From: Trichodelitschia bisporula
Lineage: Eukaryota
Assembly (NCBI GenBank): GCA_010356995.1
Contig: ML996690.1
Coordinates: forward strand, 1,334,217 to 1,398,216
Direction of reading: 5' to 3'
DNA: 64,000 nucleotides
Below, in pieces: positions 1 to 64,000 of the stretch; within the stretch, counting starts at the first letter, position 1, and each line of letters begins with the position of its first letter. Both the position numbers and the translations under genes were made by a program. Under the pieces are notes generated by a model. It saw only the letters and a program-made list of their open reading frames with translations, did not search any database and was not told where the DNA came from.

Positions 1-224
1 CGTACCTCCGATTACCCTTCCCCACCAAACATCCCGCCCCGATCGGCAAATAACGTCTAGACCGGTACTAGCCCCAGAGGACGCCTACCTGCACGCCCGC
101 CGATCGCGCGCTGCAGGGCGGCAAAGGGTCGTGCTCGTCATGTACTTCGGGCGTTCGTACCTGTTTCCCCGTCACCTAGATATATGAGTGCAGCGGCGCC
201 GCTTCTCCCATCATCAAACCCACA

Positions 225-491
225 ATGGACAACTCAAGCATGTCATCACGCTACACAATCATCAACGACCTCAGGGACCAGTCGCCCCCGTCACGATCCG
301 AATATGCGCGGTAAGTACTGAGCGTGAGGCAGTGTGTGATGGTAACTCACAAAGAGGCAAGTTTAATGCTGCAGCACACCAAGCAGCAGCTCGACGTCGC
401 GGCCAACTCGGCCCTTCGGAGGTCGTCAGGATCGCCCTCAAGCTTTTCCAGTTCCTCTTCCAACAGCTCTGTGAGCTCTACTGGCTCTTGA
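225..491 (+). CDS. Small Ser-rich hypothetical protein (71 aa, 2 exons: 225-310, 362-491)
   Basis: ATG in CACAATG context, GTAAGT donor at 311, TAAC branch and AG at 360-361. The spliced product MDNSSMSSRYTIINDLRDQSPPSRSEYARLMLQHTKQQLDVAANSALRRSSGSPSS...STGS* is open. Not in the ORF track. Confidence 0.6.
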
Positions 492-1109
492 TTGTGTTCG
501 AAGGCGTGGGGGTCAAGGTTTTTTTTTTGTTGTTTTACAAGCGATGGGCATGTATGGCAGGCGCAAGCACGGCATTTGAATTTTGGAACCAAGCAAAGAT
601 TACTTCTTAATCACAATTGAAGTGCGTTCCCAGTGAACTTGTTCCCGAGAGCCCGAATCAAGCACATGCCAGGCCCGGGATAGGCCATGTGAGTAAAAAT
701 TCTGAACTGTGAATCCCTGTCCAGAGCGCAAATCGCCAGTCTCGAGAAGGCCGTTAGTGGTGTGGCACTCTTGAGAAGCGATTCGGTCCCAGGGCAGACA
801 TCACGTCCGTCACGGCGGACGCTTTTCCGGAAAGGAAACTAGGTAGTCAGGGCTCACGGGAGAAGCCCTGGTGCCTTCCCGTGACTGCCGCATGGAGGCA
901 AGCCCTATTTCAATATAAAAGCTTATCAGTCCGATACATTGCAACTGAGATCGCACGATGAAACGGCAAAAGCTCAGACCACATGACGCCCGGTCTGACA
1001 TTCAATTCCTCCGTCAGAGGGCACGGCTGGAAACACTTGGAAATCGGATACGCATCACGGCACTTTAGCACCGGCAGTTGCAAAGAAAGACCAAGCCTCA
1101 ATTTATCGC

Positions 1110-2195
1110 TTAGCAGACGGTATCCAAAAACACGCTTTGCCCATACAAATTGTATGTATCCGCATTGTTCAGCGCCGACTTCTCCGCCAGCGCCTTGCAC
1201 TGCTGCGGGCCCTGTGCCTGATCACCCGTCGACGGCTTGTACAACAGTGATGAATGTGAGAGCTCATGCATGATAACGCCGGGCAAATTCATTCGCTCGC
1301 ACTTCTTGGCGTCATCCGGGTACTGCTTGATCGTCGGGCAGAACTCCGTCTTGCCGGTCGTAGGCTCCGTCCATGCTGCACCGATGGCATAGAAACCAGT
1401 GCACGTGGCCCGGCATGCGATCTTGATCGGGCCAGTTTCGCTCGTGAGTGTCTTGTAAATGGCTGCGTACCGGTCCGCCACCTTCTTGCGGTTCGCCTCG
1501 TTGTCGACCTTGAAGTAGGCTACAAAGGCGTCCTTGTGCTTCCCTGCGGCGGTTTCCTCTGAAGCCTTCTTTGCCATGGCCGCCGCAATGGGGATGCTGC
1601 GCTTGACCTTCGCATTCAGGACCTGGTCCTCGCATGCGCCGTAGATGAAATTCGATGCTGCCTCCGCGTTCGATGCTGCCTCCACGGTGATGCCGTCCAC
1701 GTGCCGCACCGGGATTTCGTCAGGCGCCGTGAAGGAAAGGACGTTGGTCTCGTAGACAGCGTCTCCCCTCTGATCTCCCAGGCGGAATGGAACAAGACCG
1801 CCGGCTTGCACCTCGTACTGCTCACTGGGTTGAAGCTCGTAGTGCGAAGCAATGTTGATCTCACGAGTGATGGAGACACCCGCTGGCAGCGATTCATATT
1901 CCTCTGGAGCGCCGACTGGCAGCCCCTCCGGATTGAGAAACTGCACGGGATCGCCGCCGATAGTGACGTACAGCTTACGGGCTAGCTGATCCGTTGACAG
2001 AGGGTTCTGCCATGTCGAGAAGAGGGCGGTCTCCCCCCGGTTGGTGATGACGGCGCGGACGTGGCCAGTGAGCTCAGAGTTCTGAAGTTCGATGTGCAGC
2101 GGCGAGGTCTCGATCTGCGAGCGGAAAGGCTCGGCAACCAGCTGAGCAGCAAGCCCGAAGGGCAGGGCGCCGAGAAGGATCTTGAACGAATGCAT
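1110..2195 (-). CDS. Secreted M35 (deuterolysin/neutral protease 2-like) zinc metalloprotease
   Basis: Signal-peptide-like N-terminus, long pro-region, HELSH (HEXXH) motif, downstream NADTY motif, Cys residues in the mature domain; intronless. Confidence 0.85.
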   Translation of the reverse strand: MHSFKILLGALPFGLAAQLVAEPFRSQIETSPLHIELQNSELTGHVRAVITNRGETALFSTWQNPLSTDQLARKLYVTIGGDPVQFLNPEGLPVGAPEEYESLPAGVSITREINIASHYELQPSEQYEVQAGGLVPFRLGDQRGDAVYETNVLSFTAPDEIPVRHVDGITVEAASNAEAASNFIYGACEDQVLNAKVKRSIPIAAAMAKKASEETAAGKHKDAFVAYFKVDNEANRKKVADRYAAIYKTLTSETGPIKIACRATCTGFYAIGAAWTEPTTGKTEFCPTIKQYPDDAKKCERMNLPGVIMHELSHSSLLYKPSTGDQAQGPQQCKALAEKSALNNADTYNLYGQSVFLDTVC

Positions 2196-3369
2196 ATCGT
2201 GTTTGGGGCTGCAAATATGAGAGAGGAAGGCGAACAGCCCCGTTTAAATCTGCAGTATCAGAGGCTAGGCCAATCCAGAGAAGTTCCATTTCGGACCATC
2301 ATCGGCCGGATAATAAAGAGATCGACGCTATCGCGTCGATTTCAGGTTCCCGCATCTTGAAGGTCGAGGTCCCATTCGTGGATGATTCTTATATGAAGGC
2401 TTCTCGCATATCGAGGGCATGGCCACAGACCACTGCATGTGATATTGCTTCGCGTAAAGCGATATTCCGTAGCCAAGAGGGCAGGAGCCTGGGTATCAGA
2501 TGCGAAACGGAACCAGCTGCCGACGGCATCACCATGCCATCATAGGCCAAGGGCAAGACCAACTCGTTTCTCCCAAAGATGATAGCGCAGATCGCTGATT
2601 AGCTTGCTGTCCAGTTGCGCGGCAAAGATGTCATCGAGAACAAAACTATATTGCTTGCATTGCAGTTTCGAGATCGGCCCAGCGGCCGTCCCGCAGCGGG
2701 TCCTGATAGCGGATGTAGAGCAGTCAGGAGTCCAACTTGAAGCCAGGAATACGGTAGTGCCTAGCTGAAGCGTCTGGAAGTGCTGTGCATATTGTCGCAA
2801 TGCTTATCGACTCCCTTGAAATCGCCGCAGTCTTCAAGAATCCATTCGACACGGAGGTGAGGGCTCGGATGTCGGAACTGTACGGTAGTTCCTGAGCTTG
2901 CATCTGGGCGTCGATTTGATGGATTAGACTTCGGCAGTCACCGACGTCCGGGCGGTCGAGTGAGGCAACTTTCTCGCCCCTCTCATGCTCAAGGCGTGGA
3001 ACCCCGTGCTACGATGCATGTCAGTGATATTGAGGGTTGCCAGGTGTAGACACTTTACGCTCATGGTTGCCCTTGGCACTGTGACGTGCTGTTGTGAGTA
3101 AGGACGCAAAGCGGCAAACTATCCATCACGCTGGCAAGAATCTGAAGGCAGACTATCAGAAAAAGACAAATGTATCGTGAGATGAACAAGATGGTGTTGT
3201 GCGAGTTCTCCAATGGCCACGCACAAGGATCGGCTAGCGGGCCGCTCAGTTCCACGTCTCAACTGCTGGATGACTGTTGTGCAGCCACCAACACGCACGC
3301 AGCCTCTTTTCCGCCGCCGCTACCCCACCATACCCCGCCAATCGTCACATCCACCCTGCGACAACAAAA

Positions 3370-4843
3370 ATGGCCGAGCAACTGGCCAACACCGAAGGCG
3401 AACCGCCAGCTATTGCCGCTCTCTCCATCGCCGAGACCGCAACACAGCCCGTGAGCCAGGCCGTTGAGCAGCACATTGACCCGTGGTCCGTCTCCGCTGG
3501 CACAGACGCCCAAGGACAGGCGCTTCAATTCGACTACGAAGCTATTTCAAAGTGCGTTTGCTGCGAAATGATTTGCAGTGTTGCTCATCCGTTGCAGGAA
3601 ATGGTCAACGAAGCTCGTGGACGACGCGCTCCTCGAGCGCTTCGAGAAGCTTACCGGCCGCAAACCTCACCGCTGGTTGCGCCGCGGCCTGTTCTTCTCC
3701 CATCGCGACTTCGACCTCATCCTTGACTGCTATGAGCGGGGCGACAAGTTCTTTCTCTATACCGGGCGCGGACCTTCCTCTGGTAGCCTGCACATCGGTC
3801 ACACCATTCCCTTCGAGTTCACAAAGTGGTTGCAGGACGTCTTCGACGTCCCATTAGTCATAATGCTGACGGACGACGAAAAGGCGCTGTTCAAGGACAA
3901 TCTGACCTTCGAAGAGACCATGGCCTTCTCCCGCAAGGAAGCAAAGGATATCATTGCCATGGGTTTCGACGTCAAGAAGACGTTTATCTACAGCGATCTC
4001 AAGTACGTGGGATACGGAGGGGGCCACATGCTCCTGAATGCCTGGGAGTTCTCGAAACTCCTACCCTTCAACCAAGTCCGCGGAGCGTTCGGGTTCAACG
4101 AGAGCACCAACATCGGCCGCATCTTCTTTCCGTCTCTGCAATGCGTGGCGGCCTTCGGCACGTCGTACCCGCACATCTGGGGCGACGACCCGCATTCGGA
4201 CTTCCGCTCTGCAGATACAGCCGCCATTCCGTGCCTCATCCCCTGCGCCATCGACCAAGATCCGTACTTCCGACTGGTGCGTGAGAACTGCAACCGGATG
4301 GGCAACCCATCACCCAAAGCCGCCCTCATCCACTCCAAATTCCTCACCGCGCTGCAAGGTCCTGGAGGCAAGATGTCCGCGTCGAACCCCAACAGCGCCA
4401 TATTCATGGACGATACCCCCAACCAGATCAAGAAGAAAATCAACTCTCACGCTTACAGTGGTGGACAGGAAACGGCGGAACTGCAGCGCGAGCTGGGTGG
4501 CAATCCGGACGTGGACGTGTCCTACCAGTATCTGACGTACTTCGAAGAGGACGACGAGAAACTGGCGGACATGTACGCGAAGTACAAATCGGGTGAATTG
4601 CTGACGGGAGAGTTGAAGAAGGAGTGCATCCGCGTCATGCAGGAGTACGTCACGGCTTTCCAGGCATCACGGGCGAAGGTCTCTGACGAGATTCTTGCGG
4701 ATTACATGACGCCGCGCAAACTCACCTGGAACGGAAATCCCAATCCCAATCTGGAACTCCAGAAGAAGCATGCGGCCGCTGCGACAAAGGCCAGGAAAGA
4801 GCTTGAGAAGGAAAGAAAGCGGACGGCAAAGCAGAAAAAATGA
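3370..4843 (+). CDS. WRS1: Tryptophanyl-tRNA synthetase, eukaryotic cytosolic type (intron ~3552-3597)
   Basis: LRRGLFFSHRD, YTGRGPSSGSLHIGH (HIGH), LIPCAIDQDPYFR, KMSAS motifs. Confidence 0.93.
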
Positions 4844-5046
4844 CCGTATTCAGCTTTAGCTTCTAGTGTAGCATTACACCTTAAGTTTCCAACTTGCTTC
4901 TCCTCCCCCTCGCTCTATTACTCCCCTCACTTATAGCACAATAGCAAAGCCTTGATGATGAGGCCCATCTCGCAGCTATTTGTGCTCCTTCAGGGGCCGT
5001 GACTATTCGCTATCTTCCACGCCGTGGGGTACTTATCCTCCCAGTC

Positions 5047-5886
5047 CTACGAATCCACGTCAGCGGAGTAGATCGCCCAAAAAAAAGAGTGTACCTTGCA
5101 GTCCAGACGGAATTTCCACTCGGAAGTCGTACAATCCCAGCCGTGCGGCATGGGTTCCACGTCCTCCTCCGGCTTCAGCTTCTCCTCTTTGCTAGCCTTC
5201 AAGGCTGCTGCGATGGTCCGTCGCCCATGGTGCTTCCCATCGATCACACCGTTCTTCCCGTCGTAGAGGCCATCATACAGAGGCTGTGAACGCATTAGCT
5301 GGGCACAATCGTAGGATGCGGGGTGGGTACATCTCTCAGCTGATCCAGAGGGTCCTTGTCCTTCTTCTCAGTCCACTCCTGCTCGAACTTCTTCCACGTT
5401 CCCTTCTTCTTCTTCTTCTTCTTCTTCTTGTTCCCCTCATTAGTATCCAGAACCGCATCAATCCCACGAGCTTCAAGCTTCTCCTTCTCATCGGCAGAAC
5501 CACCCTCATCAGAAACCGAGTTCAAAGGAATATACGAAAGCTGCGCCTTCTCCTTATCCTCGTGCTCCTGGCACTGTCTATTCGACAACGTCGGAGAGTC
5601 CAGGCAGTCATACGGGCGCTCCATGCCGCCGCTGATGTGGAGCGTGGCGGATTCAGTGGGTAGAGTGTAACCAAGAGGGCCCACGCGCGCATCTGGGGCT
5701 TCGTCGCGGAACCAGACGGTGCCGCCGGGGGCGGTGGTTCCTTTTCCGAAGTCTACTACGTTTTCGGCGTGCACAATGTCGCGCTTGATGGGGGCTGCGG
5801 TGGCTAGGCTGGCTAGGAGGATGGGCTGCGGGGTTAGTGGGGTCTGGGCGGGAGAGGCGAGGACTTACTGCTAGAATTAGAACCAT
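5047..5886 (-). CDS. Hypothetical secreted protein (3 exons) with poly-Lys tract
   Basis: MVLILA|PILLASLATAAPIKRD signal peptide plus KR site after splicing a GTAAGT..CTAAC..CAG intron; a second GTACCC..CTAAT..CAG intron joins ORFs 5295-5774 and 5047-5295. Confidence 0.6.
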
Positions 5887-6690
5887 TTTGACTGTGGTTG
5901 TTGACTTAGATTTCAAATGTTGGATGGGATGATGGAGATGAGGAGAGATTGGATGCAGTACTGGCATTTTAAAGCGAGTGCGTGGACCCTTTAAGCAATC
6001 GCTTTTCAACGCACGCGTAAGAGTTTAGATTTATCGGTCTGGTATAGTCATCCGAGCCGAAGTTTATTCTCTAGTGAACGAGACATCGTGGCCACCCTGA
6101 TTACGGTACGATAAATAGTTGATGCCGATGTACCGCACATCTTTGATGCTGACAGTCCAGGAAATGCTTGTAATTGGCCAGGGACGGCAGGGATATACGA
6201 CGACTTCCACCCACGACACCTTCTTTCCACCTACATTCCTCTCCGTTCCTCGCCAGAACCGAGAAGCAAGTTCATCGTTATCCTTTTACGTAGATGACAC
6301 TTAATGTGTCAATTGTCCGACCGCGTCATCCGCTTCGAGTGCTTCAATGAGGTTTGGGAGCCCTTGGATTTCAGCAACGGTCCGGTGCGTGCTTACGCCT
6401 GCATGGGTTCTTCATCGTCACGATCAGTACTAGCGTCGTGGCAAAGGTTGTTTAAGGGTACACTTACTGTGTAGTGGAAGTGAGGGGTTGTCCGGCTCCT
6501 GGCTTCACAGCAACAGAATCAAATCTTATCTGACTATTGTTAGATTGACACTGTACCGCCTCACAGGCCTGGATCATCCAGTGACTCCAGGGCCGTATGC
6601 CCACCACTGCCACGGTCATGGCATGATAGTGACGATGAAGAATCTTTGCATTGCAAAGCAGATGGCAGTGGGAGACGAAAACATATGCGA

Positions 6691-6785
6691 CATCGCTCAA
6701 ACTCAACTCTCAACATCGCTCAAAACTCAACTCTCAATATCGCTCAAAACTCAACTTACAATATCGCTCAAAACTAAACTCAACA
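6691..6785. repeat. Tandem repeat, ~24-bp unit x4 (YATCGCTCAAAACTCAACTYWCAA)
   Basis: Directly visible in the intergenic DNA. Confidence 0.9.
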
Positions 6786-7083
6786 CCATCAGTAAAGACT
6801 CATCAGTATCCAGTGCCTTTCAAAGAGTTACGGGTAGATTCTTCTCTGATGCTTCCTACAGAAGCTAAACCATGCCCAGCATCCGGTACAATGACCATCG
6901 CCGGTTCCTCGTCTGTAAGGGTCCTGCTGCGCGATGACTCGACTCTATTTTCGCGGATTCCACGTCACTTGGGTCCTGCTCCACGACTACTGAAGTAACC
7001 TTATATGTACCTGCCGGATTCCACTCGTTCTCAAGATGATTCTTGCACCGTCTTCCACCTCTCCAACCTCAAAAAGCGTCACA

Positions 7084-8448
7084 ATGAAAGCTCACCTCCT
7101 ATCCACGGCCCTCGCGGCCACCGCAACCTGCCTCTCTCCCACCCCCTCCGCAGTCCCCAGCCCAACCATAACCCAGCTCGCCAAACGTGACGTAACAACA
7201 ACCATAACCGGGCACAAAGGCATGATTCCCAGAACCGACTCCTTCCTCGGCACAGTCTGGATCTACACCCCCGCCCCCGAATTCCCGTACATCAAAGACA
7301 CAATCACCGACTTCGCAACCCTACGCAATGGCGAAACCTTCACGTGGAAAGAATACTACACGCATTGGACCACAATCGACAACATGCCCCATGAAATTGT
7401 CGAGCCGTCTCCTATCACCACCGAGCGAGACCACGGGCACACAACTATAATCAGTACTATCGGCTGGGATATGTGGGGCACGCGCTCCACCCACGAGCTC
7501 ACCGTCTGGATCTTCACGCCCTTCTCGCGTGTGTATCCGACCGCGACACTCACCCTGGGTATCGCGTCCGATGCGACGCCTTGGACCAGCTACTACGACG
7601 GCGAGAAATTCGACACCGTCATCATCGGGGAGCCGCTCACCGCGCAGCCCCTCCCTCCATACACCACGCCCTCCCGCGCCAGCATCCCAAGCGATTTCAC
7701 TAACACGCTCCCGACACTCACAATCACCGAGATCCTCCCGCCTGGCTGGCCCGCCTTCACAACCACCGAAGTTGGCCTCGAAACAGATATCATACACATC
7801 GGGCTTGCGGGCACCGGCACCGGGCCCTTCCACACCTTCATCCCGCCCACCGGGCTCCCGCCGACCAAGGAATGGGCCGCCCCGGTGCCGCAAACGACGG
7901 TCACGACAACGATCCCGTACGATCAGAAGGGGTGGACGTCTACGTCCGTCGGGTTGGAGACGGATACGGTGGTTGTGGGCGTGCCGGATCCGACGCCGCA
8001 TGCTTATCCCCCGGCGGCGGCGCTGCGGCCGACGGGGGAGGATATGTGGCGTGTGCCGTTGGTGACGACGACGATGACACTGTCGGTTGGTGAAGCGTCT
8101 TTTACCAGGACGCAGTGGGGGCTGGGGACGGATACGGTGATTGTGGGTGTGCCGGAGCCAACGGAGGCGGAGAAGCACCATAAGTCGAAGCACCACGAGA
8201 CGACGAAGGCAAAGAGGTCGACAAGCCCGACGTTGGAGGCGCGGGCTGTCAACATCACGAGTCAAGAGCCGAAGCCCAAGACGGCGGGGTTCATGCGTGA
8301 ACCTTCGACTTTTTCGCGGAGTACGCTTGCGCGCAGTATCGAGTGGTATTTATACGGCCCAGTGAGCCGTGCCGCGGAAACGGGAGGGTCCAAGGATGAA
8401 CTTTCCACAGTTGTGCAGAGTACACTTACCAAGAAAGTGGGGAGGTAG
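7084..8448 (+). CDS. Secreted Thr/Pro-rich adhesin/flocculin-like protein
   Basis: Signal peptide MKAHLLSTALAATATCL, KR site, repeated units ending VGLETDIIHIG / VGLETDTVVVGVP / WGLGTDTVIVGVP. Confidence 0.7.
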   Translation: MKAHLLSTALAATATCLSPTPSAVPSPTITQLAKRDVTTTITGHKGMIPRTDSFLGTVWIYTPAPEFPYIKDTITDFATLRNGETFTWKEYYTHWTTIDNMPHEIVEPSPITTERDHGHTTIISTIGWDMWGTRSTHELTVWIFTPFSRVYPTATLTLGIASDATPWTSYYDGEKFDTVIIGEPLTAQPLPPYTTPSRASIPSDFTNTLPTLTITEILPPGWPAFTTTEVGLETDIIHIGLAGTGTGPFHTFIPPTGLPPTKEWAAPVPQTTVTTTIPYDQKGWTSTSVGLETDTVVVGVPDPTPHAYPPAAALRPTGEDMWRVPLVTTTMTLSVGEASFTRTQWGLGTDTVIVGVPEPTEAEKHHKSKHHETTKAKRSTSPTLEARAVNITSQEPKPKTAGFMREPSTFSRSTLARSIEWYLYGPVSRAAETGGSKDELSTVVQSTLTKKVGR

Positions 8449-8920
8449 ATGAATGACCCAGCGAGGAGTCCTCCAGTTTGATTCTGCATGAGGGATGTCG
8501 AGTGGATGGCGGTTTTGTACGTTATTAACAGCGTGCTGGGGTAAAGTTGTTGGAGCGATGGGATAGATTGTTGAGTTTGGCTTTATGCTTTACGCCCCTG
8601 TGCGAGTGAAGTGCCTCATTTGTGCGTTCACGTGGAATCAGGGAGGGGGAATTGTATTTTAGAGCAGCGCAGCATAGGAACATCTTAGGCCGTCATCCAT
8701 TACCACATATGATTGAAAGAATTCTTCCTGATCTGAGCTCAGCAGCGATACAAATATTGTACACCCGCCACAACTCCGCTTCACAGCACCGTCAGCAGGC
8801 GGGCCGCCCAATTTCCATCCCCACGGGCCGTTGCGCGCCCTCGCCATCATCCCCAGATGCCATCACAGCCCACCCCTCCATCCCAAACGAACCACCCAAC
8901 ACCATCCCACACCCCCGCCC

Positions 8921-10319
8921 TCACTCCTCAACAGCAAGCACCATCTTCTCCCTCTCACTCCTCCTTCCAACCTCCCCCTTCCGCGAATGTCTCCTCTCAT
9001 TCTCCTCCCTCCTCCGAATCGCCCTAACCTCCTCCCCCTTAATCTCCGCCGCCTTCTTAATAGTCCTGGGGACATGCCTATGCCTCGCAATCCGCCTAAC
9101 CTCCGGCATATGCGCATATCTCTTCCTCAATCCATCCGCGTATTCCAGCGCCTGCCTTTGGGCAAACGTCTTTACGCCCTGGCGCGCACTCGCCCTCGCC
9201 CTCCACAGCCGTACACTCCCGTCATCGCTCCCGCTAACCACGTATGCGTTATCCGCCGACCAGGACGCGGAGAACACACGCTGCATGCGTCGCGTGTGGT
9301 ACACGTCACGGCTGTGCCCGTTCTCGCGGTTCCATAAACGGATCGTGCGGTCGTAGCTCGCGGTCACCAGTTCCGTGCCCGTCGGGCTCCACGCCACGTC
9401 CATGACGGCCGCGACATGGTCGCGCAGGACATTCAACGCGCGGCCCATGCGCCGCATGTCAAAGATGTATACGTTATGATCTTCGGACGCGGCGGCGAGG
9501 TTGAAGGCTTCCATTGGGTTCCAGGCGAGGGTGTTGGCGGCGAGGGTGAGCACTGTGCGGTGAAGCGGGGAATTTGTGCGCAGGTCGTAGAGCGTGATAC
9601 TCCTATCCGAGGCACAGGAGGCCAGGATGCTGGTTTCGGTTTGGTTGAGCGTGAGGTGGGAGATTGTGTCGACGGCGGTGGGCCACGCGATAGTCGTGCT
9701 CGGGGCGCTGCCGGGGCGGGTCGTGTCGTGGATGTGGATCGCGCTGTTAGCGGCGACGGCGAAGCTAGGGAGTGTGCGGTGGTGCGTGACGGATGTGTAT
9801 GCCGAGCGGCCCAGCCACGTCGCGATAGGCTTCGTGCCCGCGCCCTCCGCATACGGATCCCACATCTTGACCGTCCTATCCGCGGCACAAGACAGTAACT
9901 TCCGTTCCTGACTCCAGCACAGCCCCTTGACTATATTCTCATGCCCCTTCGCCTGCCACACTTCCCCGCGGGATGGCAAATCCCATACCTTGATAACGCC
10001 GTCGCCCGACGCGCTCGCGAGACGCTCCAAAGAGCCGGGGTCCAGCGCCATGCGGTACACGCCGTCTACGTGCCCGCGGCCTAGGTCGCCTAGCAAAGGG
10101 GCGGCAAACATGCGGTCCATTTTGGTGGCATTGAGGGCGCGGGTGTATTCGCGGGCGCGTTCGAAGGGGTGCAGGGCGGGGTCGAGGTTGCGTGGTTGGC
10201 GGGGGGCGGTGGAGCCGGGGGCGGCGATGGAGGAGGAGGGGCGGGTTAGGGCTTTGATTTTCTGGGGGTGTTATTTTTTGTATATACAGGCAAGCGAGAG
10301 GGCTGAGGGGGCATACCAT
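8921..10319 (-). CDS. SOF1: U3 snoRNP WD40 protein Sof1/DCAF13 (intron right after ATG)
   Basis: LHPFERAREYTRALNATKMDRMFAAP N-terminus, WD repeats, HSRDVYHTRRMQRVF, Sof1 C-terminal EVRRIARHRHVP. Confidence 0.95.
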
Positions 10320-10509
10320 TGTGACTGAGGTTGATGTGGAGATGTGGAGATGCGCGGCCGCGTGGTGGTTGACACGCTGCGGTCCAAAATTTCGAATGGG
10401 CGAAATCTTGGCGGAGGTGCACGGCGCGCGGGCGGGACGTCACATGCGAAGTCACCTTCAACCTCAAGTCGCGAGCTCCAGATTCATCGAACTCCACTAC
10501 TCCCCCACC

Positions 10510-11496
10510 ATGTCTCTCGCCGACTATCTCGCAAAGAAATACCTCACCGCCGACCCCCAACCAGAAAAGAAACCCAAAAAACGCAAACGTAAAGGCGGCA
10601 CCGCCACGGATGCCGGGCTCATCATCGCCGACGACGACGCAACAGGATGGGAGCCCAAGCCGGGCGACAACGAAGAAGACGATGACTCGCCGTACATGGT
10701 AGCCGGATCCTCGGCCGAGTTTCGCAAATCCAAGAAGTCGGGCTGGGTGCAAGTGGGGGCGCCGGCACCGTCGAATTCCGATCAAGCAGCCGCGGACGCG
10801 ATTATTGCGTCGGCGACGGCGGAGAACGAACAACGGCTGAGAGAGGCGGATGATGCGCCGGTCATTGAGGGGGCGGAGGGGATTGATATGGCTGCGGTGA
10901 ATGCCAGTGGGACGAGGGCGGGGTTGCAAACTGGTGCGCAGGTTGCGGCTGCGATGGCGAGGAGGAAGGCGGAGGAGAATAGGCGCATGCAGGAGGCGTA
11001 TGGGGAGGCGGCGGGCGCGACGCAGGAGACGATATACCGCGATGCGTCGGGGAGGATTATCAACGTTGCTATGAAGCGTGCGGAGGCGAGGAAGGCGGCT
11101 GAGGAAGAGGAGCGGAAGAAGAAAGAGCTGGAGGAAGCGGCCAAGGGCGATGCGCAGAAAGCGGCGCGCGAGACACGCAAGAAGCAGCTCGAGGACGCGA
11201 AGTACCTGACTGTGGCGCGGACGGCGGACGACGTGGCATTGAACGAGGAGCTCAAGGAGCAGGAGCGCTGGAATGACCCTGCTGCTCAGTTCATCACGAC
11301 CAAGAAGAAGAACAAGAGTGTGACCGGCAAGCCGCTGTATCAGGGTGGATACCCGCCCAACCGCTACGGCATCAGACCTGGACACCGATGGGACGGCGTG
11401 GATCGTGGGAATGGCTTTGAGTCGAAGTGGTTTGCGGCTAGGAACCAGCAGCAGAACCGCAAAGCGCTGGAATATGCGTGGGAGATGGACGAGTGA
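10510..11496 (+). CDS. BUD13: Pre-mRNA splicing factor Cwc26/Bud13 (RES complex)
   Basis: MSLADYLAKKYL start; ETIYRDASGR, RWNDPAAQF, PPNRYGIRPGHRWDGVDRGNGFE. Confidence 0.95.
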   Translation: MSLADYLAKKYLTADPQPEKKPKKRKRKGGTATDAGLIIADDDATGWEPKPGDNEEDDDSPYMVAGSSAEFRKSKKSGWVQVGAPAPSNSDQAAADAIIASATAENEQRLREADDAPVIEGAEGIDMAAVNASGTRAGLQTGAQVAAAMARRKAEENRRMQEAYGEAAGATQETIYRDASGRIINVAMKRAEARKAAEEEERKKKELEEAAKGDAQKAARETRKKQLEDAKYLTVARTADDVALNEELKEQERWNDPAAQFITTKKKNKSVTGKPLYQGGYPPNRYGIRPGHRWDGVDRGNGFESKWFAARNQQQNRKALEYAWEMDE

Positions 11497-12051
11497 TCAC
11501 GGCGGAAGCTGTTGGATCTGGTTTACCCTTTGTGGAGCCGGTTCTTTTCAGACCTCGCCATGCTTGCTTGGGGCACTCGACCAATGCTACGAAGCTCACC
11601 GCGCTGAGCGTGTCGTAATGACTAGGACGATATACCGTTCCCGGCCACCTGCTAGAAGAGCTACAGTGTGTTGTGGTAACATGCATGGCTGGTTTCCAGC
11701 GCCTTACCTGTAGCGAGGATGAAGCCGAATGCGGAGCTCTGTGGATGCCTAGCCCGAGTCGCGTATCTGGTAGAATTAGTACAGCAGTCAAGACAGCGAG
11801 ATGGAAATTAAACAAGGCCTTGCACAAATGGCCATGAACTTCGATCTGAAACCCTACCGTAGATCGAGATATACTGTCACGTGACCTACGCGTTTCACCT
11901 GCCACAACCCCGCCGCACCGCCACAAAAAGCCACCAAGCAAGGGTCCCCAGCCCGGCCTTCAACCTCCGCTCAACCTCCGCAACCACGCCCACCGCCCTC
12001 CTCCCTCGATTTCTCCACTTCCACCCCCTCACCTCCCAATCACCACAAATA

Positions 12052-13308
12052 ATGCCGCCCAAACGAATGACGGCCAACCCGGCCCGTCCAGCGCGCCACT
12101 TCCCCGGTAAACGAGGCGCGCCCGTCGACGCGTCGTCCTCCTCCGAAGAATCTGGGGCCGAGGAAGAAACGCAAGAGCAGACGAAGCCTGCATCCAAGCC
12201 GGCGCCGGCTGCGTCGTCGTTCCCCAAGGATGCTGCGCGGCTGGAGTCGGGGCTGAAGAACGTCACCATCAATGCGCGAGACGGTGAAGCGACTGCGAGG
12301 GAAGTAGCACGAAAAGCGCAGGAACAAGCCGTGCACGCGGCGGAGGAGGAGTTTGAGACGGAGAGCAGTGAGGGGTCGGAAGAGGAGGAGAGCGGGAGCG
12401 AAGAGGAGGATGACAGCGAGGAAGGGAGCAGCAGCGAGGAAGAGAGCAGCAGCGACGACGACGCAGCCGCAAAGCGCAAACTCCTCCGCCCCGTCTTCAT
12501 CCGCAAAGGCGCACGCAAAGGTCCCGCCGCCGAGGCAGTCAAAACCGAAGAGCAAAAATGGGCCGAGGAAGAAGCGAGACGGAAATCCCGCGCCGACGCC
12601 CTGCTGCAAGAGCAGCTGGAAAAGAACGCAGCGGCCCGCGCCGCGGGCAAGAAGTTCTGGGACGACGAGGATGTGCCAGATGAGGTGGATGACACGGACG
12701 GGGTTGAGCCTGAGGCTGAGCGAGTGGCGTGGAAGCTGCGCGAGTTGCAGCGGGTGAAGCGCGAGCGGGATGCGCTTGTTGCGGCGGAGAAGGAGCGCGA
12801 GGAGGTGGAGCGGAGGCGCAATCTTACGGCTGAAGAGCGCGAGGCTGAGGATCGCGCGTTTTTGGAGGGGCAGAGGGAGGAACGAGAGGGCAGGGGCAAG
12901 ATGGGCTTCATGCAGAAGTACTTCCACAAAGGCGCGTACTACACCGACGAGGTTGCGAGCACGGGACTGGATAAGCGCGACATTATGGGCGGGCGGTACG
13001 AGGATGATGTCAGCAATCGCGAGTTGCTGCCGCAGTTTATGCAGATTCGGGATATGACGAAATTGGGCAAGAAGGGCAGGACGCGGTATCGCGATCTTAA
13101 GAGCGAGGATACGGGGCGTTGGGGCGAGTTTGGGGATCGACGGGGTGGGCGCGGTGAGGGGGGTGACGGCGATGAGCGGTTTCGGCAGGAGTATGATAAG
13201 GGTGGTGGGTTGGAGGCGTCGGGGGCTAATGCGAGCTTTCTTGGGGAGCGGAAGAGGGCTGGGAGTGCTGGGACGGGGCCGGAGGGGAAGAGGCTACGGG
13301 CTGATTGA
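12052..13308 (+). CDS. MFAP1: Microfibrillar-associated protein 1 (MFAP1/Prp19-binding spliceosomal B-complex factor)
   Basis: LLRPVFIRK, DDTDGVEPEAERVAWKLRELQRVKRER, FMQKYFHKGAYY, GKKGRTRYRDLKSEDT. Confidence 0.92.
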   Translation: MPPKRMTANPARPARHFPGKRGAPVDASSSSEESGAEEETQEQTKPASKPAPAASSFPKDAARLESGLKNVTINARDGEATAREVARKAQEQAVHAAEEEFETESSEGSEEEESGSEEEDDSEEGSSSEEESSSDDDAAAKRKLLRPVFIRKGARKGPAAEAVKTEEQKWAEEEARRKSRADALLQEQLEKNAAARAAGKKFWDDEDVPDEVDDTDGVEPEAERVAWKLRELQRVKRERDALVAAEKEREEVERRRNLTAEEREAEDRAFLEGQREEREGRGKMGFMQKYFHKGAYYTDEVASTGLDKRDIMGGRYEDDVSNRELLPQFMQIRDMTKLGKKGRTRYRDLKSEDTGRWGEFGDRRGGRGEGGDGDERFRQEYDKGGGLEASGANASFLGERKRAGSAGTGPEGKRLRAD

Positions 13309-13458
13309 GGTGCTATGGTTGTGAGTTATCGGTTGACACTGCGAACAATATAATGAGCATATAGTAACCGGTAGCCTAGCAGCGTTTCACTCGCAACGGG
13401 GCATGTTGGTACAGGAGTCAGGCAGACGGTTAATGGGAACGACGTTCACGGTTACGCT

Positions 13459-13547
13459 CTCGGTCGAGGCAGTCCCTCCCCTCAGTCAACGCAGTTCCTC
13501 CCCTCAGTCAACGCAGTCCCTTCCTCAGTCGAGGCAGTTCCTCCCCC
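13459..13547. repeat. Tandem repeat, ~22-bp unit x4 (TCAGTCRASGCAGTYCCTCCCC)
   Basis: Directly visible. Confidence 0.85.
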
Positions 13548-13619
13548 CCGAGCACAGTATCTAGACGGCACTTCGGCGGCAGCACTTGCCCGGGACTGCG
13601 CCTTACCCCGCTTTTGAAC

Positions 13620-16600
13620 GGCAATCGCGGCCATCGTGGTGGCGATTCCTTGGAAGGGAAGTCGCTTTTCAGCGCATTGTTGACAGTCCGCAGAGGGCAT
13701 AAACACCCGCCCCTTTCCTCCCACTTTCTCCCAAAGCCATTCCCGTTCCCTCGCAGCAGAACTCTCTCTCGACAACGACGTCCATTCGACACATCTCAAC
13801 ACCATTGTCAATCACTTCTATCAACCATGCGCCGTTCAGGTGCCATTGTTAGGGGGGTTCCCTAAACAAAAGCACCGAACGGCCATATGACCCAGCCATA
13901 TCACCAACCCGTGATGCAGACAACACGGCACCCCCACACTTCTCGTACCGCCCCCGCCTTCCCCTCATCCGCTCTCCCCTCAATCACCCTCCTCCTCTCC
14001 TCAACTTTGCAATCCTAAGTTTCGGATCATCATACTGCGGGTTCGTGACGGCAGCAGAACTCTCTCTCGACAACCACGTCCATTCGACACATCTTACCAC
14101 CATTGTCAATCACTTCTATCACCCATCTACCTTTTTCATTCTTTGTCTACGACACACGCTTTGGTCCTACCTGCCTTTGCACGGCAATAGCAGTCTCGCG
14201 GTGGTGATGGCTTGGAAGGAAAGTCGCTATGAAGCGCATTGTTGACAGTCCGTCGAAAACTTAAAACGTCGTGCTCTTCCTCTCACATCTTGCAACAACC
14301 GACTCACAACTCTCCAACACATTTCACTGCTTTCAACCGAACGTTTTTCCTCTACAGCCGCTCAGCGATGTCACAGGCCTGGTCAGTCGCCCTCCCAGAC
14401 CGGGGGCGAAGCTCCTGCCAGGCACCAGGTCGCCTCCTTTCCCGAGCCTCCAGTGAGATGGGGACTTAGGTCCTTCGTCTCTCACCCTCTCCTCCTCTCC
14501 TCAACTTTGCAATCCTGAGTTTCGGATCACCATATTGCGGGTTCGTGGCAGCAGCAGAACTCTCTCTCGGCAACGACATTCATTCGACACGTCTCACTAC
14601 CATTGCTACGTTTCCTTTTACCGTCCTTCTACCCTTCGTTCGTTCTTTCTCTACGACATACGCATCATACCATCAAACGCCCATATGCAATATCCTCGAC
14701 AGCAAGCTATGGTGCACATAACGGGGCACCCACGCACTTCTCGTCCCGGCCCCGCCGCCCCCTCACCCGCCCTCCCCTCAATCGCCCCCCCTCTCCATGC
14801 TCCCGCCGATCGTAAGCACCCCACCATGTTACAACATTGCCTCCATTCCCCAGGCCGAGCTTTGCTCCCTGGTGCCGCGTACGACTGGTTCGATATTGCA
14901 TCGACCGACGGGTAGGTCCAGAATTGCGAGAGGAGCTGATTAGGCTAAATCACTAGCCGGGACTGCTTGCAGAGTTCCTCCTCAAGCACGCCTATGCGGA
15001 CCCAGGCAACCTGAGTGCCTCTTCAGCTCAGATGCCATACAAATGTGGGCCACAGATCAAGGCGCAAGCGCCTTCGCCCCAGTTTCTGGATCCCCCACGC
15101 TCCGCGGAAATGGGACAATACCCTCATACCCCGCACACCCCTCCCAGGTCACCTCCGCTACACCACGCAGCCCCCAGTTCCAGACATACGCCTGGGTTAG
15201 ATTCCACCGGACTGGGACATCATCTTACCGTGACTCATCGATTTGGTGGATAGCGATCTGCTGTACCTCGCTTTGTGGTATACGGGCCGGTCATTTTCCG
15301 CCAATCTGCGGTTTCTCGAACCGCCCCTACACCGCGCACTCCTCTCCCAGTGCAGCTACGCTGCACAACGAAACCGGCCGTTCTAAGCCGTCCGTGGGAC
15401 CCGCGGCTTCTCGCCAACGTGGAGGAAATCATCTGGCGGGACCGGAGCAGCCTCATGCAGAGGTTTAAAAGCCTCTCTCTTCCGGTTCCGCCGGATTTCA
15501 ATCCGCTCCTCGCCCTCCTCCCCCCCCACTTCGCCGCCCTCCTTTCTCCACACCCTCACCTCGCCGCCACCCCGCGCCCCGTCCCCTCTTCTTCACCACA
15601 CCTCAATCCCCCATCTGGCCAATGGGGCACCATCACGATATTTTTTCTCGTCTTGTTGGTGTCCTGTGGAGTTTTGAGGTTGGGGCTCCTCCAGTGTTTG
15701 AACTGGAGGGCCAGGAGGGGGCGGAGGCCGGGGCTGGGGACGATTGAGGAGTAGGAGGCTGGTCTCGCACCGCCCTCATACCCCGCGCATCCCTCACTGT
15801 CCACCTCCGGTACACCGCGCAGCCCCATTTTCCGACATGCGCCTGGACCGGCTGCCACCGGGGTTCGCAGATATCATGTCCAGGGATATGCTGGGCCTCA
15901 TGATGACATTCATGGATGGGCTCTCTTTCCATGCCGCGGGATATCCATCCGCCGCATACCTGTCCAGGGATATCGATCTGCCGCCTGCCGGTCCCCGGCA
16001 TACCTATCCGCACCTCAATCTCCGTGCGACTTCTACTCAGATGTTGTACAAATGCGGGCCACAGATCAGAGCGCAATCGCCTTCTCCCCGGTACTTCAGC
16101 CGAAGCACTCCCCCCCTATGGGACGTCATTCGGCAGTTCATGGTGGAGTGTGCGCTCCTGTGCCTACTCCTCGTCGCTCTGTGTCGAGGTACGGTCTTTC
16201 ACAACACCTTCCACGCTCTTAGCGTCCTGAGAGAGTGTACCGCTCTACCGTTGCCCGCAACTTGTCCCCACCGCACGACCGTGCGGTCCGTGCCTTTCGG
16301 CGTGGAGATCCCCCGTTTGGGCCGCCAGTCGACGCGGCACCCCTGTTCGACTGGGTCACCATCACCATCACCATCACCCTCGTCATCATGGTGGTGTTGG
16401 TTTGGGGCTTTCGGCAGGGGGGAGGAGGTAGGGCGGTGGTGTCGATCACTCAGTCATGTCTTGCTGCGTTTGCTTTCATTCTTCGCTTCCTTGTTCTTCC
16501 ATGGCTCCGGTCCGGATATGTTGACGAATTTTTTAAGCGGCGTTGGTTCTTCATGGTTCATGCATGATGATGGTATCCACCGATTCGGAAGAGACCGGTC

Positions 16601-17130
16601 TGCTATACCTACCCTCATGGTATATGGATCGCCTTTTTCCCTTTCCGGTGCCCATCGATCCGCGGTCGCAGTTATCGGAGATGCGATGCGAGCCGCCATG
16701 AGCCAAGATGTCTTGCTATCAACTGCACACATACCCGTTCACGGTATGTCGAACTGGACTTGGACTTCATCTCTTCCCTGACCTTCGAAACATCTTCTCC
16801 CCCGCAAGTCGACACCCCCTCTTCCCTGCAACTGGACATCAGTGCCATCATTTTGCTCGTCAGTACGATGGGGGCCATAGTGGCATTGACAACGATCTCG
16901 ATGATCCCGATGGCCATTTTGCTTGCAATATTCGGCCGACACCGACGGGGAAGTGATGAGCATTCTGATCGGAGGGCGAGGCTGGACTGGAGCCTGGGGC
17001 CGGAGATGACTAAGGAGGGAGAGGACCAGGAGGCCGGGGCTGGAGCCGGATTAAGGAGGAGGAGGAGCTTCATTCGGCAGTCCATGGTGGTGTGAGCGCT
17101 CCTGTGCCTACTCCTCGTGGTTCTCTATCG
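13620..17130 (+). repeat. Mosaic of degenerate direct repeats
   Basis: GCAGCAGAACTCTCTCTCG..CATTCGACAC at ~13753/14051/14549; AAGTCGCT..AGCGCATTGTTGACAGTCCG at ~13659/14221; CCTCTCCTCAACTTTGCAATCCT at ~13994/14494; TACAAATG.GGGCCACAGATCA at ~15038/16047; CATACCCCGC..CACCTCCG.TACACC at ~15125/15777; CATTCGGCAGT.CATGGTGG..GCGCTCCTGTGCCTACTCCTCGT at ~16127/17071. Confidence 0.85.
16760..17095 (+). CDS. Putative small single-pass membrane protein
   Basis: Long hydrophobic stretch (ISAIILLVSTMGAIVALTTISMIPMAILLAIF) followed by basic RHRR; no recognised homology. Confidence 0.3.
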   Translation: MDFISSLTFETSSPPQVDTPSSLQLDISAIILLVSTMGAIVALTTISMIPMAILLAIFGRHRRGSDEHSDRRARLDWSLGPEMTKEGEDQEAGAGAGLRRRRSFIRQSMVV

Positions 17131-18300
17131 GGTGTTTGCATGGTGGATATATCGGGTTCGGGAATGGTGGCGTGGGTGGCCATGCCGGGTTGTCAATTGG
17201 AGGGGCATGAGGCGGGAGGTTCCTGGTATCATCATTGTCAAAGTTTTGGTTAATTTTATTGCTGGACTCATTGGTATGGCTGTGGGCGTTGGTGTTATGC
17301 TAGTTGTTCTTGAGGTTGCCCTTCGGCTCCTCACCGCTGTAGGGCGCTGTTGAGGTCATGCGGGATGATGGTATGTATGTGTGACGATACTAGCTACTGG
17401 TATGGCATCGGGAGATGTCAGCCCTCAGGGTGGTGAACATACCGCGCGAATGGATTTTATCGGTGTGGGTAGTGGCCGCCTTCGGCGCGGTCCTCACGAC
17501 CACGACTCCCACTCTCGCTCATAGGGCGCCGAAAGTGGCCAGCTACCTACAATTCTTCGGGGGAATACTCCCATTTTTAATTTCGGACTTAACATTCATT
17601 GCCTCAATTATACCCCCAGGATCCAGACCATTGCAGCGACGCACAGAACGGGCACCGGATGCGATCCGAAATACAGGTGCTCCTTCTGGAGTCTGAAATG
17701 GTACATCTTCAACCACCCCAGCGGAATAATGAGCTCACATGCATATAGTTGCATATAGTCGATTGAAAAAAGGCCACCTATCTCCTCCTACCTCGCCGTC
17801 TCTTCGTCCTACCCCATTCACTCTTCGACCTGCCGCCGATCCCTGCGTCTCGCCGGACTGGGAGTCATGTGGCGGCCACGACAACTGTGACGACTGGGAC
17901 CCAATGGAAATTGCGATTGGGATCCCCTTCATGGAGTCAGCATGACCCCCCGGGGCTCCCACAAATGTTGGAAGACCACGACCGCTTTTCCTCCGCGACC
18001 GCGCCCTTCGGCGTGGTGCGAGGCTGCCAGGAGACGCCGTGCCCCTGTTTGACTGTCTGACTATCACCCGAGGCATCTTGGTGGTGATAGTTTGGGGGTC
18101 GAGGCTTGGGATCTTTTGGTGGTTGGGCCGGAGGAGGAGGAAGTGGAGGAGGGGGAGGGCGGGGAGGAGTAGGTAGTGCACATTTTTAACAAGGCGTTGG
18201 TTCTTTATGGTTTATACGTGATGATGAGATGTTCGTGCGTTACGAGAGTCGATTGAAAAAGCCCCACCTATCTACTCCGCCCTCGACAGCAAGCCCCACC

Positions 18301-20842
18301 TCAATCATCAACCTGTCCATTCGTCGGAAAATCATACGGCCCCTTAACCGCATCTGCCGCGTGAAGGTTCCGGCCCTGAGGCACCATCCAATACTCATTC
18401 CCCCACTCACCATATGTGTACTTCTCACACCTGTAAAACGGTTGATTCCCCACCGCCTGATGTCCGCGGTAACCCCACTCACCGCGCACGGGAAACCTCC
18501 AATGCCGATCCGAGTGGTGCTCCTTGCACCCGTGCCCATGATCGCAATGACGCGCGTACGCCTCCGACGCATAAAGACCCGAGTAGTTCAAAAACTGCTG
18601 CGTCAGATCAAGCTCGCGACTATACCCCTCCGTCCAGGTAAACGGTCCGACCATACACGGAAAATTCTGCTTCTTGGTGTTAACCGGCGAAATGCACTCC
18701 CCGCCCGGGCACCGCGCAACCGCGAGATTAAACAACCCTCCATACTTCCCGCCGTATTTGGCCACCGCGCTGCCGGGCTTGTAATACTCAGCCGCGAAAT
18801 CGGGAATGTCGCTCAGCTCGGTGAACCCATGGTCGTCATAGTGTGCAATGCTGCTGCGCACCACGTCCTCGAGCGTCAGAGCGCCTGGCAGATTCCGCGC
18901 GCCGCGCGCCGCGCGCATGCGGCTCTTTCGGTGGGAGCCCGTTGATATTTCCTCCGAGAGCGTGTAGAGGTAGAAGACGCGGTTGGGCAACTCGGGGAGG
19001 CACATTTTGAGCCAAGGGGGACCACGGCGGTCGCCGTCGCACCCTGTGTCGTCTTCGGGGTCGGCGTCGACGATGTACGTCCATTGCATGCGCCAGGCGT
19101 GGTTGATGATGGGCGCGAAATAGACGCCGACGAAGTGGTTGACGGCTTCCTCAAAGTTGAAGGCTTTGCCGCTGACGGCGTAGCGCCTGGGACGTAGGTT
19201 AGTGGGGCCCGCGGGTGGGGGAAGTGACGAACCCGTCGAACAGTGCGTTGGCGAGGGTGAAGTTATTGACTTTCTTCCCGTCCAGCAGGCTCTTGCTCAG
19301 CATGTCATAAAAGCCCTCCGTCTTGATGACACCGCGGGCAAACAGCTCCGCGAAATCCATCGCCAGCACCTGCGTATTATCCATTTCGCCAATATGGTCG
19401 CCAATAACCGACGTTATACCCGCATACCCCCCACCAAACCAGCCTATCCAATCCTTCAAAAAATGCTGCCCGGGCGCGCTGTATATCAGGAGTGACGCGA
19501 GGATGGTATGCATAATCTGCCTCGTCTCAAACACTTGCTTCTTATTCATCGCCACCCGCGCCGAGTTCTCCGTAAAACGATCGACCCATTGCTGCTGCAA
19601 GCCCCCGAACCGCGAGGACGCCACTGTGGTTGCCTCATACGTCATGCGCTGAATATATGCAAACTGAGCAATAGCCTCGAGGTCATAATACGCCGCAATG
19701 CGGGTATTGTTGTCCAACTCTGGATTTAGATTCATGCAGCTCCCGATGGAGCAGAAGTCGTGACCGTCGCAGTGCATCATGCTGTCCGCGGCGAGCGGAG
19801 CATATTTCTGGAACATATGCTTTGCGAACCCACCCCTTCCGTCCAGCGCCTGGATCTCGCGGAATATGAGGCGGGTGGCGTTGGACTCGGCCCAGGTCTG
19901 GAGGGTGAGCGGTGGGATGCCGCACCGTGGTCCCTGGTAGACCGAGGTGTCGAATATGCCTTCGTCTTCGAGGTTTTTGCAGATGTCGATTAGGGCGTTG
20001 ATTTCTTCTTGTTGGAATTTGAGGGAGCCACGCATTTCCTCAATTTCGGAGATTAGTTGCTCGAGCTCGGGATCTTCTTCTTCATCGTCGTCTGCTTTGC
20101 GGATCTTTAGTGCGCGAGGGATGAAAGGTCTCAGGTGACCGAGCACCGTTTTTTTTGTCTTCTTTTTCACCGGGCAGTTCCACGGCACAAGCTCCAAGTC
20201 GGGATCCTCGTCCTCGTCGTCCTGGTCGTCGTCGTCGTCGTCGTCGTCGTTTGGTTTGCGGAACTTCAGTGTGCGACGGATGGAACGTCTCAGGCGAACG
20301 AGCACCGGTTCTGTTGTCTTCTTTTCCACCGGGCAGTTCCACGGCACAAGCTCCCGCCGACGAAGCATATGCTTGGTCTCGTTGTGCGCGTGCTCGATCT
20401 GTGCCTTCGCGAGACGGTGCTTCATGCTCGGGATCTTGGCGCAGCGTTCGCGGCTCGGCTTTTTGAGTGCTTCTCGCCGGTCCAGGAACGGGATGTCCGG
20501 CGTCACTGCATTGCCCGGAGGGTGTGTGATGGGGGCCGAGGAAACCTTGCCGTGGTTGAGGATCAGGACGACGAAGAGGGTGAGGACGAGGACTGCTATT
20601 ATGAAGCCGAGGAGAAGGAGGCTGGGCCGGGCAACTTTTGGACAGCTGGTGAGCCACTTGCGCTTTTGTGGAAGGGGGGAGGGAGAGGTTGGTCTGCTGG
20701 AGGGGCCTGAAGATGATGTCCAGATAGAGGAGCCGATGGAGGATTCCTCATCGGCCGTGGCAGTGGAAGATTCCTCGGACATGGTGGTGGGAATCTCGAT
20801 GACTATGGGGGTGGGCATCTCAATAACGATGGAGGTAGCCAT
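18301..20842 (-). CDS. Hypothetical membrane-anchored protein with Cys-containing extracellular domain (intron ~19188-19233)
   Basis: TM segment LLLLGFIIAVLVLTLFVVLIL; a GTTCGT..CTAAC..CAG intron joins the 594-aa and 262-aa ORFs in frame. The start codon is uncertain (20842 or 20782). Confidence 0.7.
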
Positions 20843-21582
20843 CTCGATGACGATGGGGAGATGGGGGATGACGGTAGGAGGTGCAGGGCAAGAGTGTGGG
20901 AGTAAGTGCCAGAATATCGATATGTGGAATGCAAAACGGGGGTACTCATCTCGTGGCCATGGTCCTTCTAAAGACCTGGCCATCGGAGTTCATGGGAAAA
21001 GTGCAACCTGTTAATGTTGGGCGTGATAGTGGTAGCGAAGCCTTGGACTCCCAAAGACTTCGACCCATGTAGCGTAGCGCTTTCCCGATTCGGCTCAGCC
21101 TTGCGGGTGGGTAGCGAGGCATCATAAGAACCGGCAACAGAATTATTGCGCCCTGCATTGTGTTAGGGTGTGGAATCTCGTAAACAGAACACTTTCTTAG
21201 AAGAGATAGGAGAATAGCGGCGGTATTCAATTGTAACGTGCGGGATGTGTAGATACAACCCCGCCTGCAGTGATGGGAGGAATGCGCAGTCGAAAGCGCA
21301 GTATACAGGCAAAGGCAAATGCGTAAACTAATGATTGAAGTGGAAGATAAAGAGAAGAGGAGATTCAGAGACTCTCGAGACTTAGATACACGATGCCAAG
21401 CGTCGTCGTCCTTTGCTCCTTCTGTCGTGCTCCCATTACATCATACCCTTCCTTACATAAGACTGCTCCTTCCATGTCTACATCATGTGGCACCTTGCCT
21501 GGCTCGTCGGGCATTGCAATTGACCGTCACTCCAGCTTTTAACCGTGATACCTAATCCATATAACCCCTCACGAACTTTTAT

Positions 21583-23044
21583 CTAAACCTTCACCGCCGC
21601 AACCTTCCCCTCGCTCTTGATCAACGCCCTGAGCATCTCAATCTGCTCCCTAACCGCCTTCTCACTCGTCCCCCCCGCACTCGTCCTCTGCTCCACACTC
21701 CGCGTATAATCAAAAACAGAATGCACATCCTCTCCAAACCTTGTATCCACACTCCTCAGCTCCTCCAAAGAGAGCTGATCCATCGGACGGCCCTCCTCCT
21801 CCGCCAGTGCCACCACCCTCCCGCTAATGTGATGCGTCTCGCGGAACGGCACGCCCTTGCGCACCAAATACTCCGCCAGGTCAGTGGCGAGCATGTCAGG
21901 CGAGAGGGCCGCGCGCATGCGCTCCGGGTTGATAGCAAGCGTGTTGACTACGCCCGTGGCGATGAGGATGCTATCCGTAACCGTCTTGACATGGTCAAAC
22001 ATCGGCTCTAGACTCTCCTGCAAATCCTTATTATAGGTGCTCGGAATGCCCTTGACACTCATCGTCAAGCCCGCAAGATGTCCAAACGCCCGTCCCGCCT
22101 TCCCGCGGAGCAATTCCAGGGAATCCGGGTTCTTCTTCTGCGGCATAAGCGACGAGCCAGTTGAGTACCCGTCGGAGAGCTGCACGAAGCCAAATTCGCT
22201 CGTGGAGTAGATGATCAGGTCCTCGGCCATGCGGCTCATGTGCGTCATGAGCATCATGCCCCACTGCATCGTCTCGACCACGAAATCGCGGTCCGCAACC
22301 CCGGCCATGCTATTCGGCAGCAGGCCTTCGAACCCAAGCTCCTTCGCCATGGCCGCGCGATCAATGCCAAACGGATTCCCCGCCAGCGCGCCGAAGCCGA
22401 GCGGGGAGCGGTTGACACGGCTCCGCACCTCACGCAGCCGCTCCAGATCGCTCGCAAACTGCGATCCATACGCCAGGAGCCAGTGCGCCCAGCGGATGGG
22501 CTGCGCGCGCTGCAAGTGTGTGTAGCCCGGCATGACGACGCTGATCTCCGTCTCCGCGCGGTCGGCAATGACCTGCAAAAAGGCCGCAAGATGCCCCTCG
22601 AGCTCTCGCAGCCTCTTCACAAGCCACAGGCGCATATCCGTAGCAATCTGCTCATTGCGGCTGCGGCCAGTGTGCAGCTTGCCCGCGATGTGCGTGCCGA
22701 TGATCTCGCCGAGGCGCCGCTCATTCGCGGTGTGGATGTCCTCGTCGCCCTTGGCGATGCGGAAGTTGTTGGTGTCCCACTCGACCTTTATTCTGAGGAG
22801 CCCGCCCATGATCTGGACGAATTCCTCCTCGGTGAGGCGGCCGGTTTTGACGTTGGCTCGGGCGAAGGCTATGCTGCCGTCGAGATCTTCCGCGTAGAGG
22901 ACGCGGTCGTAGTGGATTGACTCGTTGTAGGCTTCCATCAGTGGGTCGATGCCGCCTGGGTGGTTAGCTATGTACGGTAGTGAAGGGAGAGGGTGTACCC
23001 TTGAAGCGGCCGCCCCAGAGCTTGGCCTCTGGTTTGTCGGTCAT
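21583..23044 (-). CDS. ARG4: Argininosuccinate lyase (1 intron near 5' end)
   Basis: KLWGGRF N-terminus, EDIHTANERRL, LHTGRSRNEQ, MPGYTHLQRAQP, STGSSLMPQKKNPD signature. Confidence 0.97.
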
Positions 23045-23432
23045 GGTGATAGTGCGGTGAAGGGATCTGTTTACGGGACGTGTCGAATGGAGGAGAGGAC
23101 GGGAGGAAGGTCAATTGATATCGAGGTTGACCCCAAAAAGTCCGTGACAGTCACGGCTCGGAAAAAAGTTCTGGTGTGCGTCATGTTGGCGGGGTTGATC
23201 CTGGTCCGAAGGAAGGAGGGGCAGACGCCACTAGCCACTTTTGCGATGGCGCAGGTTCCTGTGGCGGTGCTGTCTTGCGCGAAACCGTCGAAAGTGGCGA
23301 CTGTCGCGCATTCACAACTCCAAACATCAACTTCAACCTCAACTCCAACCACAACCTCACCACCACATCCATCGTCTCGATCACAGCAACTCTCACCGCA
23401 CCTCTCACCATACCTCTCCCCCCACCGCAACC

Positions 23433-24410
23433 ATGCCAAAAGCCGAAGTCGGCTCCTCAAAATGGCTCGGCAACAAAATGAAAGCCAAAGGCCTGCAACG
23501 CCTACGCTGGTACTGTCAAGCCTGCGAAAAACAATGCCGGGACGAAAACGGCTTCAAACAACACACGCTCTCCGAGGGGCACGTCCGGGCCATGCACGCC
23601 ATCGGCGAGAACCCCAAAAAAGCCCTGCACGCCTACTCCTCCCAATTCAAGCGCGACTTCCTGACGCTCCTCCGCACCGCCCACGGGGAGAAATCTGTCC
23701 ACGCGAATCATTTCTATCAGGAGTATATTGCGAATAAGGAGCATATACATATGAACAGCACGCATTGGAATAGTTTGACGGAGTTTGTGAAGCATCTTGG
23801 GAGAGAGGGGATTTGTAGGGTTACGGAGACGGATAAGGGATTGCATGTTGCGTGGATTGATAATAGTCCGGAGGCGTTGAGGAGGCAGGATGCGGTTAGG
23901 AAGAGGGAGCGGTTGGATAGGGGGGATGAGGAGAGGGAGCAGGAGCAAATTTTGGAGCAGGTTGAGCGCGCGCAGAGGAAGGCGAGGGAGGCGGAACTGG
24001 CGAAGGCAAGGGAGGCGGAGATGGACCCGAAGCCGGAGGAGCCAAGGAAGGAGGTCGAGAAGGTGGTTATCGATCTTGGGGCCTTAAAGGCCGGCGCAGA
24101 GAAGGCTGCCGGTGATGCGCCTCCACCACCCGCCACCGCCGACCAGTCCACCGACACCACACCAGCACCTTCAACCCCCGCCCCACCAGCTCCCGTCTCC
24201 CTGTCCTTCAGCGCAAACCCGAAACCGAAAAACGTCTTCACGGCAGCGAAGAAGAACCCTCTCAACGCAAAGAAGACCGTCGTCAAAGAACCGCCGAAGA
24301 AGATGAGCGAGGCGGAACGGATCATGAAGGAGGAGCTGGAGCGGAAACGGTTCCGCGATGAGGCAGGCGGGGGTGGGAAGCGGATGAAGTTTAATATGGG
24401 TGGGCAATAG
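23433..24410 (+). CDS. RTS2: KIN17/Rts2 zinc-finger DNA/RNA-binding protein
   Basis: KAKGLQRLRWYCQACEKQCRDENGFKQH..SEGH, YQEYIANKEHIHMNSTHWNSLTEF. Confidence 0.95.
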   Translation: MPKAEVGSSKWLGNKMKAKGLQRLRWYCQACEKQCRDENGFKQHTLSEGHVRAMHAIGENPKKALHAYSSQFKRDFLTLLRTAHGEKSVHANHFYQEYIANKEHIHMNSTHWNSLTEFVKHLGREGICRVTETDKGLHVAWIDNSPEALRRQDAVRKRERLDRGDEEREQEQILEQVERAQRKAREAELAKAREAEMDPKPEEPRKEVEKVVIDLGALKAGAEKAAGDAPPPPATADQSTDTTPAPSTPAPPAPVSLSFSANPKPKNVFTAAKKNPLNAKKTVVKEPPKKMSEAERIMKEELERKRFRDEAGGGGKRMKFNMGGQ

Positions 24411-24671
24411 GGGTTGAGAGGGTTGTTTGCATAGCGAGGCGTTATGAGTAAATGTCCCGGGTTTGGGCGTTGTGGGTATGCGGACACGATGGGAGTCAAG
24501 CTGGGATCTGTATGTGTTTCGTTGAGATGTCAAATCCTAGGATTGAGGCGATGACCTGAGCCTTTATCCCATCCTAACTCCAGTGATATCATGCATCAAG
24601 TGCCCCGAACGCCGCCGCCATGCCGGAAACCGTCCCCTGAGCCGTCCCCCGAACCGTCTCCCAAACCCGAT

Positions 24672-25834
24672 CTAAAACTTAAGCCACGGCTCAAAATACT
24701 CGCAAGTCTCAGGACTAACCACCCCCCCCGGCCTACACGCCTTAAAAACCGGACACCTTCCACACGGCACCTGCGTAAACCCATCCCCAGGGCCTACACC
24801 ATCATCCGCCGGATCCAACGGTCTGTTCCAATCCACCGTCCCCGGATGACGATCCCACACCCGCCTAGTAGAGCGGTACCCCGGTGGCTGACCGTCGAGG
24901 TTCGGTACCTGCTCGACCAGTTCTTCGTACTCGAGTTTGCCGAGTAATTGCTTGACGTCGTGTTCTTGCAGTGTTACGTCTTTGAGTACGCCGGATTCGT
25001 CGATGAGGTCCATTATTGTGCTCACCGTGGGGTAGTCTCTGTGGGAGGGGGGGAAGGGAACGAGGGGGTGCTTGTTGGGGCCTAAAGGGACTTTGAACAT
25101 TGGGAGGTCCTCGATATCCGCGCTCGCGGGCACATCGTCGGCGTTACGCTTCCGCTTTACGCCCCTTGCCTTGTGCCCAGCGGGTACTTTCTGCTCCGCC
25201 CACGAATGCGTCTCGATATGCCTGAGGATAAACTCGCCCAACGCCTCAATGAGCCCCGTATCCATCGCGCCATCGGAAAAGAAATTCCCCCCCGTGTTCT
25301 CTTCGCTCGGATCGAGGTGGGATAGGATGTAGATGCGGCGATTTTGTGCTTTCGCGGACTTGATTTCCCGGATGAGCTTTTTGGCCATGAGTTCGCGGAT
25401 GGCCTTGACGACGCGGTTGTCGTGCATGTTGGTTTTTTGGCAGAGACTGCGCTTCCACATGCCGTTTGTGCCGCTGGCTTCTATGTGCGAATACACAACC
25501 CTAGTATCTGTCTGGAGGCCGGTGATTCTGCGTTTATTAACATCTACACTCCCTCTTCGTACAAGTAGACTCACTTAATCGCCAACTCCTTCCCCCGCGT
25601 CAAATACCGCAAACTCCCCTTGGCCATCGCAACGGCGAACAAATTGCAGCTCACGAGCTCCTCGCATATGGCCAGTAACTCCGTGTCTGACATCGCGACG
25701 CCGAACTCCATTAGCTCTTCGAGACTGAAGTATGCGCCCATGGGCTTCGCTTCGACGCACTTGTCGTACATGGCGCTCCATTTTGCCTTGAGGGCTGCGG
25801 CTTCGGCCGCCGTTTTGGCTGGCTTTTCGCTCAT
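24672..25834 (-). CDS. RPC34: RNA polymerase III subunit C34/RPC6 (intron near 25530-25575)
   Basis: Winged-helix region IEASGTNGMW..KKLIREIKS, PSEENTGGNFFSDG, C-terminal Fe-S motif CGRCPVFKAC..VSPETCEY. Confidence 0.9.
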
Positions 25835-26096
25835 AGTGAGGTGGTGTGCTCCCGGCGGGGTGGCGAGATACGTGAGTTGATTTGTGAGTTGATGGCGGGG
25901 TTGGGAATTTTTGGCGGAGGAGAGGTGTTGCGTCCTTCACATGCACGGATATGCAGCCACAAATTGTGGCTCTTGGCGTCTGCACAAAAGTTTTGTTGGT
26001 GTGGCACGGGCTCAGCCCTGTCAACCTCGCAACTTCACGGCTCCAGTCATCATTCCGGCCATTGCCAACGACCTTACTTCAAGAGCTTATTGGATC

Positions 26097-26702
26097 ATGG
26101 CGAAAGCGAAAGCACCACCGGTGACGAAAAAGCCGCCTAATAAGCATGTTTCGGCCCGCTTGGCCTATCTCTACCGCGCTACCCGATACCTGGCCGAAGT
26201 ACAAGCTCGATCGCCCAACTCCGCAAGTGCATCTGCGCCATCAACTGATGATCCATCCTCAAGCACGAATGCTCAAGAACCCACAATTTCTGCGCCTGTA
26301 TCCCAAGCCAGCAGTCTCCAAGCCAAATCACCAAATACCAGCGAAACGCCTCCGAACGGACTCATCCGGCACCTCGCAAGCAACGTCTTTGCCGTCTCCC
26401 TAAAGTCACAAGTTCGGCTCTCATCCGAAGTCAAACGTACTCTCTGCAAGCGCTGTAACTCTGTCCTACTTGGCGACCAGACGTGCCACACGTACATCGA
26501 GAACAAGAGTCGGGGCGGCAAGAAGCCGTGGGCGGGTGTGAGGGTGGTGGAGTGCACGACGTGTGACTTCCAGAAGAGATATCCCGTCAATGCTGAGCGC
26601 CAGCCGAAGAAGGGGACGAGAAAGACAGTGCCAGAGAAGGGAGAAGCTCAAAAGAAGGGCAAGCCGACGATCGGACAAGTAGAGGAAATGAAGGATTGTT
26701 GA
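26097..26702 (+). CDS. RPR2: RNase P subunit Rpr2/Rpp21 (Snm1 family)
   Basis: ARLAYLYRA, KRTLCKRCNSVL, VECTTC zinc ribbon, KRYP. Confidence 0.88.
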   Translation: MAKAKAPPVTKKPPNKHVSARLAYLYRATRYLAEVQARSPNSASASAPSTDDPSSSTNAQEPTISAPVSQASSLQAKSPNTSETPPNGLIRHLASNVFAVSLKSQVRLSSEVKRTLCKRCNSVLLGDQTCHTYIENKSRGGKKPWAGVRVVECTTCDFQKRYPVNAERQPKKGTRKTVPEKGEAQKKGKPTIGQVEEMKDC

Positions 26703-26946
26703 TTCACAACCAAGAGCCATCCCACAGCCTTGCGCTTCATGCCGCAGCTCTGGAAGATCGCCTTTGGCGGGGGCAGGCAGGTGATATTCCCCGCTCTACG
26801 CCCCGATTGGTTAGCCCTCGAACCCTGTGCGAGCGCCAAGATTTCGCTATCGATAAGAAAAAGTTGCGCCCCTCATCTGTTTTGATATCGACAACTTTCT
26901 TCTCGTCCTTTATATCTTCTCATTCCCTCCTCCCCCTTTCCCCACA

Positions 26947-28528
26947 ATGAGCAAACGCGTCCGCGACCCCGACGCCCCCGAAGAAGCTGCCGGGCTCAAA
27001 TCCGGCGAGCGGCCACCCTCAGCCCCAGGAAATGGGCCCGACGACATGGACTTCGAAGACGAATACGAGGACGAATTCGAGAGCGAGGACGAGGTGATGG
27101 AGGCCGGTGTGGATGGGCGGCCGGATGCGGAGCGCGAGGCTGAAGAGCAGGGTAGCTGCCATATTCCCTAACCCGTAGCCACGCTGACAGGGCCTTCGCA
27201 GATGCGATGGAAGTCGATCAGGATACTTTCATACCTGGCCGCAATAAGTTGTCACCGGGCGAAACCCTCGCGCCCGATTTATCTGCCTACGACATGCTGC
27301 ACCAGATCAGCACGACGTGGCCGTGTCTCAGCATCGACGTGGTGCGGGACAATCTGGGTGATAACCGGCGGACGTATCCCGCGACCGTGTACGCCGTGGC
27401 TGGGACGCAGGCCGAGCGGAGTCGGGAGAAGGAGAACCAGCTCATGGTGCTCAAACTGTCCGGGCTCAGTAAAATGGAAAAAGAGGCGGAGGAATCAGAC
27501 GACGAGGACGACGACGACGAGACTACGGAGCCGGTGATGGAGACGAAAAGCATACCGCTGACCTCGTGCACGAATCGTATTCGCGCGCACCAGGCGCAGC
27601 AGGAGGGGGAGGGGTTCCCCACCACCCTGGCGGCGAGCATGATGGAGAGCGGCCAGGTGCTCATCTTCGACGTTACCCCCCACCTTCAATCCTTCGATTC
27701 CCCAGGCTCCGTCCTCAGCCCCACCCAATCCAAACCCGCCTGCACAATCCGCGCACACAAATCTGTCGAAGGCTTCGCACTCGACTGGTCCCCCCTCATA
27801 CCAGAAGGCAAACTCCTCACCGGCGACATAAGTGGCAAAATCTTCACCACGACGCGGACTGCCGGCGGCGGCTTCGTGACCGACACGACGCCGTACACCG
27901 GGCACGAAGGCACAGTCGAGGAACTGCAGTGGAGTCCGTCGGAGAGAACCGTGTTTGCGTCCGCGAGTAACGACAAAACGATCAAGATCTGGGATGCCCG
28001 ATCCAAGACCCGCCGCTCCGTGCTCAGCGTCCAGGCCAGCGGCACAGACGTCAACGTGCTCTCCTGGTCGCACCAAACGGCGCACCTTCTCGCCTCAGGC
28101 GCAGACGACGGCGTCTGGGCCGTCTGGGACCTCCGCGCGTGGAAACCGCTCGCCGGCGGGGCGTCATCACGCCCGCTCCCCGTGGCCTCATTCTCTTTCC
28201 ATAAAGAGCAAATCACGTGTGTCGAGTGGCATCCGACGGATGATAGTATTGTGCTGGTTGCGGCGGGGGATAATACGCTTACGTTGTGGGATTTGGCGGT
28301 TGAGCTTGATGATGAGGAGAGTAGGTTTACGGCAGGGGTGCAGGATGTGCCCCCTCAGTTGCTATTTGTGCATTATATGGACCAGGTTAAGGAGGGGCAT
28401 TGGCATCCGCAGATTCCGGGGGCTGTGGTGGCGACGGGGGGCGCGGGGTTCGGGTATGTTGATCGATGTGGTGGTGCGGGGGGCATGTGCTGACGTATGG
28501 CAGTGTGTTCAAGACTATCAGCGTATAA
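26947..28528 (+). CDS. RRB1: Ribosome assembly WD40 protein Rrb1/GRWD1 (2 introns)
   Basis: AYDMLHQISTTWPCLSID, VAGTQA, EGFALDWS, VEELQWSPSE, VPPQLLFVH, C-terminal VFKTISV after splicing. Confidence 0.95.
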
Positions 28529-28839
28529 GGCGCTGGATGATTGAAAGGGAAAGGCGAGGTTCTGCGCTACGAGGACAACGGCGCTGGCGTGTGGGGTTGA
28601 AGACGGGAAACAGCCTGTCGGACGGTGAAAAGGCGCCTGTTGGACTGAAAGGGTCACGTCATGGCCTGGCTGAAGGTAAAAGGACTAACCAGGCTACGGG
28701 CCGTCGTGACAATGCTGCAAAATCCATTCCGTAGAAGTACCACAAAAGATACTATTCATCCCCAAGCTCCAGTAAAGCACGGCAGGCCCGCCGCCCGCGA
28801 GGTATAAGGTATCCAAAGCCACCAACCCAAACGCCTCCC

Positions 28840-29670
28840 CTAAACAACAACCACCGCCCCTCCACCCCCCTCCAATTCCTCCTCCTCCCCCACCCCAATC
28901 GCCCCAGGCACGCCCCAACTCCACGCCCGCGGATACCCAACCCCCCACCTCCCCATCAAATCCCTCAACTCCCTCTCCGTCCCAGGGACTACATTAACGA
29001 AAATCCGATCCCCGCAAATCGGCGGCTCGCTATGCACCGCACCCTCCCGTCCCCCAATCCTAAAAAACACAGCTTCGCCCAAGGACGACTGGCGCACCTC
29101 CGCGCCGCGCATTTCCCACGCGAGATCCGCGCGCACGGCTTCGCTCGTGAGGCCGCAGGCCACGCACCGGACCGCGGAGCACGTATGTCGGGGCGCGGCC
29201 TTGCGCGCCGCGGCTGTGACTGCTTTCAGTGTCTTCCGGGCTTGGGCGCCGTTGGTTAGGAACAGCGTCCCCGGGCCCTGGAGCGTGGCGCATAGTTTCC
29301 AGTACCCTTTTGCTGTGGGGGTGGAGGATGGGTTGAAGAATTGGTCGTCGACGTGCCAGCGGGGGGTGTTGAAGTCGTCGCAGGCGCGGGCGGCGCGGAT
29401 GGTGAGGCAGTAGTGGGTTAGGTTTGCGGAGGAGAGGAAGGAGGATATGAGGTGGAGGAGGGGGGTTAGGGTGGGGAGGAGGGAGCCGGAGATGGTTTGG
29501 GAGTGCCAGGTGTGGAAGCTGCTGGGGAGGGAGGTGGGAGGGAGGAACGGGCCGGTGTAGGTCCAGGAACTGCTGTTATGGAGGGCTATTGGCGGTGGTG
29601 GGGGGGAGGGGAAGGCGGGGATGGGGAGGAAGGTGTGGTCGGGGAGTTTGGGGGAGAAGGTGGCGGGCAT
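28840..29670 (-). CDS. Hypothetical protein with Fe(II)/2-oxoglutarate dioxygenase-like HxD...H motif
   Basis: PRWHVD, LCATLQGPGTLF, GAVHSEP..DRIFVNV pattern resembling DSBH-fold oxygenases. Confidence 0.65.
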   Translation of the reverse strand: MPATFSPKLPDHTFLPIPAFPSPPPPPIALHNSSSWTYTGPFLPPTSLPSSFHTWHSQTISGSLLPTLTPLLHLISSFLSSANLTHYCLTIRAARACDDFNTPRWHVDDQFFNPSSTPTAKGYWKLCATLQGPGTLFLTNGAQARKTLKAVTAAARKAAPRHTCSAVRCVACGLTSEAVRADLAWEMRGAEVRQSSLGEAVFFRIGGREGAVHSEPPICGDRIFVNVVPGTERELRDLMGRWGVGYPRAWSWGVPGAIGVGEEEELEGGGGAVVVV

Positions 29671-29892
29671 TTTGGGATGATGAGGAGAGGGGAATTGGGC
29701 GAGAAGAGTGGGGAGGAGAGGAGATGATCATGTACAGTGCTTCTAGACGCGTGAGTTGAAGCTATCGCGACGTCGCCGCCGCTAGGCTGCGCACCCCAGC
29801 CCGTCTTGGCAACGGCAACGCCGCCGCCCGCGCCTTCACCCAACCCACAAACATCAACCTGCACCACCCATCACCACCCCCCAATACTCAAA

Positions 29893-31068
29893 ATGCCTGG
29901 CGACGACCTCCTCACCCACGCCCAGTCATCCATCGACTTCTACGCCCTCCTCGGCGAAGGAATCCACCCGGGCTCCACCCTCAGCGAAATCTCCCGCGCA
30001 TACCGGCGCACCGCCCTCAAACACCACCCCGACAAAAACCGCTCCGACCCCGATGCCGTCTCTAAGTTTCATGCTCTGCAGATTGCGCACGATGTTCTGT
30101 CTGATCCTGCGGCGAAGGCAGCGTATGATAATGCGCGGGCGGCGAGGGAGGCGAGGGAAAGACAGAATGCGTTGTTTGAGGGGAAGAGGAAGAGGATGAA
30201 GGATGATTTGGAGAGGAGGGAGAGTGGGGCTTTCAAGCGGAGGAAGGATGAGGATGATCCGGAGGAGATTCTGCAGAGGGAGATTCGCCGCCTGGCGGAG
30301 GACGGGCGGAGGCGCAGACTGGAGCGCGAAGAGGCATTGCGCAAAGCGGAGGAGGAAGCCAAAACTACGCCCGCCGACGACCCTCCCCCGCCCACAACCG
30401 GCGCCTCCACCGTCCCCGAAATCCACCGCACAATCAAAGTCCGCTGGCCACGCACCGGCCCCGGCTTAACCCTCGACCGCGAGCGCTTAGAGAGCATGTT
30501 CTCCCGCTTCGGTCCCACGGACAGCGTGTTCGTGCTCAAGGACCGCGAGGTCGGGCCGAAGAGGAAGAAACGTGTTATGGGGACTGCGTGTCTTATGTTT
30601 AAGAGCGTGGTGGGCGCGCATAGGGCTGTGGCGGATGCGAGGGGGCTTGGGGGGGAAGGGGAGGAGTGGGCTCTCCTGGAGAGTGTGGAGTGGGCGGAGG
30701 GGAGGGAACCGGAGTTCGTGACCTCGCATGAGCGACAATCGACGCCTGCGCCTGAGGCTGTGCCCGCGACGCCGGCTGAGAAGCCGAAGGCGAGGCCGTT
30801 TCCTGGCGTTGCTACTGATCCCGCGACACCGCTGTCTAACTTCAAAGCGCGGTTTGGCGGCGGAGGAGGCGGGGACGGTCTGCGCCGTGTACCGAGTTTC
30901 GCGTCGTTTACGACGGCGAGTCCGGCGGGTAGTCCGTTTGCGAAGGGGGTGGGAAGTCCGAGTTTGGAGGAGATTACGTTGATACGCTTGAAGAATGCGG
31001 AGAAGAAGAGGTTGGAGGAGCAGATTAGGCGGGAGGAGGCGGAGGCCGAGGGGAAGGGGGAGGAATAG
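29893..31068 (+). CDS. CWC23: DnaJ-domain splicing factor Cwc23/DNAJC17
   Basis: N-terminal J domain (YRRTALKHHPDKN), RKRMKDDLERRE, RRM-like RTIKVRW region. Confidence 0.9.
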   Translation: MPGDDLLTHAQSSIDFYALLGEGIHPGSTLSEISRAYRRTALKHHPDKNRSDPDAVSKFHALQIAHDVLSDPAAKAAYDNARAAREARERQNALFEGKRKRMKDDLERRESGAFKRRKDEDDPEEILQREIRRLAEDGRRRRLEREEALRKAEEEAKTTPADDPPPPTTGASTVPEIHRTIKVRWPRTGPGLTLDRERLESMFSRFGPTDSVFVLKDREVGPKRKKRVMGTACLMFKSVVGAHRAVADARGLGGEGEEWALLESVEWAEGREPEFVTSHERQSTPAPEAVPATPAEKPKARPFPGVATDPATPLSNFKARFGGGGGGDGLRRVPSFASFTTASPAGSPFAKGVGSPSLEEITLIRLKNAEKKRLEEQIRREEAEAEGKGEE

Positions 31069-31284
31069 GGATGGAGTGGGGTAAATTGGGGCATAGCACG
31101 GCGTTGGGTGGTTGGTTTGAGATACCTTATACCTCGCGGTCGGGTGGGACTGGCGTGTTTTACTGAGCCTTATATGGCTGGAATAATTGTCCTATGGTGC
31201 TTCTGTAGAATGAATCCCTAGATTTGGCTCCAAGCCGCCATCGGACCCAATGCATGATATCTAGCACCAACTACACCGCCCACA

Positions 31285-32847
31285 TCACTCGCTCTCATCA
31301 CTACTCTCCCCACCCCCCTCCCCCTTCTCCTCCTCCACCGCGCCCCCCTCCTCCCTCCCCAAAAGCACAAACCCCGTCAAACACGTAATCCTCCGTCCAG
31401 TCTCATACGTCCCCAGCAAGCGGCCCACCTGCACCGGCCCCCCACCCCCAATCTCGCCCTTTACATCCGCAATAGCAAGCAACCAAACCCTCACCGCCCC
31501 ATCACTGCTCCCCGTAACAACAAGGCAACGCTCCCCGCCCGGCAGCGACAGAAAAACAAAGTCCTTGATCCGGCCACTGGTGCCGGCATCCGTGCCGCCG
31601 AGAATGGCCACGAGCCGGCACGGAGGGATATCGGGCTTAGCCTTGCTCTTCACGTTCTCGGACTGCGCGGGCGGCGGCGTGCTATCTACCGGGGCGGTTG
31701 TCTCGTTGATGTCGTAGAAGAGGATGCGGCCGTCTTCGGTGGATGCGGCGAGGGTGTGCGGGAGCCCGTTGTTGAGGAATTGGATTTGGTGCAGCTTGGT
31801 TTGGGGGTTGGGGTGGATTATGGCGTGGGGTTTGCAGTCCTAGTCCGATTAGTAAGGATGGGGGTGATGGGAGGGAGGACATACCACGTCGTACACGCAC
31901 GCCCCGCGCTCGAACGCTACGACGAACTTCGCGCCCTCGTCGTCCCAGCGTATCTTTCGCCCCTCGCCCGTGCCGTACCGCCCCTCGCCCACCTGCGCCA
32001 GCATCGCGCGGTCGAAGCTCAACACGCCGGCTTTACGGCCGGTGACTAGATTCCACAGACGCATGCAGCGCTCGCCCTTCCCCACACTGACCATGACCTT
32101 GAGACTGGGATGAACCGCAAAGTCATTAACACCAGCCGGGACCTCGCCAGGCGCAGCCGTATCCCCGCTCGGCCTCCCAACGGGCTTCGGAATCGGTGCC
32201 TTGATCGTGGACAGCACGGTCCAGTCCCGCGTGCGGGAGACGGCGATCGTATTATCCTCCGCCGCGGAGAGCAGCTTGGCCCGGGAGGGAAAAAATAGCG
32301 CGGTTACGGCGCGGGAGTGGTGTAGCAAAGCGCCGAGTTCGCGGTTGCGCGGGTTTTGGGAGACGGCGCTGGCGGCGAGAGTGGGGAGGAGCGGTTTTCC
32401 GGGCTTGGGGAGGGGCGGAGCGAGGGCGGACAGGTGGTAGAGGTTTATGCGTTCGTCGGTTGCGCCGGTTGCTAGGATTACCTTTTGCGTTGGGTCTGTG
32501 GGGGGTGGAGGGGGGGAGAGGGCCAGGCAGCGGATTGAGGAGGTGTGGGCGTTGAAGAGGAAGGAGTCGGCGAAGGTGATTGCTGAGGCGGGATCTTGAG
32601 GGGCGGTGTCTTGAGGGGCGGTGTCTTGAGGGGCATCGTCGGCGGGTACTGAAAGGGCTTTTGCGGAGGGATCGAGAAGCGAGTTGGGGATTGTTGCTAT
32701 GATGCCGTGCAGAGCTCGCTCGTAGGAGCCTGTGACGATCTGTAGAAACGTGGATTGCGAGGACGGGGAAGCCTCGACGACCTTTCTGGCCTTGCCGGCG
32801 GGGGCTTTGTCGGTCGGTTCAGCGGCATCTCTCTTGCGTTTGGCCAT
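31285..32847 (-). CDS. MAK11: 60S biogenesis WD40 protein Mak11/PAK1IP1 (intron ~31842-31884)
   Basis: LQIVTGSYERALHG, FLFNAHTSSIRCLA, VNDFAVHPS, CMRLWNLVTGRKA, GRIKDF, RITCL. Confidence 0.92.
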
Positions 32848-33132
32848 TCGGACGGATTGGTGCTGTCGACTTTGTTTACCGCTTGTTGTTTGGTGATGCA
32901 AGTTCTGGTGGTGAGAAAAAAAGTTGGGGTGGCCCTGCACGCCAAGATTTCGGACTCGTCTGTGCATATGTCATCACATGATGAATCAAATTGGACATCG
33001 GGATGGTCTTCCGATTGTAATCACAAATGACATCTTGACTCATTTTTCGTTTTCTCTCGCTGCCAGTGAAGAGCATAAGAGGGCGCTGCAGACGACACAC
33101 GAACGTCGTGAATAGAAAGGGAAAAGGCCGTC

Positions 33133-34696
33133 ATGTCCCTCACGAACGCAACTCCCGTCGAGGCAGCGCGCGCCGCCCGCTTCGCCTCCCGAACACTCGC
33201 CATCCTGCCCTCTTCCGCACGCAATGCCGCTCTGACAGCCATTCACGATGCCCTCGCAGCCGCAAAGGACGACATTCTCCGCGCTAATTCGTGCGATATG
33301 TCAAACGCCATCGAAGCGGCTAGCAATGGGGAGCTCAGCCAGAGCCTCATCAAGCGGCTCGACCTCACGCGGCCCGGCAAGTTCGAAGATATGCTGCAGG
33401 GCATCCTCGAGGTGCGGGAGCTGGACGATCCGAGTACGTGAATCAGTGGAACGAAGGGCACGGGTTAATGCTCGTCAGTTGGCAAGATCGATCGCCGGAC
33501 GCTGCTCGACGATGGGCTGATCCTGACGCGCAAGTCGTCGCCTATCGGCGTGCTGCTTATTATCTTCGAGGCAAGGCCGGAGGTTATTGCCAATATTGCT
33601 TCGTTGGCAATCAAGTCTGGCAATGCCGCTATTCTCAAGGGTGAGCATCGTGCTCATGAATTTCTACCGTGACCACCTGCTGAACCACCGGGTAATCCCA
33701 GGCGGCAAGGAATCTACAGAGTCGTTCAAGGCCATCTCGGCCGTCATCTCGCAAGCTCTCGGCACGACGGAGGTGCCCAACGATGCGCTGCAGCTCGTCC
33801 TCACCCGTGACGCCATCGCCCCGCTGCTGCAGCTCGACCAGTACATCGACCTGGTCATCCCGCGCGGAGGCAACGAGCTGGTCCGGAGCATTAAGAAGGG
33901 CACGCAGATTCCCGTCCTCGGACACGCGGACGGCCTCTGCTCTATCTACCTGCGCGCCGATAACCCGGTGGACATGGCCGTCAACGTCATCCGCGACGCA
34001 AAGCTGAGCTATCCCGCAGCGTGCAACGCGCTAGAAACGCTCCTCGTGGATGAGGACGCTCTGACGACAGTATTCCTCGCCGTCGCAAAGAAGCTACTCG
34101 AAGAAGGCGTCTCCCTGCGGTGCGACGCCGCATCCAAAGCCGCTCTGACCTCCACGCTCGATAAGCACCTAGCCGTGCTACTCCAGGACGCCACAGACGA
34201 AGACTACAAAACCGAATTCCTCAGCCTCATCCTCGCCATAAAAACCATCCCCACATCCCCAACCCCCGCCGCCGCCGCGGACCTCGCAATCACGCACATC
34301 AACGAGCACGGCTCGCACCATACCGACGCCATCCTGACAATGAATGAGAGCATCGCGCGCCGCTTCCAGCAGGGCGTCGACAGTGCGGGTGTGTTCTGGA
34401 ACACGAGCACGCGCATGGCGGACGGGCAGCGCTTTGGCTTCGGCACTGAGGTCGGGATTAGCACGAACAAGATTCATGCCCGCGGGCCTGTGGGGCTTGA
34501 GGGCTTGACTATTTACCGCTGGTTGCTGGATGGGCAGGGCCAGGTGTCGGCGGAGTATGGGGCTGGCGGGAAGCAGTGGAAGCATCAGGCGCTGCCGGTA
34601 GAGGATAGGGATAGGAAGTACATGGCGAGGGATGAGGAGGAATGGGAGGTTTTGCGGGAGTTTAGGCGCGAGAAGTGTATGAGAAATTGCAGTTAG
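33133..34696 (+). CDS. PRO2: Gamma-glutamyl phosphate reductase (2 introns)
   Basis: [81 protein letters not shown]. Confidence 0.97.
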
Positions 34697-35120
34697 ATGA
34701 GGCTCTGGAGTTCTGGCCACCAAACGTGAATCAACGGATTTTAGACGTTTGGTTTTCCATGGCGGTGATGAATTTATCTGCTGTCTACTGGCCATCCTCA
34801 ACCACTCGCTACCAGCACGCTGAAATCAAAATGCAAACGGAATAGAGCACCAGCAATTCCCCAGCTAAAATCCAGCACTTCAACATCCCGCATCTCTCCT
34901 AACCTCGGAGCCCACACGAGAAGCAGATATTACACCCTGTCCCCAAATTGCCACCCGGCGAGGCTGACGCCAGGCCTAGCCCCGCTAATCCCAGTCCCCC
35001 GCACATCGGAGTCAACCCCAAAAACCTTCTCCGCCCGTCATCGATCACCACATCCCCCCCCCCCCCCCCCCCCAAACACCTCCATCCCAATCCTCCTAAT
35101 CCCCCCCAAAAAGCAGCAAA

Positions 35121-36392
35121 ATGGACGCCGAACACTTCACCTCCCCCAAGCCCAATTTCCCCAAAAAAACATGCGGTGTGTCCCTCCACCCCCCTCCCCA
35201 ATCCCCCACTTACACCCAGCAGGCGTCCTCGGCGCAACCGGCTCCGTCGGCCAACGCTTCATCCTCCTCCTCGCCCTACACCCACACTTCGAACTCCGCG
35301 CCGTGGGCGCGAGCGAGCGGTCAGCGGGCAAGAAATACAAGGACGCGGTGCGGTGGAAGCAGGCACTCCCGATGAGTAAGGCGCTCGGCGAGTTGGTTGT
35401 GCGCCGGTGTGTGCCTGAGGAGTTTGAGGATTGCGACCTTATCTTCAGCGGGCTGGATAGCGACGTTGCGGGGGACGTAGGTAGGTGCCCTGGCGGGTGT
35501 GAGGGGGGGATGGTGAGGGCTAACGTGCGGGCAGAAACGGCGTTCATGAAGGCTGAGAAAGCGGTATTCAGCAACGCAAAGAATCACCGCCGCGACCCGA
35601 TTGTCCCGCTCGTGGTGCCGACGGTGAATCTGGCGCACCTCGATGTTATAAAGCACCAACGCGCAACCCACAACCTTTCGCGAGGCTTCCTAGTCTGCAA
35701 CTCCAACTGCGCAGTCATAGGCCTCGTAATCCCCTTCGCCGCCCTCCAAGCACGCTTCGGCCCCATCGCCGCCGTCTCCGTCGTCACGCTGCAAGCCGTC
35801 TCCGGCGCAGGCTATCCAGGCGTCAGCTCCATGGACATCATTGACAACGTCGTGCCCTTCATTTCGGGCGAGGAAGACAAGCTCGAGACGGAGGCGCAGA
35901 AGATCCTAGGCTCCGTCAATGCTTCCACCACGGGATTCGAGGACCAGACAGGGCTGAAGGTGAGCGCGGCGTGTAACCGCGTCCCCGTGCTCGACGGGCA
36001 CACAGCCTGCGTGTCGCTGCGCTTCGCCAACCGGCCGCCGCCCAGCGCAGAGGCCGTCAAGGCCGCGATGCGCGAATACGTATCCGAGGCACAGACCTTG
36101 GGCTGCCCCTCCGCGCCGCAGAACGCGATTGTGGTTATGGAGGAGCCGGATAGGCCGCAGCCGCGCTTGGATCGGGAGACGGATCGTGGGTATGCCGTGA
36201 GTGTGGGGCGGGTGAGGGAGGATGAGAGTGAGATTTTTGATATTAAGTTTGTGGCGTTGAGTCATAATAGTAAGTCTTCTTGCTTTGAGCTTGAGATGGG
36301 GAGGGCGAGTGCTAATGTGGATAGCGGTTATTGGGGCTGCCGGGTCGAGTATTTTGAATGCGGAGGCGGCGGTGTTGAAGGGGTTTGTGTAG
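35121..36392 (+). CDS. HOM2: Aspartate-semialdehyde dehydrogenase (3 introns)
   Basis: [53 protein letters not shown]. Confidence 0.96.
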
Positions 36393-36604
36393 GGTGGGAA
36401 AAGTTGGTAGAGGAATTGATTGCTTGTGCCTTGGCCATTTTGGTATAGATATAGGGTGTGGCTGTACGCCAGTCATTGACCCGAAATGAGTACGCGACAT
36501 CCACAAATTCAAGACGAATCCCATATTCAGCAGCATTGAAAAGCCATCAGATAATCCATCCATACTCTATCACAAACTCCCCCACCCAACGCCCAAACAC
36601 CCCC

Positions 36605-37585
36605 CTAAAACCTCAACTTCGGCAACACAAACACAACCACAAGCGCCAAAGCCCACAACCCCGCAATCCAAGCATACATAAGCATCCTTCCCCACCACCC
36701 CCGCCCCTCCGTCATCCGCCTCAAAGCTCCCATCTTCCGTCCCGCCACGTCTATCCCCGCCACATTCCGATCCAGCCCTGCCGTCGCCGCATCCAGCACA
36801 TCCCGCTCCGCCTCAACGCTGTCGTGGAACCCATGTACAGAGCTCTTGAGCTGCTGCGCCAGCGCGAGCATCGAGCTTGTAAGTGCTTCTTGTTCTGCAC
36901 GGTGGGCGCCTAGTGCTTGGTCGCGGGATTCGAGGTTCGAAGGGGGGGCGGTGCCCGGGTACCGCGCGCCGGTGGTGCGCGCGCTCGGCTCGGGATCCGA
37001 GGGCGGAGTTTGGGCGGCGGGCGCGGGGAAGCGCGAGCGTAGGGCGCCGGCGAGATGTGCGGCGGCGTCGGCGGCGGTGCCGGGGGGTTGCGCGTATTCG
37101 GTGTCGATGCTGGCGCTGGCCGTGCGGGCGGGACCCCAGGATGTAGATGCTGTGTCGGCTTCGGAGGGCGTGAGTTCAGCGCCTTCTTCCTCGTCATCGT
37201 CGTCGTCGTCTTCGTCGCTGTCTTCGTGGTTTAATTCATTTAAGCGGGCCTGCAGGCGGCGCACGGTGTCGCGTTTGGATTGGAGATCGAGGAGGACGGC
37301 TTGTTTTTTGGAGGCGATTTTTATGGATTGGGTGTCGTGTTCGAGGCGCAGGAGGAGGGAGCGGGCGGATTCGAAGTTCTGATGTTGTGGTTAGGGGGGT
37401 TAGAGGGTGGGAAGGAGGTGATTACCTACAGCGCCGATGCGGTTGCGTTCGTAGGGACTGCGGAGGGTGGATGGGTCGGCGGCGGGGGAGAGGAGGGTTT
37501 CGGAGAGGTGGGAGAGGAAGCGGGTGAGGTTTATTGTGTCGGCGTCGATGGAGTCGGTTGGGGGTAAGGGTGAGTTGAGGGCCAT
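36605..37585 (-). CDS. USE1: ER SNARE Use1 (Qc) family (intron ~37379-37425)
   Basis: INLTRFLSHL N-terminus, SNARE motif HRAEQEALTSSMLALAQQLK, C-terminal TM ending VLPKLRF. Confidence 0.82.
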
Positions 37586-37618
37586 TGTGGGTTGGAGTGG
37601 GTGTTTTCGTGGTGATGC

Positions 37619-37781
37619 GGAGTTGGAGATGGAGGTGGAGTTGGAGGCTGGAGATGGAGGTGGAGTTGGAGGCTGGAGATGGAGGGGGAGGTGGAGGTGG
37701 AGGTGGAGGTGGAGGTGGAGGTGGAGGTGGAGGTGGAGGTGGAGTTGGAGGTTGGAGATGGAGGTGGAGTTGGAGGTTGGA
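37619..37781. repeat. Hexanucleotide microsatellite (GGAGGT)n with GGAGTT/GGAGAT/GGAGGC variants
   Basis: About 27 hexamer units directly visible between USE1 and ADE13. Confidence 0.95.
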
Positions 37782-38079
37782 GACAGCTTGCCTTGTTGTC
37801 GCGCACCATGACCGCATCGCAGCCTTCTTCGGAGGAATGATTCCCCGCGCCCGCTCCCCACACGCCACCAGAGAAAGGCGCTGCAGCCGGTCTCGCCCGC
37901 ATGCGCAGGGCTGTGGGTGGGCAGACAAGAGCCGCGAAGCAAAACATCTGATAAGAACACCTGATATAAAATCTCTTCCACTGTTCCTCGCGCTGTAAAG
38001 TAGATTCATTGCAGGCTTCCCGTCTTCCTCATCTCTTCTCAATCACACGTAGCTAGCCTTTGCTCCTTCAATCGCCAGA

Positions 38080-39692
38080 ATGTCCTCCAACGACACCTTC
38101 CAAACGCCGCTCAACTCGCGCTATGCCTCCACAGAAATGAAGAAGCTCTGGAGCCCCCGCACCCGCTTCTCCACCTGGCGCAAGCTCTGGCTCTGGCTCG
38201 CCCAGGCCGAAGCCCAGCTCGGGCTCCCCATCTCCGAAGAAGCCCTCTCCCAACTCGCCGCCCACGTCACAATTCAGGACGACGAATTCGCCGGCATAGC
38301 AGAGGAAGAAAAGAAGCGTCGCCACGACGTCATGGCGCACGTCTGGGGCTACGGGCAAGTGGCCCCCGCAGCCGCAGGGATTATCCACTGGGGCGCGACC
38401 AGCTGCTACGTGACGGACAACGGGGACCTGCTGCTCCTGAAGCAAGGGCTCGATATCCTCCTCCCGAAGCTCGCGACTGCGATTTCGAAACTCGCTCAGT
38501 TTGCGGATACGTACAAGGCGCTGCCGTGTCTGGGATACACGCACGCGCAGCCCGCGCAACTGGTCACGGTGGGCAAGCGCGCGTGTCTGTGGCTGCAGGA
38601 TCTGCTCAAGGACCTTGCGAACCTGGAGCGCGCGCGCTCGGACCTGCGCTTCCGTGGGTACGTGGCTCAATGCCGGTCTTGTAGGTGCGGAGCGCTGACT
38701 GGCGTAGTGTGAAGGGCACGACGGGCACACAAGCCTCGTTCCTGCAGATCTTCGGCGGCGACCACGACAAAGTCGAGCGCCTGGACGAGCTAGTCACCGA
38801 ATACGCAGGCTTCGAGTCGGCGTACATAATCTCCTCGCAGACGTACCCGCGCAAAATCGATCTCGACACATTGAACGCCCTGGGCTCTTTTGGCGCGACG
38901 TGCGAGCGCATCGGGACGGATATCCGGCTGCTCGCGCATGGCAAGGAACTGGAAGAGCCGTTCGAGAAGGACCAGATTGGCAGCAGTGCGATGGCATATA
39001 AGCGCAATCCGATGCGGTCTGAGCGCCTCTGCTCTCTGGGCCGGTACCTGCAGAACGAGCCGAAGAATGCGAATGACACGTATCGCGCGCAGTGGTTTGA
39101 GCGCACGCTGGACGACAGCGCGAATCGGAGGCTGAGTATTCCGCAGAGCTATCTGTGCGCGGATGCGTGCCTCATTTTGCTGAACAACATCACGTCAGGG
39201 CTGGTGGTCTACCCTGCTGTTATCAAGAAGCATATTGATGAGGAGTTGCCGTTTATGGCGACTGAGAATGTAAGTTTTGTTCCCTGGGACTGAGATCGAA
39301 CTAATAGCGTAGATCATCATGGCCTGTGTCGCTGCCGGTCTGTCACGTCAAGATGCGCACGAGGAAATCAGGGTTCTCTCTCACGAGGCCGCTGCTGTTG
39401 TCAAGCAGCAGGGCAAGCCGAACGACTTGATTGAGCGGATCAAGCGCACGCCGTTCTTTGACCCTGTGCTGCCGCAGATGGACCAGTTGCTAGATCCGAG
39501 GTACGCTTTGCAACGCTCTTATCGGAGGCTTTACTCTCTGGGTCTTGGCTTCGGACTTGGGCTAATCATGACAGCACTTTTATCGGTCGTGCGCCGCAGC
39601 AGGTTGAGAAGTTCCTCCGCGTTGAGATCGCTCCTGCGCTCGCGAAGTATGAGGGCCAGATTAAGGCGGAGACGGCGGAGTTGTCGGTGTAG
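38080..39692 (+). CDS. ADE13: Adenylosuccinate lyase (3 introns)
   Basis: [66 protein letters not shown]. Confidence 0.97.
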
Positions 39693-40071
39693 AGTGGGAA
39701 AGTGGAACAGTGGCATAAAAATCTGGCAAATAGCTTGTGCCGATCGTTAGTCAGCATCAAAGAGCCATAAAAGTCTTCTTATGTAGTTTGGGTCACGTAG
39801 ATCCAATCTCATGCGCGCAGTCTTGAGCTCGTAGCCTTGCTGAACATCAGCCTTGCATGTGCTGCTTATGTAATCGCAAATCACAGCGCGGCATGGAATA
39901 ACTAGCTTCCGAGGCGGCAACTCACCTCCGTCACCATCACCGTTCACCTCACTGCATCGCACCCCAAAGATCCATCCACCATCCACCTCCACCACTCCCC
40001 CTCGCTCACCACAACTCGAATCCCCCAGTACCCCCAACCTCACATACCAAAACCGCCCATAAACCGCCACA

Positions 40072-40878
40072 ATGTCCGAACGCAAAGTCCTCACCAAATA
40101 CTACCCCCCCGACTTCGACCCCTCCAAACTCGAACGCTCCCGCGGCGGCAAATCCACCGGCCCCAAAAGCACAACCGTGCGCCTCATGGCCCCCTTCAGC
40201 ATGCGCTGCACCGCCTGCGGCGAATACATCTACAAGGGCCGCAAATTCAACGCGAGGAAAGAAACCGCCGCCGAGAAATACCTCACGATTCCCATCTTCC
40301 GGTTCTACATCCGGTGCACGCGGTGCAGCGGGGAGATTGTGTTTAGGACCGATCCGAAGAATATGGATTATATTGCTGAGAGGGGGGCGAAGAGGAACTT
40401 TGAGCCGTGGAGGGAGGAGCGGACGGAGGAGACGGATCAGGAACGCTTGGATCGGTTGGAGCAGGAGGAGTTGGAGAAGGATGCGATGGGAATGTTGGAG
40501 GCGAAGACGGTGGATGCGAAGACGGAGATGGCGATTGCGGATGCATTGGATGAGATACGCTCCCGGAATGCGCGGAATGAGATGCAGGCGGAGAAGGGCG
40601 ATGTGCCGATTGTGCGGGATGTGAGGGACGAGGAGAGGGAGAGGCAGGAGAGAGAGGATGAGGAGGCGGCGAAGAGGGCGTTTGAGAGTGCGACGGGGGA
40701 GAAGATTCGCCGGCTTGTTGTGGATGAGGAAGTGGGGGCGGCGCCGCTTGCTGCGCCTGTGACGATGGGGGGGGTGGAGCTGGGGGAGGGGGCGCCGTTG
40801 TTCAAGCGCATGGTGAAGAAGAAGAAGGATTTTGGGGCGGCGCTGGGGATTAAGAAGAAGAAGCCTGGGTTGGTGTGA
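40072..40878 (+). CDS. YJU2: Splicing factor Yju2/Cwc16
   Basis: MSERKVLTKYYPPDFDP, VRLMAPFSMRCTACGEYIYKGRKFNARKE, CTRC, TDPKNMDY. Confidence 0.97.
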   Translation: MSERKVLTKYYPPDFDPSKLERSRGGKSTGPKSTTVRLMAPFSMRCTACGEYIYKGRKFNARKETAAEKYLTIPIFRFYIRCTRCSGEIVFRTDPKNMDYIAERGAKRNFEPWREERTEETDQERLDRLEQEELEKDAMGMLEAKTVDAKTEMAIADALDEIRSRNARNEMQAEKGDVPIVRDVRDEERERQEREDEEAAKRAFESATGEKIRRLVVDEEVGAAPLAAPVTMGGVELGEGAPLFKRMVKKKKDFGAALGIKKKKPGLV

Positions 40879-41175
40879 GGAGGCACCGTGGACTGAGACT
40901 TTGGTGTACGTATTTATGCGAGAGCGTCATGAATGGTTTCTCACATCTGCAGTTTTGGACAGCACAACTCGCGCTTTCTGTGTTCATCATGTCGACCTCC
41001 GCGTCTACCTCCGGTGAATCTTAGGGATCTGGCTCAATGTTAGATTCAGAGTGTTGACGACAGAGAAGTAGTTTCTTCACTTCCCCCCAAGGAATCACGC
41101 AACGTAAAGAACGCACGGCCAGCGACTTCGGATACAAGACACTTGAAAGGACCACATTCGGACTCATCTCGGTTT

Positions 41176-41310
41176 CCCAGGTCTTCGATCTCCCGTGACG
41201 GCTCCTGGATGAAGGGTCTACCCAGGTCTTTGGTGCCCAGTGACGGTTCCTGGATGAGGGATCTACCCAGGTCTTTGGTCTCCAGATAACGGCTCCTGGA
41301 TGAGGATCTA
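41176..41310. repeat. Tandem repeat, 45-bp unit x3
   Basis: CCCAGGTCTT....GACGGYTCCTGGATGAR GGWTCTA occurs three times in tandem. Confidence 0.9.
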
Positions 41311-42281
41311 CAAGATCAGGGGTCTCTACTTCAAGGCAATCCCAAACACGGCAATTCTCTAACCTCTTTTCAGTTCCGTGTAGAGTCGAGCTTGGGCGAT
41401 ATGATGAAGGGCATTCTTGGTTTACGCTCCGGCTTGTTGCTGTACCCGTAGCCCGTTTCGTCCGAGTTTTGGCTTCCTTTCTTCAGATCTGGATGGCGAG
41501 GCAGAGGCTCCTGGGCACAAAGCAGGCTACCGAACGTCCAGTACCGCCGTTATTTCGAAATCGGGGAAGCGCGCGGTCAAGAACGTACGCGCGGGGATAC
41601 CTCTCACGCGTGCGAGCAGCTGGCAGTGTTGTCAGGCGAATACGTCTCGACAGCATACTTGGGAGTTTACGAAGAGTAGCAGGGAACGGTGGGTGGCTTC
41701 AACAGGTGTTATCTGCGTCAACCGTCAGGATCATATGGAAGTCGTCCAGCGCGATGACCCGCAAGAAGTTGTCTTCGTCGTCAGTCTTCTAGAACATATA
41801 CAGTGTTCTTTCATACATCAGATACCTAATCCAAGCATTCTTTTGCCATATCACATCCGCTCTGACAAACCGCCATAACGTCATGCCCGTTTTCTGGTGT
41901 TAACGCAGTGGGGTTCCGTTTGGTGCTCCCATACCGCCTTTCAAACACACTATACAAACGCGCCACGTCTCCGTACTATTCCCACTCCCTATTTAACCTC
42001 TTCATCCCGCCGCATCATCTCACATAACGCTTTACTTGCACAGCTCACAGCTCCTAAGAGCGTTCACATATAACTGTCACATATAACCATATATATAAAC
42101 CCCTCCGGCGGCTCCTCAGGGAAGCCCATAAAAACCACAACAGCTACTCCTACAGCACCCACAACTGTCTTCATTACTGCAACAGTCTCCTCTACCAACA
42201 ACAGTCTTCAACCACCTCCAGACGCCAAACACAACCAAACCCCCAAAACCCCAAAACGCACTCCACTCCATCAAACCCACA

Positions 42282-42455
42282 ATGTGCCTCTACGACGAAG
42301 TCACCTTCACCTGCGGGCACAAATTGGCCGACATCCGCATGAAGTGCGATAACCCAAACCAGCCTACGTGCTCGACTCGTATACACACGAAAACCGAGAA
42401 CCAGAAATGCGAGCGCTGCGGTGGTCCAAAGTATAAACTCGGCGGGCAGCTTTGA
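42282..42455 (+). CDS. Cys/His-rich micro-protein copy 1 (57 aa)
   Basis: MCLYDEVTFTCGHKLADIRMKCDNPNQPTCSTRIHTKTENQKCERCGGPKYKLGGQL*; ACAATG context, TATATATAAA about 190 bp upstream. Confidence 0.8.
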   Translation: MCLYDEVTFTCGHKLADIRMKCDNPNQPTCSTRIHTKTENQKCERCGGPKYKLGGQL

Positions 42456-42998
42456 TGTGTGCCACGGATATTAATGGGGCCTGATGGGGTGGATCTGGAC
42501 AGATGAAGTAGATTGGGGGAATGTAAAGATCGGTTCCGTTATAATGGGCCTGATGGGTAAATCTGGTCAGGTGAAGTAGATTAGGGGAATGCAAAGATCG
42601 GTTTCGTTGATGAAGGGTGCTGTGACTGTGAATGTGAATGTATATATAAACTGGCCATAGGGGGTGGTATCTATCCTAGTGGTGATATGTGAAGAGTATG
42701 TAAACCCGTTACGTCTACGCTCTATTCTTTCCCTCCATTTAGGCCCTTCCACCTCGCCGTATCATCCCACTGCAAGCTTCACTCACACAGCTTACAGCTC
42801 TCCGCAGCGCTCACATATACCGGTCACACACACTTATGTATATAGCCCCGTGCGGCGGCCCCTTAACGAAGACTATAACAAGCACATTAAACAGCCACCC
42901 CACAATCCACTACAAAACGACAATGGTCTTCAATCCTCTCCACGCACGGTACCACCAAAGACACTGAAACCGAGAAACACATTCCCACTACAACTACA

Positions 42999-43169
42999 AC
43001 GTGTCTGATCGAAATAGTCACCTGCGCTTGCGGGCACGTAGTACACGAGATCGCGCTATACTGCGACAAACCGTGCCCGCCTAGGTGCTACACTCCCTCA
43101 GGTCGGCCTAAAGCTAAATGCGCGTGCAGCGTCTGCGATCTGGAGTCCGATCGCCACAAGCGTTATTAG
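42999..43169 (+). CDS. Cys/His-rich micro-protein copy 2 (56 aa; ACG in place of ATG, so non-AUG start or young pseudogene)
   Basis: (ACG)CLIEIVTCACGHVVHEIALYCDKPCPPRCYTPSGRPKAKCACSVCDLESDRHKRY*; aligns without gaps to copies 1 and 3. Confidence 0.6.
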   Translation, partial: TCLIEIVTCACGHVVHEIALYCDKPCPPRCYTPSGRPKAKCACSVCDLESDRHKRY

Positions 43170-43706
43170 CCCGGTGAATGGCATTGCAACGCGGATGATA
43201 GGCGGTATTAGCCCTGTAGACGGCGATATACAGCACGGATTGATGGGCCTAAGGGATGAATCCGGTTATAATTTAGTAAATTAGGCGAATACAAAGATCA
43301 TTTCCGTGATGATGGGTGCTGTGATTGTTACTGTATGTATGGATTAGCTATATAGGGGGTTGGTATCTATCCCAATAGTCATGCTTAAAGAATGTGTAAA
43401 CGCGTTATAGAAACGCGTAACGTCTACTCTCTGTTCTCACCCTCCATTTAAGCTCTTAACCTCGCCGCATCATTTCAATAAGCTTCACTCGCACAGCTGA
43501 CAGCTCTTTGGGGCGTCACATATAACCCATCACATATAACAATGTATATTAACCTCATAGGCGGCCCAAAACGAAGACCATACAACCACAGCAGCTACTA
43601 CTACAACAGCCATCCCTTACAACACATTAACGATCTCCAACGATCTCTACCAATCTCCATATACTTCACACAGCTAAAGCCTCAAAAGACACTCCACAAC
43701 AACACC

Positions 43707-43886
43707 ATGTGTTTAGTTGAAGAAGTTGTGTACACCTGCCGGTGCACAATACGGCACATCCCCATATCGTGCGACAAGCCGAACCGGCCTAAGTGCCTCT
43801 CTTTTTCAGGCCACGCCTACCGGAAGCGCCGGTGCGAGTCCTGCGGTGGGGGCGTCGACCCGGAAATAGCCTGGCCGGTGGACTAG
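43707..43886 (+). CDS. Cys-rich micro-protein copy 3 (59 aa)
   Basis: MCLVEEVVYTCRCTIRHIPISCDKPNRPKCLSFSGHAYRKRRCESCGGGVDPEIAWPVD*; ACCATG context. Confidence 0.8.
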   Translation: MCLVEEVVYTCRCTIRHIPISCDKPNRPKCLSFSGHAYRKRRCESCGGGVDPEIAWPVD

Positions 43887-44327
43887 GCCGGACGATGAAT
43901 TTGCAACACGGATTGATGGGCTTGAGGGGCGAATCTAGTCGGGGTTCAGTAGATTAGGCGAATACAAAGATCATTTCCGTAATCATGGGTGCGATGATTC
44001 TGTGCAGATTGGCCGTAGGGGGTGGTGTCTATCCTAGTGGTGATATGTGAAGAAAGGGTGAAGGTATTCCGGTTGATTGACTGGCTTCTTGACGTCCCAT
44101 ATTGGCCTGCTTTTTGCCCATACCGCATGCTAGTATGTATGGCGGGGAGTAGTTATGGGTGTAGCCTTCACCCGATCGGATGTCCGGAACGTGAAAGATG
44201 GAGTGCTGCGGGCCAACCATGAGGAACATCTAGCCCAGTGCGGACTGTGCTTCGACAGACTCAGCGAGAGTCCTGTCGAGCCCCCATCTCCAGCCTCTTT
44301 GTGAAGTCGGTGTCCGGTCAGCTCGGC

Positions 44328-45130
44328 TTAACCGGTAACCTCATAGACTGGGCGGCAAATGTAGCCTAAATCGCTTCGTCGCGCGGTCCGCGGGCCGATT
44401 CTCAAACGCCGACCCATGGAGCTCAAATACAAAGTTCCTAGGCCAGTCCGGCGAATTTCCCGCGTCGGCTGCGAACGGAGGCTCCTGCATACTGTCGTCA
44501 AGAGGAATCTCAAACCTAAACACCGTGTGCTCCTTCGGGACCGCTGCAGCAATTAGCATTGTCCCTCTACACCACTCAAAACTCACTCTTAACCTCATTC
44601 CCCGGCGTAACAACCTCAAACGTAAACTTAGTATCCCTAACCACAATCCCCACAATCCCAACCCGTCCCACACACCGACTCCTCACAACCCTAACCCCCG
44701 CCCCATGAAAATCCGCCCCCGCAAGCAACGGCCCCGCCCCCTTCGCCTCAACATACCGCCCCCACACCCCCCTCTCCCCACCCACACCCAGTATCTCCCG
44801 CACATATGCCGTCCACAAGCGCCACAGCGGCACGTACACCGCGTACTTGAGCCCCTCCTCCGGGAGGGCGTAGAGCTGCAGCGCGCGCTTCTGTTTCGAG
44901 GACAGAGGGCGCGGTTTGCGCGATTTGCGCTGCTCGGCGGTTTTCTTCTCGCGGGCGAGACGTCGCTCGTGTCGCGCGTTTGGGGGTCGGTCTTCGGGGA
45001 GGGTGGGGCGGAGGAAGAGCGGTTTGGCGATGATTTTGCTTCTGAAGAGGTCTGTCGCTGTGGAGGGGTCGTGGGCGCGCGAGAGGAGGTCGAGGGCTAT
45101 GTGGCTTTTGCTGGAGGGGGTGGAGTCCAT
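44328..45130 (-). CDS. POP4: RNase P/MRP subunit Pop4/Rpp29 (intron ~44550-44587)
   Basis: KPRPLSSKQKR, PLWRLWTAY, ADFHGAGVRVVRSRC, GIVVRDTKFTF, VPKEHTVFRFE, ELHGSAFENRPADRATKRF. Confidence 0.93.
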
Positions 45131-45453
45131 TTTGGTTCTATGCCTTTGGTTTGCCGCAGAGATGGTTTCGAGGGAGGGTTGAGCACGTTGTACAGTACAC
45201 GCTTGAAAAGACATGAAGTCGCACCGGAAGCGGGGAGTGGGTCATCCCCGCGCCAAGTCTTGATACTTGGCAGGTACGATTGCTTGATTCAACGAGGAAC
45301 CAAAAAACTGGTCGTGATATGTATGAGAGATATTCGCCAGCATGCTTTCTTCACCCCTCACAATGATTTAGACTGCAAAGGCTCTTTACACCGGCTGCGT
45401 GCATCTACTGCCGCTTCTGCCAAACTCCAAACGCCAGTCTTGTCTACATCCGT

Positions 45454-46024
45454 CTACTCCCGCTGCAGCACCACCGTCAAGCCCATAATCCCGAGCATAG
45501 CCTTCTTCAACCAAGGATACTCGCTCAGCAGAATAGTCACATACCCCACCATGGGCACATAACCCACCACACTCCCAATGACATCCTTCTCGCGATCCAG
45601 ATAGTTCTGCCCAGGCGCATACAGCTCCGTATCATCCGCCGCATTGTTATCCCCCTTGGTAAGCAGCCGCAACGGCGTCGCCCTGCCCCATATCAGTAAC
45701 CATCGAAGCCACGCCTCGCACCACTCACCCGCCCCCAAACCGGCGCACCACCCGATGCACAATCGGAATGTCCTTGCCGCGCACGTTATACACAACGATA
45801 TCGCCGACCCTTGTATCCGGCGCGCGGTTCCACAGGAAGAGGAGGTCACCCCGTTCGAAAGCCGGCTCCATGCTGCCGCTCAGCACGACGACGATCGGAC
45901 TGGGCGAGTCGGCGGCTACGCTGAGCGCTTTCCATAGCATGAAGGCGCTACTGAGGACGAGGGCGAAGTTGAGGACTTGGGTCAGGAGCGAGCGCGTTGA
46001 CGTTATTCCGAGTGAGGAGAGCAT
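45454..46024 (-). CDS. SEC11: Signal peptidase catalytic subunit Sec11 (1 intron)
   Basis: [46 protein letters not shown]. Confidence 0.97.
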
Positions 46025-46635
46025 CGTAGCCGGTTGCGGAGTCGGAAGAGAGCCTGGCGTAGGCGAGATGGGTATGGAACGGCGAACACTCTCCTACGAC
46101 GGGACCTAGGTTGGTTGGAGCGTGATGGGATGGTGGTGAGGTTTGATACCGGAGCTTGCGATCAGGAACGGGAAAGACAGATGTCAGGAACGTGCACAGT
46201 AACCTTGGCGCCAAGGTATCAGCCTTGGACGTCCTGAAGCTGCACTCCGAACCACCAACGGCAATTACATTGAGAGTTCTATTTTCCGCTCATCACAAAA
46301 TTAAGCGCTCAGCAACACGGGCGAAGGTATAATCGCTATAGCTATCCGATCAAGGGCAACAAGCTGAAGCACGGCAGCAAGGTGCGCCAGGGAGCGCCGT
46401 GAGGAACAGGTTTATGGAGGGCAGTGCTTAGGGACTCGGTGAGGCTCAGATCGTAAAGCTGGACGCTGAGGAGGAAGAAGAGGCAGATCTCTCTGCATAA
46501 TACATTCAATGAGCAAAAGAGAATTGCGGCCTGGAAGAGACAAATTCCAGCTTCCATCCCAACGAAACTGAACAGCTTCTGTATTCAAGCATCCGCCCGT
46601 CTTCCGCCAAAACAGCCGTGCCAGGAGCATCCACC

Positions 46636-49600
46636 TCAGCTGTCCGGGCGGGGGTTCGCCATGTCAGACGCCGTTGCGGAAACACACACGTTTTCGTCCT
46701 CCTGCTTCGACTCCCACTCCCGCTTTAGCCTCAACCCCAGATCCCGCCCAGGCAGCGGCAGTAGCGGCGGCAGCGTCAACTCCAGATCCTGCCCAAGCAG
46801 CGACCGCAGTGGCGGCAACCTCAATTCCAGATCCCGCTCAGGCAGCGACAGCAGCGATGGCAGCTTCGGACCCTGTTCGGTCAGCCACTCCGGATCCCGC
46901 CCGTGCCGCGGCGGCGGCGGCGACGGCAATGGCAGCAGCAGCATCCGCAGCGGCGGCGGCATCGGCGGCCCCTTGGACGGTGGCGGCGGCCACTTCCGAT
47001 TCCGTTCGGACGGCCATCCCGGATCCTACCCGAGCAGCGGCGGTTGGATACCCACTTCATCCACATCCACACCCTTTTTATCGCTACTCTCTTCATAGCT
47101 ACTCTCTTCATCGCTACTCTCTTTTTCTCTCCCCAGATGATCCCATATCCCCCTCTGATCATACCTCAAAAGTGCCCACACTTTCTCATCCTGTACAACC
47201 AAGAATGTGCACCAATCAGGCAATGTTGCGACTCCGTCGCGTTCGTTGAGCCATGCCCGACCTTTATTGCTAGACAGTTCACCAGCTGGCCAATCTTCAG
47301 GATCATCTCCGGGCTCATTTGTAAGATTCGTACAACTGACGTATTCCCCATCACCCCAAGATGTTAGCGAGACCTTGATCCCCCGAGGTCCGTTGAGTGT
47401 GTCGAGATAACAAAGGAGAATCTTATCGGGAATCGCTTTGTCCCCATCAAACTTCAAGTCGACTCTGTCGGTTGCATAGAGTAGCCAATAGCGGGTCATA
47501 TCTACTACTCGGGGAAGAGCGGACCGATTGTTTTTCTTAGCGAAGAGCCTCTTGAGCTTGTGAGACGGGATGGTGTCTAAGATTTGCAGCAGCCACGTGA
47601 TAGCGTCAAACCTGCAGTACAGATCAAAACCACGGACGATGGACTCGAAAAGGTGGGCGAGCAGCCATGGATCCTTCTTCAGATCCAGACCGTTCGCCAC
47701 TTTCCACTCGAGGTAGGTCATGTCACCCCTGGCAGCCAGCATACACGGGACGGGCAGGGCACCGCCCTCCCCATCAAAAAAGGTGTCCACACGGTCCATA
47801 TGAATTTCAGGTCGCGAGACAGGTCGCCTGGAGGGGTATGGGGAATAATGATGCGTGTGATACCATCGGTGAAGCGTTTCATCAAGAGCCTTAAGGAACT
47901 CCAATGAAGAGGAGCTTGCAATGCCTTCGTCCAATAGTAGATCGAGATGGCAGCCGAGTTCAATACCCAAGTCAGAAGTGAGGAACATAGAGTAGCAACA
48001 GTCGGAATCGTAGGGGATCTCGGGAATATTGTGTTTCACTTCAGCGTGAAACGTCTGCATGATGATGTTCGTGCGTTCGTAGTGTGTACACCATTCCTCT
48101 ATGGTTTGCCGTGTTTCTTGCAACTTTGCGAAGTCAAATGCAGAGCGGTGGCAAAATTGAATAGCCTCCTGACAATGTATTCTCCAGGGCCTCATGCTCG
48201 AAGCCTCAACTTGGTACGTTTCAAGCAGTCCTTTGCACTCGCTCTTGAGCCGGACGCGTGCCCGTTCCAACCGGCCAGCGTAGTCGAATGGTTTTTTTTA
48301 CGGGTATCCAAGGTCCATGGCAAAGTTGTTGTCAGAACGGAAGTCCTCAATAAACGAGAACTTGAGAAGGGAAAATGGTATGCCGAAATCTCGCGACCTG
48401 ACCCATGCCGCGAAGGAGAGAGGTCGATATGCTGAAGGTGGATCGGGAACGGAGTTCAGGAGATGTTTGAACAGCTCCACCATATCCTGCGGCAAGGCGT
48501 CGACCTTCTGCTTGAGCTGGGCAAATGTATCCCAATCCGTAAGCCCTTTGCGCAATTCCGCTATCACGAGTCTCACCCAGAGCAAGACGCCCTGGGCCCT
48601 ATCCAACATAGTCCGGAGCAGAGACTCTTTCTCTTCATTGCGGAGTTTTTGAAAGACGAGCGGTCCGCGAGGACTAAACAATCGGTCGTGTACCACTTTC
48701 GACATGTCGTCCCTCGTCAGATCTTGCATTCGAAGGCGCTTTCCCTTGTCGAATCTCGTTTCGAAGACGCTGTCCTCTCTGCTAGACACACAGATCTTGA
48801 CAGAGGGATTCTTGCCCCAGTCGAGAAGCTCAGCAACCAAGTCATTGTAATCCTTGATAGTCGTTTGCTCAAATTCGTCAAGACCATCGATAAAGAAAAA
48901 GAAGCGGCGATGACGAAGCAGTTGCTCGTCCTTGAAAAGGGGTTGGAAGGCCTCACAAATATCGTCGTGATCGATATGCAAGTCACCTCGGATATGGGGG
49001 TCAAGGTTCACTACCTGACTCCACGCGTCCGGAAGTACGCGGGAAGTGGCATCGGGCCACTGCGAAAGAACGTCGTGAAGGAGTGAGCGGAACATCCCCT
49101 CAAGCGATTTTTGAGCCTTTGAGTCAGATCGCCAGAAAAAGAAATGGGCCCTGACGAGCTTATTTTGCTTTCCACACCAAATTTGGATATTTTCTGACGT
49201 GCGTGCATCCTTTGAAAGGTATTGGATGTGTGGACTTCCCGCTACCGAGTTTTCCCATGATGTGGAAGATACCAGATCCGAACTCCAACCATTTCACAAA
49301 AGTGACACCCTCCGCATCCACTGTTGTTTTGTCCTTGAAGATCCAGTGGAATGCATCTTCATATGCGCGTGCAGAATTGAGTATATCCGACCGCATGTTG
49401 ATTTCGGGAAATGCAAGGGCCTTGAGTATACGAGCATTCGCAATGTCTCTAAGCAGATCGTTCGGTATTTTGAGGAGACTGCGCAGCTGCGCTCCAGAGA
49501 CATTGCTACCATCTATACCGTCGATTTTGGTATTCAGTTCCTTCATCATTTCCAGGAAAGATGCAAGGCCCGTTTCGTTCCTTTTCGCCTGTCCAGCGAT

Positions 49601-50221
49601 GACGTCCAGCTGCTCCATGATCTTAGATCTGCTTTTCAGGTTGGACACACTATACCACATATGAGAGGGGTATCACCTCGCAAGCACCTCTATTTGCGTA
49701 TTAAGCTTGCTCTCACAGTTCTGCAGCCGTTTCAAAAGCGCTGCCTTTTCCTTCTCAAACCACATGTCTTGGACACGCTTGAAGGCTGCTTTGGGAATAT
49801 GTCGCTTCCGCCGGAGAGAGGCTATGAAGGAGTTTACTTTGGTCGTCGGGAACTTTTATTTAGGCTCCGCACTCGAAGGGCTCAGTGGAGGGGGGCCTGT
49901 GACCGCTTGCTGAGAATCCGAGCTCGTGAGGATCATCTTTTGAAGGAGAGTTGGTATGTCTTCCGCAGCTTTCTTGAGCTCTGCCGTGAGCTCACACATC
50001 GAGCGCTCCTCTTCGCTGGCCGCAGGGGAATTCGGGTTTCCGGACCCAACAATCTTCTCGCACCGATCAATGACATCGTCAATATCTTTCTGCAGTCGCG
50101 CATTATCCTCAGATCTGCCGTCCGCGAGGACCTGGCGAGTTAACATGACTGTCTTGGTGCTGATTGAGATGAACTGACAGATGCTCGCCACGAGCCCAAT
50201 TATCCCAAAGGCTTCAGCCAT
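46636..50221 (-). pseudogene. Fungal NLR-like NACHT/STAND protein with SesA/HeLo-like N-terminus, disrupted
   Basis: MAEAFGIIGLVASICQF N-terminal helix; FHWIF..WLEFGSGIFHIMGKLGSGKST (Walker A); FFFW; FFIDGLDE (Walker B); KICVSSRE; RAQGVLLWVRL. In-frame stops at 49856, 48298 and 47026, and a frameshift at ~49230. Confidence 0.88.
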
Positions 50222-50348
50222 GGCGCAAAGCTGTCGATATGGATGTGGATGAAAGTGCTAGGACGAAACGCAAAACTCAGGAAGAGCACAGCAGATGAAT
50301 CGTTGTGCACTCCGCCGGCACGATGAACTCGGGGGCTGCGGTCTGGTT

Positions 50349-51030
50349 AAACCCCGCATGGTGGTGTGGGCACTGTTGGTCGGCGTCCTAAAGTCTGCAT
50401 TAACATGCAGTTACCGGGGTGGGACACGCCCGATGGAGCCTTGTGGGGCGTAACATATCCTAATCGTCAGCAGCCTGCAGAAAAATGCTGTGTCCGTCAG
50501 TATGAACGCTCAAAGGGTATAGAAAATATTTCTTGGGAGAATCCGGTCGTGATGACTTTCATCTCATGGGATTAACCTCAAGGGTCGGCTTATGAACGGG
50601 TAAATGCCTTCGACATAGACCAGTTGTGTGTTGGGATGGTGGCGCATTACTTGCATGATCAGGCTGTGACATACGACGTAGTTGCGCTGTAGCTGGATCA
50701 AACCCCGCATGGTGTCGTGGACAACTGTGGTATGCTGGTCTACACCTCGATGCCTGCCTTACGTTGCATACCATGCGGTCCGGGGCTGGACGCGACCCGC
50801 GGAGTCTTGCGAGCACATCCTTATCACTGGTAGCCTGCGGTAGAAGGCCTGTGTCCGTCAGCATGAACGATGGAAGGGCAAAGGAATATTTCTTAAGACC
50901 ACTCCATCGTGACTGTTTCATCTCAAGACTCTAGGGGGCAGCTCACAGACGGGGAAATACCTTGGATATGGACGCGGTTCATGCCGGGGTAGTAGCACGT
51001 TACCTGCATGAGCAGCCTGGGACAGTATGC
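50349..51030. repeat. Degenerate direct tandem duplication, period ~350 bp
   Basis: AAACCCCGCATGGTG at 50349/50701; GTGTCCGTCAG.ATGAACG at ~50490/50851; TTTCATCTCA at ~50557/50915; TTAC.TGCATGA.CAG.CTG.GACA at ~50647/51000. Confidence 0.85.
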
Positions 51031-51669
51031 AAGATTGAAGGCATGTACTCACTCGAAATCGATCTGGAAAAGAATTATATGCCTGGGCAGAGCCGCTTCC
51101 TCATCTGCTGCGTGCGAAAGCAGACGTCGCGCGGAACTTCGGATCTTGACATAAGAGAACCCATATCCCTACCAGTCTCCAGCGCTCCAGGACTTTCGGA
51201 TGTTAGCATAGACAGTCGTGTTAGCGAGGAAGTGGTACTCATGGTACCTTGAATTGAAGTCCCACCCGCAACAGCACTTATGGTGCACAGCTTCCGAAGG
51301 CTACAGCTTGTGCCAACTCACACCCAAACCAACACTCAGACCCACCCATCTAATAAAGCAAATGTGACCAGACGAACACCACCACCCCGCCCGCCAACCC
51401 AGTCCGCAACCCAACGCTTGCCTCCACCGACGCAGCGCTATGCAACCCGGTTCCCTAATGACAGATGCAAACAGGACCCTATGGTGCCAAAAGGGGAAGC
51501 ACTAATTAACAGCCGAAAGGCATATGGCAAAGGAGAAGCTCAAATCCAAAACATACGGCGCTGCATATACGCCTAGGCCGTTACGTCGGAGCCACAGCGA
51601 TAGGTCCGCCCCTAAGATTCCATCTCACAGAAGCCAATATAAGGCGCAAATCGATATGTTCGTGCAAGT

Positions 51670-52685
51670 TCAGTTGGATTTGGCCAGTCGTCTCCGGCGC
51701 CGCTCTGCCACGTCGCCTTCAGCGAGCCACTTACTCGCCTTGACGAGTTGGACTACGTTAATGATCTGCTTCGCGAACATGACGGGGAAGGAGACGGCGG
51801 CAAGGATCCAAGGGACCGTGCTGTCGAGCTTGCTCGCCCTGCCACCACGTTAATATAGGAACGAAACCGTAAGATATGACACATACCTGGCCATCTCCAT
51901 GGCGCCAGCAGACCAAGGGTTGGTAAAGAGTAGCGACGGCTTCGGCGCCGCAGGACTTCCAGGCTGAAGTGATGAAGGTGCCTGTGGGGACGGCTGCAGC
52001 AAAGATGGAGAAAGCAGCGGCGAGGAAAAGGAAAGAAGATAGAGTGCAATGAAGAACATCTCGTTCATGAGGCAGAAGGTGAACAGCACTTTCTGGGCAG
52101 GTGTCAGTTAAGTCCTCTCGGTGGAACAGGGGTATGGACTACGCACATTGTTCGAGTAGTACTGGTTCAGAATCCAGCTCCTGCCTTGGTCGATCTTCTT
52201 ATGGCTTTGGCCGGATTCGCCCATGGACAGCGTCGCGTACATGTGCATGTAGTGGCTTGCTAGATCCAGACTGATGAGCCCCTGGAAGAGGATGCTCCAC
52301 CGTGGGAAAGCCGATGCCAGGAACACGAGCAGGCACGCCGTTGTGCAGCGGTCCGTAACCATATCCAGAACAGCGCCGAAACGTGTGCTTTGTTCAAACA
52401 GGCGCGCCGCGTAGCCGTCTAGGGCGTCCAGAAGGCAGGAGATCGAGTACAAGAGGCAGCAGGTGCGCGGATGAAGTGGCATGTAGTATAACGAAGCTAC
52501 TGCGAGCACGATACGGAAGTAACCTGTAATCGTCAGCGTCCACTTCAAAGTTCGCCGTCGGAGTACGTACCAATCAGGTTTGGAATGAAGACGAAGATAT
52601 TCTCATGAACCTCCTCTTGCGGTGCAGGGCTTCGCGACTTTTTGATGGAGCCGTTGCCATTGCCACGATTTCTTGATCCCGCCAT
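51670..52685 (-). CDS. PIS1: CDP-diacylglycerol--inositol 3-phosphatidyltransferase (3 introns)
   Basis: ENIFVFIPNLIGY, CDP-alcohol phosphotransferase motif DALDGYAAR..QSTRFGAVLDMVTDR, SHYMHMYA. Confidence 0.96.
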
Positions 52686-53436
52686 TGTTGAGTATATAGA
52701 TGCTGCTATGCGACACTGACGGAGAACTCTCTTTGTTGGGCGTGGATCGGTCGCGATGCTCAGGCTGCAAATACCGGACAGGGGCGGAAGAGTCGGCTTG
52801 CAGTGTGTGGGGTACCTGTCGATCGCTGGATGTGGCGGAAAGACCAACAATGTCGACTGGGAAAGCCACGAGAAAGATAGGTTGTTGTGAGAGGTCCTAC
52901 GGCGCAACAGAAGTGTTGAGTAAGGCACTGGGACCTGAAAGGTTGGAAGTCACCCTGGCTAGCAATGCTGGATCCGTCGATAAGCCGATAACAGGGGGGA
53001 AGGTGTCCGCAGATGGAGGAAACGCGCAACAAGGTCAGACGCACGTAATCGGGCGGACCAAGAATAGCAGGCGAGAGAAAAAGCGGACAGTTTCAAGGAG
53101 CGACTTTGATTCAAAGGAACGGTCCTTGGGGATGAAGAGAAGAGAAAAGAAGGCCTGGGTACAGTATGGCTGGAGTGGTGGACGATATTTCTCGAGGGAG
53201 ACGCGTTTGTAAGAGTGCCTTGCGTGGCTCATTGAGGCCCGTGCTCAGGAGAAGGGCCTGGTACTCACGTGATTAGGGGGGGGGGACGTTACTTGTAGGC
53301 TTGCTGGGATGATATATAACAAGACTCTTGCAAGCTCTATTAATCTTGGCACATTGAGCCCGCATACTTTGGTACAACTACATGCAAAAAGCAGCTCAGA
53401 CTATATGAGATCCGGCGCCAACCCTACGCCCCCACA

Positions 53437-55815
53437 CTAAACCTCTGATTTCTCCGCCCCATCAAGCGTAACCATGCTTGAGTTTTGATCCCACCCATTG
53501 TCTGCCTTCAGCTTGAAAGGGTACGCAATCCCATCGTACGTCGGCCGCGTTGTCCCGTTCTGACTCTCAGGTATAACCGTACCCTGACCTCCGATCAGTG
53601 CCGGCGGTAATGGCGTGGTAGTATCGGGCCGTGACTGTGCCGCAGAAGCTGGCGTCAGGCGGGATACGCCTGCTTCATCCACTTTGGGCGCCTGACCCAT
53701 ATCCGAGACGGTTCGGAGATGGCCCGGATGCTTCGGCCTCGACGCCGAGCGGGCACGCGAGCGTGAGCGGCTCCGTCCAGGCTTCGGGGGTTCGTCGCGT
53801 TGCTGCACTGTCAGTATGACGTTGTACATAAGGAGCGGGTAACTTACGGCCATCTTGTCAAAGTTGCTGCCCCACCCACTCCACAGACTCAACCCCCAGC
53901 TGCGCTTGATCTTCGCGAGCCGTGGCATATCTTTGGTGCGGCGGCCTGCAAGCGCAGAAGGCGGGGGCCTTTCGCCAGGTAATAGGCCAACATATCCGTC
54001 CTTGACTTGCAGTGCCAACTTAGCCTGTAGTCGCGTTTTCGTCGAGGCAAATCGCTTGTTCCATTGTGCTTGACGAGCAAGCCACTTACGCACAGGGATT
54101 TCCTTGAGAGTGCCTATTTCCTCAGGCTGAAGTTGTAGCGCTGGAAGTTCAGCAGCCGGGGCGAGGGGGTGGATCTTGCCATGCCGGTCCACTCTCTGAC
54201 GGATCATGTGCCGTCCGAACGGAGGGAGAGGATCACCAGCTACGCCTACTGCCTTTTCGGATTGTCCACTGCCACTCTTGGGCTCAGGGTCAGAGTCCTC
54301 TGCGCTTTCGGTGTCGCTGTCTGAGAAATCATCCTCAGGGATATCAATCGGTCGGTTCTGCGCGCGCGCAAGTGCCCACGCGCCGAATTGCGCTACGCTG
54401 CGGTACATGTACTTCGCAGGACGCGTCCAGCTGAGCGTGTGACCGACGTGGCAAAGATCCTCCCATACTTGGAGCTGCACGTCCGTCGGGGGATACTTGG
54501 AGATCACCTGCCGGTGCGGATCGTACTTATCCAGAGTCTCGTTACTGGGAGGATATGCGGTTGGGTTAGCGGCTTTATGAGCGATATAAATCTGCTCATC
54601 CCGGAGCATTTCGCCGCCACCGACCTGGATGAGTAGAGGGGGCAAGCCGCCCAGCGAAGGCTGAAGCACAGGCGAGACGAGCGGGTGCGACAAAAGATGA
54701 TTTGGCGCATATATTTGGATCTGATCGCGAATCTGCACGATCTTGCCGTCGAGCTCCAGCGAAGGTATGTGTGGTGAATCGTCATCATCGACGTCAGCGG
54801 GATACGAAATAGAGAATCCGCGTTCAGCATTGAGATCAGCATCAGCTCGTGATTCTGCAGCTGCAGCTGCAAGACCGCTGGGCATAGAGTCCGATTTTTT
54901 ATCCTCCATAGTCGGTGGCGGCCAGGCTACTGACGGCTTGTGGATGAAGCCGTGGCTGGGGATATAGTCGAGCCGGCCATCGCCCGCTATGCTTGGGAAA
55001 GAGTGCATCAGGTCAACCCAGGGCGAAATTAGAATAGCACCGGCAGGAAGTGGGATGCCCTGATTACGGAGTACAATGAGCAGACTCAACGCCATACCGC
55101 CTCCCGCAGAGTCGCCGGCGACAATGATGCTCGACGGATCGTGCTCTTCAATGAGATGTAGATACGTCGCCAGACAATCGTGCAGGCCACAAGGGAATGG
55201 AAATTGGGGTGCGAGGCGGTATCGAGGTGCCAGACAGCGTGCCTTGAGCTTGCGTGCATGGCGTTGGATCTGATAGCGGTGCTCGTCGACGCTGCCAAAG
55301 TAGTAGGCGCCACCGTGGATGTACATCATGATGCGCGTCCCTTGCTCGCCATTGGCCTTGCGCTCTTGGTAGTCTTTGCGCATTTCGATCCATTCCGCCT
55401 TCAATGGTGTGTTCTCGCGGCGCCACTGCCACCATTGCCGGCCGCCAACCTGCTTTATACCATGTGATCCGAGCTCAGCCTGGAGGCATTCGGCACCTTT
55501 GAGGATGTGCCGTTCGGGAATGTCGACATCCTTGGTATAAACCCAGTGCGGAGCTGGAACCCATTGACTGGTGAAGGCTTGTAGTTCTTCGACTGTGTGA
55601 TAGGCCGACTCGAGGATAAACTTGCGGACGAGGTTGAGACCGACATGGTATGAAATGTGCGCCGTCGGCTTCTGCCTTAGCGGTTTGCGATTGAGATACT
55701 GCAAACTATCAGCATTGATAAGGACGCCATTGTCAGATCCACACACATGAGAGACGGAGGTCTCAATGACAGTTGGAGTGACGGCCGCGCCGACCGAAAT
55801 GGTATTCAGAACCAT
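53437..55815 (-). CDS. Alpha/beta-hydrolase (Abhydrolase_3, HSL-like lipase/esterase)
   Basis: YIHGGAY, YRLAPQFPFPCGLHD, GDSAGG nucleophile elbow, ISPWVD, LPPLLIQVG; probable short in-frame introns. Confidence 0.92.
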   Translation of the reverse strand: MVLNTISVGAAVTPTVIETSVSHVCGSDNGVLINADSLQYLNRKPLRQKPTAHISYHVGLNLVRKFILESAYHTVEELQAFTSQWVPAPHWVYTKDVDIPERHILKGAECLQAELGSHGIKQVGGRQWWQWRRENTPLKAEWIEMRKDYQERKANGEQGTRIMMYIHGGAYYFGSVDEHRYQIQRHARKLKARCLAPRYRLAPQFPFPCGLHDCLATYLHLIEEHDPSSIIVAGDSAGGGMALSLLIVLRNQGIPLPAGAILISPWVDLMHSFPSIAGDGRLDYIPSHGFIHKPSVAWPPPTMEDKKSDSMPSGLAAAAAESRADADLNAERGFSISYPADVDDDDSPHIPSLELDGKIVQIRDQIQIYAPNHLLSHPLVSPVLQPSLGGLPPLLIQVGGGEMLRDEQIYIAHKAANPTAYPPSNETLDKYDPHRQVISKYPPTDVQLQVWEDLCHVGHTLSWTRPAKYMYRSVAQFGAWALARAQNRPIDIPEDDFSDSDTESAEDSDPEPKSGSGQSEKAVGVAGDPLPPFGRHMIRQRVDRHGKIHPLAPAAELPALQLQPEEIGTLKEIPVRKWLARQAQWNKRFASTKTRLQAKLALQVKDGYVGLLPGERPPPSALAGRRTKDMPRLAKIKRSWGLSLWSGWGSNFDKMAVSYPLLMYNVILTVQQRDEPPKPGRSRSRSRARSASRPKHPGHLRTVSDMGQAPKVDEAGVSRLTPASAAQSRPDTTTPLPPALIGGQGTVIPESQNGTTRPTYDGIAYPFKLKADNGWDQNSSMVTLDGAEKSEV

Positions 55816-56154
55816 GATGCCCGGACGGATTCTAGAGATGTGCGCAGCATAGTTCAAGACGAAGCACAAGGGCCAGTGACTAAACACAAAGAATGAAGAA
55901 AACAATCGTTGTCAGAAGAATTGGGCAAATGCTGAGTGAGCGATCACTGTAGCTTGGGACAAATACTTGGCCGTCGATGTCGATCGCAGCCCTGTCTCTC
56001 CCAATCCCGCCATTCTACAAGGAGTCTTCTGGGCATCCGTCACTGCACTGGATCGCCCCATGAAGCTTGGCTCTGTGGCGCAAAAACTTATCTCGAGCGC
56101 CGCATTTCTTCTCCCCGTACCGCTGCAACGCTCGCAGACCGCCGCAAAGACAAC

Positions 56155-56778
56155 ATGCTCGCATTGGGCCAGGCGAGTAGCGATGCGCCAGCTCCCAGTG
56201 CAGGTACATACATATTCATGCGTGCATCCACGGCTTGTCTAACATCAGCAGCGCAGAAGCAGGCTAAATTCGAACTCGGAGTATGGCTTGCTCTCTACAA
56301 CTGGGACGCGCTGAATGCAGCCATTCAACACGGCTTCTCGGAAGACAATGAGGACCCCGAGGACAAACGTGACTGGTTTGCGGGCGCCATCTGCGAACTC
56401 TTCGAGGAGGATTCCAACACAGAGATCGAGGACGTCGAGTTCCGCTTGCTGCAGATTATGGAGGACGAGTTCAGCACGCGGGTTGAGGATGAGAGCACCG
56501 AACTGCTGCCCGGCTTCATCATGTTGTTGTGGCGCCAGACGCGCGACGGATACTTTAAGACAGTGGACGACTTGCAAGCGCGCTGGGAGAGCGAAAAGGG
56601 AAACCGGGAAACGGTTATGGCAAAGGCAAAGTCAGGGTCGGACGATGAATCGGAGACTGATGAAGACGAGGATGAGGATGTTGACATGGACGAGGCGCCG
56701 CAACTCGTGCCTCGACAGCGGGTGGAGCCCGAGGTCGACGAAGATGGCTTCACCAAGGTGCTGCGGAAGAAGCGGTAG
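56155..56778 (+). CDS. TSR2: Pre-rRNA processing protein Tsr2
   Basis: FELGV..WDALNAAI, DKRDWFAGAI, LLQIMEDEF..VEDES, acidic tail, DEDGFTKV..KKR. Confidence 0.88.
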   Translation: MLALGQASSDAPAPSAGTYIFMRASTACLTSAAQKQAKFELGVWLALYNWDALNAAIQHGFSEDNEDPEDKRDWFAGAICELFEEDSNTEIEDVEFRLLQIMEDEFSTRVEDESTELLPGFIMLLWRQTRDGYFKTVDDLQARWESEKGNRETVMAKAKSGSDDESETDEDEDEDVDMDEAPQLVPRQRVEPEVDEDGFTKVLRKKR

Positions 56779-57044
56779 TGGGGTAGCCAGCGTAATCAGG
56801 CTTCATGACAATGGACTATTGCTACTGTAGGTGTGATGAGAAGCTCGTGACAAACCGACGTGGTCTTTCAAACCCGAAGTCAATTTCTGCCTCAGGCGTG
56901 CCAAGACTCCGTGGCATCACAAGCTAGAACCGCAGATGGAGTTGCTGCGCGTACAACTTCAACGCTACCCAACAACCAACACCGTTACCACCAAGCTTCT
57001 CCGCTGATCCCTCGTCTCCATAATCTCTCCTGTTCTTTGTCGCT

Positions 57045-58155
57045 ATGCATCGGCCAACGTACGCAAACCCACCGCCTGCGCACTCTCCCCCCCTTCACCA
57101 CCCTGTTCCGCAACACGTCTCCTCAGTCCCTCACCTCCGCTCTCCACCGCCTCCGCAGTCGCAATCCCAACCACAACAACATTATGGCTATCCTACGGGC
57201 GCCGCGCCTGCTCCCAGCGCAGGTGGTGCGTATATCCACCCCGGATTCGGCGGCTTTATGAGCGATCCGACGGCGCAGATGGGCTTCCAGGTTGGCAAGA
57301 GCGCGGTAATGGCTGGGCAGGAGTACGTGGAGCAAAACGTGAGACGCTTCCCCATATGTAACAAGAATGAGGGCTAACAGTACTAGTTCAACCGCTATGT
57401 TAATGTCTCGGCCCTGAAACACTACTTCAATGTCTCCAACTCCTACGTCATCAACAAGCTGTTCCTCGTGCTGTTCCCCTGGAGGCACCGACCGTGGTCC
57501 CGTCAGCAGCGCCTCTCACACAACGGTCAGGATGGGTTCTTCCTACCTCCGCGCGAGGACGTCAACAGCCCGGACATGTACATTCCGGTCATGGCGTTCG
57601 TGACGTACATCTTACTGTCAACACTGTTGGCGGGTCTGCACGGCGCATTCCACCCGGAGCTGCTAGGTTCAGCGGCGACTTACGCGTTCTTGGTTGTTGT
57701 ATTCGAGATCCTTGTCATCAAGCTGGCCATCTATCTCCTCGGCATTAACTCTGAGTCGCAGTTGTTGGACCTGCTTGCTTACTCTGGCTACAAGTTCGTG
57801 GGCATCATCGTCACGCTAACGGCGACGGAGATGCTGGGTGGCATGGGTCGCAGTGGCTTCATCGGCCTGGCAGTGTTCTTCTATACGTATCAGGCCAATG
57901 CTTTCTTCCTGGTACGTGCCCCGTCAAGAAATTCAGACCAAACTAACCAGCCAGCTCCGCTCCCTGAAATACGTCCTCCTCCCCGACCATTCTCCCAGCC
58001 AAGGTGGGAACGTCTTCCTCCCTGACTCGGCACCCAACACCGGCAGTAACGTGCCCTATACGGTCAGCCGCACCCAACGCCAGAACCGCAGCTACTTCCT
58101 TTTCCTCTACTCGTATGGCGTGCAACTCTTCTTCATGTGGATCTTGAGCCGCTGA
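57045..58155 (+). CDS. YIF1: ER-Golgi transport protein Yif1/Hrf1 (2 introns)
   Basis: LKHYFNVSNSYVINKLFLVLFPW, PPREDVNSPDMYIPVMAFVTYIL, DLLAYSGYKFV, LRSLKYVLL. Confidence 0.95.
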
Positions 58156-58483
58156 GTTCAGTGCTTCTTTTTTGGTGATAGATAGGAGGGCTAGCCAGAC
58201 GGACGGATAGTGGGGATGAATGTGAAGATGTACATGACCAACGGAACTTTCCAATCTCTGTCAGGCAGAGAATGCTGCTGCTTTTATTGGCATGTTCAGG
58301 TCCACATGGATGAGCGAGATACCCCTTGCATGGCTAGTAATCGACGTATCAGGATGACGGGCCTGCGTCCGATGACTTGCTTTACGCGGCCATGATGATT
58401 ACGGGGTATTCAGGCGAACAAGCGATGGTCTTGAAGGCGACACTCATTGTACATAGCAGCTCACTGTAGCAAGCGCACTACAG

Positions 58484-59655
58484 CTATGGATGTGGTATCT
58501 CAGTCCATAGCCTATATGACCAGATCCCAAGTGACCAAGAACCCGCACAACGCACATGTAGCCCAGAACACCATCCTGGCCGTGCTAGGCCGCTCACTCG
58601 CCCGTTTGAGCTCCTTATTCCCAGATCCAACATTTTCGGCAGTGAATACGGAGTCATGCACCAGCTGCGTGATGTTTTCGGACTGCATCTCGAGGTTGAG
58701 CGCGAGTTCGGTCTGGAGGGATGAGATTTCGAGTAGCGACGACTCGGCCGATCTGTTGTGGCCATTAGCAAATTTTCAGCGCCGAGGGGATGTCGGTAGC
58801 GTACTTAATCTTCGCCAGCTCGTCGCTGTACTGCTTGAGCATATCCGCCTCCTCACGCGCAAACAGCTGCAACTGCTCCGGACTAAGCTGCGCCTCAAGC
58901 GCCGCACCGTCCTCCTCCACCGCACGCATTTCCGCCTTCTCATCGCCTTCACTCACAGTCCCCAATCCCCTCTCCGCGCCCGAATAATTCTGCGCCACAG
59001 GCCCGGCAAACGAGTGCAACACGCTACGCCGGCGCTCCACCTCCCGCCGCACCCACACCTCAACCATACCCCGCTGCTCCTCACCCGCGCTCTCAACCCT
59101 CCATTTCAGATACCAAACCACGCCCTCGCGCACTGCGCCGAGCACACGCACGCGCTCCGCCTCCGCTTCCTCCGCTGGGCTTTTGCTTACGGCGCCGGCG
59201 CCCGCGGCCCAGCGGCCCAGCGCGCCGAAGCCGGTCTTGCGTGCGGCGAGGGAGGTTTGGAGTTCGGAGGATACGCGGGCGGTGGTTGAGAGCTGGGTTA
59301 TCGCGCCTGCGAGCGTGGAGAGGAGTTGTCGGGTATCGGCGTCGATGGCCTGGCGCTGGGTGTCGGTGAGAGGGGCGGGGCCCTGGGTGGACGTTGGCCG
59401 GCGGGCGGGGGTGAGAGTTAGGTATGCGGGGCGGATTTCACGGAGGTAGGAGAGGAGAGCGGTGATATGGGCGTTCTAAAGGGAGGGGAAGGTTAGCTAG
59501 GAGCTCGGTGGGGTTGGGAGTGCGGCGGGGAAACCCACGATGCGGTAGGCCTCTTGCAGGAATTCATTTAGGGTGGAGGGATCGAAGGGAGGCTTGGATA
59601 TGGGCGGCGCATTGTGCGCGGCGAGTGCGGCGTTGAATGCCGGCGCGAGATCCAT
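58484..59655 (-). CDS. UFE1: ER t-SNARE syntaxin-18/Ufe1 (2 introns)
   Basis: MDLAPAFNAAL, DEFLQEAYRI-like exon, IRPAYL, LSPEQLQLFAREE, SNARE motif ..NVGSGNKELKRA, C-terminal TM. Confidence 0.85.
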
Positions 59656-59792
59656 GGTGTGGTTCGCGATGTTGCCAGCGAGACGTTACGTCGCTGTTGC
59701 GGCGGGCGCGGGGGTGCGGCTCGGCGGTCCGGGCGTGTTGGTTGCACCTGTACGAGTACCGACAATGCAGGCCAATTGCGATTCAACACAAC

Positions 59793-60370
59793 ATGCCTCT
59801 CCGCCCTTTTCCCGTTGCCTTGCGGACGGGAATCGATATCTGCTCTGTTGCTCGCTTGCAACGCGTGCTTTGTCCGACCGATACGCTGACCTGGAGAGAG
59901 GGTCTCAATGCGCGCTTTGTCGATAAGTTGCTTACGCCCCTTGAGCGGCAGGCTTTCTGGGCGAGAGTCGAGCGGCTGGCGAGTCTGAGGCAGGTAGCTG
60001 GGTATTTGGCGGCGAGGTATGTTCTGCGTGTGCTTGTATGCCGAGATTGGGCTAACGGAGCAGATGGGCGGCGAAAGAGGCCATTATAAAGGCTTCGACG
60101 CGGAAGCTGGGGCCGCTTGATATCATCGTCGGGATGGAAGGCAGACGACCGTTTGGAGTCATTCTGGATGAGAATATGGGGGAGCAAGAGGAGGGAATGG
60201 CCGGCGATGGCGACGGCCTTGCGGCGCACGATTTGAGCGGGCTCAATGGACAGGTGGTGCAATTGAGTCTGTCTCATGAGGAAGAATATGCGATCGCCGT
60301 GTGCCTCGTACCAGATGAACCAAGCTGCGCTCCGCTGTCTTTATCCTCACTATCCTCACCAGCAGACTAA
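59793..60370 (+). CDS. PPT2: Holo-[acyl-carrier-protein] synthase, AcpS-type PPTase (1 intron)
   Basis: TGIDIC, YLAAR|WAAKEAIIKA, LSLSHEEEYAIA. Confidence 0.88.
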
Positions 60371-60696
60371 TTAGCAACAACAGTTATACCGCACTCCCAA
60401 CTCAGGTCACCATCAGGTGTTTCAGACTTCCGCCTCGATCACAACCGCAAGCCGGATAGCCAGCCCAACCACCGCCCGGCGATGCCTACGGGAGAAGCGG
60501 AGTGATGCTCGACTACCCGGCAGACAGATTTATTGATGCGAGCACGTGATCGCGGGGGAGGCACTTTGTCGGAGCGGGGTGGCAAGGCGAAGTGCGGAAG
60601 CAAACTCCAAAAGCTACGATCTCCGCACGACCAAAATACTGTTCTCGCTCCTCCACATAGACTCCACTCAATCGCTTACAATCTCAAAAAGCCTTG

Positions 60697-61299
60697 ATGG
60701 ACGACATCCAAAACTCCAACCCCACCGTCCTCCCCTCCTCCGACCTCCCCTCCCGCCGTCCCGCGAGCCCAACCACGCACCACCCCTCCCGCGGCACCGG
60801 GCTCTTCGATTCACTCGTGCCAGCATACGGCTACCCATACGATCCCTTCCTGCCCAAATCACCATCCGCATCCTCCGACGATGAAGACGACGACGAGATC
60901 CCCGACCCGATCGACGCGCAAGAAATCTACGATCTCATCTCCACCATCACCGACCCGGAACACCCGCTCTCGCTCGGCTCCCTTTCCGTCGTCAACCTGC
61001 CCGACATAACCATCATCCCGCCGTCCTCGCCTGCCAGCCGCATCAGCACCGTGCAAGTCCTCCTTACGCCGACGGTTACACATTGCGGTCTGGCGACGGT
61101 GATTGGGCTTGGTGTACGGGTTAGGCTGGAGCGGGCGCTGCCGCCGCGGTTCCGGATTGATGTGAGGATTAAGCCGGGCACGCATAGCACTGCGGAGCAA
61201 GTTAGTCGGCAATTGGGGGATAAGGAGAGGGTAGCGGCTGCGGTGGAGAACGCGACGTTGATGGCCATGTTGAAGAAGATGCTCGAGGGGTGTGATTAA
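60697..61299 (+). CDS. CIA2: Cytosolic Fe-S assembly component Cia2 (MIP18/FAM96)
   Basis: EIYDLISTITDPEHPLSLGSLSVV, TPTVTHCGLATVIGL, QLGDKERVAAA. Confidence 0.95.
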   Translation: MDDIQNSNPTVLPSSDLPSRRPASPTTHHPSRGTGLFDSLVPAYGYPYDPFLPKSPSASSDDEDDDEIPDPIDAQEIYDLISTITDPEHPLSLGSLSVVNLPDITIIPPSSPASRISTVQVLLTPTVTHCGLATVIGLGVRVRLERALPPRFRIDVRIKPGTHSTAEQVSRQLGDKERVAAAVENATLMAMLKKMLEGCD

Positions 61300-61897
61300 G
61301 GTGAGATTGATGACAGGGCGAAGGAATTATTGCAACAGACACGGGCGGTGGAGATGGCTTTGTAAAACTGTACTCTGCGTCCAGCCTGGGGATGAAGTTG
61401 GTGAGGGGCTCAGAGCGTCACGGTGTTCGCTCTCGCGTAGAGCAAGACTGGGAGACTTGGGCGAGTCGATGTAGATGGCTTATGGTGATTTCAAAGCATC
61501 GCCGATTGGGAGCAGAGCATAAAAGGCCATGTCAGGGCATTTATAGAGGTCACAGGCAGCAGAGAATAGGAGCATATCTGGGATCAGCAGCATATGGCCG
61601 TTCGATCGAATTGACGATGATTTTTTCACACAAGCCAATCTGGCCGTGTGATATGCAACTGAATATCCAAAAGTCTTGACGTGCTCCCCTCCCCTCACCG
61701 ACGTGCGATATCGCTCCCGCTCAATAATCACCGCTCGCCAAGCGCCCCTCCAGCGCAGTGCATTTGTCAGGGTCCAGCACCAAACTCTACCGGTAGCCTT
61801 CTCCGCAGCCGCCACCCCACCAAACAAACTCCCCCTCGATTTCTCACCCAAAACCAACAACCACCTCACACACATCTTCACACCGAAAACATCCACC

Positions 61898-62909
61898 ATG
61901 GCTCCCGCAGTAATCGACATGTCCTCCGACCTTGCCCTCCCCTCCAAAGCCTCGGGCTCCGCCCCCCGTACCCTCCTCCTCGCCCCGCCCTCCCTCGCAG
62001 CACACCCCACCGCTCTCACCGCGCACCTCGCAAACCACCCCCGCCCCGCGACGGACATGCAAATGCTCGATCGCGTTGCGCTCGGCGCTATCACTCTCCC
62101 GCCTAACACTTACACGCGCATCCTGCTCCTCCCCGACGCCGCGGGCTCGCACACCGAGTCTCTAGCCCTGACCTCGCGCGCCGTGGTCTCCGCCGCGGCA
62201 CGCGCACTCGCCGACGGAGGCGTTCTGACTGTACAAGGCGGTGATGTAGGGGGCGCTCTGCGCACGCAGGGTATTCTCGCGGGACTAGTAGCCGAGGGCG
62301 GGGAGTTGCGGAAGGTGCGCGCAGAGGAGGAAATCGTCCCACTGCGTTTCGGCCGCAAGAAGGCCGAAGCCGGGGCGGAAGTCAATGGCAACGGCAAGCG
62401 CGCTGCTGCGCCCGAGCCCGTGCGCCCCCCCGGCGTCGGGTTCGTGGATTTCGGCGACGATCTGGATGAACTGGTGATGGGGGGCGGGGACGATGAGCTC
62501 GTGGATGAGGACGAGCTTATCACGGCGGAGGATATGGCGGGGCCGATTGTGCAGCGTGCGTTTTCCCTGAAAGGTGGTGATGCTGTGCTAACGCAGCCCA
62601 GCCCCCGAGTGCCGCCCCAAAGCCGGCAAGCGCCGGCGCGCATGCAAAGACTGCACCTGCGGATTGAAAGAGAAAATCGAAGCGGAGGACGCGGCGAAGC
62701 GCGAGGAGGCGGATGCGGCGCTTAACACGCTCACGCTGGGCGCGGATGATCTTGCGGAGGTGGATTTTACGGTGCAGGGCAAGGTGGGCAGTTGTGGGAA
62801 TTGTGCGCTTGGGGACGCGTTTCGCTGTGATGGGTGTCCGTATATTGGCCTGCCGGCGTTTAAGCCAGGGGAGGAGGTGCGGTTGATGAATGATGTTGTG
62901 CAGCTTTGA
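61898..62909 (+). CDS. DRE2: Fe-S cluster assembly protein Dre2/anamorsin (1 intron)
   Basis: [37 protein letters not shown] and [28 protein letters not shown] motifs. Confidence 0.96.
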
Positions 62910-63209
62910 GGGGGGGTGGGTTTGGGTTTGACATTGGAGGGCATATGGCGTATGGGCGTGAAGGATGGATAAGGGAGTGGGGACTTGTTGCATTCCCATG
63001 CTTGTGTGCATAGATAGCGGAAGGTCGTCGAGACTTTTGTGGATGATGGAGACGCGAAGCTCTGAACCATAGACTAACCACCATGTCTCATGAGTGCTCT
63101 GAAGAACCGGTTTTAGCCAAACCCCAATGCCGAAAAACAAGATCCGTCTATTCGCGTACAGAATACCATAATACAGCGCCGATGCCCAACCAGCCGTCTA
63201 CCGAGCCAG

Positions 63210-64000
63210 CTAAATTGCCGTACCGCGCTCAAAACTGTCCCGAATATCGGCCGTGTACTTGTCGTAAAAGCGCTTGAGCTTCTCATTGAACACTTTGTTC
63301 TACAAACCGTTAGCAGCCGGCCTAGAAATCGGACTCGAAAAAGACCTACCTTCTGGTTGATGTACGTAACATCCTCATTATCATCCTGATCGCGCCTCCT
63401 CTCCCTCATCTTCTTCAACCTCACCTCCTCCGCCTTCTTAATATCCGCCACCAACCGATCAACCGCCTCCTTCTCCGGCTTACTCCCCATCGCATCCGCC
63501 CCCTCCGTCGAATAAAACGACCCATCCCGATCCACAGCCACCATCTCCCCATCAGATAACTCCACAATCTCCAGCCCACCAGACGCCGCAGCCCGCTGAA
63601 TTGCCTCCATCTTCCTCTTCTCATACCCCTCCACATCCGGCTTCAACCCCTTCATCTTCCGCTTATACACCTTCCGCGCATCCTGCGTGTAATCCTGAAA
63701 CGCAACATCCGCTTTATGCCGCGCCTTCTTCTCCACCCGCCGATCCCACCGCTCCGCCTCCTCGACCGTCCAGTCCCATGCCCGCTTGCGCTCAAAATCG
63801 CCTCCTTGGTCTGCGGTCTCTGCTTTGAGCAGTTTGTGCGCTGCGATCGCGTGTTTGCGCCCCAGGCTGGCGAGCGCGTTTGGGTCTGTGGCTGCGCGGG
63901 CGGCTTCTGCGGCGGCTTCTTTGAGATTCGAGGTCCGCGCGGCTTGTTGCCGGGCTTTGAGGGCGGCGAAGCGCGCGGCGCGTTCGCTGGCTTTGGTTGG
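63210..64000 (-). CDS. SYF2: Pre-mRNA splicing factor Syf2 (5' end outside window; 1 intron)
   Basis: FERKRAWDWTVEEAERWD, DVTYINQK|NKVFNEKLKRFYDKYTADIRDSFERGTAI. Confidence 0.93.

Follow-up and report, generated by a model that had tools for sequence, protein, structure and literature searches.

Organisation of the locus

The repeat array described here occupies positions 41943–44060 of the window, that is, the whole stretch of 64,000 nucleotides of Trichodelitschia bisporula DNA that was analysed. It lies between a Saf4/Yju2 splicing-factor gene on the left (40072–40878, + strand; E 3e-74) and an RNase P/MRP p29 (POP4) gene on the right (44341–45214, − strand; E 2.7e-14), in agreement with a sequence-only reading of the stretch, which had named the flanking genes as YJU2 and POP4. 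The POP4 gene contains an intron at 44544–44586 and its spliced frame, with the intron removed, encodes 276 aa. The same reading had noted three direct repeats of about 0.7 kb. Alignment placed them, all on the + strand, at 41943–42696, 42689–43405 and 43398–44060, with start-to-start distances of 746–747 and 706–709 nt and a mean column identity of 75% across the three units. Unit 1 comprises a promoter block, a leader, an open reading frame (ORF c1) and a 3′ block. When the copies were compared with each other using tblastn, E values ranged from 8e-11 to 1e-6, whereas the next best match in the whole 64 kb had an E value of 0.13; the similarity is thus beyond chance.

At the 5′ end of unit 1 is a conserved promoter block (41943–42139, +), whose counterparts lie at 42697–42886 and 43398–43612; identity between units is 68–71%. 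In unit 1, this block holds a doubled TCACATATAAC motif and a TATA-like string at 42090–42099. The conserved 3′ block (42542–42695, +, in unit 1; counterparts at 43226–43391 and 43899–44053) is 75–79% identical between units, and its final 44 nt are 95% identical in units 1 and 3. The 3′ region of unit 1 also contains an internal 68-nt tandem duplication (42487–42608, +), in which 42487–42540 and 42555–42608 share 87% identity. Folding the three 3′ blocks as one consensus RNA gave a covariation term of −0.31 kcal/mol, with compensatory changes at 2 of 37 pairs among only three sequences; a search of Rfam with 41000–44600, both strands, gave no match at E up to 1. Within the array, the TpA/ApT ratio is 0.96, compared with 0.57–0.67 in the adjacent sequence, a hint of some repeat-induced mutation. 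Terminal inverted repeats were sought, but only two short chance pairs were found, and the reading of the array as a transposon was rejected.

The three open reading frames

A frame of 56–59 codons had been proposed for each repeat, and the lengths found are 57, 56 and 59 residues for copies 1, 2 and 3, respectively. ORF c1 (42282–42455, +) contains 6 Cys and 2 His, and ORF c3 (43707–43886, +) contains 7 Cys and 2 His; both start with an ATG that has A at −3. As had been noticed, c3 is hidden inside a longer frame, the 114-aa ATG ORF 43542–43886, and use of the in-frame upstream ATG at 43542 would yield a product of 114 aa. ORF c2 (42999–43169, +) has 56 residues, with 9 Cys and 3 His, when counted from an ACG codon; it has no AUG, and no in-frame ATG occurs upstream before a stop. 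Since copy 2 begins with Thr(ACG)-Cys and only the other two with Met-Cys, the array is not the triplet of Met-Cys ORFs as which it had been described. Either copy 2 is translated weakly or it is a young pseudogene.

The first 46 residues of the three copies align without gaps, and the invariant set is exactly that listed from the sequence: C2, L3, V7, C11, I18, C22, D23, P25, P28, C30, C43 and C46. Position 13 is His, His and Cys in copies 1, 2 and 3, as also stated there, and the overall pattern is C-x8-C-x-[H/C]-x8-C-x7-C-x12-CxxC. Cys residues make up 6/57, 9/56 and 7/59 of the copies (10.5–16%), the extra Cys of copies 2 and 3 being placed beside fixed ones to give CxC and CxCxxC, and each copy has 3–4 aromatic residues. 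The N-termini read MCLYDEV (c1), TCLIEIV (c2) and MCLVEEV (c3) and are followed by charged residues. Judged from sequence and hydropathy, none of the copies opens with a hydrophobic segment (positions 5–6 hold acidic residues, and the maximum 9-residue hydropathy of copy 1 is 0.69), which upholds the proposed absence of a signal peptide.

Leaders and transcripts

The leaders of the three units (42101–42281, 42847–42998 and 43553–43706, all +) are C/A-rich, as had been claimed, with 72–77% A+C and 9–13% G; that of unit 1 has 77% A+C and 9% G. The leaders of units 1 and 3, which precede the two ATG copies, are free of ATG, and that of unit 2 has one, at 42923. In addition to the string in unit 1, TATA-like strings occur at 42835–42845 and 43542–43552, so each unit does have its own. 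Their role as TATA boxes is, however, doubtful, because in units 2 and 3 the RNA contigs start 13 nt ahead of the string, at a column that the two share in the alignment. Such starts would place additional AUGs before the ORF, in frame at 43542 and out of frame at 42836 and 42923.

Transcript data came from two runs (X1 and X2; unstranded), which were taken as spliced RNA from their joints alone (GT..AG and CT..AC at 40905/40953 and 44543/44587). Unit 1 is represented by unspliced contigs 42136–42626 and 42194–42604, covering the whole of c1, and unit 2 by the unspliced contig 42823–43049, covering only the start of c2. The contigs of unit 3 (43527/43529–44543) include the whole of c3 and are joined to the POP4 exon; because of this continuity, they may represent a POP4 3′ untranslated region read in antisense. 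No upstream exon was spliced to the ORFs in the RNA contigs of either run. Depth is zero in bins 41857–42043 and 43166–43352 and about 4–5 on units 1 and 2, compared with 87–780 on the neighbours; gaps and depths as low as those on the units give no ranking of expression.

Conservation of the coding core

The reading of the units as genes is supported by the frame, by the conservation of length and Cys residues, by synonymous variation, by base composition and by the RNA contigs. The 138-nt core has no gap columns in any of the three pairs; beside it, the 140-column leader has 8–30 and the tail 18–53. The + frame used is the sole one of six without an internal stop in all three copies. Twelve of the 46 residues are invariant, including all six Cys of copy 1 (hypergeometric P 9.9e-5), and of 20,000 simulated copies with 44% substitution, 0.015% retained the six Cys and 15.5% an open frame. 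Five of the 12 invariant residues are encoded by more than one codon, as in L3 (CTC/CTG/TTA). GC3 is 0.72, 0.64 and 0.71 in c1, c2 and c3, respectively, against a GC1-2 of 0.44–0.54; the GC3 of the neighbouring genes is 0.69–0.79.

Searches for relatives

The earlier reading could assign no named family, and the Pfam, profile, word-index, PDB and metagenome searches gave the same outcome. The best Pfam matches reached 15.4, 14.8, 13.7 and 11.4 bits, with gathering cut-offs of 30, 27, 21.3 and 34.4. The sole sub-threshold matches were zinc-ribbon models (Zn_ribbon_RanBP PF00641, zf-FPG_IleRS PF06827 and Zn_ribbon_8 PF09723), aligned to the CxxCGG end (residues 34–51 of copy 1); zf-CSL gave no Pfam match even at E up to 10. 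A profile scan of 1.84 billion representative proteins returned three matches at E ≤ 0.001, of 5447, 615 and 1030 aa, consisting of 16, 7 and 6 short stretches. The 615- and 1030-aa matches were inspected and rejected as low-complexity or repeat sequences, one with C-x3-H...CxxC repeats and the other TPR-like, and the scan yields no credible relative.

Word-index protein searches with one peptide and with the three-copy alignment, at near and longer lengths, gave no match; in the longer search, 34 candidates were scored and none had E ≤ 1. The three peptides and the 114-aa form are absent from a collection of 15 billion proteins. A single metagenome scan produced 63 pattern matches and one confirmed locus, which was rejected as a chance occurrence of the string IRIKCDNPNCP within a 501-aa AT-rich ORF. 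The best match in a sequence search of the PDB (E 0.1) was also rejected. The ESM Atlas gave no named cluster; it did return unnamed Ascomycota ‘hypothetical protein’ clusters of 50–66 aa (0.89–0.91), recognition being below the usable level, so that these serve as leads only. Generic word searches of the literature, which cannot show that a family is unpublished, found no description of such a family. As no relative was found, conservation is that among three paralogues in one genome.

Putative metal-binding mini-proteins

The array is tentatively read, with somewhat less than even confidence, as a set of lineage-restricted genes of tandem origin for leaderless Cys/His mini-proteins with a putative intracellular zinc fold, copy 2 being attenuated or decaying. 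According to this model, each repeat unit would be a small stand-alone gene with an upstream block of about 200 bp, a C/A-rich, G-poor leader of 150–180 nt, an unspliced ORF of 56–59 codons and, after it, an untranslated 3′ region that includes a conserved block. Its product would be leaderless and slightly basic. Selection would retain only the scaffold (the six Cys, His/Cys 13, L3, V7, I18 and the CD-P--P-C turn), leaving the loops to drift freely, and tandem duplication in a restricted lineage would have given rise to the family. The loss of the AUG from copy 2 (ATG to ACG) and its gain of an upstream out-of-frame AUG suggest that this copy is attenuated or decaying.

The family is probably zinc-binding. 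The peptide would remain inside the cell, folded round zinc, with C11-x-[H/C]13 and C43-xx-C46 forming one tetrahedral site; a second might be made up of C2, C22 and C30 with a fourth ligand that varies (H35, C41/C26 or H36), and the residues separating C30 from C43, which are rich in K/R, could serve as an interaction surface. Several features would favour metal over disulfides: the use of either His or Cys at position 13, the odd Cys totals of two copies (6, 9 and 7 in the three), the placing of added Cys beside fixed ones, the lack of a hydrophobic N-terminus and the restriction of sub-threshold Pfam matches to zinc-ribbon models. The intracellular metal binding proposed from the sequence is favoured by the exchange, the odd Cys counts, the added Cys and the N-terminus, but no match to a zinc fold, in sequence or structure, was significant, and the function is best called putative. 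A single CxxC knuckle speaks against zinc sites, and seven conserved ligands are awkward for two tetrahedral ones. The two AlphaFold2 models have mean pLDDT values of 43.3 and 43.0 and are unusable, so no fold supports the zinc site.

Rate of change and alternative explanations

Of the parts of the repeat that can be aligned, the coding core is the least conserved, with 55–57% nucleotide identity between copies compared with 68–71% in the promoter block and 75–79% in the 3′ block. Its dN/dS is 0.83–1.02, and differences are spread evenly over codon positions (18–23 each). Defensin-, conotoxin- and effector-type families combine conserved regulatory or untranslated parts with a hypervariable mature peptide, and the products could, by analogy, be leaderless yet exported toxin-, antimicrobial- or effector-like peptides, in which exactly six invariant Cys form three disulfides while the loops diversify under selection. 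Tandem multiplication agrees with this, as does a dN/dS of about 1 overall, from which it would follow that the ratio is above 1 once the 12 fixed codons are set aside. The explanation is nevertheless unlikely: the N-terminus is acidic at 5–6 and has no hydrophobic segment, the RNA contigs join no upstream exon, the Cys count is odd in copies 2 and 3, and His gives way to Cys at position 13 of copy 3. Moreover, divergence is equally high in the leader and tail, so neutral drift may be enough to account for that of the core.

The same rate of change also fits a decaying sequence. The units could be repeated modules with a regulatory or non-coding-RNA role, or duplicates, now dying, of a gene that formerly encoded a protein; the 5′ and 3′ blocks would then be functional and the ORFs relics. 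The better conservation of the flanking blocks, the missing AUG of copy 2, the lack of a homologue (including the absence of the peptides from the 15-billion-protein collection), the low RNA depth on units 1 and 2 and the raised TpA/ApT ratio of the array are all compatible with the loss of coding. Against it stand the indel-free core, open in three of three copies, the retention of all six Cys (P about 1e-4), the synonymous codon variation at invariant residues and the GC3 bias. An RNA module also finds no counterpart in Rfam, and the covariation in the 3′ block, from three sequences, is not meaningful. This explanation is considered quite unlikely.

A further possibility, judged to be very unlikely, is an undescribed lineage-restricted, leaderless six-Cys family with loops under diversifying selection and constant promoters and 3′ regions. 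Such a family would be no housekeeping zinc protein but a hypervariable peptide system of a filamentous fungus, acting within the cell or exported by an unconventional route, and might provide, for example, specificity variants in conflict or recognition (killer/immunity, non-self recognition, varied partners).

There is only a slight chance that the peptides are metallothionein-like metal buffers whose genes were multiplied in tandem, as in yeast CUP1, since, small, leaderless, tandem and Cys/His-bearing as they are, with CxC and CxCxxC gained in copies 2 and 3, they have too little Cys and too many aromatic residues, their copies are old and diverged with no recent near-identical amplification, and the fixed, wide-spaced scaffold, in which Leu, Val, Ile and Pro are conserved, points to a defined fold and not to a thiolate cluster.

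Significance

Genes this short routinely escape fungal annotation. The locus offers a clean and compact case of a young family of micro-genes, with constraint on the Cys scaffold alone, and its autonomous units are easy to delete, tag and express. Its weight is that of one orphan family in one genome, known from sequence and RNA contigs. If the mini-proteins do bind metal, their Cys/His pattern would represent a new ligand grammar among small zinc proteins; if the loops are under diversifying selection, the locus would suggest a leaderless hypervariable peptide system in fungi.

Comparison with known systems

The putative mini-proteins resemble zinc-ribbon and zinc-knuckle mini-proteins in size, basic character, ligand-like Cys/His positions and the C-terminal CxxCGG knuckle. 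Zinc ribbons have two CxxC (or CPxCG) knuckles, which supply four ligands, and a three-stranded β-sheet around bound Zn(II). The peptides differ in scoring 11–15 bits where the cut-offs are 21–34 and in having, in place of two CxxC motifs, only C43-xx-C46, the other Cys being single and spaced x8, x, x8, x7 and x12.

Metallothioneins are very rich in Cys, clustered as CxC/CxxC, and have few aromatic residues or none; the CUP1 locus of Saccharomyces cerevisiae is a tandem metallothionein array. As with fungal metallothioneins and CUP1, the peptides described here are small, leaderless and Cys-bearing, come in tandem copies and include CxC and CxCxxC in copies 2 and 3. However, Cys accounts for 10.5–16% of residues, where a metallothionein has about a quarter or more; the peptides include aromatic and conserved aliphatic residues, and the copies of the triplet are deeply diverged, unlike the near-identical ones of the CUP1 array.

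Fungal small secreted Cys-rich proteins (effectors, AFP/PAF-type) share the six-Cys scaffold, fast loops, tandem duplication, lineage restriction and absence from Pfam. In contrast to them, the present peptides have no signal-peptide-like N-terminus, exchange His for Cys at a scaffold position and, in two of three copies, carry an odd rather than an even number of Cys. A twin Cx9C (CHCH) mitochondrial protein, with two Cx9C motifs in a helix-turn-helix, was considered and rejected: the spacings are x8 and x7, and the segment from C22 to C30 includes the invariant P25 and P28.

The Kti11/Dph3 CSL-type zinc finger (CxC...CxxC) has no sequence similarity to these peptides and would leave three further invariant Cys unaccounted for. 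Nevertheless, Kti11/Dph3 is small and cytosolic, as is predicted here, and its ligand grammar is like that of the proposed site, C11-x-[H/C]13 with C43-xx-C46.

Repeat array and reading frames

Three head-to-tail repeat units of about 0.7 kb lie on the forward strand at 41943–42696, 42689–43405 and 43398–44060. Start-to-start spacings of the repeat families are 746–747 and 706–709 nt, and the mean column identity of the units in their three-way nucleotide alignment (A1) is 75%. Within the 64-kb window, the units match only one another in blastn. In tblastn the peptide copies match among themselves with E-values of 8e-11 to 1e-6, the next best match having E 0.13, and neither search found additional copies of the unit or the peptide elsewhere in the window.

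Each unit carries a short forward-strand frame: c1 (42282–42455, 57 aa), c2 (42999–43169, 56 residues) and c3 (43707–43886, 59 aa), the last lying within a 114-aa ATG ORF that starts at 43542. Residues 1–46 align without gaps and C2, L3, V7, C11, I18, C22, D23, P25, P28, C30, C43 and C46 are invariant, while position 13 is His in c1 and c2 and Cys in c3. This pattern had been described in the sequence-only reading and was reproduced exactly by the alignment. The description of the array as a triplet of Met-Cys micro-proteins holds for two copies; c2, however, has ACG in place of the ATG start codon of c1 and c3 (A1 columns 341–343), and an upstream in-frame ATG, looked for as far as the stop, is absent, leaving no AUG-initiated ORF. 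Except for the AUG missing from copy 2, the array is real and beyond chance.

Evidence for coding

Independent features of the sequence point to a frame kept by selection. The 138-nt core (the first 46 codons) contains no gap columns in any of the three pairs; there are 8–30 in the 140-column leader directly upstream and 18–53 in the stretch directly downstream. The frame of c1, c2 and c3 is the sole one among six without internal stops in all three copies. All six Cys of copy 1 fall in the 12 invariant positions out of 46 (hypergeometric P = 9.9e-5); when 20,000 copies of c1 were simulated with the observed 44% substitution, 0.015% of them retained all six Cys and 15.5% kept the first 46 codons open. 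Codon choice differs between copies at five of the 12 invariant residues (Leu3 is encoded by CTC, CTG and TTA), and the conservation is therefore that of the amino acid, not of the DNA. GC3 is 0.72, 0.64 and 0.71 in c1, c2 and c3, and G+C at the first two codon positions is 0.44–0.54; for comparison, GC3 is 0.79 and 0.69 in the neighbouring genes. Both ATG copies (c1 and c3) have A at −3 and follow ATG-free leaders of 181 and 154 nt, the leader composition being 72–77% A+C and 9–13% G. It is probable that the three frames are protein-coding micro-genes, now or until recently.

Divergence between the copies

Of the alignable portions of the unit, the coding core is conserved least. Pairwise nucleotide identity is 55–57% in the core, 68–71% in the upstream (promoter) block, 75–79% in the 3′ block, 53–67% in the leader and 41–59% in the tail. 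Differences in the core are spread evenly over codon positions (18–23 each of 46), and the transition:transversion counts of its three pairs are 21:41, 24:35 and 33:26; those of the 3′ block are 26:11, 20:9 and 28:9. Nei–Gojobori estimates gave dN of 0.61–0.67, dS of 0.62–0.75 and dN/dS of 0.83–1.02, where the value for the other 34 codons is above this average because 12 codons are frozen, and where about 30 synonymous sites per pair make positive selection indistinguishable from neutrality. On the simplest reading, the duplications would be old, the core would have drifted at an approximately neutral rate, save for the open frame and roughly one codon in four, and the flanking blocks would be either under constraint or homogenised by conversion.

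In unit 1 alone, a 68-nt segment of the 3′ region is tandemly duplicated at 42487–42608 (87% identity); rearrangement of the 3′ block thus continued after the triplication. Units 1 and 3 are 95% identical over their final 44 nt (42652–42695 and 44010–44053), which include AGGGGG/GGTATCTATCC; the unit 2 counterpart shows 61%. Either a conversion tract or conservation of a regulatory site where two units meet could account for this end block.

Copy 2 looks attenuated or newly dead: its AUG has been lost, another AUG has arisen upstream at 42923 and the peptide has acquired three additional Cys. In a study of Neurospora crassa cpc-1 (PMC5487733), an ACG codon (NCC8) initiated in cell-free translation and its change to AUG increased the signal, ACG being able to start translation in this filamentous ascomycete. 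By analogy with initiation at cpc-1, a small amount of c2 product would be possible.

Neighbouring genes and base composition

The left neighbour is a Saf4/Yju2 gene (40072–40878, forward strand, Pfam E 3e-74) and the right neighbour encodes the RNase P/MRP subunit p29, POP4 (44341–45214, reverse strand, E 2.7e-14). According to the RNA contigs, POP4 has a 43-nt intron at 44544–44586; the frame joined through it comprises 276 aa and ends at 44341. The plain minus-strand ORF of POP4 (44576–45214, 212 aa) stops within this intron. Further away, a minus-strand ORF at 47026–49095 contains an NPHP3_N (NACHT-associated) match (E 2.5e-7) and adjoins a 389-aa ORF without a Pfam match; together these may be a fungal NLR-like gene broken by introns or frameshifts.

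The array (41943–44060) has a G+C content of 49%, compared to 57% in both flanks, and a TpA/ApT ratio of 0.96, compared to 0.57–0.67. The (CpA+TpG)/(ApC+GpT) ratio is 1.06 in the array and 1.22–1.26 in the flanks. Mild repeat-induced point mutation may have left its mark on this composition, or it may simply be that of non-coding DNA.

Transcription

Contigs of two small sequencing runs (X1 and X2, labelled ‘RNA?’) from one sample were mapped on 39800–45400. The runs contain spliced RNA, since the contigs contain two canonical splice joints (GT..AG skipping 40906–40952 and CT..AC skipping 44544–44586) and leave the bins 41857–42043 and 43166–43352 with zero cover. Unit 1 is covered by unspliced contigs at 42136–42626 (X2) and 42194–42604 (X1), with depths of 4–5, which span the whole of c1 and extend at least 146 nt into its leader and 171 nt or more into its trailer. 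An unspliced unit 2 contig (42823–43049, X1, depth 4.6) spans the leader and codons 1–17 of c2. In both runs, unspliced contigs starting at 43527/43529 and reaching 44543 (depths 126 and 50) take in the whole of unit 3 and continue, across the POP4 intron, into the POP4 exon. The contigs are strandless, with a single depth figure each; sense RNA of unit 3 is therefore indistinguishable from an antisense POP4 3′ UTR, and the depths give no ranking of the units.

The contig starts of unit 2 (42823) and unit 3 (43529) fall in the same A1 column (135), 13 nt before the TATA-like string, and no 31-mers common to the units that could split the assembly at this column were found. This hints at a transcript end common to units 2 and 3. 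Were transcription to start there, the RNA would include the TATA-like element; the first AUG of unit 3 would be that at 43542, in frame with c3 and opening 114 aa, and the first AUGs of unit 2, at 42836 and 42923, would precede c2 out of frame. Unit 1 has no corresponding upstream AUG.

RNA contigs also run about 950 nt past the Yju2 stop codon (40876–40878), over a stretch at 40788–41846 that includes a 47-nt GT..AG intron (40906–40952) 3′ of the stop. In X2 this stretch is a separate contig with a depth of 87, compared to 622 for the Yju2 coding part. The longest ATG ORF of the spliced stretch is 99 aa and Arg-rich. The stretch may represent either a spliced isoform with a long 3′ UTR or an independent transcript, non-coding or with a short ORF. 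It contains a 45-nt unit present three times in tandem at 41176–41310 (the later copies being 82% and 62% identical to the first), with no frame open through all three copies on either strand.

Possible function of the peptide

The peptide is best classed with small, putatively zinc-binding micro-proteins built on a cysteine scaffold, and the metal-binding interpretation of the sequence-only reading is reasonable but unproven. An intracellular metal-binding mini-domain, with zinc as the most likely metal, is tentatively proposed. The grounds are that the N-termini of c1, c2 and c3 show nothing signal-like; that the RNA contigs contain no upstream exon spliced to them; that His and Cys exchange at scaffold position 13; that the Cys totals are 6, 9 and 7 in c1, c2 and c3, an odd total in two copies being a poor fit to a fully disulfide-bonded peptide; and that new Cys directly adjoin fixed ones (CxC in c2 and c3, CxCxxC in c2). 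We infer that a two-site ligand scheme would fit: site one would be formed by C11-x-[H/C]13 and C43-xx-C46, and site two by C2, C22 and C30 together with a fourth ligand that varies between copies.

A peptide with three disulfides that is exported by an unconventional route and diversifies under selection seems unlikely. Set against a frame apparently kept by selection, non-coding or decaying repeats are somewhat more doubtful still, and a metallothionein-like buffer is improbable.

Family search

The earlier statement that the peptide belongs to no named family was borne out within the reach of the searches made. The best Pfam matches scored 11–15 bits against cut-offs of 21–34 and were to zinc-ribbon-type models, confined to the CxxCGG end. 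The exact peptides are not present in a 15-billion-protein collection, word-index protein searches gave no match and the best E-value among PDB sequences was 0.1. Three hits came from a full HMMER scan covering 1.84 billion representatives, two of which were rejected as repeat proteins (the third hit has 5447 aa); the sole metagenome locus was rejected as a chance string. The ESM Atlas returned only clusters of unnamed Ascomycota ‘hypothetical proteins’ of 50–66 aa (scores 0.89–0.91, low recognition). AlphaFold2 models reached a pLDDT of 43.3 from the alignment of the three sequences and 43.0 when c3 was modelled by itself, and generic literature searches found nothing similar.

A 57-residue profile has little power against so big a library, and fungal gene callers rarely report ORFs this short; the no-relative result is therefore weak evidence for orphan status. 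As far as present tools reach, the family is undescribed and a member of no named family. Filamentous fungi commonly carry small, lineage-restricted cysteine genes, and the locus is a tidy, testable example of them rather than a surprise.
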